DNA of 64,000 bases. Origin: an uncultured Bacilli bacterium (GTDB lineage: Bacteria; Bacillota_I; Bacilli_A; RF39; UBA660). The stretch spans positions 10,394-74,393 of the forward strand of contig CANPXU010000003.1 of the NCBI GenBank assembly GCA_947586825.1, in the 5' to 3' direction. The notes under the pieces were generated by a model. That model saw nothing but the letters and a program-made list of their open reading frames with translations, was not told where the DNA came from and ran no database searches. This document shows, piece after piece, positions 1-64,000 of the stretch (positions are counted from its first letter, which is position 1; each line of letters starts with the position of its first letter). Position numbers and translations under genes: made by a program.

Positions 1-2008
1 TAGGTATTGGCGTTGCAGATAGGGTTAAAACATTGATATCGTTTTTCATTTCTTTTATCTTTTCTTTATGTTTTACACCAAATCTTTGCTCTTCATCGAC
101 AACCATAAGTCCTAAATTCTTGCATTTGATAGCATCATTTAAAAGTTTATGAGTACCAAATACAATATCTATCGTACCTTTTTCTAATCCTTCGTATATT
201 CTTGCTACTTCTTTAGATGAAGTAAATCTATTTAATAAAGCTATTTCAATTGGCCACTCGGCAAATCGAGCTTTAGCTACATTATATTGTTGACGCGATA
301 AAATAGTCGTAGGACATAAATACATTACTTGAGCATTATTAAGTATTGTTCTAAACATTGCTCTTAAGGCTACTTCCGTTTTACCAAAACCTACATCACC
401 ACATAAAAGCCTATCCATAGGATGATCAGAAGACAAGTCATTATATATATCATTGATACTTTTTTGTTGATCATCTGTTAAAGGATAAGGGAAAGATGAA
501 GCAAATAATTCTTCTTCCTCATAAGCTTTGTATTTAGGAGACTTGATTAAAGCCCGAGCTTTATAAAGTTCCATAAGTTCGGCAGAAATATCTTCGATTT
601 TCTTTCTAACATAGTTTCTCGTTTTAAGCCAAGTAGAAGAATTAAGTTTATTTAGCTTAGGAGCTGTTCCATCTTTATCAGAATATTTGTAGATATTACT
701 TATTTTTTCAACAGGTACATATATCTTATCGTTATTTAGATATAAAAGCTGAATATAATCTTTTTTAATACCATTTTTAGTCAAGGTAGCAAGACCATTA
801 TAAATACCAATACCGTGGGAAATATGAATAACATAATCCCCTTTTTGTAGTTCATTATAATTGGTTACTTTTTTACCGCCATAGAAGTTATTTTGATATT
901 TATATTCATGCTTAACAATTTCAATATCATATTCACCAATTACGATAAGATTACCTATCATAAAGCCGTGGTTTATCTTCATATTTTGGATAGTTGCATG
1001 AGGAAATATCTCTCTTATCTTACGAATCTCCGGTATATTCGAAAGACAAAATACTACCTTTTTATTTTGCTTTTGCCATTTATTAACGTTTTTCTCAAGA
1101 AGTTCAAAATCTTGATTAAAGTTTTCAATTGAAGAAGAAGATATGACTAAATCTTTTTTTGATGTTTGAAAATTGTTTAAACATAGCTCATACTTAATAG
1201 GAATTTCTTCAAGATCAAACATTATTTTTTCATTAACTTCTTCTTTAGCATAGTATTCCGTTAAATCCTCTTGAAGTTTTCGATAAGATGCCATTATCTG
1301 TGGACTATCAATCTTTACTACGATAGGATTTTCAGCATAATCATAAATAGAGCTTTTATCATTATCAATTATTTCATCTACGGGTTTTATAACTACTTTA
1401 TCAATTTCTTTTAAAGAGGCTTGGGTACTTTCATTAAAATAACGAATGTTATCTACAATATTATCATCAAATTCAATTCTTATAGGATGCTCTTCATTAA
1501 TTAAGAAAACATCGACAATAAGGCCACGAACAGAAAACTCGCCCGTATAGTTTGTAAGGGTATCTTTATGATAGCCATTATCGACCAAGATACTTACTAG
1601 TTCATCTCTTTTAATACTAGTTCCTTTTTCAATAGTGACATGTCTTTGAGCCGTTTGCTTTAAGGAAGGTAAATACTTTAAAAAAGCCATTAAGTTAACG
1701 ATTATAATATGGGGCTTCTCATCTAGTTTTTCTAAAGTATTTAATCTAGTAAGTTTAAGCTCTGGTGATTGAGCCTTAATCATCGTAGATATAAAATCAT
1801 CATTTATAAATAATAAAACATCTTCTGTATAGGTTTGAAATAAATTGTAATAATTGTTAGCTTCATATAAAGATGATGTTAAAACTATAATATTTTTATT
1901 CTCTTTTTTAAATAAATTTAGCACATAAAAAACGTTTAACTCACTTGTTAAACCACATGTTACAGTTTCATTATCGTATTTAAAATATTGTGCTAAATAG
2001 TCCATCAT
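1..2008 (-). CDS. mfd: Transcription-repair coupling factor Mfd, N-terminal ~669 codons; the 3' end runs off the window
   Basis: Absent from the ORF track because it is open at the window edge. The minus-strand ATG at 2008 gives MMDYLAQYFKYDNETVTCGLTSELN. In frame at 418-362 it encodes MDRLLCGDVGFGKTEVALR, the Mfd/RecG helicase motif I. An ATGA overlap with the pth stop matches the Bacillus pth-mfd order. Confidence 0.85.
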   Translation of the reverse strand, partial: MMDYLAQYFKYDNETVTCGLTSELNVFYVLNLFKKENKNIIVLTSSLYEANNYYNLFQTYTEDVLLFINDDFISTMIKAQSPELKLTRLNTLEKLDEKPHIIIVNLMAFLKYLPSLKQTAQRHVTIEKGTSIKRDELVSILVDNGYHKDTLTNYTGEFSVRGLIVDVFLINEEHPIRIEFDDNIVDNIRYFNESTQASLKEIDKVVIKPVDEIIDNDKSSIYDYAENPIVVKIDSPQIMASYRKLQEDLTEYYAKEEVNEKIMFDLEEIPIKYELCLNNFQTSKKDLVISSSSIENFNQDFELLEKNVNKWQKQNKKVVFCLSNIPEIRKIREIFPHATIQNMKINHGFMIGNLIVIGEYDIEIVKHEYKYQNNFYGGKKVTNYNELQKGDYVIHISHGIGIYNGLATLTKNGIKKDYIQLLYLNNDKIYVPVEKISNIYKYSDKDGTAPKLNKLNSSTWLKTRNYVRKKIEDISAELMELYKARALIKSPKYKAYEEEELFASSFPYPLTDDQQKSINDIYNDLSSDHPMDRLLCGDVGFGKTEVALRAMFRTILNNAQVMYLCPTTILSRQQYNVAKARFAEWPIEIALLNRFTSSKEVARIYEGLEKGTIDIVFGTHKLLNDAIKCKNLGLMVVDEEQRFGVKHKEKIKEMKNDINVLTLSATPIP

Positions 2009-2550
2009 ACCCCATTATATCTATTCATTGCGATATCGATATTTTCTGTTACAAAGCAGTTTATTATATCTTTAAAAATATCTTCCTTTAAATAGTCTAA
2101 CTCTTTCTGGCTAAGCTTAGATAAAACATAATCTCTAGTATCTCCCAATTTATTATTACTGATTCCTACCTTAAGTTGGGCAAATTCTTGGGTTCCTAGA
2201 CAGTTAATTATACTTTTAATACCATTATGTCCTCCGGAAGACGAGTTATATTTTAACCTAAAAGTTAAAGATGGCAAGTCTAAATCGTCATGAATTACTA
2301 AGATGTCCTTAGCATCTACCTTATAAAAATTGGCGATTCTTGCCACAGCATTACCCGATAAATTAACGTAAGTTAAAGGTTTTATGAATAACGCTTTTTC
2401 GCCATTTATTGTGATTTCTGCGATTTGAGCATCTTTATCTTTATGCCACTTTAAAGAAGAGTCATAATTATCTAAAATATTGAATCCAACATTATGTCTT
2501 GTGTTTTCATATTCTTTTCCAGGATTACCAATTCCAACGATTAATTTCAT
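2005..2550 (-). CDS. pth: Peptidyl-tRNA hydrolase
   Basis: The N-terminus MKLIVGIGNPGKEYENTRHNVGF is the canonical Pth signature. 181 aa. Confidence 0.95.
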   Translation of the reverse strand: MKLIVGIGNPGKEYENTRHNVGFNILDNYDSSLKWHKDKDAQIAEITINGEKALFIKPLTYVNLSGNAVARIANFYKVDAKDILVIHDDLDLPSLTFRLKYNSSSGGHNGIKSIINCLGTQEFAQLKVGISNNKLGDTRDYVLSKLSQKELDYLKEDIFKDIINCFVTENIDIAMNRYNGV

Positions 2551-3257
2551 ATGCCCTCCTTAAAAATATTTTTATATGTTTTTAAATTCTCTATACAGAT
2601 TTCTTTATTTATTTTAACGCCTTGTTTGCTATTTTTCACGGCTTTCACAAGTACTATACGGGGATTTTCTCCTTTTTTCGTAGATATTAACTGAATATTT
2701 TTGATATTTATTTGATATTTACTTGCAAGAGTAATTAGTTCATCTAGTCTTTCAGCACGATGAACTATGTATAAATTTCCTTTGTTTTTTAAGTAAGTTC
2801 GACTTATCTTAAATATATCTTCCATCGTAAGGCTTAATTCATGTCTTGCAACGGCTTTTTCCTTTACTTTATTGATATTTATATTCTCATTTGTTTTAAA
2901 AAAAGGCGGATTACACACTATGGCATCAAAATACTCTGCAGAATAGTAATCACCAATATTTTTGACATCATCATTTATGATTTTGAGATTATCTTCAAGC
3001 TTATTAAGGATAATTGATTTTTGGCCTAGTTCAAATACCTCCGGCATTAATTCAAAACCAGTAATATTAGCATTTATATACTTAGATAAAATAAGTGATA
3101 CGGCCATATTTCCTGCACACATATCAAGAATATTATGACCTTTATCTTCTGAGGCATACTCCGCTAAAAGGATGGAGTCTAACGAAAATTTAAAGTACTC
3201 ACTATCTTGGTAAATAAAGCGGTCTTCGTAGTCAAATAAATCATTTTTTACTAGCAT
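2547..3257 (-). CDS. SAM-dependent methyltransferase, YabB/TrmN6-like (tRNA adenine-N6 type)
   Basis: Carries an NPPFF (NPPY-class) motif and the Rossmann segment DMCAGN. It overlaps ricT and sits where Bacillus yabB sits. Confidence 0.6.
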   Translation of the reverse strand: MLVKNDLFDYEDRFIYQDSEYFKFSLDSILLAEYASEDKGHNILDMCAGNMAVSLILSKYINANITGFELMPEVFELGQKSIILNKLEDNLKIINDDVKNIGDYYSAEYFDAIVCNPPFFKTNENININKVKEKAVARHELSLTMEDIFKISRTYLKNKGNLYIVHRAERLDELITLASKYQINIKNIQLISTKKGENPRIVLVKAVKNSKQGVKINKEICIENLKTYKNIFKEGI

Positions 3258-4041
3258 TTAGTTCATCTGCCTTAACTTCTATTTTTTCTTCATCTACCAA
3301 GACTTTATATGTTCTATTTAAAATATCGACACTAATTATAGTTCCTTCTTTTCCATTAACTTTTATAATACTTCCGGTTGGCATAAGACCTTTAGAACAG
3401 CGAAGATATTCATCCTCTTCATAGCAAAGACAGCATAGTAAACGACCACAGCAACCATTGATCTTACTTGGATTTAAAGCTAAATTTTGATTTTTGGCCT
3501 TGTTTATAGATATTGACTCAATTTGATTTAAAAATCTTGAACAGCATAATTTTTGACCACATATTCCTACACCACCGATAAGCTTAGCTTTATCTCTTGC
3601 TCCAATTTGGCGAAGTTCAATTCTTGTGCGATATACAGCAGCTAGCTTACGAGTTAGTTCTCTAAAATCAACGCGATCATCCGCAGAAAAGTTGATTAAT
3701 AGTTGAGATCTATCAAAATTAAAATTAGCGTTAATAACAGACATGTCAAGATTTAGTTCTTTTACAAATTCCTTGCATTTTTTAACGGCACTACACCCAT
3801 CTTTTAGATTTTTGTAATAAATTTCATCATCTTCAGGTGTTGCAATTCTTAAAATATCCTTTAGTTCATCATTAGAAACATCAGCATTCTTTTCAGCAAC
3901 AACTCTACCATATTGCATACCTTTTTCTGTTTCTACGATGACATTATCATTTATATTAACTTCAAAATTAGCCTTAAAACTATATGGTTTACTAGTGTTT
4001 TTAAATAATACCGAATATACTTTATAATCCATTTGCTTCAC
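3241..4041 (-). CDS. ricT: PSP1-domain protein RicT/YaaT
   Basis: Cys-rich segments GICGQKLCCSRF and CCGRLLCCLCYE match YaaT. It lies immediately downstream of holB, as in Bacillus. Confidence 0.8.
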   Translation of the reverse strand: MKQMDYKVYSVLFKNTSKPYSFKANFEVNINDNVIVETEKGMQYGRVVAEKNADVSNDELKDILRIATPEDDEIYYKNLKDGCSAVKKCKEFVKELNLDMSVINANFNFDRSQLLINFSADDRVDFRELTRKLAAVYRTRIELRQIGARDKAKLIGGVGICGQKLCCSRFLNQIESISINKAKNQNLALNPSKINGCCGRLLCCLCYEEDEYLRCSKGLMPTGSIIKVNGKEGTIISVDILNRTYKVLVDEEKIEVKADELNASKK

Positions 4042-4837
4042 CCATTTCTATTACAAAGCTATCTAAAAGTAAGCTCAAATTCATATTATAATTTAATTCA
4101 GACAAGTATTTTTCAATAATTTCTAGCTTTTTAATTATATTAAAATCTTTGCTTTTCCGAAAATCAAATTCATAAGTATTATATATTAAATTCAACAAAC
4201 ATACAATTTGTTCTTGGGTAGTTAATTGTTTTAATACCACATTCAAATTATACCAAGTAAGATTTTCTTTGCCATTTTCAAGCTTCTCATAGTATTCATT
4301 TGCAATGTTTTGGCATAAAGTAAATTCTTCATTACTTAATGATCCTTGCAAACTCTTTTGTTCATCAAACATTTTAATAAGTTCACAACGGCTTACAATA
4401 GTATTAGCAACACTATCTTTATTACGTGTAATATAAAATCCCAAAATATTATCTTCAGGTTCTTCAAGAAATTTAAGCATTTTATTAAATGAAGTATCAT
4501 TCATCTTTTCGGGATATTTTATAATATAAATATTATAAGGGATATACACAGGCATAAGGCTAAAAGCCTTTTTTAAGCTATTTATGACATCGGTTTTAAT
4601 GCTTTTACCATCAGGCTCAATTGTAATTATTGAAGGAATGGTTCCTTCATCAATTTGGTGACATATATCGCATTTACTGCAATTTTCTTCATATTCCATG
4701 GAACATAGCATCTTTTTGATAAACTGTATTAACTCTTTATAGCATTTTTCGACATCTTTTGTCTCAAATAAATAAGCGTGAGCTAATTTATTCTCACGAA
4801 ATAATGTTAGTAAATTGTTAAATACTTCTTGTTCCAC
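4022..4837 (-). CDS. holB: DNA polymerase III delta-prime subunit
   Basis: Has an AHAYLFE box and a Cys module CSKCDICHQI. Size and the holB-ricT synteny agree. Confidence 0.75.
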   Translation of the reverse strand: MEQEVFNNLLTLFRENKLAHAYLFETKDVEKCYKELIQFIKKMLCSMEYEENCSKCDICHQIDEGTIPSIITIEPDGKSIKTDVINSLKKAFSLMPVYIPYNIYIIKYPEKMNDTSFNKMLKFLEEPEDNILGFYITRNKDSVANTIVSRCELIKMFDEQKSLQGSLSNEEFTLCQNIANEYYEKLENGKENLTWYNLNVVLKQLTTQEQIVCLLNLIYNTYEFDFRKSKDFNIIKKLEIIEKYLSELNYNMNLSLLLDSFVIEMGEANGL

Positions 4838-4846
4838 TTCTCTCCT

Positions 4847-5029
4847 TTATAAAACTAGTACTAAAATAGCTAAAGTTAATATGCCTGGAATACCAAAAAT
4901 AGTTACAAAAGCTACATTAATTATATTTATGGGTATCATAATATTTAAAGAAGATATCATTAAGTTTAAAGCATATAGCATAAGAATTGTAATAATTACT
5001 CGTTTTATTATAGTAAATACTTTTTCCAT
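4847..5029 (-). CDS. BofA-family small membrane protein (pro-sigma-K processing inhibitor-like)
   Basis: 60 aa with two TM segments. IPINIINVAFVTIFGIPGILTLAILV resembles my recollection of the B. subtilis BofA C-terminus (VPINLVTTAISGILGIPGIAALVVI). It sits downstream of recR, as bofA does in Bacillus. Confidence 0.55.
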   Translation of the reverse strand: MEKVFTIIKRVIITILMLYALNLMISSLNIMIPINIINVAFVTIFGIPGILTLAILVLVL

Positions 5030-5068
5030 TTTATCCTCGATGTTAAACTATATGCAAGATATATTATA

Positions 5069-5668
5069 TTATGCTATTTTCTTACGATCTTCCAAGGCTT
5101 TATCTAGGGTTAAGACATCTAAATATTCAATTTCAGCACCCATAGGTAAGCCATATGATAGCCTAGAAATTGTTACATCTTTTTTCTCAAATTTCTTCTT
5201 AATATATAAAGTTGTTGTTTCACCTTCGATTGATGATTTTAAGGCTAAAATAAGCTCTGGTTTTTCTAGGGCCTCTACTCTTTTTACTAACGAGGCAATA
5301 GCTATATCATCTGGTCCAACATTATTTATTGGTGATATAAGACCATTTAAGACATGATACACACCTTTATAATTACCTGCTTTTTCAAAAGAAAAGACAC
5401 TTTTGTAATCTTCAATAACACATATTAAATTATGATCTCTATTTTCATCACTACAAATTGGACAAATATCTTGATCTGTTAAATTATTACAAATTTGGCA
5501 TGGATGTAGTTTTTGCTTAGCTACAAGCAAATTTTGTGAAAACTCACTTACTTCTTCATCATCAAGATCAAGAGTGGCAAGAGCTAATCTTTCAGCACTT
5601 TTTTCTCCAATTGTTGGTAATTTTTTATAAAAAGAAATTAGCTTTTCTAAACTGCCAGGATAGACCAT
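5069..5668 (-). CDS. recR: Recombination protein RecR
   Basis: Zinc finger CQICNNLTDQDICPICSD plus a Toprim region. dnaX-ebfC-recR synteny. Confidence 0.95.
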   Translation of the reverse strand: MVYPGSLEKLISFYKKLPTIGEKSAERLALATLDLDDEEVSEFSQNLLVAKQKLHPCQICNNLTDQDICPICSDENRDHNLICVIEDYKSVFSFEKAGNYKGVYHVLNGLISPINNVGPDDIAIASLVKRVEALEKPELILALKSSIEGETTTLYIKKKFEKKDVTISRLSYGLPMGAEIEYLDVLTLDKALEDRKKIA

Positions 5669-5670
5669 AA

Positions 5671-5967
5671 TTAAAATAGTCCACCCATTTGTGAATAAGT
5701 TCCTAGTTGTCCTTCTGTTTCTTTATCTATTTTAGCAAGTCCGTCTTTTATAGCTAACATTATCATATCCGCTAAAATATCTTTATTCTCGGCATTAAAT
5801 GCATCATCTGAAAGTATTTCTACGGATTTAACATCTCTATTGCCTTTAAATTTAATGCTTACCCAGTCTGATTTTCCTTCAAAATCCATGGCATCAATTT
5901 TATCTTTCTTAGCCATAATATCACGTTGCATTTTTTGGGCTTGCGCCATAATTTGTTGCATATTCAT
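5671..5967 (-). CDS. ebfC: Nucleoid-associated protein YbaB/EbfC
   Basis: 98 aa, located between dnaX and recR, with a typical MQ-rich N-terminus and GGLF C-terminus. Confidence 0.9.
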   Translation of the reverse strand: MNMQQIMAQAQKMQRDIMAKKDKIDAMDFEGKSDWVSIKFKGNRDVKSVEILSDDAFNAENKDILADMIMLAIKDGLAKIDKETEGQLGTYSQMGGLF

Positions 5968-5980
5968 ATAGTTTCCTCCT

Positions 5981-7612
5981 TTATTTAACTTCTATTTTAC
6001 TATTTAAAAATATGTCTTCAACTATTTTTTTTGAATCGGCAGCTTTAGGTTCTTCCTTCATTTCATACTTTATGTTTTTAGCAAGATTATCTTTATACTC
6101 TTGCATATATTTTCCCCATGCTTCTTCACTTACCGCCGTTAATTTATACTTTTGATTAACATAGCTTTCTAATGCATCTTCAATATTAGTAATTATATCA
6201 TTAATATTATCAGCAGTAGCATCAATATCTGCCTTAATAACCCAATTAGTATCTGATGCTAGAACAATTGTAGTATCAATTAACAAAGCTCTCTCTTTTT
6301 TCATTTTTGCTAATTTTATAAACTTTTCCCAAACTTCCTTAGCATCTATTAAATAACTTTTGTTAGCATTTACGAAACAATTATTAACTCTAATGGCGCA
6401 AAGCTCTGTATTTACTTTTGGGAAATAATTTTCAGTATTCGAATCGTTTTTTTGAGCATCATCTACTGTCTCTTCTACTTCCTTTGTTATTTTTACATCA
6501 TTTCCCAAGGGTTTATCAAAATTATTAGTCACTTCTTGAGTGTCGCTTTTTCCGGCAGTTTCTATTTCCCGGGAAATATTTTTTGTAAATTTATCAGCGT
6601 AGTCTAGCAAGATTAATTCTAAATTCGTATATGGGTCGATATTAACATTGCATTTATATATTAAAGAAGATATCTCAAATGCCATTTCTTTTAAAGCTGC
6701 ATATTCAAGTGTCCCTTTATAATTATTCAACTTAATATCAACAGCAACCTTTTCAATTGCACGGATCAATTTTTTACAAAGAGTTTTAAAATCAGTTGAG
6801 TGGCTTTGAGCAAACTCAATGAAAGACAACACTTTATCAACATCATTATTGCCAATAGCATCTATTACATCATTTATTTCTTTGTTTGATATCAATCCCA
6901 AAGAATCTAGTACTACTTCTTGCGTTATTTTAACTTTATTTTTTGATAATTGATCTAAAATACTTAAGGCATCACGCATTCCGCCATCAGCAAAGTCTGC
7001 AATTTCAGTTAATGCGTCATCATCAATATCAATTGTTTCCTCTTTTGCTATTTTCCGCATATTATCAACAATGTCTTTATTACTTATTTTTTGAAAATCA
7101 AGGCGTTGGCATCGTGATAGTACGGTTATTGGTACATCCTCGATATCTGTAGTAGCTAAGATAAAAACGACGTGGCTTGGTGGTTCTTCAAGCGTTAATA
7201 GCAAAGCATTAAAAGCACTAGTACTTAGCATATGTACTTCATCAATTATATACACTTTATATTTAAAATTTGCAGGTGTTAGCTTTATATTATCTATGAT
7301 TTCTCTTACTTGATCAACACCATTGTTTGAAGCAGCATCTATCTCATAAATATCACTACTTTGCCCAAAATTAAGGCAATTTTCACACTTATTACATGGT
7401 TCTCCATCAACAGGATCTAGACAATTGATTGCCTTAGCAAATATCTTAGCAGTACTAGTTTTACCAGTTCCCCGCGGTCCAGTGAAAATATAAGCATGTG
7501 ATATTTTATTGTTTATTATGCTATCTTTTAAAAGTTCAATAGTTCTATTTTGTCCAACAACATCGTTAAAAGTTGAGGGTCTATATTTCCTGTATAATAC
7601 TTTGTAATTCAT
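5981..7612 (-). CDS. dnaX: DNA polymerase III tau/gamma subunit
   Basis: Motifs GPRGTGKTS, CNKCENC and IIDEVHML. The start is moved to the ATG at 7612, which is preceded by AAGGAGG. The ORF track starts at 7630. Confidence 0.95.
   Translation of the reverse strand: MNYKVLYRKYRPSTFNDVVGQNRTIELLKDSIINNKISHAYIFTGPRGTGKTSTAKIFAKAINCLDPVDGEPCNKCENCLNFGQSSDIYEIDAASNNGVDQVREIIDNIKLTPANFKYKVYIIDEVHMLSTSAFNALLLTLEEPPSHVVFILATTDIEDVPITVLSRCQRLDFQKISNKDIVDNMRKIAKEETIDIDDDALTEIADFADGGMRDALSILDQLSKNKVKITQEVVLDSLGLISNKEINDVIDAIGNNDVDKVLSFIEFAQSHSTDFKTLCKKLIRAIEKVAVDIKLNNYKGTLEYAALKEMAFEISSLIYKCNVNIDPYTNLELILLDYADKFTKNISREIETAGKSDTQEVTNNFDKPLGNDVKITKEVEETVDDAQKNDSNTENYFPKVNTELCAIRVNNCFVNANKSYLIDAKEVWEKFIKLAKMKKERALLIDTTIVLASDTNWVIKADIDATADNINDIITNIEDALESYVNQKYKLTAVSEEAWGKYMQEYKDNLAKNIKYEMKEEPKAADSKKIVEDIFLNSKIEVK
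6563..6578. promoter_or_regulatory. Perfect Noc-binding-site (NBS) palindrome TATTTCCCGGGAAATA inside dnaX
   Basis: Exact match to the published B. subtilis NBS consensus ATTTCCCGGGAAAT, including the flanking T/A. I noticed CCCGGG only four times in this AT-rich window. Confidence 0.6.
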
Positions 7613-7654
7613 AAGAACCTCCTTTATCATTATACCAATAAATATAGTTTTATT

Positions 7655-8062
7655 CTATCTTTTGTTTTTAAAAAATGTAGAAAGAAGATTGCTGAATTTT
7701 GAAGCATTATTGGTCTCTAATTTATTATAAGAAACCGAGAATGATGATTCATTAAATTTTGAATCGGTAATGTAATATACACGGCTGATTCTACTTTGTT
7801 TAATTACTTCAGCACACATACAGCAAGGGCGCAAAGTCACATACATTTCACACCCATCTAAGCGCCAATCTTTAAGCTTTTTTTCCGCCTTTATAATGGT
7901 GTCTATCTCAGCATGGTTAATACAGCAATGAGACTTTTGGCGAGTGTTATGGCCTTTTGCTATTATCTTTCCGTCTTTAACAATTACGCATCCGACAGGT
8001 ACTTCATTCTTTCTATAAGCTTTTAAAGCTTCCTTATATAATATTTTTTCTACATCATTCAT
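7655..8062 (-). CDS. tadA: tRNA-specific adenosine deaminase
   Basis: CDA-fold zinc motifs HAE and PCCMCA. 135 aa. Adjacent to dnaX as in Bacillus. Confidence 0.85.
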   Translation of the reverse strand: MNDVEKILYKEALKAYRKNEVPVGCVIVKDGKIIAKGHNTRQKSHCCINHAEIDTIIKAEKKLKDWRLDGCEMYVTLRPCCMCAEVIKQSRISRVYYITDSKFNESSFSVSYNKLETNNASKFSNLLSTFFKNKR

Positions 8063-8077
8063 AATAATTCACCAACA

Positions 8078-8156
8078 AAAAAGTGCACACAAACAGGGAT
8101 TGATGTGGCTGCCTTCTTCCGAATCTGACCAGGTTACAATATATTTGTTGCACGAA
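8078..8156 (-). ncRNA. ffs: Small (4.5S-type) signal recognition particle RNA
   Basis: The minus strand reads GUGCAACAAAUAUAUUGUAACCUGGUCAGAUUCGGAAGAAGGCAGCCACAUCAAUCCCUGUUUGUGUGCAC followed by a U-run. It contains the conserved domain IV core CCUGGUCAG..UUCGGAAGAAGGCAGCC with a GGAA tetraloop. The ends pair (GUGCA.CAAA / UUUGUGUGCAC). A plausible upstream promoter is TTGCTT-17 nt-TATTAT. Confidence 0.8.
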
Positions 8157-8202
8157 TAAATAATATCAAATACTTAGCATAAAAGCAAATAAAAGCAATT
8201 AA

Positions 8203-8218
8203 TGTTTCACGTGAAACA
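8203..8218. promoter_or_regulatory. parS centromere-like site 1 (TGTTTCACGTGAAACA)
   Basis: Perfect 16-bp palindrome matching the Firmicute parS consensus TGTTNCACGTGAAACA. The palindrome extends to 20 bp (8201-8220). Confidence 0.75.
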
Positions 8219-8303
8219 TTTTATAATATGAAAGTATTTAATTAATATTATTTATTATTTAAAATTAAAGTTAGATTTCTATATTCAATTGATTTTTTAT
8301 TTA

Positions 8304-8319
8304 TGTTTCACGTGAAACA
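8304..8319. promoter_or_regulatory. parS centromere-like site 2 (TGTTTCACGTGAAACA)
   Basis: Second identical 16-bp palindrome, 101 bp from the first. It extends to 18 bp (8303-8320). Confidence 0.75.
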
Positions 8320-8397
8320 TTGACATTTTTTGCCTATAAATAAGGATTTTATCGTTAATTTAAACAGTTTATGCAACTATATTTTTTAATTGTACTG

Positions 8398-8415
8398 TTG
8401 TTATCTTTACAAAAT
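8398..8415. repeat. 18-bp direct repeat copy 1 (TTGTTATCTTTACAAAAT)
   Basis: An identical 18-mer recurs at 8553-8570 in the same non-coding spacer. Confidence 0.7.
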
Positions 8416-8552
8416 CTATGCTGCTTTTTTGTATAAGTTTTATAGATAATTAAATTTTAATTTAACGTGTCACATTATGCAAATTCCCAAATCTAGGCGT
8501 GTGAATTGTTAAAGTTTTCCTAAAATATGCCAAAAATTCAATATATGTATTA

Positions 8553-8570
8553 TTGTTATCTTTACAAAAT
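8553..8570. repeat. 18-bp direct repeat copy 2 (TTGTTATCTTTACAAAAT)
   Basis: Identical to 8398-8415. On the minus strand it offers TTGTAA-16 nt-TATATT, a possible promoter reading toward ffs/tadA. Confidence 0.7.
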
Positions 8571-8614
8571 TGCATAATAAAAGTCCAATCATTTCGATTG
8601 AACTTTATTTTTTA

Positions 8615-11158
8615 TTAGGTTTCGTTTAAAGAATTATCTTCTGATTCTTCTTCAGGTGTTGCTTCTTCTTTATCTACTAAACTTATTGCTGCTACAGTTT
8701 GTTCATCTTTAAGATTAATCAATCTTATACCTTGAGTTACTCTTCCTAGTACTGATATTTGTTCTAGAGGCATTCTCATCGTCATTCCTGTGTTACTTAC
8801 AATAATTATGTCTTGGTTATCTTTTGCCACCTTAACGGCTACTAAATTACCATTCTTTTCAGTTATATTTAATGCCTTAACACCTTTGCTTCCACGTTTA
8901 GTTTGACGGTATTCTTCAACTTTAGTTTGTTTTCCATAACCCTTTTCAGTAACTAACAATATCGTACTATCTTCTTTAGCAATCTCACAGCAAATACATG
9001 TAGAATCTCCTAATGAAATACCCATTACGCCTGAAGCATTTCTGCCCATAACTCTAACTTCGTTTTCATTAAATCTTACCATTCTTCCACTGCTAGATCC
9101 TAATAGAATAATATCGTTTCCTGTAGTTTTATGAACACCGATAAGCTCATCATCTTCTCTAAGAGTTATACAAATCTTACCAGATGATCTTATATTATCG
9201 AACTCACTTACCATTGTTTTTTTTACAATACCCTTCTTAGTAGCAAATAGTAAGTATTTAGTCTTTTCTTCATTAGAATAAGACAATATTGAACTGACTA
9301 CTTCATCTTTCTCTAAAGGTAACAGATTAATTATAGGAAGCCCTTTAGAGGTTCTGCCAAATTCAGGTATTTCATAACCTTTAATACGATAAGTTTTACC
9401 CTTATTAGTAAAGAAACAAATATAATCATGCGTAGATACAGTAAGAATCTTCTCTACAAAGTCTTCTTCATTAGTTGTCATACCTTTAATTCCTACACCA
9501 CCACGATTTTGGGCTTTAAATGTATCTGATGTAATTCTCTTTATGTAACCATTCTTTGTTAAAGCTATCATTACATTTTCTTCAGGAATTAATGATTCAT
9601 CTTCAATATATTCAATCGCTGTCATATCAATGGTGGTTCTTCTTTCATCACCATATTTATCGGCAATTTCTTGCATTTCTTGTTTAATAATACCAAGAAT
9701 CTTTTCTTCACTAGATAATATTGAACGATATTCTTGAATAGCGGCCATAAGTTCAGCAAGCTCAGCTTCGATTTTATCTCTTTCTAAGCCTGTTAAACGA
9801 CGTAGCTTCATTTCAAGAATAGCTTCAGATTGAACATCATCTAAACCAAAACGTTTACTTAATTCTTCTTTAGCTTTAGTATCACTATCAGATGTTTTAA
9901 TAATCTTAATAACTTCATCAATGTTATCTAATGCAATCTTATAACCTTCAAGAATATGTACTCTCTTTTCAGCTTTATCAAGATCAAATTGCGTTCTTCT
10001 TATAATAACTTCTTTTTGATAATCTATATACTTAGCAATTATATCTTTTAATCCAAGTGTTCTAGGTACTAAGTGATCAATCATTAAGAAGATAATTCCA
10101 TAGTTTACTTGGAATTGAGTGTGTTTATATAATTGGTTTAATATTACTTGCGGATTAGCATCTTTTTTAAGTGTAATTGTAATTTTTACACCGTTCTTTA
10201 AGTCTGTATGATAATCAGCAATGCCTTCGATAGTTTTATTATGAACTAATTCCGCTACTTTATCTTTTAAAATATCTGTTTGAACGCCAAAAGGTATTTC
10301 ATCAACAATAATATAGCTACGTCCATTTTTCTCTTCAATATGAGCCTTACTACGTATTACGATAGATCCTCTTCCAGTTTCATAAGCTTGTTTAATACCA
10401 CTGTTGCCTAGAATAATACCTCCAGTTGGGAAATCAGGTCCCTTAATATATTGCATTAGACCTGCAGTATCTATATCAGGATTATCAATATAAGCAATGC
10501 AGCCATTTATTACTTCTCTTAAGTTATGAGGAGGAATATTAGTTGCCATACCTACTGCAATACCCATTGTTCCATTTACTAAAATGTTAGGGAATCTAGA
10601 AGGTAAAACTTCAGGTTCTTCTCTAGATTCATCATAGTTAGGCTTAAAATTAACGGTATTTTTGTTAATATCTCTTAGAAGCTCCATAGAGATCTTAGCA
10701 AGTCTTGCTTCGGTATAACGATAAGCAGCAGCTGGTGAACCATTAATGTTACCAAAGTTTCCGTGGCCATCTACTAAAGTATAACGATAGTTATAATCTT
10801 GAGCCATTCTAACCATAGCATCATAGATTGAAGAGTCACCATGTGGATGGTAACGTCCCATAACATCACCAACGATAGTCGCAGATTTACGATGTTGTTT
10901 ATCTGGGGTTAAATTGTTTTCGTTCATAGCAAATAGTATTCTTCTATGAACAGGTTTTAACCCATCTCTAAGGTCTGGTAAAGCTCTTGATACAATAACA
11001 CTCATTGAATAGTCTAAAAAAGATTTTTTTACTTCAGCAACGATGTTATTTTCTTGCAATCTATCTCTTTCTTCACCAACAGATATTTCACTTTCGTTAG
11101 TATCTTCTGTATCAATGACTTCCTCAGTAGTTATCTTTTCTTCATCATTTTGTTCCAT
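8615..11158 (-). CDS. gyrA: DNA gyrase subunit A
   Basis: 847 aa. Motifs DGLKPVHRR, HPHGD and AAYRYTEARL (active-site Tyr region), plus an acidic C-terminal tail. Confidence 0.97.
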   Translation of the reverse strand: MEQNDEEKITTEEVIDTEDTNESEISVGEERDRLQENNIVAEVKKSFLDYSMSVIVSRALPDLRDGLKPVHRRILFAMNENNLTPDKQHRKSATIVGDVMGRYHPHGDSSIYDAMVRMAQDYNYRYTLVDGHGNFGNINGSPAAAYRYTEARLAKISMELLRDINKNTVNFKPNYDESREEPEVLPSRFPNILVNGTMGIAVGMATNIPPHNLREVINGCIAYIDNPDIDTAGLMQYIKGPDFPTGGIILGNSGIKQAYETGRGSIVIRSKAHIEEKNGRSYIIVDEIPFGVQTDILKDKVAELVHNKTIEGIADYHTDLKNGVKITITLKKDANPQVILNQLYKHTQFQVNYGIIFLMIDHLVPRTLGLKDIIAKYIDYQKEVIIRRTQFDLDKAEKRVHILEGYKIALDNIDEVIKIIKTSDSDTKAKEELSKRFGLDDVQSEAILEMKLRRLTGLERDKIEAELAELMAAIQEYRSILSSEEKILGIIKQEMQEIADKYGDERRTTIDMTAIEYIEDESLIPEENVMIALTKNGYIKRITSDTFKAQNRGGVGIKGMTTNEEDFVEKILTVSTHDYICFFTNKGKTYRIKGYEIPEFGRTSKGLPIINLLPLEKDEVVSSILSYSNEEKTKYLLFATKKGIVKKTMVSEFDNIRSSGKICITLREDDELIGVHKTTGNDIILLGSSSGRMVRFNENEVRVMGRNASGVMGISLGDSTCICCEIAKEDSTILLVTEKGYGKQTKVEEYRQTKRGSKGVKALNITEKNGNLVAVKVAKDNQDIIIVSNTGMTMRMPLEQISVLGRVTQGIRLINLKDEQTVAAISLVDKEEATPEEESEDNSLNET

Positions 11159-11168
11159 ACCACACCTC

Positions 11169-13085
11169 CTATATATCTAGATTTTCAGTAAATTGGGCAT
11201 TTTCTTGAATAAATTTAGTACGTGGTTCTACAGCTTCACCCATTAATTGACTAAATATTTCATCAGCAGCCATTAAATCATCTACTGTTATCTTTCTAAG
11301 AATTCTCTTATTAATATCCATTGTTGTATCATTTAATTCTTCAGGATCCATTTCACCTAGACCTTTCATACGCATTACATCTGGTTTAATATTTGGAGGT
11401 AAAGAAGCTAAATATGCATCTTTCTCATCAACATCTAGTACGTATTTAATCGTTTTTCCATGCTTTATACAAAATAAAGGTGGTTGGGCGGCATATACAT
11501 GTCCTGTTTCTACAATCGGTCTAAAAAAGCGGTAAAAAAGCGTCAGAAGAAGTACTCTAATATGTTCACCATCGACATCGGCATCGGTCATGATAATGAT
11601 TTTGTCATATCTTAGTTTATCTAGATTAAATTCTTGGCCTATGCCAGTACCAAAAGCTGTTATGATTGTCCTTATTTCATCATTATCTAAAGCTCTATCA
11701 AGTCTAGCTTTTTCAACATTTAGGATTTTTCCTTTTAAAGGTAAAATTGCTTGGGTCATTGAGTCTCTACCTTTGATGGCAGAACCACCTGCTGAATCAC
11801 CCTCGACGATAAAGATTTCGCATTCACTAGGATCTTTTACCTTACAATCGACTAGTTTTCCACCAAAATCAATTACATCTAAGTCGGTTTTTCTTCTTGT
11901 AGTTTCTCTAGCCTTCTTGGCAGCAATTCTGGCTCTCGATGCCAAAAGCGTTTTATCAATAATAGTTCTTGCTTCTTGAGGATGTTCTAGTAAATATCTT
12001 TCTAGGCCTTCGCCAAAGACATCCGAAGCTATTTTTCTAACTTCAATATTACCAAGTTTAGTCTTGGTTTGTCCTTCGAATTGAGGATCTGGATGCTTAC
12101 AAGAAATAATCATTGTAAGACCTTCTCTTACGTCATCTCCCGTTAGACTATCATCATTTTCCTTAAGTATTTTAGCCTTTTTGGCATAGTTATTGATAAT
12201 TCTTGTTAAAGCTTGTTTTACACCATCTTCATGCATTCCACCTTCATAGGTATTGATATTGTTAGTAAAGGAATATATCGCTGAATTATAAGATTCATTG
12301 TATTGCATAGCGACTTCAATAGATATATCATCTTCTACACCATTTACGTAGATAATATCTTCATGAAGAGGTTTTTTATCTTTATTAAGCATTTCAACAT
12401 ATTCAATAATACCACCATTATAAAGGAATGTTTCGTGTTTATCCTCTACTCTTTCATCTATTAATTGAATACGAAGACCTTTATTTAAGAAAGCAAGTTC
12501 TTGTAATCTTTTCTTTAAAATATCATAATCAAAGATTGTTGTTTCCGTAAATATTTCTGGATCAGGCAAAAAAGTTACGGTTGTTCCCGTTCTGTCTTTG
12601 GCACATTCTTCAATTACTTTCATTGGAGCAACCGGAGTTCCACCATTTTCAAATCTTTGATAATGGACTTCACCTTCACGATAAACTCTTACTTCAAGCC
12701 ATTTAGATAAGGCATTAACAACGGAAGCACCAACACCATGAAGACCACCAGAAACCTTGTAGCCTCCACCACCAAATTTTCCACCGGCATGAAGTACTGT
12801 AAAGATTGTTTCAATGGTTGAAAGCCCTGTTTTGGCGTTTATTCCTGTAGGCATTCCCCGTCCATCATCTTTAACAGATACGGAATTATCTTTATGAATC
12901 TCTACTTCAATGTCATCACAATATCCCGCTAAAGCTTCATCTACGGCATTATCAACAATTTCCCACACTAAATGGTGAAGACCTTTGCTACTAGTAGTAC
13001 CAATGTACATACCAGGTCTTTTACGAACTGCTTCTAGCCCTTCTAATACTTGAATATCACTATCTGAATAATGTTCTTCATTCAT
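11169..13085 (-). CDS. gyrB: DNA gyrase subunit B
   Basis: 638 aa. GHKL ATPase N-terminus, Toprim EGDSAGG and [10 protein letters not shown]. Confidence 0.97.
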
Positions 13086-14178
13086 TGTTATTCACCCTCT
13101 CTACTTTGTCATTCTTAACTAGATAAATACTGCTATTTTCAAGTAAACTTTTATCTATATTATCTATATCAGTACTTGTAATAAATGTTTGAACTTCTTT
13201 ATTAAGCATCTTAATAATATTGTTTATTTTCGCATTGTCTAACTCCGAAAATAAATCATCTAATATTAATATTGGGTACTCATCTTTAAGTTCCTTTATA
13301 ATAATAAGTTCTGCTAGTTTAAATGATATAATGGCATTTTTTTGTTGCCCTACACTACCATAATCTCTTATCGGATTTCCATCCAAGATAAACTCGATAT
13401 CATCATGATGAATACCCGACAATGTTTTACCCATTTCTCTTTCTTTATAGTATCTTTTTTGATAACTTTCAAATATCTCTTTTTCAGTTTTATCATTAAA
13501 TGAGCTATGGTATATTACCTGTAAATTCCCATATTCAAAGATATTTTCATATATTTTTGCTATATTCTCATTAATCTTATCAATGTAAGTTTTACGGTAT
13601 TCATTTATTTTTTTACCTATACTAACTAGCTTACTGGTTAAGACATCTAGATAATCTTTAGATGCATTCCCATTTAAATATAGCTGTTTAAGATAAGCAT
13701 TACGATTTCTTAATACCTTTTCATAAGAATTAAGTAATAATAGATACTCTTTATTTCCTTGAGAAATATCGATATTAATAAGTTTTCGGCGAAAAGATGG
13801 GGAATCATTAATTATCTTTGTATCTAAGGGATTAAATAAAACTATATTGATATTAGATACATAATCACTAATTTTTCCTACTTTATCAGAATTTATATAT
13901 ACTTTCTTTCCTTCTTCAGAAAGATCTATCTGATATCTTGTCTTTTCGTTTGAGATTATCTCCCCTTTTATTTCTGCTAAAGAAGCACCTTTTTTTATTA
14001 AATTAATATCACTGCCTGTTCTAAAAGATTTAGTTAAAGCCAGTAAATATATGGCTTCGATCACATTGGATTTACCACTGCCATTACTGCCATAAATAAT
14101 GTTTAATGTACTTGAAAAAGAAACGTCTAATGATTCATAATTTCTAAAGTTGGTAAGTTTTAATTTTTCAATATACAT
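13078..14178 (-). CDS. recF: DNA replication and repair protein RecF
   Basis: Walker [10 protein letters not shown], 366 aa. Overlaps the gyrB start. Confidence 0.93.
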
Positions 14179-14280
14179 CTCTAAACCTCTTTTTTGGCCT
14201 CAATTTTTAATATTTAATATTTTGTGTACTCCTCTACACCTATTAATTATATCATATTTAAGAAGCAAAAAAAAGCAAAA

Positions 14281-14730
14281 TCAGCATTTTTTGCCCTTCA
14301 TAATGGTCATTAATCGCGTTGCTTTAAAAAGTTGATTAGAAAAGTGATTCGCAGATAAATCAGTACTTATTTTCTTACCATTATTTAAGATAATTGTTAG
14401 ATTTTTGTTATCATTTACAAAGTAGTCTACTATTCCATTATAAGCAAACCACATACAATCGGCTTTTTTTCCTGAAGATGTTGGAAAAATGAGGATATCT
14501 TTTACTTCACTAATAATAATTGGACATTTATAGCTATCACCAAGCAAATATCTAGCACTTTGGCATCTTCCTTTATAAGAACTTCCGTAAAATTTACAAC
14601 TTTCATCAACAATAGTTAAAGGATTACCTTTAACTAGATAGTTAACATACTTTTCTATAACTTTGGTCTTCTTATCCCCTGCAGGTAATAAAGCTAAAGT
14701 TGAATTATTAATAATATAATTATCTAACAT
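14281..14730 (-). CDS. comK: ComK-family competence transcription factor
   Basis: 149 aa. PLTIVDESCKFYGSSYKGR, KCPIIIS...ILIFPTSS....DCMWF and NNGKKIS...FSNQL parallel my recollection of B. subtilis ComK (PLQIVDRSCRFFGSSYAGR, KPPIMV..IFLFPTLS..QCGWI, SNGKTMEL..FENQV). Confidence 0.8.
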   Translation of the reverse strand: MLDNYIINNSTLALLPAGDKKTKVIEKYVNYLVKGNPLTIVDESCKFYGSSYKGRCQSARYLLGDSYKCPIIISEVKDILIFPTSSGKKADCMWFAYNGIVDYFVNDNKNLTIILNNGKKISTDLSANHFSNQLFKATRLMTIMKGKKC

Positions 14731-14736
14731 AAAAAA

Positions 14737-14777
14737 ATCCCCCGATACCTTGGTTATAACACAGAATCATGGGGATA
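14737..14777 (-). terminator. Hairpin plus U7 between the dnaN stop and the comK start; the 3' arm contains the comK Shine-Dalgarno
   Basis: The minus strand reads AUAUCCCCAUGAU...(19 nt)...AUCGGGGGAUUUUUUU followed directly by AUG. AUCCCC pairs with GGGGAU, with an extra GAU/AUC. Confidence 0.45.
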
Positions 14778-14797
14778 TTTTGTCGAATTATAGAATA

Positions 14798-15913
14798 TTA
14801 ATATGTTTTTATAGGAAGTATTAACTCTACTATTGTATCATCATCTACGGCATTTATAATAATTGGTTTATCATCGCCATTGATAAGTAAGATAATATTA
14901 TCTGTATCTAATACCTTTAGGGCCTCTAACATATATTTAGAACTGAAGGAAATATCTAACTTTTCTTTATTATTACTATCGATTTTTAACTCTTCTTTAG
15001 TCTTTCCACTTTCTTGAGAAGTTCCTAAAATAGTCATTTTCTTATCATCAATACACATTTTAACAATGTTCTTATCTTTACTAATCGTTATTATTGAAGC
15101 TCTATCTATTGCATCATAATATTCCTTTAAATTAAGATTAATCATATACTTAAATTCTTTTGGAATATAATTATTAGTATCAGGATAATCACCATTTAAT
15201 AAAGTTGTTTGGAACATTATATTCTTATAAATAAATAATATTTTGTTGTTAAATAGATGGATTTCAACATTATCTTCATCTCTTAAAATAGACTCTAATT
15301 CGTTAACACTTTTACCAGGAATAACGATATTTATAGCATCTTCTACTGGATCTTTTAACTTAATTGATTTCTTAGCTAAACGATATGAGTCAGTAGCTAT
15401 ACATTCTAACAAATCTCCAACAATTTTGATATTCAAACCAGTTAAAAGAGGTCTTACTTCTTGAGTAGACATAGCATATGCTGTTTGATTTATGATTTCT
15501 TTTAATAGATTAGCTTCCAAATTAATGATATTTTTACTCTTTTCGATTGTTACATTTGGATAATCAGATAAGTTATAACAATTTAATACAAATTCATTAG
15601 TGTCAGAATATATCTTAATATTATTGCCTATTTCTTCAAAATTGATTACATCTGAAGGCATCTTTCTTATAATATCTAAGATATATCTACTTTGAATTAT
15701 TAACTTTCCTTCTTCTTCAATATTCTTTATTTCTTTTTTATCTATAGTTACTTTAATAGTAAGTTCACTATCTGATGCTAAAAGTTCCAAACCATTTTTA
15801 GTAACTTCCATAACTATACCATTTAATACAGGAATAGTTATCTTTTGGGATAATGCTTTAGTAACATTCATTAATGCTTCTAGTAATATGTTTTTATCGA
15901 TTGTAAATTTCAT
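14798..15913 (-). CDS. dnaN: DNA polymerase III beta sliding clamp
   Basis: 371 aa, immediately downstream of dnaA. The N-terminus MKFTIDKNILLEAL is typical. Confidence 0.95.
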   Translation of the reverse strand: MKFTIDKNILLEALMNVTKALSQKITIPVLNGIVMEVTKNGLELLASDSELTIKVTIDKKEIKNIEEEGKLIIQSRYILDIIRKMPSDVINFEEIGNNIKIYSDTNEFVLNCYNLSDYPNVTIEKSKNIINLEANLLKEIINQTAYAMSTQEVRPLLTGLNIKIVGDLLECIATDSYRLAKKSIKLKDPVEDAINIVIPGKSVNELESILRDEDNVEIHLFNNKILFIYKNIMFQTTLLNGDYPDTNNYIPKEFKYMINLNLKEYYDAIDRASIITISKDKNIVKMCIDDKKMTILGTSQESGKTKEELKIDSNNKEKLDISFSSKYMLEALKVLDTDNIILLINGDDKPIIINAVDDDTIVELILPIKTY

Positions 15914-16032
15914 TTTTATTTCCTTCTTTCTAATTATTTTTAATTATTATTATCTTTATAGTGTTAATTGTTGTGGAATTCTTGTTATATCCCCTATTTA
16001 TCTTAATATTTGTTAATAATTAATCAACAAAG
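15914..16032. other. dnaA-dnaN spacer; candidate second half of a bipartite oriC (AT-rich unwinding region)
   Basis: 119 bp, extremely AT-rich (TAATTATTTTTAATTATTATTATC). It has one DnaA-box-like TGTGGAATT and a short CCCC cluster. This is by analogy to the B. subtilis incC/DUE position. Confidence 0.4.
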
Positions 16033-17403
16033 TTATAACTTATTTTTTATCTCTTTGATGGTATTATTCATTTTTTCATCAGTTTTAAGCTCGTTTGATA
16101 TCTTTTCTATTGATGCTGAGATTGTTGAATGATCCCTCCCCCCAAATTCTAAACCTATTCTTGCAAGACCTTCATCAGTTTCTACTCTACTTAAGTATAT
16201 AGCAATATGTCTTGGCTTGGCTATATTACTGGTCTTTTTCTTACTTTTTAAATCATTAACTGTTATATTAAAGTAATCCGCTACGGCTTTTTGAATTTTA
16301 CTTATTGAACTTTCAGAATAAACATTAGTACTTAAGTAATCTTTTAAGGCCTCTACTGCAAAGTTTAAATCTATTTTGGCAGGTACCATCATCGCCGTAT
16401 AAGCAAGAAGTCTATTGATAGAACCTTCGATATGTCTAACATCACTTTGACAAGAATTAGCAATATATTCAATAACATCTTGACTAAGTTTATCCTCTAA
16501 AGGAGTATTTTTAATCTTACTATTGATAATTTTACAGCGTAAGTTGAAATCTGGTGGATAAATATCTACAGGAAGACCCATCATAAATCTACTTCTAAGC
16601 CTATCTTCTAGTTTCTTTAAATCATCTGGTGATCTATCGCTACTTATAACTATTTGTTTATTAGCATTAAATAATGCATTAAAAGTATTGAAGAATTCTT
16701 GTTGAGATTTATCTGCTACTACTAAAAACTGAATATCATCAATTAACAAAACATCAACATTTTTATATTTATCTTTAAAAGATTTAGCATAGTTTATACT
16801 ATCGGCACCCTTATTAACAGCAGCAATACCTGTATAATCCATAATATATTCATCACTTGTTACATATAATACTTTAAGGTCACTATTATCATGAATATAA
16901 TTACCTATGGCATGCATTAAATGGGTTTTTCCTATACCACTTTTACCATATAAGAATAAAGGATTATGTACTTGACCTGGATGTTCCGCTACTGTATGAG
17001 CAGATACTACTGCTAGTTTGTTGGAATCCCCTACCACGAAATTATCAAAAGTAAAGCGTGGTATTAAATTAGTTTCCCAATCATCTTCAATATCAAGATC
17101 ATTATTTTTAGTCTTTTTATTAGTATCTTTATTACTACTTTCATTAATCTTACTTATTTCTTCTTCTGTAAGATATATCATTTCAAAGTGTTTATTAGTT
17201 ATAGAAAATAAAGTTGAATCTATAAGATCTTTATAAGTCTTTGATAACATTTGTTTATGAATTATCATTGGAACTTGTATTGTAAATTTATCATCATCCA
17301 AAGATATAGCTTTAAGCGGAGAATACCATAAATTATAGACATTTTCACTGACGCTTTTTTCTATTTCTGATAAAAATAATTTAAAAATTTCCTCCATTTT
17401 CAT
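16033..17403 (-). CDS. dnaA: Chromosomal replication initiator DnaA
   Basis: Walker A GKSGIGKTHL and a C-terminal DNA-binding domain (IAKPRHIAIYL, GGRDHSTI). The start is probably the ATG at 17403 (MKMEEIF). The ORF track extends to 17418. Confidence 0.95.
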   Translation of the reverse strand: MKMEEIFKLFLSEIEKSVSENVYNLWYSPLKAISLDDDKFTIQVPMIIHKQMLSKTYKDLIDSTLFSITNKHFEMIYLTEEEISKINESSNKDTNKKTKNNDLDIEDDWETNLIPRFTFDNFVVGDSNKLAVVSAHTVAEHPGQVHNPLFLYGKSGIGKTHLMHAIGNYIHDNSDLKVLYVTSDEYIMDYTGIAAVNKGADSINYAKSFKDKYKNVDVLLIDDIQFLVVADKSQQEFFNTFNALFNANKQIVISSDRSPDDLKKLEDRLRSRFMMGLPVDIYPPDFNLRCKIINSKIKNTPLEDKLSQDVIEYIANSCQSDVRHIEGSINRLLAYTAMMVPAKIDLNFAVEALKDYLSTNVYSESSISKIQKAVADYFNITVNDLKSKKKTSNIAKPRHIAIYLSRVETDEGLARIGLEFGGRDHSTISASIEKISNELKTDEKMNNTIKEIKNKL

Positions 17404-17422
17404 ACCTATACCCCACATATCA

Positions 17423-17628
17423 TTATCAACAATTTCATTGTAACTTATTTTTGTTTAAAGATAAAGTAAAAAAAATTGTCCACGGAGGTATCAACAACAT
17501 TATCAACACTTTTTTTCTTTTGCAATCTAGGATAGCACAAGTTTTCCACATTTTCAACAAAATGATGTTGGGGAAAAAATTTATCTTTCAACATTAGCCA
17601 TTTGGGGATGTTGTTGGTTTGTGGAAAA
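17423..17628. other. oriC DnaA-box cluster
   Basis: DnaA-box-like 9-mers (consensus TTATCCACA): TTATCAACA at 17423 and 17500, TTGTCCACG at 17476, GTATCAACA at 17488, TTTTCCACA at 17542 abutting TTTTCAACA at 17551, and inverted TGTGGAAAA at 17620. They lie between divergent dnaA and rpmH. Confidence 0.8.
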
Positions 17629-17687
17629 GTTATGTTATAAATTATTTGATTAGTTGTAAAACAAACAACCATGAAAACTTATTTAGC

Positions 17688-17717
17688 TTGACATAATAAG
17701 ATATTAAATATTATAAT
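17688..17717 (+). promoter_or_regulatory. rpmH promoter (TTGACA-18 nt-TATAAT)
   Basis: Consensus -35 at 17688-17693 and -10 at 17712-17717, about 27 nt upstream of the rpmH ATG. Confidence 0.6.
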
Positions 17718-17743
17718 AACAATGCTGAAAAAGGAGTGATTTT

Positions 17744-17866
17744 ATGAAGAGAACTTATCAACCTAATAAAAGAAAGATGAAGAAAACTCATGGCTTTTTC
17801 TCTAGAAAAGATGGAAAAGTATTATCTTCACGCAGAAGAAAGGGAAGAAAAGTATTATCAAAATAA
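17744..17866 (+). CDS. rpmH: 50S ribosomal protein L34
   Basis: Below the ORF-track size cutoff. Translation is [40 protein letters not shown]. An AAGGAG RBS lies upstream. Confidence 0.93.
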
Positions 17867-17890
17867 AACCACTTTATAGTGGTTTTTTTT
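17866..17890 (+). terminator. Intrinsic terminator between rpmH and rnpA
   Basis: AAACCACT-TTAT-AGTGGTTT, a perfect 8-bp stem followed by a T-run. Confidence 0.7.
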
Positions 17891-17903
17891 ACAGGAGCTA
17901 GTG

Positions 17904-18236
17904 ATGAAAAAGACAGAAAGGGTTAAATCAAACATATTGTTTAATGAGATTATTCAAGATGGCACAAAAGTAGCAAATGAGTTTTTTACCATCTTTTTTA
18001 AGAATAAAGAAGAAGTTGATAATTTATATGGAATCGCAGCTCCGAAAAGAGTAGGGAACGCCGTAATTAGAAATAAGTTAAAAAGACAAACAAGAGAACT
18101 TATTGATGCGGAAAAGAAGTTGTTTAAAAATAATAGGAATTATATTATAATAATTAAAGAAGTTTGCTTAAGAAGTAGTTATGTAGAGAAAAAACAAGCT
18201 TTAGAAAAATTAATAGGAGAATGCAATGAAAAATAA
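17904..18236 (+). CDS. rnpA: RNase P protein component
   Basis: About 110 aa, basic, follows rpmH. AGGAG lies 6 nt upstream of the ATG at 17904. Confidence 0.88.
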   Translation: MKKTERVKSNILFNEIIQDGTKVANEFFTIFFKNKEEVDNLYGIAAPKRVGNAVIRNKLKRQTRELIDAEKKLFKNNRNYIIIIKEVCLRSSYVEKKQALEKLIGECNEK

Positions 18237-19302
18237 AATAATGATGGTCATTTTAGTAATGTTCTTGTTTCTTACTACAGGATGTGGCTCAAGCAAATAC
18301 CTTGTAGATAAAGATGGAAAACAAATATTAACAGAAAATACTAAGCAAACCTTAAGAACAGATATTTTTTGTAAGCCAAGCGAAGGAACTGAGGCTTATA
18401 AGTTATATGAAGAACATCAAGATCAAATGAAATTTAAGTTAGATAAGTTACCAGAATGTTCAAAATTTACAATAACATCTACTAAAAATACAAGCTTATG
18501 GGAAACGGTTTTTGTTAAACCTTTAGCTTTCTTAATATTAAAGTTAGGAAATGTCTTTAAAGGCTGGGGGATGACAAAAGCTTACTTAGGTTTATCCCTT
18601 ATTATAATAGGTTTGTTAATAAGGTTAATCATTTTACCATTTAATATTAAAACGCAAAAGCAATCTCGAAGAATGCAAGAGGCAATGCCTAAACTTCAAA
18701 GAATTGAGAGAAAATATGCTGGTAGAACTGATCAAGAATCGACAATGTTGAAAGCTCAAGAGACAATGGCAGTATATCAAGAATTAAAGGTTAATCCATT
18801 ATCTAGCTGTTTGATTTCTTTAATTCAATTGCCTGTGTTCTTTGCTTTCTTATCTGCTATATATAAAATACCGACATTATATGAAGGTGAAATATTTAGT
18901 TGGAATCTAGGAATGACACCACAAGGTGGAGTAGCCGCAGGAAATTATACTTACCTTATATTAGTAGCATTAATCGTTCTTACAACTTATGTTTCATTTA
19001 AGTTCACAATGAGACAAAGTGCGAGCATGAGTACAACTCCTGATGCCGGTAAGCAAATGAACTTTATGCTATACTTTATGACTATATTTATAGGCTTTTC
19101 ATCATACTTCTTACCAACAGCTATCGCTTTATACTGGGTAGCAACTTATGCCTTTATCATAGTTCAAACTTATGTTACTAACTTAATACTTAATAAGGAT
19201 AAAAAAGGGTCTAAATCTAAAAAAACATTAGATAAAGAAACGAAGAAAATTAAGGATAAGATAAAAGAGAAAGAAGGAATGAAGTATGGAAAGAATAAGT
19301 AA
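18226..19302 (+). CDS. yidC: Membrane insertase YidC/SpoIIIJ family lipoprotein
   Basis: Lipobox LTTGC, a multi-TM Oxa1 core and a Lys-rich C-terminal tail. rnpA-yidC-jag synteny. Confidence 0.9.
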   Translation: MKNKIMMVILVMFLFLTTGCGSSKYLVDKDGKQILTENTKQTLRTDIFCKPSEGTEAYKLYEEHQDQMKFKLDKLPECSKFTITSTKNTSLWETVFVKPLAFLILKLGNVFKGWGMTKAYLGLSLIIIGLLIRLIILPFNIKTQKQSRRMQEAMPKLQRIERKYAGRTDQESTMLKAQETMAVYQELKVNPLSSCLISLIQLPVFFAFLSAIYKIPTLYEGEIFSWNLGMTPQGGVAAGNYTYLILVALIVLTTYVSFKFTMRQSASMSTTPDAGKQMNFMLYFMTIFIGFSSYFLPTAIALYWVATYAFIIVQTYVTNLILNKDKKGSKSKKTLDKETKKIKDKIKEKEGMKYGKNK

Positions 19303-19897
19303 GGTAGGGAAGACATTTGATGATGCTTTAGAGGCATTACTTGAAGAAAATAATCTAACTAAAGAAGATATTATTTATAAATCCGGCGAAACTAAAAAAG
19401 CCTTATTTAAGGGAGAAACTACTGAAGTAATAGCTTATAAAAAAGAAGATATTTATTCCTTTATTAAAGATTATCTTAAAGAAGTAATTAATAACTTAGG
19501 TTTAGAGGTTACTTTTGAAGTAAAAAATCAAGGTGATAGAACAGTTATTAAAATGTATTCTGACAATAACAATATTCTAATCGGTCGTAATGGTAATACA
19601 TTAAAGGCATTAGAAACAATTGTTAAACATAAGATTCAACTTGAAACAGGTATTTATTTTTCTGTAGCTTTAGATGTTGAGAATTATAAGGATAAAAAAG
19701 TTGCTATTCTTGAGAGAGTTGCTAAACAAACAGCAAGAGATGTAAGAAGAACAAAAATGGCTGCGGCTATGGAAGATATGAATCCTTATGAAAGAAGAAT
19801 TGTTCACAATGTGTTAACAAACTTTAAGGGAGTTACAACCAAAAGTGAGGGTGAAGATCCTCATAGACACGTTGTTATAAGTCCAACAGAAGAGTAG
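19286..19897 (+). CDS. jag: Jag/KhpB RNA-binding protein (KH + R3H)
   Basis: 203 aa. The R3H segment is PYERRIVHNVL. Located downstream of yidC. Confidence 0.88.
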   Translation: MERISKVGKTFDDALEALLEENNLTKEDIIYKSGETKKALFKGETTEVIAYKKEDIYSFIKDYLKEVINNLGLEVTFEVKNQGDRTVIKMYSDNNNILIGRNGNTLKALETIVKHKIQLETGIYFSVALDVENYKDKKVAILERVAKQTARDVRRTKMAAAMEDMNPYERRIVHNVLTNFKGVTTKSEGEDPHRHVVISPTEE

Positions 19898-19951
19898 AAA
19901 TACTCTTTTTTTGTGCAAGAAAAAAGCTATAAAAATATAGCTTAATATAGC

Positions 19952-20656
19952 TTATTTTTCCATTTCGGAAAAATCTTTTACTGTTTTTGGATCAGGTTCT
20001 TTTAAGAAAATAATCTTTTGAACTTTAGAGGAAGAATTACCAGCTTCATCAACAACAGTATATTGAATCCAGTATTGCGGAATATCGCTATCTACAGGAT
20101 CTTCCTCATAGAATACTTCGTGAGATACTTGACAATATTTTTGCTTAGGATTCTTTTCTTTGGCTTTTTTATAGTTCTTTTTGGCTATTAATTCACAGTT
20201 AGAGTCATCTTTTACCGTTAAATGATCATAGTTAATAGAGCTTAAATCCTCGAAATTTATCTCATTGGTTTCAAATGATATTTTAGGATTTCCATAGTCA
20301 GCTTCATAGTCTTCTTCACCTTCGCCTTCAGGGTTATTCATTTCTTTAACATAGCGATTATTTCGGCCTGTAGCTATCCAACCATAGTTACCATTTTGGA
20401 GTTTTATATAGTACCAAACATATCTATTATCCTTTAAATCAATATCTAAAACGTTATATATTTGACCTTTTCTTACTTCACCAACTTTATTACTATATAA
20501 TGATGCTTCCTCTCGGACATTGATTTCATCAATTAGAATTTCTATTTTGAAAGCCCGTGAATCTTGCCATTTTTTATAACCAAAGTATCCACCAACGCCA
20601 AGAATAGCCACTAATAAAATGATTAAAAACCAAGGTATTTTCTTTTTCTTCTTCAT
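19952..20656 (-). CDS. Membrane-anchored protein with an SH3b-like domain and a C-terminal Ig-like (DUF5011-like) region
   Basis: The start is moved to the ATG at 20656 (MKKKKKIPWFLIILLVAILG, AAGGTG RBS). The SH3b pattern is GQIYNVLD...RYVWYYIKLQNGNYGWI. The C-terminal YTVVDEAGNSSSKVQKIIF resembles Ig-like DUF5011 ends. Confidence 0.5.
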   Translation of the reverse strand: MKKKKKIPWFLIILLVAILGVGGYFGYKKWQDSRAFKIEILIDEINVREEASLYSNKVGEVRKGQIYNVLDIDLKDNRYVWYYIKLQNGNYGWIATGRNNRYVKEMNNPEGEGEEDYEADYGNPKISFETNEINFEDLSSINYDHLTVKDDSNCELIAKKNYKKAKEKNPKQKYCQVSHEVFYEEDPVDSDIPQYWIQYTVVDEAGNSSSKVQKIIFLKEPDPKTVKDFSEMEK

Positions 20657-20736
20657 ATGCACCTTACTACTTTTTACAAGAAGAATTATATCATAGGATA
20701 TATGAAAATACAAATGTAGAAAATTTGGCATATGTA

Positions 20737-20745
20737 TGCTATAAT
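20737..20745 (+). promoter_or_regulatory. Extended -10 promoter element TGCTATAAT upstream of mnmE
   Basis: TATGCTATAAT lies 23 nt upstream of the preferred mnmE start. The same 11-mer occurs at 28469, 46913 and 55445. Confidence 0.5.
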
Positions 20746-20767
20746 CTTACACGAAGAAGGGCAGTTT

Positions 20768-22111
20768 ATGGAGGATACTATATGTGCTATTTCCACCTCT
20801 TTAGGAGTTGGAGCAATATCTATTGTTAGAGTAACTGGGCCAGAAACGCTTAATATTGTAAGTGAAATTTTTTCTAGTGATATAAAATCTTCAGAATCTC
20901 ACATTATTAAATATGGTCATATTGTGGATAATGGCGAAGTAATAGATGAAGTATTATTAATGATTATGAAAGCTCCTAAAACATATACCAAAGAAGATAT
21001 AATAGAAATAAACTGTCATGGAGGAATAAATACCACCAATAAGATATTAGAGGTTTTATTAAAACATGGTTGCCGTTTAGCAGAGCCTGGAGAGTTTACT
21101 AAAAGAGCTTATTTAAATGGCCGTATAAATCTTTTGGAAGCTGAAGCTGTTGGCGAATTAATTAAGGCAAAAAGTGACTCTAAAAGAAAACTATCTTTAA
21201 ATCAAATTGGTGGAAATTTAACAAAGAAGATTACAGGCATTAGAGAAATACTAGTATCTCTAATGGCTAATATTGAAGTAAATATCGATTATCCTGAATA
21301 TACCGACAATTTGGTTATTACTGAAGGTTTACTAAAAGAAAAACTATCCGTTATTTCTCGTGAATTAGCTTCATTAGTAAAAGGTGCTAAATATGGCAAA
21401 ATAGTTAATAATGGCATTAATGTAGCAATTGTAGGTAAACCTAATGTTGGCAAAAGTAGTATTTTAAATCATTTACTTGATGAGCAAAAGGCTATTGTTA
21501 CTGATATCGCCGGAACTACTAGAGATATTATTGAAGGAACTATCTCTTTAAATGGTATTGAAGTTAACTTAATAGATACGGCGGGTATTCATGAAACCAA
21601 GGATTTAGTAGAAAGTTTAGGAGTTCAAAAAAGCCTTGAAAGTATTGAAAATGCTGATGTAGTTTTATTAGTTCTTGATGGATCTAGAGCTATAGATGAT
21701 GAAGATAAAGATCTCTTAAATAAAGTACCAAAAGATAAGACGATTATTTTTATAAATAAAAGCGATAGTTTAATACATCAAGATATAGATACTGATTTAC
21801 CTTTAGTATATGGCAATACTAAGGAAGTAGAGGGACTTGATAAACTCAAGGATAAACTTATAGAATATTTTGATATAAATAGCATTAATAAAGACCTAAC
21901 TTATTTATCTAATGCTAGACAAACTGATTTAGTAAATAAAGCAAATAATGCCTTACAAGAGGGCCTAAATAACCTTGAAAAGGGCATTCCAATTGATATG
22001 ATAGAAAGTAATCTAAAAGATTGTTTTGATTATCTAGGCCAAATAATAGGCGATACTTATGATGAGGCTGTTATTGATAGATTATTTCAAGATTTTTGCG
22101 TAGGAAAGTAG
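20768..22111 (+). CDS. mnmE: tRNA modification GTPase MnmE
   Basis: G-domain motifs GKPNVGKSS and DTAG, with a C-terminal FCVGK. The start is moved to the ATG at 20768 (MEDTICAISTS). Confidence 0.95.
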   Translation: MEDTICAISTSLGVGAISIVRVTGPETLNIVSEIFSSDIKSSESHIIKYGHIVDNGEVIDEVLLMIMKAPKTYTKEDIIEINCHGGINTTNKILEVLLKHGCRLAEPGEFTKRAYLNGRINLLEAEAVGELIKAKSDSKRKLSLNQIGGNLTKKITGIREILVSLMANIEVNIDYPEYTDNLVITEGLLKEKLSVISRELASLVKGAKYGKIVNNGINVAIVGKPNVGKSSILNHLLDEQKAIVTDIAGTTRDIIEGTISLNGIEVNLIDTAGIHETKDLVESLGVQKSLESIENADVVLLVLDGSRAIDDEDKDLLNKVPKDKTIIFINKSDSLIHQDIDTDLPLVYGNTKEVEGLDKLKDKLIEYFDINSINKDLTYLSNARQTDLVNKANNALQEGLNNLEKGIPIDMIESNLKDCFDYLGQIIGDTYDEAVIDRLFQDFCVGK

Positions 22112-22122
22112 AGTGGGTGAGT

Positions 22123-23997
22123 ATGAAATACGATATCATAGTAGTAGGGGCAGGCCATGCGGGATGTGAAGCTGCTCATATAAGTGCCTTTATGGGCCAT
22201 AAAACACTATTAATAACTTCAAATATAAATAATCTTGCTGATATGCCTTGTAATCCTTCTATCGGAGGTAGTGCTAAGGGAATTATCGTAAGGGAAATCG
22301 ATGCTTTAGGCGGTCTTATGGGAAAAGTCGCCGATCGTTCACATTTTCAAATAAAGATGCTTAATAACTCTAAAGGCCCTGCGGTTAGATCGCTTAGAGC
22401 CCAAGCTGATAAAAGAGTTTACCCTAAAGTAATGCGTAAATACCTAGATGAAACACCGAACCTTGAGATAAAAGAAGGCATGGTAGAAAACCTTATAATC
22501 GATGCTGGTAAAATAAAGGGTATTATTCTTGAAGATGGCACCAAGATAAGTAGTGATGCTGTAATTTTAACAACGGGAACTTATTTAAATGCTAATATAT
22601 TGATAGGTAGTGAGAATACTCCAAGTGGACCTCATGGGGAGAAAAGAAGTAATAACTTATCTTTTAAACTTAAGGAACTAGGCTTTAATATTAAAAGATT
22701 AAAAACAGGAACACCCCAAAGAATTAAGGCAGATAGTATAGATTTTGCTAAGTTAAAACCTGAGCTTGGTGATGATACTTATTGGACTTTTTCTTTTGAT
22801 AATGGCCCTTTATATGATAAAAATGAACAACAAAAGTGTTATTTAGTTTATACAAATGAAAAGACTCATCAAATAATTAGAGACAATCTTAAGAAAAGTG
22901 CAATGTATGGTGGATATGCTACAGGAGTAGGACCAAGATATTGTCCTTCCATCGAGGATAAAATAGTTAGATTTGCCGATAAAGAAAGACATCAATTATT
23001 CTTAGAACCAGAAAGTATCTATTATGATGAGTGGTACTTACAAGGCTTTTCAACATCAATGCCAAGAGATGTTCAAGAAGAAATGGTGCATTCTTTGGAA
23101 GGCTTAGAACATGCCGTAATAGAAAAATATGCTTATGCTATTGAGTATGATGCGATAGATCCTTTGCAAATTAAACCATCACTTGAATCTAAAATCGTAG
23201 AAAATTTATTTACGGCAGGCCAAATAAATGGTACGTCAGGTTATGAAGAGGCTGCTGGTCAAGGCTTAATCGCAGGTATTAATGCTTCTCTAAAACTAGA
23301 TAATAAAGAACCATTAATATTAAAAAGATCTGATGCTTATATTGGCGTTTTAATTGATGATTTAGTTATCAAGGGTATTACTGATCCATATCGTATGCTT
23401 ACTTCAAGAGCAGAATTTAGGCTTTTACTTCGCCATGATAATGCGGATATTAGACTTACACCCCTTGCTTATGAAAAAGGTGCTGTAACTGAAGAAAAAT
23501 ATCAAAGATTAAGAAACAAATTAGATAATATCGAGAAGTTAAAGAATCTATTAAAAGAAAGCCATTTAAAGCTAACAAACGAAGTAATTGATGTATTAAA
23601 AGAAAATAATATATCTGTTCCTGCAGGTAATTATAGTTATGCGATATTATTAAAACGCCCAGAATTTACAATGGATTTAATTCAAAAATTTATTGATTTA
23701 AATGATTTTGATGAAGACGTAAAAAATCAAGTAGAAATAGAGTATAAGTATGAAGGTTATATTCAAAATGCTATGAAAGAAAAACTAAAGCTTGAAAAGA
23801 TGGAAGAAAAGAAAATACCAAGTGATATAGACTATAGCAAAGTCCAAAACATGGCTAGTGAAGCTAAGCAAAAGCTTAGCTTAGTAAAACCACTTACTAT
23901 TGCCCAAGCCTCCCGTATCAGTGGTGTTAATCCAACCGATATTAATATCTTGCTAATATATTTAAAAAAAGAGTATGGTAAAAATGAAGATAGATGA
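22123..23997 (+). CDS. mnmG: tRNA uridine 5-carboxymethylaminomethyl modification enzyme MnmG
   Basis: FAD motif VVGAGHAGCEA. About 625 aa. The start is moved to the ATG at 22123. Confidence 0.95.
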   Translation: MKYDIIVVGAGHAGCEAAHISAFMGHKTLLITSNINNLADMPCNPSIGGSAKGIIVREIDALGGLMGKVADRSHFQIKMLNNSKGPAVRSLRAQADKRVYPKVMRKYLDETPNLEIKEGMVENLIIDAGKIKGIILEDGTKISSDAVILTTGTYLNANILIGSENTPSGPHGEKRSNNLSFKLKELGFNIKRLKTGTPQRIKADSIDFAKLKPELGDDTYWTFSFDNGPLYDKNEQQKCYLVYTNEKTHQIIRDNLKKSAMYGGYATGVGPRYCPSIEDKIVRFADKERHQLFLEPESIYYDEWYLQGFSTSMPRDVQEEMVHSLEGLEHAVIEKYAYAIEYDAIDPLQIKPSLESKIVENLFTAGQINGTSGYEEAAGQGLIAGINASLKLDNKEPLILKRSDAYIGVLIDDLVIKGITDPYRMLTSRAEFRLLLRHDNADIRLTPLAYEKGAVTEEKYQRLRNKLDNIEKLKNLLKESHLKLTNEVIDVLKENNISVPAGNYSYAILLKRPEFTMDLIQKFIDLNDFDEDVKNQVEIEYKYEGYIQNAMKEKLKLEKMEEKKIPSDIDYSKVQNMASEAKQKLSLVKPLTIAQASRISGVNPTDINILLIYLKKEYGKNEDR

Positions 23998-24688
23998 ATT
24001 TAGAAAAAAAGTCCAAGAACTTGGCGTAAATATAACAAAGCAACAAGAAGATATGCTAGAAAAATATTATGATCATTTAAAAGAATATAATGAGCATACT
24101 AATCTAACAGCAATTACGGAAAAAGAGGATGTTTATTTAAAACACTTTTATGATAGTCTTACAGTTGTTAAAGCTATCAAGCTTGATAATCAGTCTTTAA
24201 TTGATGTTGGAACCGGTGCAGGCTTTCCAGGTCTTGTTTTAAAAATAATGTTTCCCAATCTTAAAATAACTCTACTTGATAGTAACAACAAAAAAACAGC
24301 ATTTCTTCGGGAAATGATTGCGACGTTAAATTTACAAGACATAGAAGTAGTAAATTCCCGGGCAGAAGACTATGCAAAGCAAAATTTTGGGAAATATGAC
24401 ATATGTGTATCAAGAGCAGTAGCTTTTATTGATATCATAAGTTCTTTAACTCTTCCTTTAATAAAAGAGGATGGGGTAGTGGTTCTTATGAAAGGTAATT
24501 TTATAAATGAACAAAAAGTATTAGATGAACATCAAAAAGATTTAGGAATAAAAAAATATAACATAGTTAGTTTTACACTGCCAAACCTAGAAGATGAACG
24601 AAATCTAGTGGTTTTGAAAAGAGAAAAAGATATTAAAATACTTGAATATAATTCTATTGCCAAAAGACATAAAAAATGGAGCTTATAA
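23975..24688 (+). CDS. rsmG: 16S rRNA m7G527 methyltransferase RsmG
   Basis: SAM motif DVGTGAGFPG. mnmG-rsmG synteny. The start could instead be 23984. Confidence 0.93.
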   Translation: MVKMKIDEFRKKVQELGVNITKQQEDMLEKYYDHLKEYNEHTNLTAITEKEDVYLKHFYDSLTVVKAIKLDNQSLIDVGTGAGFPGLVLKIMFPNLKITLLDSNNKKTAFLREMIATLNLQDIEVVNSRAEDYAKQNFGKYDICVSRAVAFIDIISSLTLPLIKEDGVVVLMKGNFINEQKVLDEHQKDLGIKKYNIVSFTLPNLEDERNLVVLKREKDIKILEYNSIAKRHKKWSL

Positions 24689-24698
24689 TAACGTGATT

Positions 24699-24726
24699 TT
24701 TTCCCGGGAAATATTCCGGGTTTTTT
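24699..24726. terminator. rsmG terminator hairpin (CCCGGGA-AATA-TTCCGGG + T6) whose 5' arm forms an NBS-like palindrome TTTTCCCGGGAAAT
   Basis: The stem-loop spans 24703-24720 and is followed by TTTTTT. Positions 24699-24712 match 13 of 14 positions of ATTTCCCGGGAAAT. Split half-sites ATTTCCC (24727) and GGGAAAT (24750) follow. Confidence 0.6.
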
Positions 24727-24829
24727 ATTTCCCACCCAAAATTTCTTATGGGAAATGACATAATTTAATTGCAAAATGTATAATTTTAAGTTATTATAAA
24801 TATGATAGTAGAAAAAGGGGCTCGAAGTA

Positions 24830-26362
24830 ATGAATTTTGATTCTAGTGTTTTACAAGTTGCTGTCGAAGATATAATACCCAATCGTTTTCAACCACGATT
24901 GGTTTTTGAGGATAATTCTTTACAAGAGCTATCTGATTCAATAAAACAGCATGGTATTATTCAACCACTTGTTCTTAGAAAAGTCGGAGATAAATACGAG
25001 ATTATTGCTGGTGAAAGAAGATATAAAGCGGCTACTATGGCGGGATTAGCTTCCGTTCCTGCCGTTATATCTCAAGCTGATGATAAAACAAGTGCGGAGG
25101 CTGCAGTCGTGGAAAATGTTCAAAGAAAAGATTTATCTGCTATAGAGGAAGCTAGATCATACAAAGCTTTATTAGATCAAGGCTATATGTCTCAAGATCA
25201 ATTAGCTAGAAAAATGGGGTTATCTCAAAGTGCTATATCTAATAAGCTTAGACTTTTAACTTTACCTGAAGAAATTCAACAAGCCGTTATGGAAAGTAGA
25301 ATTTCTGAAAGACACGCTAGAAGTTTACTAAAAATTAAAGATACTGATGAGCAATTATCTCTTATGAATAGGGTAATTAAAGAAAGATTAACAGTAAGAC
25401 AACTTGACGATATTATTAAAGAAGCTCATCCAAATGGAGTTCAAAATATTAATATTGAAGAAGTAAGAGAAAAATCAGAAGATATAAAAACTCCTGAAGT
25501 TGAAGCTCCAATTGAAGAAGTAAAAGAGCCAGATCCATTTACAAAAGGAGCTATTAACTTAGGTCAAAGACAACAAAATAGATTCTTTAACACCTTAGAA
25601 GCTGAGGCTGCTAATATGCAAATGACGGAAGCTATAAACCCTTTTGATGGTTTTGAAAATAATGATTCTCCTTTTGCAAATACTACTAGTGTTGATACCC
25701 AAGTTAATAAAGCTGAAAAAATTGAAGAACAAAAAAATATTCAATTTTCTTCCACATCAGAACAAGTTTTGGGTGGACCTGTTGAGGTTAAGGATGTTCC
25801 AGATAAAGAGGATGATACAAGTAGTGATAATGCATCAGGCTCAGCAATGGATTTAACACCTGCTCAACTTTCGAGCGAACCTCAAGATATATATTCTAAA
25901 GATAATATGATTAATGCTGGTGTAAGTGCAACAGATATACCAAGAATAGATAATAATGTGCCCATAAAACCAAAGAGTGATCCTGTAAATTCATTCTCAG
26001 CTATCTTTAAGGGAGCAACGCCATCTGATGATACTGATGATTCACCAGTACCAAGTAGTAAGGAGCCAGAAGTTGTGAATAATAATGATACTATATTCCA
26101 AGAACCTCAAGGAATGGAGAAAGTAGAACCTACAGATTTAATTGTTGAACCTCAAGCTCCTAAGGCACCAGATGAAGAAATAGAAATGTTAGATACTTTA
26201 GATTTTGAACCACCCAAGAAAGAGGTTGATGTTACACCAGCGTTAGATAAGATTAATTCAGTAATAAGTGAGTTAAAGAGTCAAAACCTTCCAATAGATT
26301 TTGTTAAAACTGATTTGGTAGATCAAGTAACATTTACCATAACCATAAAAAAAGAAATATAA
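24830..26362 (+). CDS. noc: ParB-family protein, Noc-like, with a long disordered insert
   Basis: The ParB N-domain has IIPNRFQPR and GERRYKAA. The HTH region is SQSAISNKLRLLTLP...ISERHARSL, and the C-terminus is QVTFTITIKKEI. From memory these resemble B. subtilis Noc (IVPNRFQPR; GQSTIANKLRLLKLP; ITERHARAL; QLTIRIPK) more than Spo0J. It lies directly after rsmG, as noc does. Confidence 0.7.
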   Translation: MNFDSSVLQVAVEDIIPNRFQPRLVFEDNSLQELSDSIKQHGIIQPLVLRKVGDKYEIIAGERRYKAATMAGLASVPAVISQADDKTSAEAAVVENVQRKDLSAIEEARSYKALLDQGYMSQDQLARKMGLSQSAISNKLRLLTLPEEIQQAVMESRISERHARSLLKIKDTDEQLSLMNRVIKERLTVRQLDDIIKEAHPNGVQNINIEEVREKSEDIKTPEVEAPIEEVKEPDPFTKGAINLGQRQQNRFFNTLEAEAANMQMTEAINPFDGFENNDSPFANTTSVDTQVNKAEKIEEQKNIQFSSTSEQVLGGPVEVKDVPDKEDDTSSDNASGSAMDLTPAQLSSEPQDIYSKDNMINAGVSATDIPRIDNNVPIKPKSDPVNSFSAIFKGATPSDDTDDSPVPSSKEPEVVNNNDTIFQEPQGMEKVEPTDLIVEPQAPKAPDEEIEMLDTLDFEPPKKEVDVTPALDKINSVISELKSQNLPIDFVKTDLVDQVTFTITIKKEI

Positions 26363-26383
26363 AAAAGTCTCATCACGAGGCTT
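26363..26383. terminator. Shared hairpin between the convergent noc-like and PBP genes
   Basis: AGTCTC-ATCAC-GAGGCT, flanked by an A-run and a T-run. Confidence 0.45.
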
Positions 26384-28324
26384 TTATTTTTGCTCTTTTT
26401 CAATAGTTTCTATATTATATGCTGGTTCACTTCCTCTAAAATAATAAAACATATTCATCTTTTCACTATCTGTTGTAGGAGTTCCATCCACAGCATTAAG
26501 GGGCATTCCTACAACATTATCGGGCATTTCATACCAACTATGATCTTCAGGGTCGTATTTTTCTATTGCCTCTACCCATGCATTTTTAGCTTCAAGACCG
26601 GTTGTAACGGGAAGGCCAGAATTATCATCATATCCTGTCCAGGTAATCATTAATATATTAGGATTATAACCAACTACCCAATAATCGGTATCGGTAGTTC
26701 CGGTTTTAACAGAATATTTTCTACTGAGCTTTGATGCAACATTAATACCTGTGGGAACATTATAATCAATAAAAGCTGATTTAACAGGGCTTGTTAATAA
26801 CTCATTTAAAATATATACGTAATTAGGATTTAAAACCATATCATAATCCGGCTCATATTCATACAAAATATTACCAAATTCATCTTCGACTCTTGAAACA
26901 AAATGAATATTACGGCGATAACCTCCACTTGCTAAAGTAGTATATCCTGTAGCATAATCAATCAAATTTATTTCACTTGTTCCAAGGGCTAAGGAAGCAA
27001 CAGGTTTAAGTTCTTCTTCAATACCACATAATTTAGCGGTTTTAATAAGTTCATCAACGCCTAAAAAAAGATTCGTTTTAACCGCATATATATTATCAGA
27101 ATATGCAATTGCCGCAGCCATTGTTATTTCTTTGTTGCCATACACATCGGCATAATTCTTGGGAGAATATGTATTACCATCGCCAAGATTAAAGGTTGTT
27201 TCTTGTGATAAAAAAGTAGATGATGAAGTCATATTGTTAGCAAGAGCTGAATAATAAAGAAAAGGTTTCATAGTAGATCCAACTTGTCTTTTTGAATATA
27301 AGGCTCTATTGTACTGACTAAGTTTATAGTCTCTGCCTCCTATTAAGGCAAGAACAGATCCATCTTTAGGATCAATAGCTATACCTGAATTTTGAATATT
27401 ATCATCAGTTATATTATTATCTACACTTTCTTCCATAGCTTTTTGCAGATCAAAATCAAGCGTAGTATATACTTTTAAATTGCCAGAGTAGATTTGCTCT
27501 TCACTAATTGTTTCAATATCTTCAAGCTCTTTTTTTACTGCTTGTTGATAATACATTAAAGTCTTTAAGTCATTTTCTGAGTATGAAGCATATATATTAA
27601 TGTTTTCTTTAAACAAAGAATTATATTGATCTTCAGTTATCTTATTATTTTTATACATAGTTAAAGCAACTATCTTAGCTCTTTTTATAGCATTATCATA
27701 ACTACTTACCGGATTATAGTTGCTAGGGCTTTTAGGAATGCCTGCAAGTATTAAACACTCTTCAAGATTAAGATCTATAGGTTCTTTATTAAAATAGTAA
27801 TGGGCAGCATCATATACTCCATAGCATCCTTGTCCATAATTAATGGTATTAAGATAGGCTTCCAAGATTTCATCTTTTTCATAGTGCACTTCAAGATTAA
27901 GAGTCATAAGAGCTTCTTTAATCTTTCTTGACCACGTTTTATCAAACTCTAAATAAGCATTTTTAACGTATTGTTGGGATATCGTGCTGGCACCCTCCAT
28001 AATGTGACCACTTTTGATATTAGTAAACATTGCTTTGATAATACGTAAGTAATCAAAGCCATTATGATTATAAAAATTTTTATCTTCAACAGAGATGACA
28101 GCATCTATCATATATGGAGAAATATCTTTTAAAGAAACCCATTTACTTTTGGCACTACCTTGATAAATTAAATCATCGTTTTTATCATATAGACTATAAG
28201 TTCCTATAAAATTAAGTTTGATAGGATCAGATAAATAGGCATTTGAATAAAGGGCTATTATTATAGTCACAACACATAGAAAAGAAAAAATGCCTATTTT
28301 AGTTAACATTTTAAAGATTTTCAA
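26384..28324 (-). CDS. Class A penicillin-binding protein (glycosyltransferase GT51 + transpeptidase)
   Basis: GT51 motifs EDKNFYNHNGFD and GASTISQQ. Transpeptidase motifs STMK, SDN and KTGT. N-terminal TM anchor. Confidence 0.9.
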   Translation of the reverse strand: MKIFKMLTKIGIFSFLCVVTIIIALYSNAYLSDPIKLNFIGTYSLYDKNDDLIYQGSAKSKWVSLKDISPYMIDAVISVEDKNFYNHNGFDYLRIIKAMFTNIKSGHIMEGASTISQQYVKNAYLEFDKTWSRKIKEALMTLNLEVHYEKDEILEAYLNTINYGQGCYGVYDAAHYYFNKEPIDLNLEECLILAGIPKSPSNYNPVSSYDNAIKRAKIVALTMYKNNKITEDQYNSLFKENINIYASYSENDLKTLMYYQQAVKKELEDIETISEEQIYSGNLKVYTTLDFDLQKAMEESVDNNITDDNIQNSGIAIDPKDGSVLALIGGRDYKLSQYNRALYSKRQVGSTMKPFLYYSALANNMTSSSTFLSQETTFNLGDGNTYSPKNYADVYGNKEITMAAAIAYSDNIYAVKTNLFLGVDELIKTAKLCGIEEELKPVASLALGTSEINLIDYATGYTTLASGGYRRNIHFVSRVEDEFGNILYEYEPDYDMVLNPNYVYILNELLTSPVKSAFIDYNVPTGINVASKLSRKYSVKTGTTDTDYWVVGYNPNILMITWTGYDDNSGLPVTTGLEAKNAWVEAIEKYDPEDHSWYEMPDNVVGMPLNAVDGTPTTDSEKMNMFYYFRGSEPAYNIETIEKEQK

Positions 28325-28470
28325 TAAATCTCACCCAATATTAGTATTTATAATTGTGATAAAAATATAAGCTTTTTTGAAAGAAATATCCTTTAAAATA
28401 AAGAAAAATAAGACTTCACAAAATTTTTTTAAATAAATTATCAAAAAAAACTTTATTTTTATACAAGGTA

Positions 28471-28479
28471 TGCTATAAT
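28471..28479 (+). promoter_or_regulatory. Extended -10 element TGCTATAAT upstream of argS
   Basis: GTATGCTATAATG lies about 50 nt upstream of the argS ATG. No T-box core sequence is visible in the leader. Confidence 0.45.
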
Positions 28480-28527
28480 GTTCTAGAAAAAAAGCAACGA
28501 AGACGATTTATAAAAGGTGGTTAAGAA

Positions 28528-30135
28528 ATGAAAGAAAAGATTACAGAGCTAATAAAAGATAAACTTCATTCTCTTAATATAGACTGCGATGATATTACTA
28601 TTGAGGTTCCTAAAAACAAAGATAACGGTGATTATAGTACTAATATAGCTATGAAACTAGCGGGTACTTTGCATCGTGCTCCCGTTGAAATAGCTAATGA
28701 AATAACCGCAGATCTTGAAGATCCGGAAATAGATAAAATTGAAGTAGTTGCTCCAGGCTTTATAAATTTCTATGTTAAAAAAGATTACTTAACAGATAAT
28801 ATTAATACTGTTTTAGATGAAGAAGATAGATATGGTTCATCAGATATTGGTAAAGGTCAAAAGATTAATATTGAGTTTGTTTCGGCAAATCCTACAGGCA
28901 TTTTGCATATGGGAAATGCTAGGGGAGGAGCTTATGGTGATTCTTTAGCTCGAATAATGACTTTCTGTGGTTATGATGTTACTAAGGAATATTATTTAAA
29001 TGATGCTGGTGTACAAATCACGAAACTTGCTAAATCCATTTACAGTAGATACCTAGATTTATGTGGTATAGAAAATACTTTTCCTGAAAATGGCTATCCT
29101 GGCGAAGAGATAAAAGATATTGCTAAAATAATATATGATGAAAATGGCGATAAACTTGTTGAAAGTGATTTAGAACCCTTTAAAAAATATGGTATTGATT
29201 ATCTAACTGGCCAAATATTTAGAGATTTAAAAGAGTATCGTATTGAGTATGATGTTGTTACTTCTGAAAAATCAATATATGAAAAACATCCTATAAAAGA
29301 TGTGCTAGATATTATTGATAAGAATGGTTATCTATATCAAAAAGATGATGCTACTTGGTTTAAAAGTAGTGAGATATATGATGATAAAGATCATGTCTTT
29401 ATAAAGGCTGATGGAGCATATACTTATGTAGTTCCCGACATTCCATATCATATGGATAAGATAGATCGGGGATATAACAAGATTATAGATGTTCTTGGTA
29501 CTGACCATCATGGTTATGTTGCAAGATTAAAAAGTGCAGTTAAAGCAGTGGGTTATGATGATAGCAAGATTGAAGTTAAGCTACTTCAACTAGTGCGAAT
29601 TGTTAATAATGGTGAAGCGGTTGCGATGCATAAAAGATCAGGTAATGTCGTAACTCTTAGAGATTTGATAAGTGAAGTTGGAGTCAATGCTGCCAGATAT
29701 TATTTTTCTAAATATTCTCTTGATACACAGATGGACTTCGATATTGGTCTTGCCAAATCTAAATCAAATGATAATCCCGTTTATTACGTTTGCTATGCAT
29801 ATGCCCGGATATGCTCAATATTAAGTAAATATGAAAATATCCCAAGGGTAGAAAAATTTGCTTGCATAAATGAAGAAGCTGCATATAATGTGTTAGCAAG
29901 CATATATAAGTTTAAAGAAGTATGTGAAAGTGCTTGCATCAAAGAAATGCCCCATTTAATTACTAACTATGTGTATGAATTAGCATCATTATTCCATACT
30001 TATTATGAGAAATGCCGTGTAATTAGTGAAGATGAAAAACAAACGATAGAAAACTTAAATCTAATAAAGGCAGTTAAAATAACTTTATATAATGCACTTA
30101 ATTTAATAGGTGTTTTACCAGATGAAAGGATGTAA
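28528..30135 (+). CDS. argS: Arginine--tRNA ligase
   Basis: 535 aa. Class I HIGH-type region SANPTGILHMGNARG. N-terminal Arg-tRNA-binding and C-terminal DALR-type architecture, ending in M. Confidence 0.93.
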   Translation: MKEKITELIKDKLHSLNIDCDDITIEVPKNKDNGDYSTNIAMKLAGTLHRAPVEIANEITADLEDPEIDKIEVVAPGFINFYVKKDYLTDNINTVLDEEDRYGSSDIGKGQKINIEFVSANPTGILHMGNARGGAYGDSLARIMTFCGYDVTKEYYLNDAGVQITKLAKSIYSRYLDLCGIENTFPENGYPGEEIKDIAKIIYDENGDKLVESDLEPFKKYGIDYLTGQIFRDLKEYRIEYDVVTSEKSIYEKHPIKDVLDIIDKNGYLYQKDDATWFKSSEIYDDKDHVFIKADGAYTYVVPDIPYHMDKIDRGYNKIIDVLGTDHHGYVARLKSAVKAVGYDDSKIEVKLLQLVRIVNNGEAVAMHKRSGNVVTLRDLISEVGVNAARYYFSKYSLDTQMDFDIGLAKSKSNDNPVYYVCYAYARICSILSKYENIPRVEKFACINEEAAYNVLASIYKFKEVCESACIKEMPHLITNYVYELASLFHTYYEKCRVISEDEKQTIENLNLIKAVKITLYNALNLIGVLPDERM

Positions 30136-30139
30136 TATA

Positions 30140-30592
30140 ATGGAACTAAAAAAATTATCTTTAGAAGAATTAGAACAAATGACTTATGGAGAAATAACAG
30201 AGCTTATCTTAACCGAAAAAGGAACTAAGATGAAAATCGTTGATATATTTAAAAAGATATGTAAGCTTTTAAATATGTCAGATGCTGAGTTTGAAGCTAA
30301 GATTGCCGACTTTTTTGAATTAGTCTCTACTGATAAAAAGTTTATTATCCTTGATAAAGGATATTGTGACTTACGAAGAAAACATACTCCAAAAGTTGTT
30401 ATTGAAGACGAAGATAATGAAGATGTTGAAGTAGAGATTGATGAAGAAGAGATAGATGAAGATAAGGAAACTGACGATAATCAAGAAGATATCTTTTATG
30501 ACAACAGTTCTGAAGAAGATGATGTTGATACTGACGATGATGAACTAGACGATTTCCTTATTGTAGATGATGAAGAAGAAGCAGGTATGTAA
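30140..30592 (+). CDS. rpoE: RNA polymerase delta subunit
   Basis: The N-terminal HARE-HTH-like domain (LSLEELEQMTYGEITELIL...FELVSTDKKFIILDKGYCDLR) is followed by a long Asp/Glu tail. The start is moved to the ATG at 30140. Confidence 0.85.
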   Translation: MELKKLSLEELEQMTYGEITELILTEKGTKMKIVDIFKKICKLLNMSDAEFEAKIADFFELVSTDKKFIILDKGYCDLRRKHTPKVVIEDEDNEDVEVEIDEEEIDEDKETDDNQEDIFYDNSSEEDDVDTDDDELDDFLIVDDEEEAGM

Positions 30593-30653
30593 ATACTTGT
30601 TTTTTTTAATCTTTCTTAATATAATTATTTTGAATTAGATGGGATGTGTATGC

Positions 30654-31718
30654 ATGTTTGAAAGACTAGATGCAATGGAAGCTAAATATGAAGAGCTTTT
30701 AGCAAAACAAAGTAGTGAAGAAGTATTAAATGATTATAATTTATTAAAAGATATTTCTAAAGAAAAAGCTGATTTAGAAGAAACCGTAGTATGTTATCGT
30801 AATTATAAACAAACATTAAAAAATCTTGAAGAAACTAAAATAATGGAAAGTGATCCAGAGTTTGCGGAAATGGCTAAGGAAGAACTCGCTCGTTTAGAAG
30901 AAGAAAAAGAAAGACTTTACCACGAACTTGAAATCGCTCTTGTACCAAAAGATGAAAATGATGGTAAGAATGTAGTAATGGAGATAAGAGGAGCCGCTGG
31001 TGGGGATGAAGCTAATATCTTTGCGGGAGACCTTTTCAGAATGTATTCTTACTATGCTGAGAAAAATGGTTGGAAAGTTGAAGTTACTCATAGCATCGAA
31101 GGCGAGGCTGGAGGTTTTTCCCAAATTGAATGTATGATAAAAGGGCAAAATGTTTATTCTCTTTTGAAATATGAAAGTGGATCCCATCGTGTTCAAAGAG
31201 TTCCTGAAACAGAAAGCCAAGGCCGAGTTCACACTTCAACGGCTACCGTTTTAGTTATTCCTGAGGTAGAAAACGTTAATATTGATATTAATGAAAGTGA
31301 TTTAAAAATAGATGTTTACCATTCATCTGGAGCAGGTGGACAATCTGTTAATACTTCAAATTCTGCAGTTCGTATAACCCATATCCCTACAGGGGTAGTT
31401 GTAACCTGCCAAAATGAAAGAAGCCAATTAAAAAATAAAGAGCAAGCTATGAAATTACTTAAAGTTAAGATTAATAACGAAATGCAAGAAAAACAAATGG
31501 CCGAAAATGCTATGGAAAGAAAAACAAAAATTGGTACTGGCGATCGTAGTGAAAAAATAAGAACATATAATTATCCCCAAAATAGAGTTACTGATCATCG
31601 TATTAACTTTTCAATTATGGAACTTGATAGAGTAATGGATGGTTACTTGGATCCTATTATCGATGCTTTAGTAAATGAAGACATGCGTTTAAAACTAGCC
31701 GGTGTTAAAAGTGAATAA
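30654..31718 (+). CDS. prfA: Peptide chain release factor 1
   Basis: GGQ motif SGAGGQSVN. RVPETESQGRVHTS carries the RF1 PxT-position tripeptide. The start is moved to 30654 (MFERLDAMEAKYEEL). Confidence 0.95.
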   Translation: MFERLDAMEAKYEELLAKQSSEEVLNDYNLLKDISKEKADLEETVVCYRNYKQTLKNLEETKIMESDPEFAEMAKEELARLEEEKERLYHELEIALVPKDENDGKNVVMEIRGAAGGDEANIFAGDLFRMYSYYAEKNGWKVEVTHSIEGEAGGFSQIECMIKGQNVYSLLKYESGSHRVQRVPETESQGRVHTSTATVLVIPEVENVNIDINESDLKIDVYHSSGAGGQSVNTSNSAVRITHIPTGVVVTCQNERSQLKNKEQAMKLLKVKINNEMQEKQMAENAMERKTKIGTGDRSEKIRTYNYPQNRVTDHRINFSIMELDRVMDGYLDPIIDALVNEDMRLKLAGVKSE

Positions 31719-32430
31719 CTTTGATAAAGATCTGATATGCAAATATGTGCCTCTTGAAAAGCAAGAAGAAGCTCTAAAAAAGCTAGCAACAGGATATCCT
31801 GTTCAATATATAATTGGTGATGTTGATTTCTGCGGAAATATTATAAAGGTCAATGAAAGTGTCTTAATACCACGTTTTGAAACTGAATATTTAGTCGAAA
31901 ATTTACTTTTTTATCTTCGAAGATATGAATATGAAAATCCTAAAATACTTGAGGTTGGTACTGGCTCAGGATGTATCTCAATTGCTTTAAAAAAGAGCAC
32001 GGAGTGTAGTATCGATGCTATAGATATTAGTAAAAGAGCTATTGAAGTAGCCAAAGATAATGCCCAAAAGAATAATACAGAGATAAATTTTATTTGTGAA
32101 GATATTGCAAGTTTTACTTCTAAAAATAAATATAATGTCTTAGTATCTAATCCCCCTTATGTATCACCTAATGAAGAAGTAGATGAAAAGACCAAGTATG
32201 AGCCCCAAAATGCAATATTTGCTAAGGATAATGGTTTATATTTCTATAATTTGATTCTCGAAAAATGTCCATCTTTAATGGCCAGCAAGAATATCATAGC
32301 TTTTGAAATAGGCAAAGATCAAGCAGAGAGTATAAAAGCTAAAGCTTTAAGCATTTATCCTAAAGCTAATATAATAGTAAGAAAAGACATAAATAACTTT
32401 GATCGATACTTATTTATAATAAATGAATAA
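31702..32430 (+). CDS. prmC: Release factor glutamine methyltransferase
   Basis: Motifs VGTGSGCI and NPPY. Overlaps the prfA stop. Confidence 0.9.
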   Translation: MLKVNNFDKDLICKYVPLEKQEEALKKLATGYPVQYIIGDVDFCGNIIKVNESVLIPRFETEYLVENLLFYLRRYEYENPKILEVGTGSGCISIALKKSTECSIDAIDISKRAIEVAKDNAQKNNTEINFICEDIASFTSKNKYNVLVSNPPYVSPNEEVDEKTKYEPQNAIFAKDNGLYFYNLILEKCPSLMASKNIIAFEIGKDQAESIKAKALSIYPKANIIVRKDINNFDRYLFIINE

Positions 32431-32468
32431 AAAATACTATAGTAAAACATAATTTAATTGGTGAAATT

Positions 32469-32981
32469 ATGAAAAAGACTATAGTATTTTTATTTGGTAT
32501 TATGGTAATAGCATTAATGATAAATATGCAAAAAAAGGAAACAGTAGTTATTCCTAAAGAAAGTATCCGATTTAGGTTAATAGCTAACTCAAATAGTATT
32601 GAAGATCAAAGATTTAAAATGAAACTAAATAGTATTATCCTTCCTATGATTCAAGGGATAGCAGATGAGTCAAACACTATAAGTGAAACCAGGATAAATC
32701 TAAAAAAAGCTCTTCCTAGCATAAGTAAAAAGATTAGTGAATATACAGATGATTTTAATATATCATTAGGTAATAATTTTTTTCCTGAAAAAGTATATAA
32801 AAATGTAACTTATAATGCGGGAGATTATGAATCACTTGTCATTACTTTAGGTGAAGGTAAAGGGGATAATTGGTGGTGTGTAATGTTTCCTCCTTTATGC
32901 CTTCTTGAGGCTAAAGAAAGTGATGTAGATGATGTAACATACACAACCTATATTAAAAAAATCATAAATAAATATCTTTAA
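32469..32981 (+). CDS. spoIIR: Stage II sporulation protein R
   Basis: Signal anchor, then IRFRLIANSNSIEDQ and GEGKGDNWWCVMFPPLC, which are characteristic SpoIIR blocks. Confidence 0.8.
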   Translation: MKKTIVFLFGIMVIALMINMQKKETVVIPKESIRFRLIANSNSIEDQRFKMKLNSIILPMIQGIADESNTISETRINLKKALPSISKKISEYTDDFNISLGNNFFPEKVYKNVTYNAGDYESLVITLGEGKGDNWWCVMFPPLCLLEAKESDVDDVTYTTYIKKIINKYL

Positions 32982-32994
32982 AATATAATGTAGT

Positions 32995-33528
32995 ATGAAT
33001 ATATTATTTCTTATATTAATAGGCTTTTCTTTATCAATGGATACCTTTTCTCTAGCTATAAATATAGGTACATATAATCCTCCGAGAAAAGATAATCTTA
33101 TTTACAGCCTTATCGTAGGTATATTTCATTTTGTTTTACCTATAATTGGTGCCTATTTAGGTTCTTATTTAATAAATATAATATCTGTTAAAATAAGCAC
33201 TTTATTGTTCTTTGTCTTTTTGTTTATCGGTATTGAAATGTTTTTATCCTTAATATCTAAAGAAGAAAAGGATTTAAAACTTAATAGTTTAAACAAGCTA
33301 ATTTATGCCTTTTCTGTTAGTTTAGATAGTTTAACTGTGGGATTAATCTTAAAATCGATGGGGTCTATATGGATTTTAGGCCCAATTATTTTTGCTACTG
33401 AAGCCTTGATTTTTACTTATATAGGACTTACAATTGGTAAGCTGTCATATCAGAAAATGGGCTTTAAAGCTAGAATAATAGGACTTGCCATTATTATACT
33501 TTTAGCCATTTTACAGCTAGTAAAGTAA
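32995..33528 (+). CDS. MntP/YtaF-family membrane protein (Mn efflux / sporulation YtaF-like)
   Basis: 177 aa with 6 TM segments. It shows the duplicated DUF204-type motif SMDTFSLAI / SVSLDSLTVG. Confidence 0.6.
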   Translation: MNILFLILIGFSLSMDTFSLAINIGTYNPPRKDNLIYSLIVGIFHFVLPIIGAYLGSYLINIISVKISTLLFFVFLFIGIEMFLSLISKEEKDLKLNSLNKLIYAFSVSLDSLTVGLILKSMGSIWILGPIIFATEALIFTYIGLTIGKLSYQKMGFKARIIGLAIIILLAILQLVK

Positions 33529-33628
33529 GTAATTGACTATTATGAGAAAAATTCATATAATAAAATTGAAATTTTAGGTATTCCCTTGGTTTTTTGTATA
33601 AATCCCAAGTTTAAGATAAGGTGAAAAA

Positions 33629-34897
33629 ATGAAACAAATTAAAATTGTTGGCGGGAACACCCTACGTGGGCAGATCCACATAGGAGGAGCCAAAAATAGT
33701 GCAGTAGCTATAATACCTGCAGCTATTTTAGCAACTGGTGAAAGTAAGCTTTATAATGTTCCAAATATATCCGATAGAGATGCTCTATTTGATATAATTA
33801 AAGACCTAAATGTTGATGTAAAGATGGAAGGCTCTGTAGTTACTATAAACTCTAGTAATATTCAAAATAAAACCATAAGCGAAAGCTTATCTAAAAGATT
33901 AAGAGCTTCTTATTATTTTATGGGAATCTTATTAGGTAAGTATAAACATGTCGAAATGTATTTCCCTGGTGGCTGTAATATTGGTTCAAGACCAATAGAT
34001 CTTCATTTAAAAGGGTTTGAAGCTTTAGGGGCTACAGTAACTCATGAAGAAGAAAGCCATAAATATATACTTGATGCTGAAAAATTAACGGGTGCAAGAA
34101 TTAAATTAGACTTTGCTTCGGTCGGAGCTACGATTAACATTATGTTTGCAGCTTCTTTAGCGGAAGGTACTACGATAATTGAAAATGCTGCTAAAGAAAC
34201 AGAAATAATAAATATTGCTGATTTCCTAAATAAGATGGGTGCTAAGATAAAAGGTGCAGGAACTTCCAAAATAACTATAGAGGGTGTTAAAGATCTTCAT
34301 CCTGCTGAAATATCAGTTATACCAGATAGAATTGAAGCAGGAACCTATTTAATAATGGGTGCTCTTTTAGGAGATAATCTTGAAGTATGTGGAATTAATC
34401 CTAATCATATAACTTCTTTATTAAATAAGCTTAGTGATATGGGCGTAACTTTTGAAGTTAAAGAAAACTCAATAATAATTAGTAAATCACCAAACTTAAA
34501 AGCTATAAATATCACAACTTTAGTATATCCAGGTTTTCCTACCGATCTAGGTCAACCTATGTCTGTGTTACTTACGCAAGCAAGTGGTGTATCCCTTTTT
34601 GAAGAAACAATCTGGGAAAATAGAATGCAACATGTAGAATATTTAAATAAAATGGGTGCTAATATAGAATTAAAAGATAATGCTCATGCTGTTATAACAG
34701 GTCCTACAAAACTAAAAGGGGCTGCAATAAATGCTACTGATTTGCGTGGAGGAGCAGCTCTTGTAACGGCCGGCTTAATTGCGGAAGGATGTACAGTAAT
34801 ATCTAATATAGAATATATTTTAAGAGGATATGAAAATATAATTAATAAATTAAAAAGTGTTGGTGCTGATATAGAAATTATTGAAACTGAAGAATAA
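33629..34897 (+). CDS. murA: UDP-N-acetylglucosamine 1-carboxyvinyltransferase
   Basis: 422 aa. Motifs GGAKNSAV and the active-site Cys in GGCNIGSRPIDLH. Confidence 0.95.
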   Translation: MKQIKIVGGNTLRGQIHIGGAKNSAVAIIPAAILATGESKLYNVPNISDRDALFDIIKDLNVDVKMEGSVVTINSSNIQNKTISESLSKRLRASYYFMGILLGKYKHVEMYFPGGCNIGSRPIDLHLKGFEALGATVTHEEESHKYILDAEKLTGARIKLDFASVGATINIMFAASLAEGTTIIENAAKETEIINIADFLNKMGAKIKGAGTSKITIEGVKDLHPAEISVIPDRIEAGTYLIMGALLGDNLEVCGINPNHITSLLNKLSDMGVTFEVKENSIIISKSPNLKAINITTLVYPGFPTDLGQPMSVLLTQASGVSLFEETIWENRMQHVEYLNKMGANIELKDNAHAVITGPTKLKGAAINATDLRGGAALVTAGLIAEGCTVISNIEYILRGYENIINKLKSVGADIEIIETEE

Positions 34898-34934
34898 TTC
34901 ACTAATAATTACATAATTTTTATTAAGGTGAAAT

Positions 34935-35540
34935 ATGAGAAAAAGATATAAACTATTAATTATAATTTTTATATCTTTTATTTTGGTCTTAATTATATAC
35001 TGGCTATGTTATAAGCCTAAATATACTTATCTTTTTTTAGGAGCAAATTATAACAATTTATCAACATATGATTTTAATGATAGACTTAAATATTTATTAA
35101 AAGATAAAAATATTGAATATAAAGAGATCTTAGAACCTTTTATAATTGATGAGTATAATGAGATGCTAGCAAATAATAAACATAATATTAATTATTATAT
35201 AAAAAATGCTAAATTAATAATTATAAGTATCGGTATAAACGAACTTAATAACTATAAAGAAATAGATTCTTCGATAACAATTGAATATTTAAATAATATG
35301 TATAAATTTCTGGCAAGAGTAAGAGAATTAAACAAAAATGATATCTTTATTATAAATATGTATGATAGTAACTATAAGCTTATAAATGACAAAATAAAGC
35401 TATACGCAAAAGACTTTAAGGTGCATTATATAGATAGTAGTATCGTGGGAAAAGATAATACTTTCTATATAAAAGATGATTTATATCTTAATAATAAAGG
35501 TCATAAAAATATCAGTAATTATATCATAAAGAAAATTTAA
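34935..35540 (+). CDS. Membrane-anchored SGNH/GDSL-fold protein with substituted catalytic residues
   Basis: Block I reads FLGANYN instead of GDS. Block III reads IGINEL. Block V reads DDLYLNNKGH, where DGLHLNxxG is expected. N-terminal TM. Confidence 0.4.
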   Translation: MRKRYKLLIIIFISFILVLIIYWLCYKPKYTYLFLGANYNNLSTYDFNDRLKYLLKDKNIEYKEILEPFIIDEYNEMLANNKHNINYYIKNAKLIIISIGINELNNYKEIDSSITIEYLNNMYKFLARVRELNKNDIFIINMYDSNYKLINDKIKLYAKDFKVHYIDSSIVGKDNTFYIKDDLYLNNKGHKNISNYIIKKI

Positions 35541-35588
35541 AATTATACGATGGTTGACAAAATATTTTATTTTATATATAAGTAAAGT

Positions 35589-36368
35589 ATGAAATTTAGT
35601 GAAAAATATATAAAAGATATGAAATCGATGAAGCTTTTTTCAATAAGTGTAACAATTGTTGGCGTTATAGCAATGCCTTTATTTTTTTCTATGGCAATAA
35701 ATTTATTTCTTTATTATTTAGGAATAAATAATGATATAACGGAATATGTATTGATGGCATGGATAATAGAAATTATCACAGGACCTATAATGATTGCTCT
35801 TATAAGATATGACTATAAAATTAAAAAAAGAAAGAAACAATCTGGTGAACCTTATATTTTTGATATAGATAAAGAAATTTCATATGAAAGTTTATGTAAT
35901 GCCTTAAAAAATCATAAGTATTTTTCTAATAGCTTTAATATTGATGATTCATCTATTTATAAGACTGTTTGTAAGACTATCAATAAACATGATGTTTATA
36001 AATATTATATCTTTAAAATGGAAGAATATAATAAAACTGAATATCAAAAAATTTTTAAGAATTTAAATGAAACATATAAGAAAAAATATAAAGAAAAGGA
36101 TAATTTTATAGGATGGCAACGCCATGCCAGATGTATATTTGTTTTTGTAGACAAATGGAGTAAAGATGCTGAACACTTAGTACATTATTTTCAAAAAGAC
36201 TTAGGCCGAGTTCAAACTTCAATGACTTACATTATATATAAACATAAAATATATATAAGTCCAATTTTTTGTGATTTTATAAATGAAGGTGCATATAGAT
36301 TTATAAATAAGCAAGCCAAGAAGATATTAGGCATGGTGAAATTATTTTTATGTAACATTCAATATTGA
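35589..36368 (+). CDS. Hypothetical membrane protein
   Basis: 259-aa ORF with two or three N-terminal TM segments and a Lys/Tyr-rich soluble domain. No motif recognised. Confidence 0.5.
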   Translation: MKFSEKYIKDMKSMKLFSISVTIVGVIAMPLFFSMAINLFLYYLGINNDITEYVLMAWIIEIITGPIMIALIRYDYKIKKRKKQSGEPYIFDIDKEISYESLCNALKNHKYFSNSFNIDDSSIYKTVCKTINKHDVYKYYIFKMEEYNKTEYQKIFKNLNETYKKKYKEKDNFIGWQRHARCIFVFVDKWSKDAEHLVHYFQKDLGRVQTSMTYIIYKHKIYISPIFCDFINEGAYRFINKQAKKILGMVKLFLCNIQY

Positions 36369-36485
36369 TTTTCTCTTGGTACAAAAAAATCCCTTAAATA
36401 CTAGTTGCTATCTAAAAAAAGTATGATATAATATCTAGGAAACGCAAACTATACCAATTATTTGGTATGGGAAGGAGGATGCAAA

Positions 36486-36704
36486 GTGAAAGCAAATATT
36501 CATCCAGAATTAAAAGATGCTACCGTGACATGTGTATGTGGTGCAACATTTAAGACTAAATCAACTAAAGAAAACATTAATGTTGAAGTTTGTAGTGAGT
36601 GTCATCCATTCTATACAGGAACTCAAAACAAAGCTAAAAAAACAGGTAACATTGAAAAGTTTAATCGTAAATATGGTCTAGATGAAAAGCAAAAAGCTGA
36701 ATAG
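36486..36704 (+). CDS. rpmE: 50S ribosomal protein L31 (Zn-binding type A)
   Basis: GTG start at 36486, 8 nt after GGAGG. Sequence KANIHPE...CVCG...[10 protein letters not shown]. Confidence 0.92.
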
Positions 36705-36801
36705 TTTTTTGTTTTTTTGTGCCTTAATGATGTTAAGTAGTATTTGTTAAAGATTATATAGCTATTTGCTATGGTATAATAAAAATAGAAAGAAGGTAAA
36801 T

Positions 36802-37257
36802 ATGAAAGTATTTATTGGAACAGATCATAGAGCAAATGTAATAGAAAGTGATTTAGTAGCCTATCTTCGTAGCAATGGCCTTGAGGTTATTCCTTCCGAG
36901 CTTCCTCATGATTCTGACGATGATTTCGCGGACTTTGCTTTTGACGTTTGTCATAATGTAGTTAAAAATCCTGATAGTATAGGTATTTTAATATGTGGAA
37001 CTGGTATTGGTATGAGTATCGCTGCTAATAAGGTCAAAGGTATTATGGCCGCCAGATGTACTGATGTTGATGATGCCTTTTATGCAAGACAACATAATGC
37101 AGCAAATGTAATATGCTTAGGTATGGAAAATAAGCTAGAAAGAACCGAGGAAATAATAGATACTTTTATTAATACTAAGATAGCAAATGAACCAAGATAT
37201 TTAAATCGGGTGGATAAAATCATAAGATACGAAAAAGGTGCATATAATGAGTTATAA
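36802..37257 (+). CDS. rpiB: Ribose-5-phosphate isomerase B (RpiB/LacAB family)
   Basis: MKVFIGTDHRA..., with GILICGTGIGMSIAANK. The start is moved to 36802. Confidence 0.88.
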   Translation: MKVFIGTDHRANVIESDLVAYLRSNGLEVIPSELPHDSDDDFADFAFDVCHNVVKNPDSIGILICGTGIGMSIAANKVKGIMAARCTDVDDAFYARQHNAANVICLGMENKLERTEEIIDTFINTKIANEPRYLNRVDKIIRYEKGAYNEL

Positions 37258-37435
37258 GATATATATTTATATCTTAATGCTACTATTATCAGCTTTTGCC
37301 CTAAGTGGAGTCAATTTTGATCATTTTATTAAAGCTAGATATAAGTACGAAGCCAGGGTATTAGCTTTTTTGATGATGTTAGGATTAGCATATACATCGG
37401 CGATGTTTATTATTAATATTATTGAAGCTGTATAA
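37247..37435 (+). CDS. DUF1146 (YwzB-like) small membrane protein
   Basis: 62 aa with two TM segments. ALSGVNFDHFIK fits the YwzB pattern. It lies near murA/spoIID, as ywzB does in Bacillus. Confidence 0.5.
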   Translation: MSYKIYIYILMLLLSAFALSGVNFDHFIKARYKYEARVLAFLMMLGLAYTSAMFIINIIEAV

Positions 37436-37445
37436 AGGAAAGCTT

Positions 37446-38369
37446 ATGAAAAACAAAATATTATTAGAAATTATCATTGTTTTATGTGCAGTATATACCG
37501 TAGTAAGAAGTTTTAAACCAAAGACTTCTTTTTTTTATCCTGTGCAGGACACCTATGTTAAGGTTAAGGATACACAGACTAGTGAAATAGATACTTATCC
37601 AATTGAAGACTATGTTCTTGGTGTAGTTGCAGGAGAAATGCCAGCATCTTTTGATGAAGAAGCTCTTAAGGCTCAGGCTATTGCTGCCCGAACGTTTGCT
37701 TATTACATGATGTCGATATCGGGTAAGGATTATGATTTAACAAATGATACCACAAGTCAAGTACACATAACATATGATCAGATGAAGCAAAATTGGCAAA
37801 GTGATTATGATTTTTATCTTAATAAATTAAAGGAAGTAGTAAATGATACCAAAGATATGGTTATGACGTATGATGGCGAAATTATTGCTTCCTTTTATTA
37901 TTCCATGAGTAATGGCTATACCGAAGATGCTAAAGAGGTGTTTGGCATTGAGAAAGCTTATCTAAAACCGGTAGAATCTAAAGAAGATACCAATAATGGT
38001 AATTATGAAATAACGAGCGTTATGAGTAAAGAAGAGTTTTGCAGTCGTTTAGGAATTGAGTGCAGCATGATTACCATTGATAATATTATTTTAACACCCT
38101 CGAATAGAGTATCATCCATTATGATAAATGGTCAGGATTTTCTAGGAACCCAAATAAGATCTTTACTTAACTTAAGATCAACTGATTTTACTATTAGTGA
38201 GGATAATGATGATATTTATATTACAACTAAAGGCTTTGGCCATGGCGTAGGAATGAGTCAATATGGGGCTGAACTCATGGCTGAGGAGGGATACAATTAT
38301 GATGATATTTTAAAACATTACTACCAAAACATAACAATTGATAATGTTAATGAAATAACCAAAAGTTAA
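37446..38369 (+). CDS. spoIID: Stage II sporulation protein D (SpoIID/LytB domain)
   Basis: Motifs EEALKAQAIAARTFA and GFGHGVGMSQYGA. N-terminal TM. Confidence 0.88.
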   Translation: MKNKILLEIIIVLCAVYTVVRSFKPKTSFFYPVQDTYVKVKDTQTSEIDTYPIEDYVLGVVAGEMPASFDEEALKAQAIAARTFAYYMMSISGKDYDLTNDTTSQVHITYDQMKQNWQSDYDFYLNKLKEVVNDTKDMVMTYDGEIIASFYYSMSNGYTEDAKEVFGIEKAYLKPVESKEDTNNGNYEITSVMSKEEFCSRLGIECSMITIDNIILTPSNRVSSIMINGQDFLGTQIRSLLNLRSTDFTISEDNDDIYITTKGFGHGVGMSQYGAELMAEEGYNYDDILKHYYQNITIDNVNEITKS

Positions 38370-38417
38370 CAAGTATAAAATAAATTTATTCATCCATACT
38401 CTATTATAGGAGGAAAG

Positions 38418-39041
38418 ATGAAAACAAAAAGATTTAAAACGTTTGTATTGCCAATTTTATATGTAACAATTATTGCTGTATCATTTGTAGCTATCGCTGG
38501 TCTAAATAGTCTATTAAGTAAGGTCCCTGAAGATTATAAATATTCTGAATCTTTACTAACTAATGAGGTTATGTCTGTTGAAAAAGAACAAACTGAGCTT
38601 AAAATAGTAAAACCTTACACATCTGATAAAGTAGGAGTTAAGACATCATATTATAGTAAAAATGACGATGATACTAAACAAGAATCTTCTTTAATTTACT
38701 ATGAAAAGACTTATATGCCTTCGACAGGAATAATTTATACTTCTGATGAATCTTTTGAAGTTGTTGCAGCTTTAGATGGTGAAGTTAAAAGTGTTAAAAC
38801 TGATGCTCTACTTGGAACTGTTGTAGAAATATCACATAATAGTAATCTTACAACATTTTATTATTCCCTTAAAAACGTGAATCTAAAGGCTGGAGAGTAT
38901 GTAACATCTGGTACTAAACTTGGTAATAGTTCAGACAATAAGCTAGTAGATAGTCCATCTTTATTATTCGAAGTATATTATCAAGGTAAATCAATGGATC
39001 CTGAGAAGTTCTATGAAGCAATGCCAAAAGACTTACAATAA
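38418..39041 (+). CDS. SpoIIQ-like membrane protein with a degenerate LytM (M23) domain
   Basis: N-terminal TM. It has an M23-like core (ALDGEVKSV...GTVVEISHNSNLTTFYYSL...GEYVTSGTKLG). The HxxxD and HxH metal ligands are replaced (STGIIYTSD; SLLFEV). It follows spoIID. Confidence 0.6.
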   Translation: MKTKRFKTFVLPILYVTIIAVSFVAIAGLNSLLSKVPEDYKYSESLLTNEVMSVEKEQTELKIVKPYTSDKVGVKTSYYSKNDDDTKQESSLIYYEKTYMPSTGIIYTSDESFEVVAALDGEVKSVKTDALLGTVVEISHNSNLTTFYYSLKNVNLKAGEYVTSGTKLGNSSDNKLVDSPSLLFEVYYQGKSMDPEKFYEAMPKDLQ

Positions 39042-39588
39042 TATTATTTATTTAAGAGAAAACAAAATAACAATAAAGGATAATGCTAAATACTATGAAT
39101 TAACCTTAAGTACTAAAGCTTTAAATAAAGGATATATTCAAGATAAAGATACTTTTATTAAAGAATACTATAACTATTTGAAAAGTAAGCATTTAAATAA
39201 ATTTTTTTGGAATAAAAAACTGCTTATCATAACAAATTATCTATATTCTTTTAATGAAAAACGTATTTTAAAAGATACCTTTAAAGAAATTGGTTATAAA
39301 GAAATAGATATTAAACCTATTGAAAGTATGCTAAATATTAATAAAGAAGATTATTATCTTATAAATAGCGATAATCTAAGATTATTATATGTTGATGATT
39401 TAAATCAAAAAGGTAGTCTTGAACTAGATCCGGATATATTATCTGCCAGTGAAATAATGCTATTATTAAAGAATCGCTGTCATAAAAAAAGATTATTTAT
39501 TATAAATGAAAATGATAAGTTACTAGCCTTGATAGATAAATTAAAAATCAATTATTACTATTATCAAAAAAAGTATATATTTTTTTAA
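39013..39588 (+). CDS. Hypothetical protein; possibly a truncated, degenerate actin-fold (MreB/Mbl-like) protein
   Basis: LNKGYIQDKDTFIKEYYNYL...KKLLIITNYLYSFNEKRILKDTFKEIGYKEIDIKPIESML parallels MreB MKDGVIADYE..MKYYI...VCVPSGIT.VE.RAV..A...AGA....IEEP.AAA. The phosphate-binding motifs are absent. This comes from memory-based alignment only. Confidence 0.3.
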   Translation: MKQCQKTYNNIIYLRENKITIKDNAKYYELTLSTKALNKGYIQDKDTFIKEYYNYLKSKHLNKFFWNKKLLIITNYLYSFNEKRILKDTFKEIGYKEIDIKPIESMLNINKEDYYLINSDNLRLLYVDDLNQKGSLELDPDILSASEIMLLLKNRCHKKRLFIINENDKLLALIDKLKINYYYYQKKYIFF

Positions 39589-39718
39589 AAAATTACTTTG
39601 CCAAGATTATGGGTTATATTTGTCAAATCGCCCGAATTATGTCGAATTTTGGCACACGAAATAGTTTGAAACACCCCTTATATTATGATAAATTTTAATC
39701 AGGAAAGAGGTGTTAGAA

Positions 39719-39931
39719 GTGAAAGGAAAGGTTAAATGGTTTAATAACGAGAAAGGATATGGATTTATAGAATCTGGTAATTTAGCAGATATCTTTGTTC
39801 ATTACTCTGTTATTAAAAAAGATGGATATAAAACATTATCCGAGGGAGATATTGTTAATTTCCGATTAATTGAGACTCCTAAAGGATTACAAGCCCAAGA
39901 TGTTGAAACCTTACAATTAACTACTGTATAG
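39719..39931 (+). CDS. Cold-shock protein (CspA family)
   Basis: KGKVKWFNNEKGYGFIE and DIFVHYS RNP motifs. The GTG at 39719 lies 8 nt after GAGG. Confidence 0.92.
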   Translation: MKGKVKWFNNEKGYGFIESGNLADIFVHYSVIKKDGYKTLSEGDIVNFRLIETPKGLQAQDVETLQLTTV

Positions 39932-39942
39932 TAGTTTTTTTT
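39921..39942 (+). terminator. csp terminator
   Basis: CTACT-GTAT-AGTAG followed by T8. Confidence 0.6.
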
Positions 39943-39977
39943 CTTTTTTAATGATAGAATATAAATAAGGAGATGAT

Positions 39978-40520
39978 ATGATGAAAACTAATATTCGTGG
40001 AGACAAAGTCGAGGTTACAAAATCGATTAAGGAGTATATCGAAGATAAACTTACAAGATTAAATAAATATTTTGATAACGCTGATGATTTAATGTGTTCA
40101 GTAGTAATTAGAGTTAAAAATGGTAATCAAACAATTGAAGTTACCATACCCACATCAAGATTTACTTTAAGAGCTGAGGAAAGCCATGAGGACTTATATG
40201 CTGCTGTAGACTTAATTTTAGATAAACTTGAAAGAATGATTCGTAAAAATAAAACAAGACTAGCTAAACAATATAAAAATGTTCCTGCTTTTGAAATGAG
40301 CTTTGACTATGAAGCAGAAGATGATGAAGATGATGAAGTAAAAACTAAGATAGTTAAGAGAAAAAATATTGATACTAAACCAATGAATGAAGAAGAAGCT
40401 GAACTTCAAATGCAACTTTTAAATCATGATTTCTTTGTATTTAAAAATATTGATGAAGAGTGTGTATCTGTTTTGTATACAAGAAGAGATGGCACTTTAG
40501 GAATTATTAACGTTAAATAG
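39978..40520 (+). CDS. hpf: Ribosome hibernation promoting factor (long form, YvyD-like)
   Basis: 180 aa. It has an N-terminal sigma54-modulation/S30AE domain, an acidic linker and a C-terminal dimerisation domain (FFVFKN...VLYTRRDGTLGIINV). Located upstream of secA as in Bacillus. Confidence 0.9.
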   Translation: MMKTNIRGDKVEVTKSIKEYIEDKLTRLNKYFDNADDLMCSVVIRVKNGNQTIEVTIPTSRFTLRAEESHEDLYAAVDLILDKLERMIRKNKTRLAKQYKNVPAFEMSFDYEAEDDEDDEVKTKIVKRKNIDTKPMNEEEAELQMQLLNHDFFVFKNIDEECVSVLYTRRDGTLGIINVK

Positions 40521-40546
40521 AAAGTCGAAAAAATCGACTTTTTTTG
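40521..40546 (+). terminator. hpf terminator
   Basis: AAAGTCGA-AAAAA-TCGACTTT followed by a T-run. Confidence 0.7.
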
Positions 40547-40623
40547 TGTAAAGAATGTTGTAATATATTGTTGTATTATTAAATAACTGATAAACTTAAT
40601 TATAATAAAGGAGAGTTTTAAAT

Positions 40624-40851
40624 ATGTATGATAACAAGCTAGAAAATGAAACTATAGAGATTGAAACTGGTACTGAAGTGGATGATTCTATTCAAAGTAT
40701 CCCGGGAGCAGCACCTTCCTTTGATACAATAACCGAACAAGAATTAAACAAAAATAATCAAACTAGTAAACCAAGCGATGATTATGATGATGAAGAAACA
40801 TATCATGCAACATCCGTTAATAATAAGAAGAATGTCGAATATAAGTCCTAA
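40624..40851 (+). CDS. Small acidic hypothetical protein
   Basis: 75 aa with an AAGGAG RBS. Low-complexity D/E/N/T-rich. No motif recognised. Confidence 0.4.
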   Translation: MYDNKLENETIEIETGTEVDDSIQSIPGAAPSFDTITEQELNKNNQTSKPSDDYDDEETYHATSVNNKKNVEYKS

Positions 40852-40906
40852 TAAAGGACTTTTTTAATGCCTTTTTACGTGTTATAATACTGGGTGAGGT
40901 GGCAAG

Positions 40907-43393
40907 ATGAATTTTATTAAAAAGTTGTTTGATTCGGAGTATAAAGAATTATGTCGTTTTGATAAATTAGCAGATCAAATAATAAGTTTAGAACCAGAAA
41001 TGGAAAAACTTAAAGATGAAGATTTTGCTAAAAAAACGCAAGAATTTAAAGATAGAATTGCTGATGGAGCATCTTTAGATGATGTTTTAATTGAGGCAAT
41101 GGCACTAGCTAGAGAAGCGTGTTACAGAGGGATTGGTGAAAAGCCTTATAAAGTACAAGTTATAGGTGCTTTAGCTATTTATTTTGGTAATATTGCTGAA
41201 ATGAAAACAGGTGAAGGTAAGACTTTAACTACGGTTCTACCTGCATATGTTGAATCTTTATCAGGCAAAGGTGTTCACGTAGTTACTACTAACGAATATC
41301 TATCACAAAGAAATGCTGAATGGATGGGACCTATCTATAATTTATTAGGCGTAAGTGTAGGAGTTAACCTTCGTGAGTTATCCCCAAAAGATAAACAAGA
41401 AGTTTATAATGCAGATATTACATATTCTACAAATAATGAAATTGGTTTTGATTACTTAAGAGATAATATGGTTGTTCAAAAATCTGATCGTGTTCAAAGA
41501 CCATTTAACTTCTGCATTATCGATGAAGTTGACTCAATTTTAATTGATGAAGCAAGAACACCCCTTATTATAAGTGGTGGTAAATCACAATCTAAAAATT
41601 TATATGTCGAGGCCAATAGAGCTGTTCAAAGATTAAAAGAAGATGAAGATTATACAGTTGATGCTAAGACTAAATCTGTTTCTCTTACTGAAGAGGGAAG
41701 TCAAAAGATTGAAAAGATACTTAATATTTCTAATCTTTATGATATTGATAATACCGTAATGGTTCACCATTTAAATCAAGCTTTAAAAGCTAATTATGCT
41801 TTTGCTAAAGATGTTGATTACGTTGTTGAAAATGGCGAAGTTATTATTGTCGACCAATTTACCGGCCGTTTAATGCATGGTAGACAATATTCTGAAGGGT
41901 TACATCAAGCAATCGAGGCTAAAGAAGGCGTAGAAATAAACGAAGAAACGCGTACTATGGCTACTATTACATTCCAAAACTTATTTAGAATGTATAATAA
42001 ATTATCTGGTATGACTGGTACTGCTAAAACCGAAGAAGAGGAATTTAGAAATATTTATAACATGTATGTTATTCAAATTCCTACTAATAAACCGGTTATA
42101 AGAGAAGATTTACCAGATTTAGTGTATGGAACAGAAAAAGCTAAATATAAGGCTATCATTAATACTGTTAAAGAAATACATGAAACAGGTCAACCTATAT
42201 TAATAGGTACAATATCTGTTGAATCCAACGAACATTTAAGTGAATTATTAAGAAAAAGTGGCTTAAAGCATGAAGTATTAAACGCTAAAAATCATGAAAG
42301 AGAAGCTGAAATTATCGCTCATGCTGGTGAAAAAGGTGCTATAACTCTAGCTACTAACATGGCCGGTCGTGGTACCGATATTAAACTTGGCGAAGGCGTT
42401 CAAGAGCTTGGCGGTTTATGTGTAATTGGTACTGAAAGACATGAAGCTCGAAGAATTGATAACCAACTTCGTGGTCGTTCAGGCCGTCAAGGAGACCCAG
42501 GAATGAGCCAATTCTTTGTGTCTTTTGAAGATGACTTAATGCGTAGATTTGGTACTGATAGAATAAAGAATATGCTTAAATCTTTAGGCATGGATGATGA
42601 TATGGCTATTCGTAGTAAAACCTTAACTCGTAGCATCGAAACAGCACAAAAGAGAGTTGAAGGTAATAACTACGATATAAGAAAGAGCCTTCTTGATTAT
42701 GACAATGTATTAAACGAACAAAGAGATATTATCTATACAAGAAGAAATGAAATAATCGATGCTGATGACATTCATGAAAGAGTATTAGCAAACTTCAGAA
42801 GTGCTATTGTATCATTATGCGAATCTCATATAGCTCCTGAAGGATATTTAACTGATGCTGACCGTACAGATATTGCAGAGTATGTTAATACTAACTTTCT
42901 TAAAAAGGGCAATCTAAAACTTGAAGATATTAAGGATTTAAAAGATCAAGAAGTAGTAGATCATATTTATGATTTAGTAATTAAAGACTATGAAGATAAA
43001 ATCAAAGATTTACCTATTAAAAATGAATTTGAAAAAGCTATTTCATTAAGAGTTATTGATTCTAACTGGGTAGAACATATGAATACTATGGAACATTTAA
43101 AAGAAGGTATTGGCTTACGTGGTTATAGTCAAACAAACCCTGTTCAAGCCTATACAATGGAAGGTTTTGATTTATTTGATAAATTATTAGATAAGATAGA
43201 TCAAGATATTGCTATGTTCTTATTAAAAGCCGAAATTAGACAAAATATTGAAAGAAAGCAAACTTTAAATGGTGTAGCAAATGATGGTAAGGAAAAAGTT
43301 AAAGCTAAACCAATTAAAGTTCAAAAGGTTGGTAGAAATGATCCATGTCCTTGTGGCAGTGGTAAGAAATACAAGAATTGTTGTGGAAAATAG
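40907..43393 (+). CDS. secA: Preprotein translocase ATPase SecA
   Basis: 828 aa. Motifs MKTGEGKTLT, DEVDSILIDEARTPLIISG and TNMAGRGTDIKLG, with a C-terminal zinc motif CPCGSGKKYKNCCG. Confidence 0.97.
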   Translation: MNFIKKLFDSEYKELCRFDKLADQIISLEPEMEKLKDEDFAKKTQEFKDRIADGASLDDVLIEAMALAREACYRGIGEKPYKVQVIGALAIYFGNIAEMKTGEGKTLTTVLPAYVESLSGKGVHVVTTNEYLSQRNAEWMGPIYNLLGVSVGVNLRELSPKDKQEVYNADITYSTNNEIGFDYLRDNMVVQKSDRVQRPFNFCIIDEVDSILIDEARTPLIISGGKSQSKNLYVEANRAVQRLKEDEDYTVDAKTKSVSLTEEGSQKIEKILNISNLYDIDNTVMVHHLNQALKANYAFAKDVDYVVENGEVIIVDQFTGRLMHGRQYSEGLHQAIEAKEGVEINEETRTMATITFQNLFRMYNKLSGMTGTAKTEEEEFRNIYNMYVIQIPTNKPVIREDLPDLVYGTEKAKYKAIINTVKEIHETGQPILIGTISVESNEHLSELLRKSGLKHEVLNAKNHEREAEIIAHAGEKGAITLATNMAGRGTDIKLGEGVQELGGLCVIGTERHEARRIDNQLRGRSGRQGDPGMSQFFVSFEDDLMRRFGTDRIKNMLKSLGMDDDMAIRSKTLTRSIETAQKRVEGNNYDIRKSLLDYDNVLNEQRDIIYTRRNEIIDADDIHERVLANFRSAIVSLCESHIAPEGYLTDADRTDIAEYVNTNFLKKGNLKLEDIKDLKDQEVVDHIYDLVIKDYEDKIKDLPIKNEFEKAISLRVIDSNWVEHMNTMEHLKEGIGLRGYSQTNPVQAYTMEGFDLFDKLLDKIDQDIAMFLLKAEIRQNIERKQTLNGVANDGKEKVKAKPIKVQKVGRNDPCPCGSGKKYKNCCGK

Positions 43394-43490
43394 TAGGTTT
43401 TATAAGGGCTTGCGAGGCATAGGTTTTTCAAAAAATCATAAAAAAACCCAAAAAAATTGAAAAATGTGCTCAAAATGTGCACAAATAATT

Positions 43491-43553
43491 AAAATGTTCC
43501 CAAAAATTTGAAAAATTCAAATGAAACAAAGGAATTTTCAATGGGAACATTTT
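43491..43553. repeat. 12-bp inverted repeat (AAAATGTTCCCA / TGGGAACATTTT) enclosing competing inner palindromes, preceded by AAAATGTGC direct repeats
   Basis: The arms are at 43491-43502 and 42 to 53 of line 43541 (43542-43553). The inner TTTGAA-AAA-TTCAAA (43507-43521) competes with TTGAAAA.TTC / GGAATTTTCAA. AAAATGTGC occurs twice at 43461-43480. Confidence 0.55.
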
Positions 43554-43576
43554 TTGTAAAAAGGAAGCGATTATTG

Positions 43577-43639
43577 ATGAGAATTGGCATAGATATTGAT
43601 AATACTATTACTGATAAAATAAAAAAGGCAATGGAATAA
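43577..43639 (+). pseudogene. Remnant of a HAD-type phosphatase/nucleotidase gene
   Basis: ATG...MRIGIDIDNTITDKIKKAME stops after 20 codons. The DxDxT-type N-terminus is typical of HAD enzymes. Downstream frames are broken up to 43787. Confidence 0.4.
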
Positions 43640-43787
43640 GCGGATATTTAACAGGTGGATATTATTATAGAAGCTTTTTTGATTCATCTGCTATTGTAAG
43701 CGCTTATGAGAGTATGATAAATCGTTAAACATCATACCAAGACTTAGAAAGAAAATTAATTATTAAATAAAAGGGTAGTGATATTAA

Positions 43788-44162
43788 ATGATAAATGTTG
43801 TGTTATGTGGAAGCATGAAAGTTAAAGATAAAATTTTAGAGGTAGCAAGTGATTTAAAATCTCACGGCTATAATGCCTTACTTCCCGAAGAATGTATACA
43901 AGGAAAGCCTAAAGCTATAGCTTCTAGAGCACATTTTAATAGAATAATAGATGAAGACAATGAAATCATTTTAGTCGTTAATGATCCTAAAGATGGTGTA
44001 GATAATTATATTGGCCCTAATACATTTGCAGAAATAGCGTTTGCTTTTCATTTTAACAAAAAAATTTATCTGCTAAATGACATTTATGCACCATATAAAG
44101 ATGAGCTAACAGGCTGGAATGTTCTTTGCTTAAATGGGGATTTAAATAATTTATTCAAGTAA
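43788..44162 (+). CDS. Nucleoside 2-deoxyribosyltransferase-like (NDT/Rcl-fold) protein
   Basis: 124 aa. The pattern VVLCGSM...(helix)...GYNALLPE...D.EIILVVN....G..NYIGPNTFAEIAFAFHFNKKIYLL fits the NDT-like flavodoxin fold with a conserved Glu. The assignment is from memory. Confidence 0.4.
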   Translation: MINVVLCGSMKVKDKILEVASDLKSHGYNALLPEECIQGKPKAIASRAHFNRIIDEDNEIILVVNDPKDGVDNYIGPNTFAEIAFAFHFNKKIYLLNDIYAPYKDELTGWNVLCLNGDLNNLFK

Positions 44163-44186
44163 ATAAAAAGTTTTTAATGGGGGTAT

Positions 44187-45023
44187 ATGGAAAAAGAAGA
44201 TAGAGTTATTTTGCGAGATCAAATAAAACGTTATTTATTAACGTGTTCTGATCAAGAGAGAATAAATATTCCTAAAGATACTTTAGAGGATATTTTATTT
44301 GAAACTGAAACTATAAATATCGAAGGCAAATGGTATCAAGTTAAAATTCCTATATGGTCTGGAGCTTTTTTGTCTAAAATAGATTTGAGCGCTATTGATT
44401 TTAGTGATGTGTTATGGAATTATAATATATGTGTGGCTTTAAATAATATTTTTGGCCAGCTTTTATCTACTATAGCTCAAATCCGAAGTGACAGAGCTGA
44501 TAGGTCAAATTACCCATATGAAATATATTATGTAAATACCAATGCTAAAATTAATTTTGCTGAAAGCTTTCTTGCTCGCTTTGGTCATTCTTCTGGTATT
44601 CCAAAGTATGATGGCTTAGTATCAATGTCTAATTGCAATTTTAGTGGCACAGGCTTAACCTTTGGCAGCGGTATCAAAGCTATTCAAATATTGAATTCAA
44701 ATTTATCTAACTCTTCACTTACTTTACCTAATATAAGTCGTTTAACGATTACAAATTCAGATTTAAGTAATAATGATTTATCTAATTTGAGTATAAACGG
44801 TTTAAGCAATCAATTTTATGGTACAAGGTTTAAAAACACAGGGATGAGTGTATACTTGGATCCAAATGAGATTGAAAGTTATTTGGCAGCATCCAAATCA
44901 GCCTTTAAAAAATTATTTATAGCTATGCTTAATGATTATTTTGTTGGTTGTATTGTCAATGGTCATTTACTTAATAGCCATCCGGATAAAGAACACAACT
45001 TAAATTTGATATTAAAAAGATAA
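44187..45023 (+). CDS. Pentapeptide-repeat-like protein
   Basis: The central and C-terminal region has runs such as NCNFSGTGLTFGSG, ILNSNLSNSSLTLPN and ITNSDLSNNDLSNLSINGLSN. Confidence 0.45.
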   Translation: MEKEDRVILRDQIKRYLLTCSDQERINIPKDTLEDILFETETINIEGKWYQVKIPIWSGAFLSKIDLSAIDFSDVLWNYNICVALNNIFGQLLSTIAQIRSDRADRSNYPYEIYYVNTNAKINFAESFLARFGHSSGIPKYDGLVSMSNCNFSGTGLTFGSGIKAIQILNSNLSNSSLTLPNISRLTITNSDLSNNDLSNLSINGLSNQFYGTRFKNTGMSVYLDPNEIESYLAASKSAFKKLFIAMLNDYFVGCIVNGHLLNSHPDKEHNLNLILKR

Positions 45024-45053
45024 AAGTGTTAACTTATTATTGTTAACACTTTT

Positions 45054-46787
45054 TTATCTATTTCTTTCTCTAATTCTTTGATAAGTTTCAGAGCCTAAAA
45101 TTAAAGCTTTATTTTTTTGAAAGTAATTGAACATGTTTTCTTGGTATTGTTCTAACACATCTTTATTTTTAAATGCTCTATTTTGCATGTTTTTCTTTTT
45201 CTCCGTTTTAGGGCTAATTCCTATAATCATGTAGATTCCTAAAACAATTTCCACTAAATATAAGTTTGCTTGATTTGCACTTGCTACGTACATAGGCAAG
45301 TTAGTATCTTTTACATCATCTATGCGTTCAAGTATAATGTCTCCACTCATTAATCCTAAAGTAAGATTATAAAAATCTGATTCTAATTCGGGGTGAAGGC
45401 TTATATCGCTTTCTATATACGTTTTAGCATTTTCTCCTGTTAAGAAAATAACATTGTTTCCTGATGGATAATCTTTCAAATAACCATTAATGATAGACTC
45501 TAACTTATCAATAGCTTCTGTTTGGCTTTCTCTTATGATTGCTACATCTTGCTCGTCAGAAGCTTCTTTTAATAATGTGTTTGCTTCTAGCAAAGCGCTT
45601 CTTTCATCACTTAAGCGAAAGTATAAATCACTATTAAAATTAACATTTCTTAATACTTGTAGTACTTTTAAGTATCTCCTTAAGTTACTACCTTCTAAAG
45701 AAGGGATAATTTCATCGTTCATAATACTTAATAAAGTATTCCAAATAAAGGACTTTTCTTCTAAAGATATATCACAAGCATTTAAATATTTACTAAATTC
45801 ATTTATATCGTTAGGGATAGCAATTATAAAACCATTTTCATAATATCTTTGCAAATTCTCAAGAGCCTCTTTTGAGTCTATAATTTCTGGTTGAATAGTC
45901 TTGTCTTTAACTTCTTCTTGTAAAAAAACGGGTTCTTTAGGTCCTTCTTTTAGAGCTAATAATTTTTTTAAGGTTATAAGTAAATCTTTTCTTGCATCTA
46001 GCACTTTTTGTGTTCTGTAATTAAGACAATCACTTTTTAATAATTCTGTTAATGCTGCAAATAGGCTCGTAAAATCTGAGGCTTCTTTAAATTCTTCTTC
46101 ACTAAAAATTAAACAACGATCGTGATTAATGAATTTAATTTTACTTAGAGTATTTCGAAATACTTCAATATATTCATCAAAATCTAAACAATCATTTTGT
46201 TCATCAAAGATAACAAATGTTCCGTCAGCTTTAAAATATTTTCCTAATATTCTTAATTCTAAAGGATATTCAAAATCAAACTTATTATCATCGTTGTTAT
46301 CCATTGCTTCAATAGTTCTTTTTATTGTTATTCCGATTATCTCACTCAAGGCTCTTATTTGGCCATTATAATGAAGCCAAAGTTCATTAAGAATTATTAT
46401 GTTATTTGAAATTTCGAGAACAAATGAAAGACCATCATGTTTAATTACTTCCATAAGATCATTCATTTGCTTAATATAATTTTCTAAGTTTGTTATAAAA
46501 ATATCACAAATTATATATGCATCCGTTATTTCTGCGAAGCTCTTTTTGCCTCTGATGTCTAAAGTATAATAACTTAAAACCATTTGGGAAAGTTTATGAG
46601 CATCGAAGGATTGGACTTGATCTCCCTTTTCATTAATTAAATCACAAGCTTTTTCCATACTGATTGGATCAATTTTTTTGCGAAGCTTACTAAATTTTTT
46701 GGAAACTTCTGCTTTTAATGCTTTCAAGTGATTACGGTATCCTATTAATGAAGGTATTATTTTTTCTGCATTGCTCATTGTTCTCAT
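45054..46787 (-). CDS. Large hypothetical protein (577 aa)
   Basis: Long ORF against the local replication direction with no recognisable domain. It contains LQRYYENGF (see findings). Confidence 0.55.
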   Translation of the reverse strand: MRTMSNAEKIIPSLIGYRNHLKALKAEVSKKFSKLRKKIDPISMEKACDLINEKGDQVQSFDAHKLSQMVLSYYTLDIRGKKSFAEITDAYIICDIFITNLENYIKQMNDLMEVIKHDGLSFVLEISNNIIILNELWLHYNGQIRALSEIIGITIKRTIEAMDNNDDNKFDFEYPLELRILGKYFKADGTFVIFDEQNDCLDFDEYIEVFRNTLSKIKFINHDRCLIFSEEEFKEASDFTSLFAALTELLKSDCLNYRTQKVLDARKDLLITLKKLLALKEGPKEPVFLQEEVKDKTIQPEIIDSKEALENLQRYYENGFIIAIPNDINEFSKYLNACDISLEEKSFIWNTLLSIMNDEIIPSLEGSNLRRYLKVLQVLRNVNFNSDLYFRLSDERSALLEANTLLKEASDEQDVAIIRESQTEAIDKLESIINGYLKDYPSGNNVIFLTGENAKTYIESDISLHPELESDFYNLTLGLMSGDIILERIDDVKDTNLPMYVASANQANLYLVEIVLGIYMIIGISPKTEKKKNMQNRAFKNKDVLEQYQENMFNYFQKNKALILGSETYQRIRERNR

Positions 46788-46914
46788 CCCTTTTTAAAAA
46801 ACAGTTACTAATATATCACAATAAGCTTTATATAACAAGAATAATAACAATAAAATAGATTAACTTTTTGGCTAGTAAAATGCTTTTTAATAAAGTAATA
46901 TGATAAGCAATTTA

Positions 46915-46923
46915 TGCTATAAT
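46915..46923 (+). promoter_or_regulatory. Extended -10 element TGCTATAAT upstream of the HAD gene
   Basis: TTATGCTATAATG lies 19 nt upstream of the ATG at 46942. Confidence 0.45.
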
Positions 46924-46941
46924 GTCATTGGAGATACTAAT

Positions 46942-47436
46942 ATGAATTTAAATGATATAGATTTGAGTCACATAAAAGTAGCAATATTTGATTTTGATGC
47001 GACTTTAGCAATTCATAAAGATAAAGACTTTTCTGAACACCGAAAGGTTAGCGAAGAAAATTTTTTTAGCTTTTATGCAAAAGCCTATAAATCTCCTGAA
47101 CGCTTTTATGATGATATAGAACCTTGTACTAAATCAGAAAAAGCATATGACCTTGTTAATACATTAAGAAAAATGAATATAAAGATGTACTGCTTATCTG
47201 GGATGAAATTTACATTTCATTTAAAGGCTAAACAAGCTTTTGTTAGTAAATACTATGGCGATGATATCGAAGTAATTGCCACATCCTCTCAGGAGTTAAA
47301 ACTCATAGGAGTAAATATTATAAAAGAAATAAATAATTGTGAATTAGATGAAATTTTATTTGTAGACGATTTGGATGAAGTTGTTAGTATGCTAAAAGAA
47401 AACGGAGTTAAAGCAATAAACGTTCAAGAAATATGA
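46942..47436 (+). CDS. HAD-superfamily hydrolase
   Basis: Motif I is IFDFDATLA. A later FVDD motif is present. The start is moved to 46942. Confidence 0.6.
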   Translation: MNLNDIDLSHIKVAIFDFDATLAIHKDKDFSEHRKVSEENFFSFYAKAYKSPERFYDDIEPCTKSEKAYDLVNTLRKMNIKMYCLSGMKFTFHLKAKQAFVSKYYGDDIEVIATSSQELKLIGVNIIKEINNCELDEILFVDDLDEVVSMLKENGVKAINVQEI

Positions 47437-47744
47437 ATGGGATGGTAAATAAAATGGATATGCAATATGAAAATAATGCTGTGCAAAAATATAATGATAT
47501 AATGCAAAGATATAGAAATGGGGAGTTTGGAGATAATTATCTTACGCTTGCCCAAATAATGGCAGCAGCAGGAGAACCTGACTTTTTTGAAAATCTTACT
47601 ATCGAAGAAATAGATGAACTTATTAATCAAAGCACAGGAATGCTTCGGATGTTTTTTGCTGGCCTAAAAGAGAAAACGCTTAATTCTGGTGGCATACAAA
47701 AACCACTAGGTCGCTTTTTAAATAAAAAAGATAGTAATAATTAA
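47433..47744 (+). CDS. Hypothetical protein (103 aa), translationally coupled to the HAD gene
   Basis: ATGA start/stop overlap. Contains MQRYRNGEFGDNY. Confidence 0.5.
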   Translation: MNGMVNKMDMQYENNAVQKYNDIMQRYRNGEFGDNYLTLAQIMAAAGEPDFFENLTIEEIDELINQSTGMLRMFFAGLKEKTLNSGGIQKPLGRFLNKKDSNN

Positions 47745-48481
47745 TCAATTTGAAAATAATCTTTACGAATTAGATCGTATGAAAACCAATCGGATACCAT
47801 GATAACATCCGCCTCATCAGCGCTTTTATACTTAGCGGTTAATGTATAATTAGATATTTTAGCCTCCTGAAGAATCATATGATATTCATTTGGCAAACCC
47901 ACTAATACTTCGTATGTGGGAGTGGTATCATCATTTATAACATTACCTTTTTCATCATATCTTTTAATAACATTAACATTTTCTATTAGTACATTATTAA
48001 TGAGTTTGCCTTTATATATAGCTTTGATTTTTATATCTACATAAGAATCATCTTTAATTATATCTCTATCACTTGAAGAAACCTCTAAAAGGAAAGGGTA
48101 ATAATAAGATTCTAAATTATTAAATACATAACCCGTTTCACTACATGGTGCTATTTGATTCTTATACAAAAAAGAATTTTGAGGAACAAAACCATCATTT
48201 TTAGCACAGAAAAATTCATTAGAATTATAAAGCTCATCTAAATCTGTTAATATTTCATCATTAACTAAATCTTTTGGTACCTTTTGATAGTCAGTGTTAT
48301 ATAGTTTAATAATTTCGTTAAAATTAGCTTCTTCTGTGACATAAGGAATTTTAACTAATTGTAACGTAATTTCATCGTCATTATCTTTTTGAGCACTATT
48401 ATTCTTTGTTAAAAAACCGATTGTGATACCTACAATAAATGATATAAAAATAATTAAAAATGGTACGATAAATTTCTTCAT
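47741..48481 (-). CDS. Membrane-anchored CpaB/RcpC-like (SAF + beta-clip) protein, tentative
   Basis: N-terminal TM. KVPKDLVNDEILTDLDEL...FVPQNSFLYKNQI is SAF-like. SYVDIKIKA...LIENVNVI...YEVLVGLPNEYHMILQEAKISNYTLTAKYKS fits the CpaB C-terminal pattern. Confidence 0.4.
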   Translation of the reverse strand: MKKFIVPFLIIFISFIVGITIGFLTKNNSAQKDNDDEITLQLVKIPYVTEEANFNEIIKLYNTDYQKVPKDLVNDEILTDLDELYNSNEFFCAKNDGFVPQNSFLYKNQIAPCSETGYVFNNLESYYYPFLLEVSSSDRDIIKDDSYVDIKIKAIYKGKLINNVLIENVNVIKRYDEKGNVINDDTTPTYEVLVGLPNEYHMILQEAKISNYTLTAKYKSADEADVIMVSDWFSYDLIRKDYFQID

Positions 48482-48490
48482 AGAATCACC

Positions 48491-49159
48491 TTATTTATTC
48501 TCTATAAAAGATAGATTATATTCACTACATAAAGTTGCATCGTTATTTTCCTTTGCTTTAGGGACAAAGAAAAGCTCAATACTAGAATTTTTATCGGCTT
48601 TTTCTAATACTTCTCTTATGTTATCTTCGGCGTTTAGCTCTACTATTATTTTGTTATTATTATGTCTTACATTAGCGACAGTAATATCGTTAATAATACA
48701 TCCGTAAAACTTAGGATTACCATCTTTATAAGCAAAAATATTTCCTTGGGTATTAATTGCTATCAAATCATTTATAGGATTACTTTCTAAAGTTATATCA
48801 TAAACATTATTGTTTTCCGAACAATTCTTTAAATTATCACTATTTAAATACATTCCCTTTGTTAGTGAGCCATTCGCACATGATCCTACAATCTTTTTTG
48901 AATCAGTTATAATATTAGTAACAAATTTTTTATAAATTTTATTTATTTTTTTAGTGCTTATATCTTTTTCAGTAATTTTTTGAGAGTTCTCAATGTTTTT
49001 GTTTAAATATAAAAGGGTTATATATTCATCGTCTTTATTTGTTTTATCATCATTAGCAAAGCTATTACCTACGAAAAAACCTAGCTCTAACATTAAAATA
49101 GAACATAAAGTTATAAATATAATTTTTTTGATATTTTCGCTCTTTTTATTAATGTTCAT
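48491..49159 (-). CDS. Membrane-anchored CpaB/RcpC-like (SAF domain) protein, tentative
   Basis: N-terminal TM. ITLLYLNKNIENSQKITEKDIS...ITDSKKIVGSCANGSLTKGMYLNSDNL is SAF-like. IINDITVANV...KIIVELNAEDNIREVLEKADKNSSIELFFVPK is CpaB-C-like. Confidence 0.4.
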   Translation of the reverse strand: MNINKKSENIKKIIFITLCSILMLELGFFVGNSFANDDKTNKDDEYITLLYLNKNIENSQKITEKDISTKKINKIYKKFVTNIITDSKKIVGSCANGSLTKGMYLNSDNLKNCSENNNVYDITLESNPINDLIAINTQGNIFAYKDGNPKFYGCIINDITVANVRHNNNKIIVELNAEDNIREVLEKADKNSSIELFFVPKAKENNDATLCSEYNLSFIENK

Positions 49160-49254
49160 TGTCTAACATCCTCATATAATAAAGTATAGCATATAAATGT
49201 TTTAATTAAAATTGCTAAATATAGTAAAATAGATTCTAGGGAGAAAGAAAAAAT

Positions 49255-50352
49255 ATGGCTAAAAAAGATAATATTATTATGTCTTTAGATGAAATAAAAA
49301 AGTTTAATAAAGACATTCAAAAAAGATGTGAAGATTATAATAATTTAAATGATTTATCTTCTTTTTCTAAAGAGAAAATACAAAAATGCATTAATAAATA
49401 TTGTCTCCCTGAATTTCCTAGGTATGAGAATGATATAGTTTATACTAAAGAAAATACTTTAGATATTTTAGATAATCTAAATCTTGAAAATATTACAGAT
49501 AACCAAGGGGAAAAGGGCATAATTATTAAGCGAGCAAACTTAAGAGCTTTTCCTACGAATAAGCATTTATATGATAATCAAAAACTTCAAAAGTTTGATA
49601 CTATTCAAGAAAGCGAACTTTTAGTAAATACTCCTGTTGTAGCTATTCATGAAAGTAAAGATAAAGCTTGGGCTTTTGTCATTAGTCCCTTTTATATGGG
49701 TTGGATAGAAAAAGAAAATATGGCATATGCGAGCACAAAAGATTGGAATTACTTTATAAATAACCAAAATTTTATCACAATTACGGATAAAAGTTACCTA
49801 TGTAAAGAAATAAGCTTGGATATGAGTGTAACGTTGCCACTTATAAAAATTAATCGTAATGAATATGAGGTAGCTTTACCTACTAAAGACCTTAATAATA
49901 TGGTTACGATATCTAAAGTAACTATTCCTAAAAATATTGCCAATATAGGCTTTTTAGAATACACTTATGAAAATCTTCTTTGCCAAGCTTTTAAATATAA
50001 AGGCTCAAAATATAGTTGGGGTGGCCTAGATGAAAGTGTTGATTGCTCAAGTTTCGTTGGAAATGTTTATCGCTGTTTTGGCTTCTATTTTCCCCGTAAT
50101 ACTTCAAGTCAAAAAATTAGCATTGGCACAAGCTTATCCGTACAAAATAAGACTCTAGAAGAAAAACGCCAAATAATTGAAAATAATGTCCCATGTTTAT
50201 TATTTCGGCCAGGACATGTAATGCTTTATATAGGTAGGTATAATAACAAAAATTGTATTATTCATGCTAGTGGTCAATCTCTATCTGTCGTTATTTCTGA
50301 AGTTGATACAAGTATTTTATCAACCTTAGATAGAATCATTATAGTAAAATAA
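49255..50352 (+). CDS. NlpC/P60 (C40) peptidase with N-terminal SH3b-type domains (YkfC-like gamma-D-Glu-diamino acid endopeptidase)
   Basis: YKGSKYSWGGLDESVDCSSFVGNVY carries the Cys nucleophile and GHVMLYIG the His. No signal peptide, as in cytoplasmic YkfC. Confidence 0.7.
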   Translation: MAKKDNIIMSLDEIKKFNKDIQKRCEDYNNLNDLSSFSKEKIQKCINKYCLPEFPRYENDIVYTKENTLDILDNLNLENITDNQGEKGIIIKRANLRAFPTNKHLYDNQKLQKFDTIQESELLVNTPVVAIHESKDKAWAFVISPFYMGWIEKENMAYASTKDWNYFINNQNFITITDKSYLCKEISLDMSVTLPLIKINRNEYEVALPTKDLNNMVTISKVTIPKNIANIGFLEYTYENLLCQAFKYKGSKYSWGGLDESVDCSSFVGNVYRCFGFYFPRNTSSQKISIGTSLSVQNKTLEEKRQIIENNVPCLLFRPGHVMLYIGRYNNKNCIIHASGQSLSVVISEVDTSILSTLDRIIIVK

Positions 50353-50363
50353 AAAGAATGTAG

Positions 50364-51380
50364 TTACATTCTTTTAGGTTGATCAGGATCATCATCAAAT
50401 TCACCATTTTGATACCTTTGCTCAATATCCCGCATGGTATCTTCACCAATAATATTTTTTAAATCATTTACTGTGTGTTGCATTAATGACTGGGCTGCAG
50501 GACCTCGCATTACTCCTGCCATTTCTCTGTTTGCATTTGCTGAAACTTCCGATACTTTATTTGAAAAACGAATGCTATCAGCAAGATCATGGCTAGGGGA
50601 TTTTTTACTTTTATTAAATCTTAATAATCCTGTTGTAGTAATAATATCTTCTTGTAAATAGGCTTCAAATGAGCCGTCATATTGACCATTATTAATTAAT
50701 GACTTATATTCAGCAGCTTTTCTATCTAGATACTCTTTCCATTTTTGTTTACTGCCATAGTCTTGTTCACTAGTAAAATCGCTATCAATTTGTCGAGTCT
50801 TTAATCTAAAAATGTATTCATCGGTAATTAAATCGTTTAGTATTTTATATCTCTTATTATCCATAAGACCAAATTTAGGTCGTTCAATTTTTGTCGACAC
50901 TAAACTATGTATGTCACTGGGTATCTGAATACCTTTTTCGGCAGCCTGCGACAGAGCATCCAAAGGCAAACTAGCTTGATAATCATAAATAGTAGGTTTT
51001 AGGCGACTATAATAAATATTACTAATATCGCTAAATTGCTTTGCATCAGCGCCTTTAAGCTCCCTAGCGAAACTTTCTATCGTATCTATAATCGCTTTCT
51101 TTTTCCACGCTAATCTTTTAATCTGTATTTCAAGCTGTTCACCTTCGCTTAATGCAGCATATTCGGCGATTGTTCCTTTAAATACGCCAATGTTTGAATC
51201 TATATTATATTTTTCTTTTATTGATTCCATTTGAGCAATTAATTCTGCTTTTTTGTCTGGAGGTAAATCTACATATTCCCCATAAGAATCAGAGTATAAT
51301 TTTAATGATACAAGATAAGCATAAGTTTCATGGCTATTATAATTTCCATATAATATATCATTATGATTTAAGTTTGCCAT
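50364..51380 (-). CDS. Hypothetical protein (about 338 aa)
   Basis: The start is moved to the ATG at 51380 (AAGGAG RBS). No domain recognised. The C-terminus is QRYQNGEFDDDPDQPKRM. Confidence 0.55.
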   Translation of the reverse strand: MANLNHNDILYGNYNSHETYAYLVSLKLYSDSYGEYVDLPPDKKAELIAQMESIKEKYNIDSNIGVFKGTIAEYAALSEGEQLEIQIKRLAWKKKAIIDTIESFARELKGADAKQFSDISNIYYSRLKPTIYDYQASLPLDALSQAAEKGIQIPSDIHSLVSTKIERPKFGLMDNKRYKILNDLITDEYIFRLKTRQIDSDFTSEQDYGSKQKWKEYLDRKAAEYKSLINNGQYDGSFEAYLQEDIITTTGLLRFNKSKKSPSHDLADSIRFSNKVSEVSANANREMAGVMRGPAAQSLMQHTVNDLKNIIGEDTMRDIEQRYQNGEFDDDPDQPKRM

Positions 51381-51596
51381 ATAATCTCCTTTAAAGAAAG
51401 CCAGATTCTTTAATAAAGTAAAAATAACATTTTCCATTATAATTATATAGCAATAAAAATCTTGTTAAATAAAACATAGTTTATGTTATACAATATTTGA
51501 CAAGGTATTAAATATCCATTGTACTTACTTATAATAATAATTTATGTTGAAAAATTATCACTATATAACTATAATAATCCTTTAAAGGGGGATACT

Positions 51597-52904
51597 ATGC
51601 CAGAAGACATTAATAATTTAGAATTATACGATTTATTTGGAGTGCTTAAGATAGAAGAAATTTTTAGAAAAAATAATATTCCTATAGCTATTCCTTATCC
51701 TAAAGAAGATATATATAAAAGAGTAAAAGAACTTTATGAAAAGCAAACAGGTCTTGTAGAAAACGATGAAAATAAATTATATAAATGGTTAGAGGAAAAT
51801 AATCGTTTTCCTATGCTTAGTATATTAATTTATCAGTTCTTAAGTGACTTTGTAAATGGTAATACTTTAAAACCTGAATTTAATACTAAAGATCCTTTTC
51901 TATTTGCTAATTTAAAACCATTATTTGAAATAGCATTAGATCATTCATATTATTGCTTTCAAAATCGAAAAAAATCCGAGTATAAGCTTTCACAAATCTC
52001 TAAAGAAGAAATAGAATATCATGCCAGAAATATACTAGCTCAAATTAGTCCGGAATGGTTAGCTACCTATGAAAGATTGCAAGATGAGCGAAGAGTAGTT
52101 TATCTTGATGAATTAAGTGAAGAACAAAGAAAAGAGTTTATGGCTAAGTATGGTTTAGATACCTCATTAACTAACTTTATAACTAAAATCGAGGGTAAAT
52201 ATGTAATTTTTATAACTCGAAAATATACTTTATATGATGTCACATCAATAGTACATGAATTTGCTCACTATGTTAGTATGTCAGCCAAAGAAGAAAAATT
52301 ACCAAGAATTCTATCAGAATTTTATTCAATATTTTATGAAATGTATGCTACTAGATATTTCTTAAGCCAAAATTATAGTGAAGAAGAGGTTGAGGCTTTA
52401 TATGATGATAGAATAAGCAATATAAATGATTTGATATTGTATTCTTTACCTTTATTTGATTATTTTATAATTTTTTTAGAGGATGGATTAATTAGTGAAG
52501 AGCGAATGATTAAAAAAGCTGAGGAAACAATTCAATTGACTGTTAAAGCGGTGTCTTCGGATGTACTTGAGATGATTAAAGCTAAAACGCCATCGGCATT
52601 AGATCCTGTTAGAATGGCATGTGATAAATGCGATAGTTATTTAGAAACTATGCTTTTATCACCTGACTTAGTATATGAATCATATGTTTATATAATAGGT
52701 CATTATTTATCTACTAATGCTTTTGATAAAATGGCTAAAGATTCGAATGCTAGAGATGATATTTTAAATAAAATACGCCTTTTAGCAGAAAGAAAAATCG
52801 AGATGGATCCGTATGATATTTTCCTTCTTTGTGGAGTCGATAACGAAAAAGCAAAAATTCAAAGAGTAGGCGAGGCACCAGATAGTGGTACACCAAAAAG
52901 ATAA
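51597..52904 (+). CDS. Putative gluzincin metallopeptidase (M3/PepF-like HExxH)
   Basis: IVHEFAHYVSM....LSEFYSIFYE gives HExxH plus a downstream Glu. The start is moved to 51597 (AAGGGGGA RBS). The C-terminus is VGEAPDSGTPKR. Confidence 0.45.
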   Translation: MPEDINNLELYDLFGVLKIEEIFRKNNIPIAIPYPKEDIYKRVKELYEKQTGLVENDENKLYKWLEENNRFPMLSILIYQFLSDFVNGNTLKPEFNTKDPFLFANLKPLFEIALDHSYYCFQNRKKSEYKLSQISKEEIEYHARNILAQISPEWLATYERLQDERRVVYLDELSEEQRKEFMAKYGLDTSLTNFITKIEGKYVIFITRKYTLYDVTSIVHEFAHYVSMSAKEEKLPRILSEFYSIFYEMYATRYFLSQNYSEEEVEALYDDRISNINDLILYSLPLFDYFIIFLEDGLISEERMIKKAEETIQLTVKAVSSDVLEMIKAKTPSALDPVRMACDKCDSYLETMLLSPDLVYESYVYIIGHYLSTNAFDKMAKDSNARDDILNKIRLLAERKIEMDPYDIFLLCGVDNEKAKIQRVGEAPDSGTPKR

Positions 52905-52986
52905 CCTTTTAAATGGATAGTTATATATCTTTAAAAGATTGTTAATATTATAAAAAAAATATATAATTAATTTAGGAAGTGAAATA

Positions 52987-53223
52987 ATGATTTTTGATAT
53001 ATTGGGTTGGATAGGAATGGTTTTGGTATTAGTGGCTTACTTTCTTTTATCACTTGAGAAAATTTCTAATGGAATATTGTATCAAGCCTTAAATTTGTTA
53101 GCTGCTATACTTATGGCGATAGGTCTTTATCCTAAAAATGCTTGGTTTTCTTTTACACTTCAAGTTATATGGGGATTAGTAGCTATAATTGCCATCATAA
53201 AAATAACTAAAAAAAGTAAATAA
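52987..53223 (+). CDS. Small 3-TM membrane protein (CBU_0592-like family, tentative)
   Basis: 78 aa. The pattern GWIGMVLVLVAYFLLS..KIS....YQALNLLAA fits that family as I recall it. Confidence 0.4.
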   Translation: MIFDILGWIGMVLVLVAYFLLSLEKISNGILYQALNLLAAILMAIGLYPKNAWFSFTLQVIWGLVAIIAIIKITKKSK

Positions 53224-53247
53224 ATTATAATCTGCAAAGGAGGTCTT

Positions 53248-54093
53248 ATGGAAAAGGGCATAATAAAAAAGTTAAATAAACCTCTTACTGAAGAAGAAAG
53301 ATTAGCAGAGGCCTTTTTTATTCAAGATGCTGAAGATAATACTTTAATGCATATTGAAGCTTATCAAAGTCATCCTTCTTCTTGTAATGGTAGATATATA
53401 TGTTCAGATCTATTTAAAGAAACATATCCTTTATATTCCGAAAGTAATGCATCAAGAGAGAAGTATAATATAGTTATACATAATTCAGCAGCTGTTTTAG
53501 CTAATGAGATGTTTGGTATTGATGTTAAAGACCCTTCAATAAAAAGATGTATCTTTTTAACAGGAATTCCTGGTGGAGGTAAATCTTTTTTTATTCAATC
53601 GTTATATACTTATGACATTATTGGTGAGGATACAATGGTTTATGAAGGAAGTATAATTTCTCCTTCGGTTCATGAAAAAATACAATCTGCTATGCAAATG
53701 GGAAAAGAAATTTATATAATTATTGTTAATCCTTCGCTAGAACTTGCTGAGCGTAATGTTATTTCTAGATTATCTGAAATAGGTAGAGATGCAACTTGTG
53801 ATGTAATGGCCAAAATAGCTAGCGAGATACCTAGAGCAATTGCCCAAATTCATGAAGCTTATCCTGATATTTCTTTAGCAATAATTAATAAAACCTCAAA
53901 TACGGATTTGGATTGTAAGATTGGTTTTGGTGATTTAGACTGTTTATATCATGGTAGTTTTGATGAAATACTTGCTAAACTACAGGCATTAAGGGCACAG
54001 TATTTAGCTGAAGCTTCGACATTAGACCAAGTCGTAGTCGCAGAAGATATGCCAAAGGGAGAGTTAGATGAAGACTATAACCAAAAAAGATGA
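53248..54093 (+). CDS. Zeta-toxin-like P-loop kinase
   Basis: Walker A is LTGIPGGGKSFF. The downstream LELAERNVISRLSEIGRD resembles the zeta/AAA_33 arginine region. The C-terminus is KGELDEDYNQKR. Confidence 0.5.
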   Translation: MEKGIIKKLNKPLTEEERLAEAFFIQDAEDNTLMHIEAYQSHPSSCNGRYICSDLFKETYPLYSESNASREKYNIVIHNSAAVLANEMFGIDVKDPSIKRCIFLTGIPGGGKSFFIQSLYTYDIIGEDTMVYEGSIISPSVHEKIQSAMQMGKEIYIIIVNPSLELAERNVISRLSEIGRDATCDVMAKIASEIPRAIAQIHEAYPDISLAIINKTSNTDLDCKIGFGDLDCLYHGSFDEILAKLQALRAQYLAEASTLDQVVVAEDMPKGELDEDYNQKR

Positions 54094-54193
54094 TAAATTT
54101 TTAAAAACGATTGTAGAAAAGGCCAAGAAAATAGCCCAGCTAACAAAGTATAAAGAAATTGCCGACAAAATTAAAGCTAGGGCTAATTATTAA
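54068..54193 (+). CDS. Candidate 41-aa Lys-rich helical small protein overlapping the kinase 3' end
   Basis: Below the track cutoff. AGGGAG lies 5-6 nt upstream of the ATG at 54068. Translation is MKTITKKDDKFLKTIVEKAKKIAQLTKYKEIADKIKARANY. The stop is 3 nt before the next gene's ATG. Confidence 0.35.
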   Translation: MKTITKKDDKFLKTIVEKAKKIAQLTKYKEIADKIKARANY

Positions 54194-54196
54194 ACT

Positions 54197-54655
54197 ATGA
54201 ATAAAAAATATATTTGGTGGCTAATTTTTATACTTTTACTAATACTTCTTTTGATATTTGTCTTTTTTAAAATTAATAAAAATGATGATCAGAAAAACAA
54301 TAATAAGGATAATAGTGTAATGGATATAGTAAAAATTAAAATAAATGATGATGAATATGAACTTAAGTTAAGTAATAATGAAACTGCTAAAGAATTTTTA
54401 AAACTTCTTCCTTTAAATATTGATATGCAAGAATTAAATGGCAACGAAAAGTATTATTATTTAGATGATACTCTTCCAAGTAATCCTCAGAATATAGGGA
54501 AGATTGAAAAAGGCGATGTTATGCTCTATGGTGATGATTGTATTGTGATTTTCTATAAAACATTTAATACAGCTTATAGCTATACAAAAATAGGACATAT
54601 AGATGGACTTAATGAATTATCTAGTGAGAATATTACGGTTTTAATAACAGAGTAA
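54197..54655 (+). CDS. Membrane-anchored cyclophilin-like-fold protein
   Basis: N-terminal TM, then IKINDDEYELKLSNNETAKEFLKLLPL...ELNGNEKYYYL...GDVMLYGDDCIVIFYK. This is the pattern of the secreted cyclophilin-like family common in Firmicutes. Confidence 0.55.
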   Translation: MNKKYIWWLIFILLLILLLIFVFFKINKNDDQKNNNKDNSVMDIVKIKINDDEYELKLSNNETAKEFLKLLPLNIDMQELNGNEKYYYLDDTLPSNPQNIGKIEKGDVMLYGDDCIVIFYKTFNTAYSYTKIGHIDGLNELSSENITVLITE

Positions 54656-54720
54656 TTATTAGCACTAGATTTTTTTAATTATTTTGATATAATAATGGGC
54701 ATTGACTGAAGGGGAAATAT

Positions 54721-55413
54721 ATGAATAATAAATTATTAGTACTTTGTGATGAACTTCCGGGCGAGCATGATGGTTATACTGTAAAAGATAGTAGATATTT
54801 TAAACAAATATATGTTGATCCAGCAGAAGATTCAGATCGTATATTTATGTGTTGGGATTCAATTATTCCTGAAGATAGAGCATTTATTAATGCTTTAATG
54901 CATTATGTTCGTCTTACAGAATTTCCTGAACCTGGATTTTTTCTTGATCAAAGAGGAGCCATGGATCCTGCTTCAGGAACTATTCGTGGTAGTCTTCAAG
55001 AAGAAAGCTATTTAAATACTTATAACGGAATTGTGACAAGAGCCTTACAACTAGCTAAAGCAGGAGAAGATCCTACAGGCGAAGTGTTAGACTATGCTGT
55101 ACAATATCCATTTTTAGCTAATTCTCGCTTTTATGAATATTTTTCAAAACTTTTAAACGATAAATGTGTAATTAGAATATTACCAACTTTTAGTAATAAA
55201 TCAGATCGTAATATAACTTTTTATCGAGCTAAAATGTTAGAGGCTTGGCAATCCCAAAATCAATTTATGGATGAAAAAGCTGCTGCTCAAGTTCTTCCTA
55301 CTATTTACTATGACTCTATTAGTGAAGTATTAGATAAATCTGCAGATGAGCTTTTAAAGATATATTCTCTTCCATTATGGGGAGAACCGGAGCAAGTGCC
55401 TCCTGCAAAATAG
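54721..55413 (+). CDS. Hypothetical protein (230 aa)
   Basis: GAAGGGGAAA RBS. No domain recognised. Visibly more G+C-rich codons than its neighbours. The C-terminus is WGEPEQVPPAK. Confidence 0.55.
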   Translation: MNNKLLVLCDELPGEHDGYTVKDSRYFKQIYVDPAEDSDRIFMCWDSIIPEDRAFINALMHYVRLTEFPEPGFFLDQRGAMDPASGTIRGSLQEESYLNTYNGIVTRALQLAKAGEDPTGEVLDYAVQYPFLANSRFYEYFSKLLNDKCVIRILPTFSNKSDRNITFYRAKMLEAWQSQNQFMDEKAAAQVLPTIYYDSISEVLDKSADELLKIYSLPLWGEPEQVPPAK

Positions 55414-55446
55414 AACCAATAAGGTTCTTTTTTGTTTGAAGATGTA

Positions 55447-55455
55447 TGCTATAAT
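55447..55455 (+). promoter_or_regulatory. Extended -10 element TGCTATAAT upstream of the GH10 gene
   Basis: GTATGCTATAATA lies 23 nt upstream of the ATG at 55478. Confidence 0.45.
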
Positions 55456-55477
55456 AACATCATAGAAAGGATATAAG

Positions 55478-56578
55478 ATGACATTATCACAAGAGCCAAG
55501 ATTTGGAATTAGTATTAGCTTTGAATTAATCGATTTATTTACTATTGCTGATAAAGCAAATAGTGAAGAAGAGTTTATAAAACTTAGAGATGATTATTTT
55601 GCTTCTTTAGCTTTAGATCCGAGGTTTCAAGGTTTTGACTATATCTTCCCAGGTCTTAAAAATATATCCTTAAAGGTTGTTAAAAATATATATAAAGAAA
55701 TAATTAAAAATGTAGACTATATAACTCCTGAATGGGTTGGCAAAATGCGAGCTATTATCGATATAACTAAGCCTATGTTTATAGATGGTGAAGTAAATAG
55801 AAATATCTTTAGTTTTGAATATTTAGATAAGATTGCCAATTTTGCCAGAAAACATGACATGAAATTCAGAATGCATAATATTATATGGCATAAAGATTTT
55901 AGACCCATTTTTGCAAACGCCTCAAAAGAAGAAATGCTCAAATTTTTAGATGCCTACACTTTTGAGTTGAACAAAAGATACAAAGATGTTATCTATGCGG
56001 TAGATGTTTTAAATGAAATAGCTTCCGATCAAAAGGGTGAAGTATTAAGAGAAAGTAAATGGAAAGATTTACTAGGACCTGAATACTTTATAGATATTTT
56101 AAAAATAGCTAAGAAAAACTTTACGGGTATGCCACTATTTTATAATGAGTATGGTGAGGAGAGAAAAGATAAAAGAGAAAACATACTAGCTATTATTGGG
56201 AAGATAAAAGAAAAAGAAGCTGAAGAAGGAATAACCATTTTGGATGGTATTGGAATTCAAGCTCACTATAATGCTTATACCCAAGATAAAGATATAAAAG
56301 AGGCGTTCTTAGACTATTCAAAAACAGGAAAGATTCTTCAAATAACAGAATTTGATGTATCTAATGATGGAAATTCTAATTATTTTGATTATCAAACAGA
56401 TAGAGTATATAAGACGGTTTTAGAAAATGCCATGCTATTTAAAATAAAACTCTTTAGTATGTGGGGTGTATCTCAAGATATATCTTGGAAATCAAAAGAA
56501 ATAAATAATTTTCTAACATCTGAGGGCACAGTATCAGAATACGCTATAAAGATAATCCAAAACTATAGCTTAAAGTAA
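55478..56578 (+). CDS. Glycoside hydrolase family 10 (xylanase-like), no signal peptide
   Basis: HNIIWHKDF matches the HTLVWH block. VDVLNEIAS carries the acid/base Glu and LQITEFDVS the nucleophile Glu. Confidence 0.7.
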   Translation: MTLSQEPRFGISISFELIDLFTIADKANSEEEFIKLRDDYFASLALDPRFQGFDYIFPGLKNISLKVVKNIYKEIIKNVDYITPEWVGKMRAIIDITKPMFIDGEVNRNIFSFEYLDKIANFARKHDMKFRMHNIIWHKDFRPIFANASKEEMLKFLDAYTFELNKRYKDVIYAVDVLNEIASDQKGEVLRESKWKDLLGPEYFIDILKIAKKNFTGMPLFYNEYGEERKDKRENILAIIGKIKEKEAEEGITILDGIGIQAHYNAYTQDKDIKEAFLDYSKTGKILQITEFDVSNDGNSNYFDYQTDRVYKTVLENAMLFKIKLFSMWGVSQDISWKSKEINNFLTSEGTVSEYAIKIIQNYSLK

Positions 56579-56677
56579 AAAATCCCCAAAGAATCAACAA
56601 AAGATTATGAAGTTTGAAATGCAAATAAATATGTAGTATACTTTTATAAGCAATGAATATTTCTTGAGGAGGTAAAG

Positions 56678-58246
56678 TTGAACAAAAATTATCCCTATTA
56701 TTCTCATGAGAAAATAGCTAATTTAAGAGAATTATTAGAAAATAATAATAAAATAAACAAAGATGATATAGCTTTTATATATAAAGATAGTCATTTAGAA
56801 ACTAAATCTAAAACCTATCAAGAATTTGCTGAAGAAGTAACAAACTTAAGTAATTATTTATATAAAAAGTATAATAATAAACACATCGCTATTATTGCCG
56901 AAAATAGTTATAGTTGGATTGTTCTTTTCTTTGCTATTATTTTAAGTAATAATGTTGCGGTTATTATCGATAAAGATTTAGAACCTGAAAGGATTATAAA
57001 ACTATTAAGTATAAGCGATACAAATGATATATTCTGCTCTTCATCATATGTAGATTCTATTGATTTAAATAAATATAATGTTAATTATCTTGATGATATT
57101 GAGGAGCTTATTAATAAAGGAAAGACGCTTAAGAATGGTACTAAATTAGATTCAGATAAACCGGCAGTAATATTCTTTACCAGTGGTACTACCGGCTTTA
57201 ATAAAGCTGTAATGCTAAGCCAAAAGAATATCTGTGCCGATTTATATGGAGCATCTAGTATATTTAAGCCTTTTGGTACTGCTTTTGCACCACTTCCTTT
57301 CCATCATGCTTTTGGGCTTATAACTGCGGTTTTAAAACCGGTTTATTACCACGTTCCAGTATTCTTAAATAGTAGTTTAAAAAGAGTACTTCCTGAGATT
57401 CAAGAAGCTCAGCCTAATACAATGTTTGTTGTTCCGGCTTTTATAGAAACATTTTATAAACAAATATGGAATACGGCGCGAAAGACTAAACAAGAACGTA
57501 AGTTAAAAATGGGTATTAAGCTAAGTAATATGCTTATGAAGTGTCATATTGATATTCGTAAGAAATTATTTGCAAGCCTTTTAAGTCAATTTGGTGGGAA
57601 ACTTGAATATATCATTTGTGGGGGAGCACCATTAGAAACAAAGTATGTAACTTGGTTTAGAAGTATAGGCATCGAAATATTAAATGGCTATGGCATAACA
57701 GAATGCTCTCCAGTGGTATCGGTTAACCGTAATGAATTTAAATGTGATGGTAGTGTTGGTCAAATATGTCGAGATGTCGAAGTTAAAATAATCGATGGAG
57801 AAGTCTGTGTTAAAGGCGATATCGTTATGCTTGGCTATTATAAAGATAAAAAAGCTACGGATGAAGTTATTATTGATGGATGGTTTCATACTGGAGACTA
57901 TGGCTATTTAAATAAAGATGGATTCTTGTTTATAACCGGTAGAAAGAAAAACTTAATTATCCTTAGTAATGGAGAAAATATTTCTCCCGAAGTTATTGAA
58001 GCCAAACTTGCTGAAGATGATGGAGTATGTGAGGTAGTAGTTACTAACGAAGGTAACCGTTTAGTAGCCCATATTTATCCGAATGAAGATTATCTTCAAA
58101 ATCAAGAATACTTTGATAATTTAATAACTAAGTATAATAAAAATGTTCCTAAAAATCATCAACTTGCTTATGCCGTTTTAAGAACAACTGAATTTAAGAA
58201 GAATAATAATCGTAAGATTTTAAGAGATAAAATAATGGAGGAGTAA
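56678..58246 (+). CDS. Acyl-AMP-forming ligase (fatty-acyl-CoA/ACP synthetase family)
   Basis: TTG start after GAGGAGG. Motifs FFTSGTTGFNKAVMLS, GYGITECSP and WFHTGDYGYLNKDGFLFITGRKKNLI. Confidence 0.8.
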   Translation: MNKNYPYYSHEKIANLRELLENNNKINKDDIAFIYKDSHLETKSKTYQEFAEEVTNLSNYLYKKYNNKHIAIIAENSYSWIVLFFAIILSNNVAVIIDKDLEPERIIKLLSISDTNDIFCSSSYVDSIDLNKYNVNYLDDIEELINKGKTLKNGTKLDSDKPAVIFFTSGTTGFNKAVMLSQKNICADLYGASSIFKPFGTAFAPLPFHHAFGLITAVLKPVYYHVPVFLNSSLKRVLPEIQEAQPNTMFVVPAFIETFYKQIWNTARKTKQERKLKMGIKLSNMLMKCHIDIRKKLFASLLSQFGGKLEYIICGGAPLETKYVTWFRSIGIEILNGYGITECSPVVSVNRNEFKCDGSVGQICRDVEVKIIDGEVCVKGDIVMLGYYKDKKATDEVIIDGWFHTGDYGYLNKDGFLFITGRKKNLIILSNGENISPEVIEAKLAEDDGVCEVVVTNEGNRLVAHIYPNEDYLQNQEYFDNLITKYNKNVPKNHQLAYAVLRTTEFKKNNNRKILRDKIMEE

Positions 58247-58248
58247 AT

Positions 58249-58473
58249 ATGAAAGATAAAGTAGTTTCAATTATTGCTGAAACAACAGGAATGGCAAAAG
58301 AAGATATTAAAGAAAGTTCCAATCTATTAACAGATTTAGAACTAGAAAGTTTAGATATTGTAACTTTAGTAGCAGAACTAGAAAAAGCAGTAGGAAAAGA
58401 GATACCTGATAAGGATATTAAAGAATTCCAAACCGTTCAAGATATCATAGATTATTTAGAAAAAAATGCTTAA
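58249..58473 (+). CDS. Dedicated acyl/peptidyl carrier protein
   Basis: 74 aa. LTDLELESLDIVTLVAELEK has a candidate phosphopantetheine Ser in ESL. It starts 3 nt after the ligase stop. Confidence 0.7.
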   Translation: MKDKVVSIIAETTGMAKEDIKESSNLLTDLELESLDIVTLVAELEKAVGKEIPDKDIKEFQTVQDIIDYLEKNA

Positions 58474-58918
58474 GATTTATGAGTATAAAGATATATCTTC
58501 TAAGGAAGCTTTAAAAAGAGCTTTAAAAAATTATAACATCAATAATATTGAATTGGTTTATAATGAATATGGCAAACCTTATTTAAAGGATAATGCTATA
58601 TACTTTAATATATCTCATACCAAGAATATTGTCGTAGTAGCAGTATCAGATACTGAGGTGGGAATAGATATTCAGTATAAGTGCTATAAACCAAGGGTAA
58701 AAGATAAATATTTTACTAAAAGTGAAATAGAATATATTGATAATGCCCTAGATAAAGAAGATGCCTTTACTAGAGTATGGGTAAAGAAAGAGGCTTATGT
58801 TAAAATGCTTGGCCAAGGCTTATCATATGGGCTTAGAAATGTTGATACAAATAGCTTAAATATTGATGTTCAAATGAAAGATAATCTTTATATGGCTGTG
58901 TGTCTTAAAAATAGTTAG
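58466..58918 (+). CDS. 4'-phosphopantetheinyl transferase (short Sfp-type)
   Basis: Motifs YGKPYL, FNISHTKN, VGIDIQ and WVKKEAYVKMLG. Overlaps the carrier-protein stop. Confidence 0.7.
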   Translation: MLKIYEYKDISSKEALKRALKNYNINNIELVYNEYGKPYLKDNAIYFNISHTKNIVVVAVSDTEVGIDIQYKCYKPRVKDKYFTKSEIEYIDNALDKEDAFTRVWVKKEAYVKMLGQGLSYGLRNVDTNSLNIDVQMKDNLYMAVCLKNS

Positions 58919-58921
58919 GAT

Positions 58922-59740
58922 GTGGTACATATTAATATTTTATATTGTGGTGATAAAAATATCGAAGATGGGTTAATTATCTCTATTTTGTCATTATTAA
59001 AACATAACGCTAATGCTTTTAACATTTATGTTTTAACGATGAAATTGGAAGGTCATGAACCTGTTTCCCAAAAGTGCATTGACACTTTAGATAAACTTTT
59101 AAAAGAAAAGAACTCTAAAAGTTCAATTAAGTTGATAGATGTAACAGACTTATTTAATAAAAATCAACCAACAGCAAATATGGAAACAAGATTTACTCCA
59201 TATTGTATGCTTAGACTATATTGTGATTTAATACCGGAGATTCCTGATAAGATATTATATTTAGATAATGATGTTGTATGTTACAACAATATTAAAGAGT
59301 TATACGATATAGATATAACTAATTACGAGTATGCTGGAGTATTAGATTACTATGGTAGTCATTTCTTTAAAAGAAAATGGTTAAGAAGAACTTATGTTAA
59401 CTCTGGAGTTCTTCTTATGAACATAAAACTTATTAAGAAAACAGGTCTTTTAAAAAAGGCTCGTAAAAGATGTGCCTCAAAAAGAATGCTTTTACCAGAC
59501 CAAAGTGCTTTAAACAAAGTGGCTGTTTCTAAATTAATTATTGATACTAAATATAATGATCAACATAAAGTATGCCCTGATACGATATTTAGACACTTTA
59601 GTACAACATTTATCTTATTCCCAAGAATTAAGACCCAAAAGGTTAAACCTTGGCAAATAGATAGAATGCATGATATTTTAGAAACTTATGAATTTGATGA
59701 TATTCTAGATGAATATTTGCAAATAAAGAAGAAAATGTAA
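58922..59740 (+). CDS. Glycosyltransferase family 8
   Basis: LYLDNDVV (DxD) and VNSGVLLMN. GTG start, per the ORF track. Confidence 0.7.
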   Translation: MVHINILYCGDKNIEDGLIISILSLLKHNANAFNIYVLTMKLEGHEPVSQKCIDTLDKLLKEKNSKSSIKLIDVTDLFNKNQPTANMETRFTPYCMLRLYCDLIPEIPDKILYLDNDVVCYNNIKELYDIDITNYEYAGVLDYYGSHFFKRKWLRRTYVNSGVLLMNIKLIKKTGLLKKARKRCASKRMLLPDQSALNKVAVSKLIIDTKYNDQHKVCPDTIFRHFSTTFILFPRIKTQKVKPWQIDRMHDILETYEFDDILDEYLQIKKKM

Positions 59741-59833
59741 AGAAAATAGCTTATTATTTGCTAATAATATTATTTTTGATAAACTATTGTATATGGTTAA
59801 TAACCTTACAACAATTAGATTAAGGAGAACAAA

Positions 59834-60793
59834 ATGAACAAAAATGTAGTACCAATTTTTTTTGCTATAGATTCGGGATATGCTCCATATTTATCGGTAG
59901 CTATTGCTTCCCTTATAGATAATGCATCAAAAGATTACAACTATGATATTCATGTTGTATATGAATCAATTACGGAAGATGCAATTAAGAAATTAAAGAC
60001 ACTTGAAACTGATAATGCTAAGATAATTTTTACAGAAATGAAAGATGGCTTTAAGAGTATTATAGATAGTAAACAAAATTTATTAAAAAATGATTTCTTT
60101 AAATCATTAACAATTTACTTTAGAATCTTTATTCCTTTTATGTTTAAAGAATATGATAAAGCTATTTATATTGATAGTGATACTTGTATAGTAGGAGATA
60201 TATCAGAACTTTATAACTATGATTTAAAAGATAATTTATTCGGTGGATGTAATGATATATCTTGTCAAGATAATGCTATATTATGTGAATATTTTAAAGA
60301 AAACGCGGGAGTTACAGTAGATAGATATATTAACTCTGGTGTTCTTTTAATGAACATGAAAAAGCTAAGAGAAGTTGATTTTCAAAGTCATTTCTTATAC
60401 TTATTAAATAAGTATCATTTTGATACTGTATGTCCTGATCAAGATTATATTAATGCTATGGCATGTGGCAAGATATTACCTCTTCCAAACGAATGGGATG
60501 CTATGCCTACAGGTGGTAAATTAGTATTTGATAATCCTAAGATTGTTCATTTTAACTTGTTCTCTAAACCTTGGCATTATCCTGATGTTGAATATGCTAA
60601 TTATTTTTGGGACTATGCTAATAAGTCTTTATTTAAAGAAGAAATCGAAAGAGAAAGAGATAACTTTACGGCAGAAGCTAAAAAGGCTGATGACGAAACC
60701 TTTGCTAGCCTAGTTTCTCGTGCCGAAGAAATAACTCACAATGAAGTAACATTTAAAAAAGTATTTGAAAGTGGTAAAGAAAAAAGAATTTAG
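59834..60793 (+). CDS. Glycosyltransferase family 8
   Basis: VPIFFAIDSGY, IYIDSDTCIV (DxD), INSGVLLMN and VHFNLFSKPW. Confidence 0.75.
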   Translation: MNKNVVPIFFAIDSGYAPYLSVAIASLIDNASKDYNYDIHVVYESITEDAIKKLKTLETDNAKIIFTEMKDGFKSIIDSKQNLLKNDFFKSLTIYFRIFIPFMFKEYDKAIYIDSDTCIVGDISELYNYDLKDNLFGGCNDISCQDNAILCEYFKENAGVTVDRYINSGVLLMNMKKLREVDFQSHFLYLLNKYHFDTVCPDQDYINAMACGKILPLPNEWDAMPTGGKLVFDNPKIVHFNLFSKPWHYPDVEYANYFWDYANKSLFKEEIERERDNFTAEAKKADDETFASLVSRAEEITHNEVTFKKVFESGKEKRI

Positions 60794-60800
60794 GTAAAGT

Positions 60801-61664
60801 ATGATTATAGGTGGGTCTAAAAAAGAAGTAATAAATAATATTAAAAAGAATATCGAAGATAAAGAATATAATAAAAAAGTAGAAGTTAATGATGCTGTTC
60901 TTAGTGATGAGCAAATCGATGAATACTTAAATAAATTCTATAAACAAAAAAAGTCTATATCATATAAAATAAAAAATAAAGCTGTTTTAAAGGGGATATA
61001 CAAAACAGGTAAAGATATTTTAAATAGTATAACTGTAATTGGAGAAGAAAATCTTCATGATTTAGATTTATCAAAAGGAGCAATTATAACCTGTAATCAC
61101 TTTAATCCTTTAGATAGCTATAATGTTCGTAAAGTAGTCGAGGAGATTCTTCATAAAAAATTATATATCGTTATTGAAGAAACTAATTTAGCTATGCCAG
61201 GTGAACTTGGCTTAATTATGAATTACGCTAATACAATACCTATTACTAAAAAGCCTAATTATATCTTAAAAACATTTATTCCTGAAATAAAGAAAATATT
61301 AGATGAAGGAAATATTGTTCTAATATATCCTGAAGAAGAAATGTGGTTTAATTACAAGAAACCTAGACCTTGCAAAAGAGGAGCCTATCAATTTGCTAGT
61401 CAATTAAATGTTCCGGTTATATCATTATTTGTTCAAATTGATAACTTAGATACTAAAGATAATGATGAATTCTTAAATACTAAACAAACTGTCCACATCT
61501 TAAAGCCTATTTATCCTGATGAAAATAAATCTTTAAAAGAAAATAGTGCTATTATGGCTGATACTGATTATAACCAAAAGAAAGAAGCATATGAAAAAGC
61601 TTATAATAAAAAGCTTACTTATGATTTTTCTTATGATGATATTGCTGGTTATCTCAATATGTAG
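60801..61664 (+). CDS. PlsC/LPLAT-family acyltransferase, soluble-looking
   Basis: HX4D motif CNHFNPLD, a later IYPEEEMW (block III-like) and VPVISL (block IV-like). No TM segment seen. Confidence 0.6.
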   Translation: MIIGGSKKEVINNIKKNIEDKEYNKKVEVNDAVLSDEQIDEYLNKFYKQKKSISYKIKNKAVLKGIYKTGKDILNSITVIGEENLHDLDLSKGAIITCNHFNPLDSYNVRKVVEEILHKKLYIVIEETNLAMPGELGLIMNYANTIPITKKPNYILKTFIPEIKKILDEGNIVLIYPEEEMWFNYKKPRPCKRGAYQFASQLNVPVISLFVQIDNLDTKDNDEFLNTKQTVHILKPIYPDENKSLKENSAIMADTDYNQKKEAYEKAYNKKLTYDFSYDDIAGYLNM

Positions 61665-61722
61665 CAAATTGTTAAAATTTTATTGTTTTAATTGATATGG
61701 AAGGGGTATTTTTATTAGTAAG

Positions 61723-62622
61723 TTGGTAATGAGCGTTAAAAAAAATTCTTTATTAATAGCAAGCTTTTTAATTCTTCTAATTATTTTACTTTTTTCTTTC
61801 TTTAAATTTAGAGATGAAAAAAGAGACTATGAAGAAACTTTAGAGGAAAACATTCAATTTTGCTTAGATAATGACTATATCGGTACTGAATATGAAAGTT
61901 TTTGCCTTGAAAATTTGAGTGATAATAATAAAATAGATTTTTTTACAGCTTTTGCTAATGTAGTATCACGGGGGTTTCGAACAATAGCAACTACTTTGTT
62001 TTTATTTATTGCTATTCCTTGTTTATGGAATACATGTAAATATCTTCGTAATAAAGTTATAAAAAATGATTTAACAAGAATGAACTATAAAAAAATAAGA
62101 TACAACTTATTTAAAGAGGCCTACAAGTCTGTTTTAATACTTCCCCTTATTGTAATTATAGGTATTATTCTTTGTTATATTTTAACAGGTTCTTTTTCAG
62201 CTGATTATTCAATTCAATATAGAACTGCTATATGGAGTGCAAAAACATTAGGTAAGCCATTTCTTTTCCTTGCGGCCTACTTACTAAATATGATTTTTAC
62301 TAGTATTATTTATGTGAATATTTGTTTGGCAGTTGCTAGAAAATACCACAATTACTTTGTGGCTTTAATATTATCTTTTTTATGTTTTATTGGTATTGAG
62401 GCATTTTTAGAAATAGTTATAGGAGGAATATTATTTACTTCTATATTTAAGTCTGATGCAAGCATAATTTTTAATATTATGAATATGATGACTTTTAACG
62501 ATTCTTTTGGCATATTACCTGTTATTAGTTTTTCTTGTGCTATGGCTATTATATCCACTATTGTTGTATTTTTACTTTATAAAAATAAAGAAAAATTAGT
62601 AATTGATTGTGAAGCAAACTAG
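61723..62622 (+). CDS. Polytopic membrane protein (ABC-2-type permease-like)
   Basis: 299 aa with about 6 TM segments. It overlaps the start region of the ABC ATPase. Confidence 0.5.
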   Translation: MVMSVKKNSLLIASFLILLIILLFSFFKFRDEKRDYEETLEENIQFCLDNDYIGTEYESFCLENLSDNNKIDFFTAFANVVSRGFRTIATTLFLFIAIPCLWNTCKYLRNKVIKNDLTRMNYKKIRYNLFKEAYKSVLILPLIVIIGIILCYILTGSFSADYSIQYRTAIWSAKTLGKPFLFLAAYLLNMIFTSIIYVNICLAVARKYHNYFVALILSFLCFIGIEAFLEIVIGGILFTSIFKSDASIIFNIMNMMTFNDSFGILPVISFSCAMAIISTIVVFLLYKNKEKLVIDCEAN

Positions 62623-62635
62623 AAAGGAATTGCTT

Positions 62636-63283
62636 ATGAAAGTAGAACTTAAAAACGTTAGTAAAAGCTTTAAGAATATAGATGTTATTAAAAACATTAA
62701 CTATACTTTTGAAAGTGGAAAAATATACGGCTTGTATGGTCGGAATGGCTCTGGGAAAAGTGTGCTATTAAAATTAATCTGTGGGTTTTTGGCTCCTACT
62801 TCAGGTTCAATATTATTTGATGGCATTAATTTTAATGAAAAGTTGGAATTTCCTAAAAGTTTACGGGCATTAATTGAAGCTCCTTCTTTTTTCCCGGATT
62901 TAACGGGTTATGAAAATTTGCAAATGCTAGCTAAAATTCAAAATACCATTGGTGATAAAGAAATACATGAAGCATTAGATATTGTTAATTTGACTAATGA
63001 AATGAATAAGAAATATAAAAAATATTCTTTAGGTATGAAACAAAAATTAGGAATTGCTCAAGCCATAATGGAAGATGCTGATGTCTTGATTTTAGATGAA
63101 CCATTTAATGGTATAGAACAAGTTTCGGTAGCAAAAATAATGAATTATTTATTAGAACTCAAAAATAAAGGCAAATTAATAATTGTTAGTTCTCATATAA
63201 TTGAAGATTTAAATAAAATTTCCGATACTTTATTACTTATGGATGACGGAATGCTAAAAGAAACTCAAAACCTGAAACAATAG
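62636..63283 (+). CDS. ABC transporter ATP-binding protein
   Basis: Walker A GRNGSGKS, signature-like YSLGMKQK and Walker B LILDEP. The start is moved to 62636 (AGAAAGGAA RBS). Confidence 0.88.
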   Translation: MKVELKNVSKSFKNIDVIKNINYTFESGKIYGLYGRNGSGKSVLLKLICGFLAPTSGSILFDGINFNEKLEFPKSLRALIEAPSFFPDLTGYENLQMLAKIQNTIGDKEIHEALDIVNLTNEMNKKYKKYSLGMKQKLGIAQAIMEDADVLILDEPFNGIEQVSVAKIMNYLLELKNKGKLIIVSSHIIEDLNKISDTLLLMDDGMLKETQNLKQ

Positions 63284-63370
63284 GAAAACTAGATTTATTA
63301 TTCATCTAAAAAAATTTATGATAGTCAAATTATTATTTAAAATAGTTACAAAAAAGAAAAGGGATTTAGT

Positions 63371-64000
63371 ATGAAGCTTCAAATCAATATATTAATTACA
63401 ATTTTAAAAAAATATAAATATTGGATCATGGCCTTTTTATTCCTCTTTTTAGTTTCGTATATACTATCAATGGTAAGCCCTAATACTAAAATAAGTATGA
63501 GTTATGATTTCTTTACTATGATAGGATATCCTGTTAAAGATAATTTAGGTTTCATTTCCTTATTAGTTACTATATATCAGCTTATTTTATATATTTTTTT
63601 ATTTACTCAATTTGTTTTTTATGAATTTAATTATTCTTTGGAAAATATTTTAATCCGAGCTGACTCTCGTAAATGGTTAATGCAAAAAATAATTATATCA
63701 ATATTAGCTACTATCTTACTTAAATGTATTTATATAGCTTTTACTTATTTATTATTTAGCCATGTTGTTACTTTTAATATAAAAATTTTTTGCTATCCTA
63801 TTGCTATTTTGCTAGTGACGTTAGCATTTTTAATATTTAATCTTAATTTTCCTAAATTGTATGCTAATATTTTGACAATTGTTGATAGCTGTCTACTACT
63901 TTATCTTTTTTTCCATTTTAATATTAAGTTATTAATAGGCTTTATTATAATTTCTTTAGTCATGTTTTTATATACTATTTTAAATTTTAAATTTAAAAAA
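63371..64000 (+). CDS. Polytopic membrane protein (probable ABC permease), 3' end beyond the window
   Basis: Not in the track because it is open-ended. Hand translation from the ATG at 63371 gives MKLQINILITILKKYKYWIMAFLFLFLVSY... with no stop through 64000. Very hydrophobic. Confidence 0.55.
   Translation, partial: MKLQINILITILKKYKYWIMAFLFLFLVSYILSMVSPNTKISMSYDFFTMIGYPVKDNLGFISLLVTIYQLILYIFLFTQFVFYEFNYSLENILIRADSRKWLMQKIIISILATILLKCIYIAFTYLLFSHVVTFNIKIFCYPIAILLVTLAFLIFNLNFPKLYANILTIVDSCLLLYLFFHFNIKLLIGFIIISLVMFLYTILNFKFKK

Follow-up and report, generated by a model that had tools for sequence, protein, structure and literature searches.

In Bacillus, noc is a paralogue of parB that lies between rsmG and soj, and, in Bacillus and Staphylococcus, the Noc protein owes its role in nucleoid occlusion to an N-terminal membrane helix. 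To our knowledge, Noc is known almost only from these two genera. In Staphylococcus aureus, noc is found beside rsmG as well, with parB elsewhere in the genome and no known parA. The membrane-targeting sequence is required for nucleoid occlusion (PMC8429893). With respect to the DNA interface, for which we use Caulobacter ParB numbering throughout (residues 171 to 201), bases A1 and C6 of the Noc binding site (NBS) are recognized by Q173 and R201, respectively, and R173 and G201, the parS readers, are absolutely conserved in ParB (PMC7383237). Position 184 is permissive and does not switch specificity, a single lysine at 179 or 184 being sufficient, and K171 is a DNA contact conserved in ParB and Noc alike (PMC7383237). 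The dual-specificity variants recovered in the deep mutational scan of the same study mostly carry T or S at position 201 (PMC7383237). The gene cluster around these genes can also break up, as in the Streptococcaceae, in which the ORI cluster is dislocated, parB is separated and parA is lost (PMC8136486).

Here, we describe the gene that follows rsmG in a group of uncultured, AT-rich gut Bacilli. This gene is the counterpart of noc in an unusual form.

Gene context and classification

In the window analyzed (a single stretch of 64 kb), mnmE, mnmG and rsmG (23975-24688) are followed by a noc-like ORF at 24830-26362 on the forward strand, which encodes 510 aa and was identified as a noc orthologue using Pfam, NCBIfam and a phylogenetic tree. 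A convergent class A PBP gene (26384-28324, reverse strand) lies 21 bp past it. It is the sole ParB-family gene of the window, in which tblastn searches with Soj, Spo0J and Noc retrieved no ParA/Soj and no second ParB. A preliminary description of this DNA had already pointed out a lone ParB-family gene after rsmG, a convergent PBP gene next to it, and the lack of soj-spo0J in the canonical place; the ORF calls agree with this gene order, the lack of soj-spo0J holds for the window and for the whole monophyletic clade to which it belongs, and the peptide quoted at that time (SQSAISNKLRLLTLP...ISERHARSL) matches the translation. Homologues of the protein are publicly annotated as 'ParB/RepB/Spo0J family partition protein'.

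In relatives at 51-55% identity, rsmG is followed by a noc-like gene and then by soj and spo0J, and it is the product of this noc-like gene, not Spo0J, that the window protein matches. In a neighbor-joining (NJ) tree, the noc-like proteins join the Noc proteins of B. subtilis and Geobacillus in 137 of 200 bootstraps (68%, moderate support), and the relatives' Spo0J copies join B. subtilis Spo0J in 188 of 200. The gene is thus placed with noc by the position of its counterparts between rsmG and soj, by its being a paralogue of the Spo0J that resides in the same genomes, and, with moderate support, by the tree. Its N-terminus (MNFDSSVLQV) contains no ParA-stimulating peptide of the LGRGL type, with which the Spo0J proteins of the relatives begin (KRRALGRGLEELF).

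The NCBIfam Noc model TIGR04285 matches the window protein with 263.3 bits (273.1 with the linker removed), below its curated cut-off of 315 bits; the generic parB model gives 179 bits. Using the Noc model, the noc-like proteins of the relatives score 296-302, true Spo0J 250.6 and B. subtilis Noc 373. Per phmmer searches against PDB chains, Geobacillus Noc scores 184.5 bits, B. subtilis Noc 177.0 and B. subtilis Spo0J 176.8, and in tblastn, B. subtilis Noc and Spo0J both yield 184 bits. As neither overall similarity nor the NCBIfam model for Noc tells Noc and Spo0J apart within this group, both were rejected as classifiers. The earlier suggestion that the DNA-recognition region is closer to Noc than to Spo0J stands as far as the specificity residues are concerned; the overall phmmer scores favor Noc by a narrow margin.

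Protein architecture and DNA-recognition residues

Residues 1-200 (24830-25429, forward strand) form a CTP-binding N-terminal domain and an HTH DNA-binding domain, as judged from PDB alignments and an AF2 model with pLDDT of ~85-95 in this part. Pfam searches retrieved ParB_N (PF02195, 109.6 bits) and HTH_ParB (PF17762, 113.9 bits), and 61 homologues show no variation in the CTP motifs GERR and ENxQR (G61, E62, R63, R64, E95, N96, Q98 and R99). Together with the C-terminal dimerization domain, these are the features expected of a CTP clamp of the ParB/Noc superfamily. In the PDB alignments, residues 6-7 of the window protein face residues 28-29 of B. subtilis Noc. Since the protein begins opposite Noc residue ~29, it has neither the membrane-targeting helix nor helix alpha2. 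An earlier start codon can be ruled out, as the reading frame is closed before 24812. The N-terminal amphipathic membrane-targeting sequence of Noc is thus not present in the window protein, and classical nucleoid occlusion would not be expected of it (PMC8429893).

The two folded parts of the protein are joined by an acidic, Pro/Asn/Ser-rich disordered linker of ~260 aa (25430-26221, forward strand; AF2 pLDDT <50, no secondary structure) with a net charge of -33. In the family alignment, the linker has low occupancy and low identity, and its length varies, with homologous proteins spanning 297-516 aa in total. Within it, a conserved motif ..NRFFNTLEAEAANM.. (residues 241-272; 25550-25645, forward strand) contains F252, F253, N254, L256, E257, N262 and M263, each at least 90% conserved, and has the highest helical hydrophobic moment of the linker (0.67, versus 0.43 for residues 1-11 of B. 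subtilis Noc). AF2 predicts no helix in residues 241-272, so the idea of an internal membrane anchor draws only on conservation and hydrophobic moment. A short motif, LDFEPP (residues 455-462; 26192-26215, forward strand), in which the conservation of L457, D458 and P462 reaches 90% or more, directly precedes the C-terminal domain (26222-26359, forward strand; AF2 pLDDT 87-95). This domain is of the dimerization type and in the AF2 model consists of one helix (469-484) and two strands (489-495 and 500-506). It matches the C-terminal part of the Noc model; a version of the protein lacking the linker can be aligned with TIGR04285 over the full length (model positions 2-255).

The recognition region GLSQSAISNKLRLLTLPEEIQQAVMESRISERHARSL (25220-25330, forward strand) carries Q173, K179, T184, R201 and an L at the K171 position when aligned. 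The DNA-reading positions Q173, K179 and R201 are Noc-like and not Spo0J-like, as had been proposed: the window protein has three of the four residues in the NBS-specificity set Q173/K179/K184/R201, and has Q and R in place of the parS readers R173 and G201. K184, which is almost invariant in Noc, is T in the window protein, and one permissive lysine (K179) remains. The combinations QKTR, QKNR, QKSR and QKAR have no entry in the supplementary data of PMC7383237, and an NBS preference of QKAR-type variants follows from the text of that paper only by elimination. Position 171 is L, I or V in all of the 120 closest homologues. Some sublineages with the same gene context have V, E, T, A or P at 173 and G at 178 (for example P0107, 'GIPVSVLEGKLKLL'), and as they are without Q173 and N178, DNA reading in the clade may have changed. 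The preliminary description took Thr184 as the mark of a hybrid of the specificity-switching residues. T, N, S or Q at 184 is the rule in every noc-like protein of the group, including those encoded next to a normal soj-spo0J; Thr184 is thus a lineage trait at a position which is only permissive (PMC7383237), and does not point to dual specificity.

NBS and parS sites

The two perfect parS sites that had been reported in the window (TGTTTCACGTGAAACA) are present at 8203-8218 and 8304-8319, between the SRP RNA and gyrA, and both are kept in sister species. They are beyond what would be expected by chance, as shuffled sequence yielded a mean of 0.08 matches at two or fewer mismatches and 0 of 100 shuffles reached four. 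A pair in this place was found in the window (spacing 101 bp) and in loci L036 (25 bp), L037 (46 bp) and L052 (39 bp). The position is shared by three species and one further genus, and the surrounding spacer has diverged. Pairs could not be expected to persist at the same location between unalignable spacers without selection, and this comparison indicates that parS is under selection.

A perfect 16-bp NBS, TATTTCCCGGGAAATA, which is absent from the preliminary description, lies inside dnaX (6563-6578, with the 14-mer core at 6564-6577). There it encodes the peptide NISRE using rare codons (CGG, 2.3% of Arg codons; TCC, 5.4% of Ser codons), and the dnaX gene of another genus has the same motif and the same peptide at a non-homologous spot. 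NBS sites (ATTTCCCGGGAAAT) occur as perfect 16-mers in the window, L009, L052, L050 and L053. When the palindromes containing G+C in 236 kb of sequence from the clade are ranked by enrichment, the parS core comes first (5 observed, 0.0002 expected) and the NBS second (2 observed, 0.0011 expected). We take the NBS sites, judging from their sequence and recurrence, to be real and under selection. Mixed parS/NBS sites were not found among these sequences, only pure parS and pure NBS, which favors two separate readers over one protein of dual specificity. Of the two possibilities raised earlier, one protein serving both types of site is thus disfavored, and orphaned parS sites do not agree with a pair that is kept across species despite diverged spacers.

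Upstream of noc, a 13/14 NBS-like sequence, TTTTCCCGGGAAAT (24699-24712), overlaps the 5' arm of the rsmG intrinsic terminator, a CCCGGGA-AATA-TTCCGGG hairpin followed by a T-run (24703-24720, forward strand), in line with the description of it as doubling as the terminator stem. Sister species have 12/14 versions in the same place (ATTTCCCAGGAAAA, TTTTCCTGGGAAAT and TTTTCCTGAGAAAT). It is mainly a terminator stem, and its NBS match is degenerate in the sister species. A role as an autoregulatory operator was considered and not adopted, given the terminator overlap and the 12/14 matches with a non-palindromic center in sister species. The split half-sites ATTTCCC (24727-24733)-N16-GGGAAAT (24750-24756), also described before, are indeed present as an inverted repeat (24727-24756) directly upstream of the promoter, the arms of which are invariant and the spacer variable in three species. 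The likely noc promoter is TTGCAA-17-TATTAT (24769-24797, forward strand), the -35 region of which is shared by much of the clade; ATGACA-18-TATAAT at 24755-24784 would be an alternative. Both were assigned by consensus match only.

Rearrangement downstream of noc

The 21 bp between the noc stop and the convergent PBP stop (26363-26383) are the rearrangement junction, where canonical relatives continue with soj-spo0J. Lineages with a lone noc form a monophyletic clade (198 of 200 bootstraps, NJ), the members of which always have PBP-argS-rpoE-prfA-prmC-spoIIR downstream, in place of soj-spo0J-mscS-abgT-ychF. The clade has lost the adjacency of soj-spo0J via a breakpoint directly downstream of noc. 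Other lineages in the wider group have an intact soj-spo0J-...-ychF-rpsF-ssb-rpsR-rplI-dnaB block that is detached from noc. In the lineage that is sister to the clade (94 of 100 bootstraps), one contig carries both noc and soj-spo0J, which are not adjacent. Since related lineages keep the block elsewhere, it is likely that soj-spo0J is also located elsewhere in the genome of the window's species. In this species, no Soj or Spo0J was found from about -26 to +46 kb of oriC (~72 kb); this stretch includes 7 kb on the left, reached from pth, which contain metG, tatD and rsmA and no soj or spo0J. A homologue search with Spo0J proteins of the detached type retrieved almost entirely near-identical copies from one very abundant species, Clostridium sp. 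CAG:433, and none that could be tied to the window's clade.

Proposed explanation and alternatives

The lone noc-like gene is most likely a variant of a known system and not a two-in-one protein. The sequence comparisons show its orthology with noc, its residue pattern, the conservation of both parS and NBS in sister species, and the breakpoint. We think it reasonably probable that this noc orthologue encodes a clamp loading at NBS, with soj-spo0J displaced by an old rearrangement. The window protein would be a CTP-dependent DNA clamp, like Noc and ParB, and would load at the 16-bp NBS with Gln173 contacting base 1 and Arg201 contacting base 6, as licensed by Lys179; parS would not be read by it. 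An old rearrangement with its breakpoint immediately after noc would have split the ORI gene cluster, which would be why soj-spo0J are not beside noc, and a Spo0J encoded elsewhere in the genome, which we infer for the window's species, would serve the parS pair beside gyrA. More speculatively, the conserved amphipathic linker motif may have assumed membrane or partner binding.

Among the alternatives, the most serious, albeit unlikely, is that the sole ParB-family protein has two jobs: Spo0J would have been lost, and the window protein would load at parS in addition to NBS, or would use an altered interface to load at parS, and would have taken over origin organization and SMC loading. The lack of Spo0J and Soj in the ~72 kb around oriC and the clearly maintained parS pairs are consistent with this, as are a related lineage with parS arrays and NBS pairs in one 1.4-kb spacer, the change of K171 to L/I/V, which is unique to the clade and coincides with the lost adjacency of soj-spo0J, and the resemblance to a plain ParB clamp of a protein without the membrane helix. 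However, Q173 and R201 are NBS-specific readers, unlike the T or S at 201 of most dual variants (PMC7383237), and each site belongs strictly to one class or the other, none being intermediate. Moreover, soj-spo0J are kept elsewhere in related lineages, including the sister lineage, and the relatives' block past soj-spo0J holds rpsF, ssb, rpsR, rplI and dnaB; as these genes are required somewhere in the genome, the block would have been moved, not deleted. It is quite unlikely that, across a large clade of gut Bacilli, the origin region is run by a single Noc-derived clamp, stripped of the membrane helix and with a changed K171, which serves both parS and NBS or has the linker motif as a new internal membrane or partner anchor. 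If true, this would be a natural case of a re-merged or re-wired ParB/Noc duplicate pair.

A Noc-derived protein with drifting or lost specificity, which would be a non-specific or retargeted CTP clamp or act via its linker motifs, with NBS a relic or weak, could be argued from the loss of both K171 and K184, the sublineages altered at 173 and 178, and the sparseness of NBS in the sampled loci. We consider this doubtful to a greater degree, as the window's own branch retains Q173, N178, K179 and R201, and perfect 16-bp NBS, encoded by rare codons, persist across genera. The near-equal scores of Spo0J and Noc (176.8 versus 177.0 by phmmer; 184 for both by tblastn) and the public name of the homologues would suit a chromosomal Spo0J/ParB which binds the parS pair and has been mislabelled as Noc-like. 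This is very improbable for a protein with Q and not the invariant R at 173, R and not G at 201, and no N-terminal LGRGL-type peptide, which clusters with the noc-like paralogue from relatives having a Spo0J as well and is encoded directly after rsmG, in the place of noc. Hardly credible is the remaining alternative, in which the parS sites are orphaned relics without a reader: the window shows no ParB whose residues are of the parS type, but perfect 16-mers and same-place pairs in three other species, between spacers that cannot be aligned, contradict it.

The window protein represents a widespread and abundant Noc subfamily of gut metagenomes, with more than 120 database clusters, all annotated as 'ParB family partition protein'. 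The subfamily has kept the NBS readers and real NBS; the membrane helix, K184 and K171 are gone, and a long disordered linker with short motifs has been gained. This raises the question of what, in place of the known anchor, might link NBS-bound DNA to the membrane or divisome, and, given the losses of Q173 and N178 in sublineages, of how far the ParB/Noc DNA interface drifts in nature. It also corrects an over-reading, in that Thr184 and the missing soj-spo0J are no indication of dual specificity.

Comparison with known systems

The best PDB matches of the window protein are Noc chains, the known structures being from B. subtilis and Geobacillus thermoleovorans (PDB 7OL9, 7NFU, 7NG0 and 6Y93). 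Similar to Noc, it is encoded directly after rsmG, consists of ParB_N, HTH and a small C-terminal dimerization domain with GERR and ENxQR, and has Q173, K179 and R201, and the same 16-bp NBS consensus occurs in the genome. [quoted passage not shown] With the Spo0J/ParB of Firmicutes (PDB 6SDK), it shares the fold, the CTP-clamp architecture and the lack of a membrane helix, as well as a setting with perfect parS near oriC. In contrast to Spo0J/ParB, it lacks R173, G201 and the N-terminal ParA-interacting peptide, and its relatives hold a separate, clearly orthologous Spo0J. In its layout, the locus resembles dislocated ORI clusters, in which the ancestral Firmicute arrangement dnaA-recF-dnaN / jag-gidA-gidB-noc-parA-parB is broken and noc or parB stands alone. 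It differs from the cases in Streptococcaceae and S. aureus in belonging to uncultured AT-rich gut Bacilli and in having its breakpoint exactly between noc and soj.

Gene neighbourhood and paralogue assignment

The bacterium is AT-rich (29% G+C), and the window covers the region of its replication origin. Its minus strand carries mfd-pth-...-holB-bofA-recR-ybaB-dnaX-tadA-SRP RNA-gyrA-gyrB-recF-comK-like-dnaN-dnaA, its plus strand carries rpmH-rnpA-yidC-jag-mnmE-mnmG-rsmG, and 3' of rsmG lies a noc-like ORF of 510 aa (24830-26362) with ParB_N and HTH_ParB domains, followed 21 bp further on by a convergent class A PBP gene. Searches by tblastn with Soj, Spo0J, and Noc detected neither a ParA nor a second ParB across the full 64 kb. 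The closest public sequence is a rabbit-gut MAG deposited as "uncultured Bacilli bacterium" (CANRMZ01, 99% identity). Within the origin gene cluster, a 149-aa ComK-domain protein (PF06338) is encoded between dnaN and recF (14281-14730, minus strand); this gene is kept in all fetched relatives (loci L036-L053) and occupies the place of yaaA in B. subtilis. Between jag and mnmE, an insertion on the opposite strand (19952-20731, minus strand) encodes an SH3-domain membrane protein; it is confined to the closest species. The lineage also has genes of the sporulation type, namely spoIIR, bofA, and one resembling spoVT (32469-32981 and 4847-5029 in the window; 7476-7979 in the fetched locus L147), and its relatives have entered the databases under the names "uncultured Mycoplasma sp." or "Tenericutes".

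Overall similarity was rejected as a means of telling Noc from Spo0J. The phmmer scores of the window protein are nearly equal (184.5 bits to Geobacillus Noc, 177.0 to B. subtilis Noc, and 176.8 to B. subtilis Spo0J), and the NCBIfam Noc model TIGR04285 (cut-off 315 bits) gives it 263 bits while awarding 250 to a genuine Spo0J. Every noc-like protein of the group falls below 315, so pipelines label them "ParB/RepB/Spo0J family partition protein" and annotations do not reveal the subfamily. Comparative context was decisive. GTDB genomes of relatives with 51-55% identity carry rsmG, the noc-like gene, soj, and spo0J consecutively (hereafter canonical relatives), and relatives at 56-99% identity have the noc-like gene only. 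In neighbour-joining trees, the noc-like proteins cluster with B. subtilis and Geobacillus Noc (137/200 bootstraps), the second copy of the canonical relatives clusters with B. subtilis Spo0J (188/200), and the lone-gene proteins form a single clade (198/200). By gene order in the relatives and by these groupings, the window gene is the noc orthologue.

Specificity residues

According to Jalal et al. 2020 (PMC7383237), ParB has R173, T179, A184, and G201 (Caulobacter numbering) and Noc has Q173, K179, K184, and R201; in NBS, adenine 1 is read by Q173 and cytosine 6 by R201, and of the permissive lysines at 179 and 184 a single one suffices. The window protein has Q, K, T, and R at these positions. 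The preliminary description was right in calling the protein Noc-like; its further reading as a hybrid, on account of a Spo0J-like Thr, is not supported, as that Thr occupies the permissive position 184. T, N, S, or Q stands at 184 in all noc-like proteins of the group, including those encoded beside a normal Spo0J, and Thr184 is a lineage trait that is uninformative on dual specificity.

K171 is a DNA contact kept in about 1,800 ParB and 400 Noc sequences (PMC7383237). The 120 database homologues closest to the window protein all have L, I, or V instead, a change special to the window's clade, and Q173 and N178 are additionally lost in some lone-noc sublineages. The noc-like homologue P0107 (locus L046, 10001-10894), a 297-aa protein in an unchanged gene context, has a heavily changed recognition helix, GIPVSVLEGKLKLL, with Q173V, N178G, and S172P. 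Position 173 is E, T, A, L, or P in other lone-noc sublineages. The DNA interface of Noc has drifted naturally in these sublineages.

NBS and parS sites

The sequence elements quoted in the preliminary description were all found where it had placed them. The 13/14 NBS at 24699 shares sequence with the rsmG terminator (24703-24720), namely with its 5' arm and loop, and in sister species the homologous sequence matches only 12/14 and has lost the CCCGGG core; this element is probably mainly terminator. In three species the arms of the split repeat ATTTCCC-N16-GGGAAAT are retained around a variable spacer; the repeat ends about 12 bp before a conserved -35-like TTGCAA and may act as an operator or form an RNA hairpin. 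In addition to these elements, a perfect 16-bp NBS, TATTTCCCGGGAAATA, lies inside dnaX (6563-6578), where it draws on the rare codons TCC (5% of those for Ser) and CGG (2% of those for Arg). The same NISRE-encoding NBS recurs at a non-aligned position of the variable DnaX linker in a different genus of the lone-gene clade (locus L052, 14174-14189), which indicates that selection targets the DNA motif and not the peptide.

Two sister species, fetched via an identical L34 protein, each have a parS pair between SRP RNA and gyrA, spaced at 25 and 46 bp versus 101 bp in the window and with diverged flanking spacer. L052, found through a GyrA search, has two perfect parS in this position and also three NBS sites, of which two are perfect. 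Judged by this conservation, parS and NBS are both functional, and the parS sites are not orphaned, pairs being kept beside gyrA in the sister species and L052. A blind count of palindromes over 236 kb of clade DNA ranked the parS core first and NBS second, and a scan with both variable positions left free recovered pure parS and pure NBS and no mixed sites. Because both consensuses are strict, with no intermediates, two dedicated readers fit them better than one promiscuous protein; with only pure types found and Thr184 a lineage trait, the proposed dual function finds no support.

The gyrA-SRP RNA spacer reaches 1.4 kb in a related, very abundant lineage (L050 12696-13733; L053 12630-13552), where it holds 6-7 parS (0-2 mismatches) and then two NBS, each inside a longer repeated unit, so that a centromere array and Noc sites occupy one spacer. 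A parS-like palindrome with 2 mismatches, AGTTTCACTTGAAACA, lies exactly at the noc/PBP junction of one relative (locus L009, 11176-11191) and could represent either a relic or a terminator acting in both directions. Another palindrome, TTCCCAACGTTGGGAA, occurs in two copies in loci of the canonical relatives (L013-L032), far over expectation.

Location of soj-spo0J

Downstream of noc, the lone-gene clade invariably has PBP(-)-argS-rpoE-prfA-prmC-spoIIR-mntP; the canonical relatives have soj-spo0J-mscS-abgT-ychF there, none of which lies within the window. Scanning metagenomes with the aligned Spo0J proteins of the relatives yielded 80 loci, 23 with the canonical arrangement and 22 with a soj-spo0J-mscS-(DUF951)-abgT-ychF block detached from noc. 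Longer loci of the detached type (L134-L146) show the block running on into rpsF-ssb-rpsR-rplI-dnaB. The block sits after tilS-ftsH, a placement that an inversion across oriC would produce, or after cdaA-ybbR-rplM-rpsI. In loci L075 and L079, mntP-spoIIR-noc-rsmG-mnmG-mnmE-jag-yidC-rnpA occupy one strand and soj-spo0J the opposite one (L072 has the same order, with noc beyond the locus end); the noc-like protein of this lineage is sister to the window's clade (94/100 bootstraps), and its Spo0J clusters with the detached-type proteins. The origin region of L075 (375-10876) and L079 is rearranged, with divergent soj-spo0J at the normal place of dnaA. To our knowledge, the detached block includes genes indispensable to any bacterium, so it would have been moved, not deleted, in the window's genome, and soj-spo0J most probably travelled along with it.

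The picture we consider most likely, and a fairly probable one, is that an atypical Noc orthologue would read NBS while a displaced Spo0J would read parS. That one Noc-derived ParB-family protein stands in for both Noc and Spo0J is unlikely, and it keeps the weight it has because no Soj or Spo0J was found over the known sequence of the window's species, from about -26 kb (L147) to +46 kb of oriC, and because the clade's DNA contact is altered (K171 to L/I/V); the strict parS and NBS types without mixtures, however, fit two dedicated readers better.

Protein architecture

An AlphaFold2 model of the window protein, built with 61 homologues, has a confident N-terminal CTP-binding domain and HTH domain (residues 1-200), a linker without structure (residues ~200-465), and a confident C-terminal helix with two strands (residues 469-506). 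Once the linker is deleted, the alignment to the Noc model runs from end to end, and the CTP motifs GERR and ENxQR are invariant across homologues. Its N-terminus aligns at about residue 29 of B. subtilis Noc and no alternative upstream start codon exists for the ORF; the 10-residue membrane-targeting helix is therefore absent, as in all noc-like proteins of the wider group. The linker is acidic (net charge -33) and variable in length, with two motifs at least 90% conserved, NRFFNxLExEAxNM (residues 250-263) and LDFxPP (residues 457-462). No other stretch of the linker is as amphipathic as the former, which is a candidate substitute for the missing membrane anchor. Noc without its membrane-targeting helix shows neither liposome binding nor division occlusion (PMC8429893), and the main interest of the window protein lies in how a Noc without this helix works.
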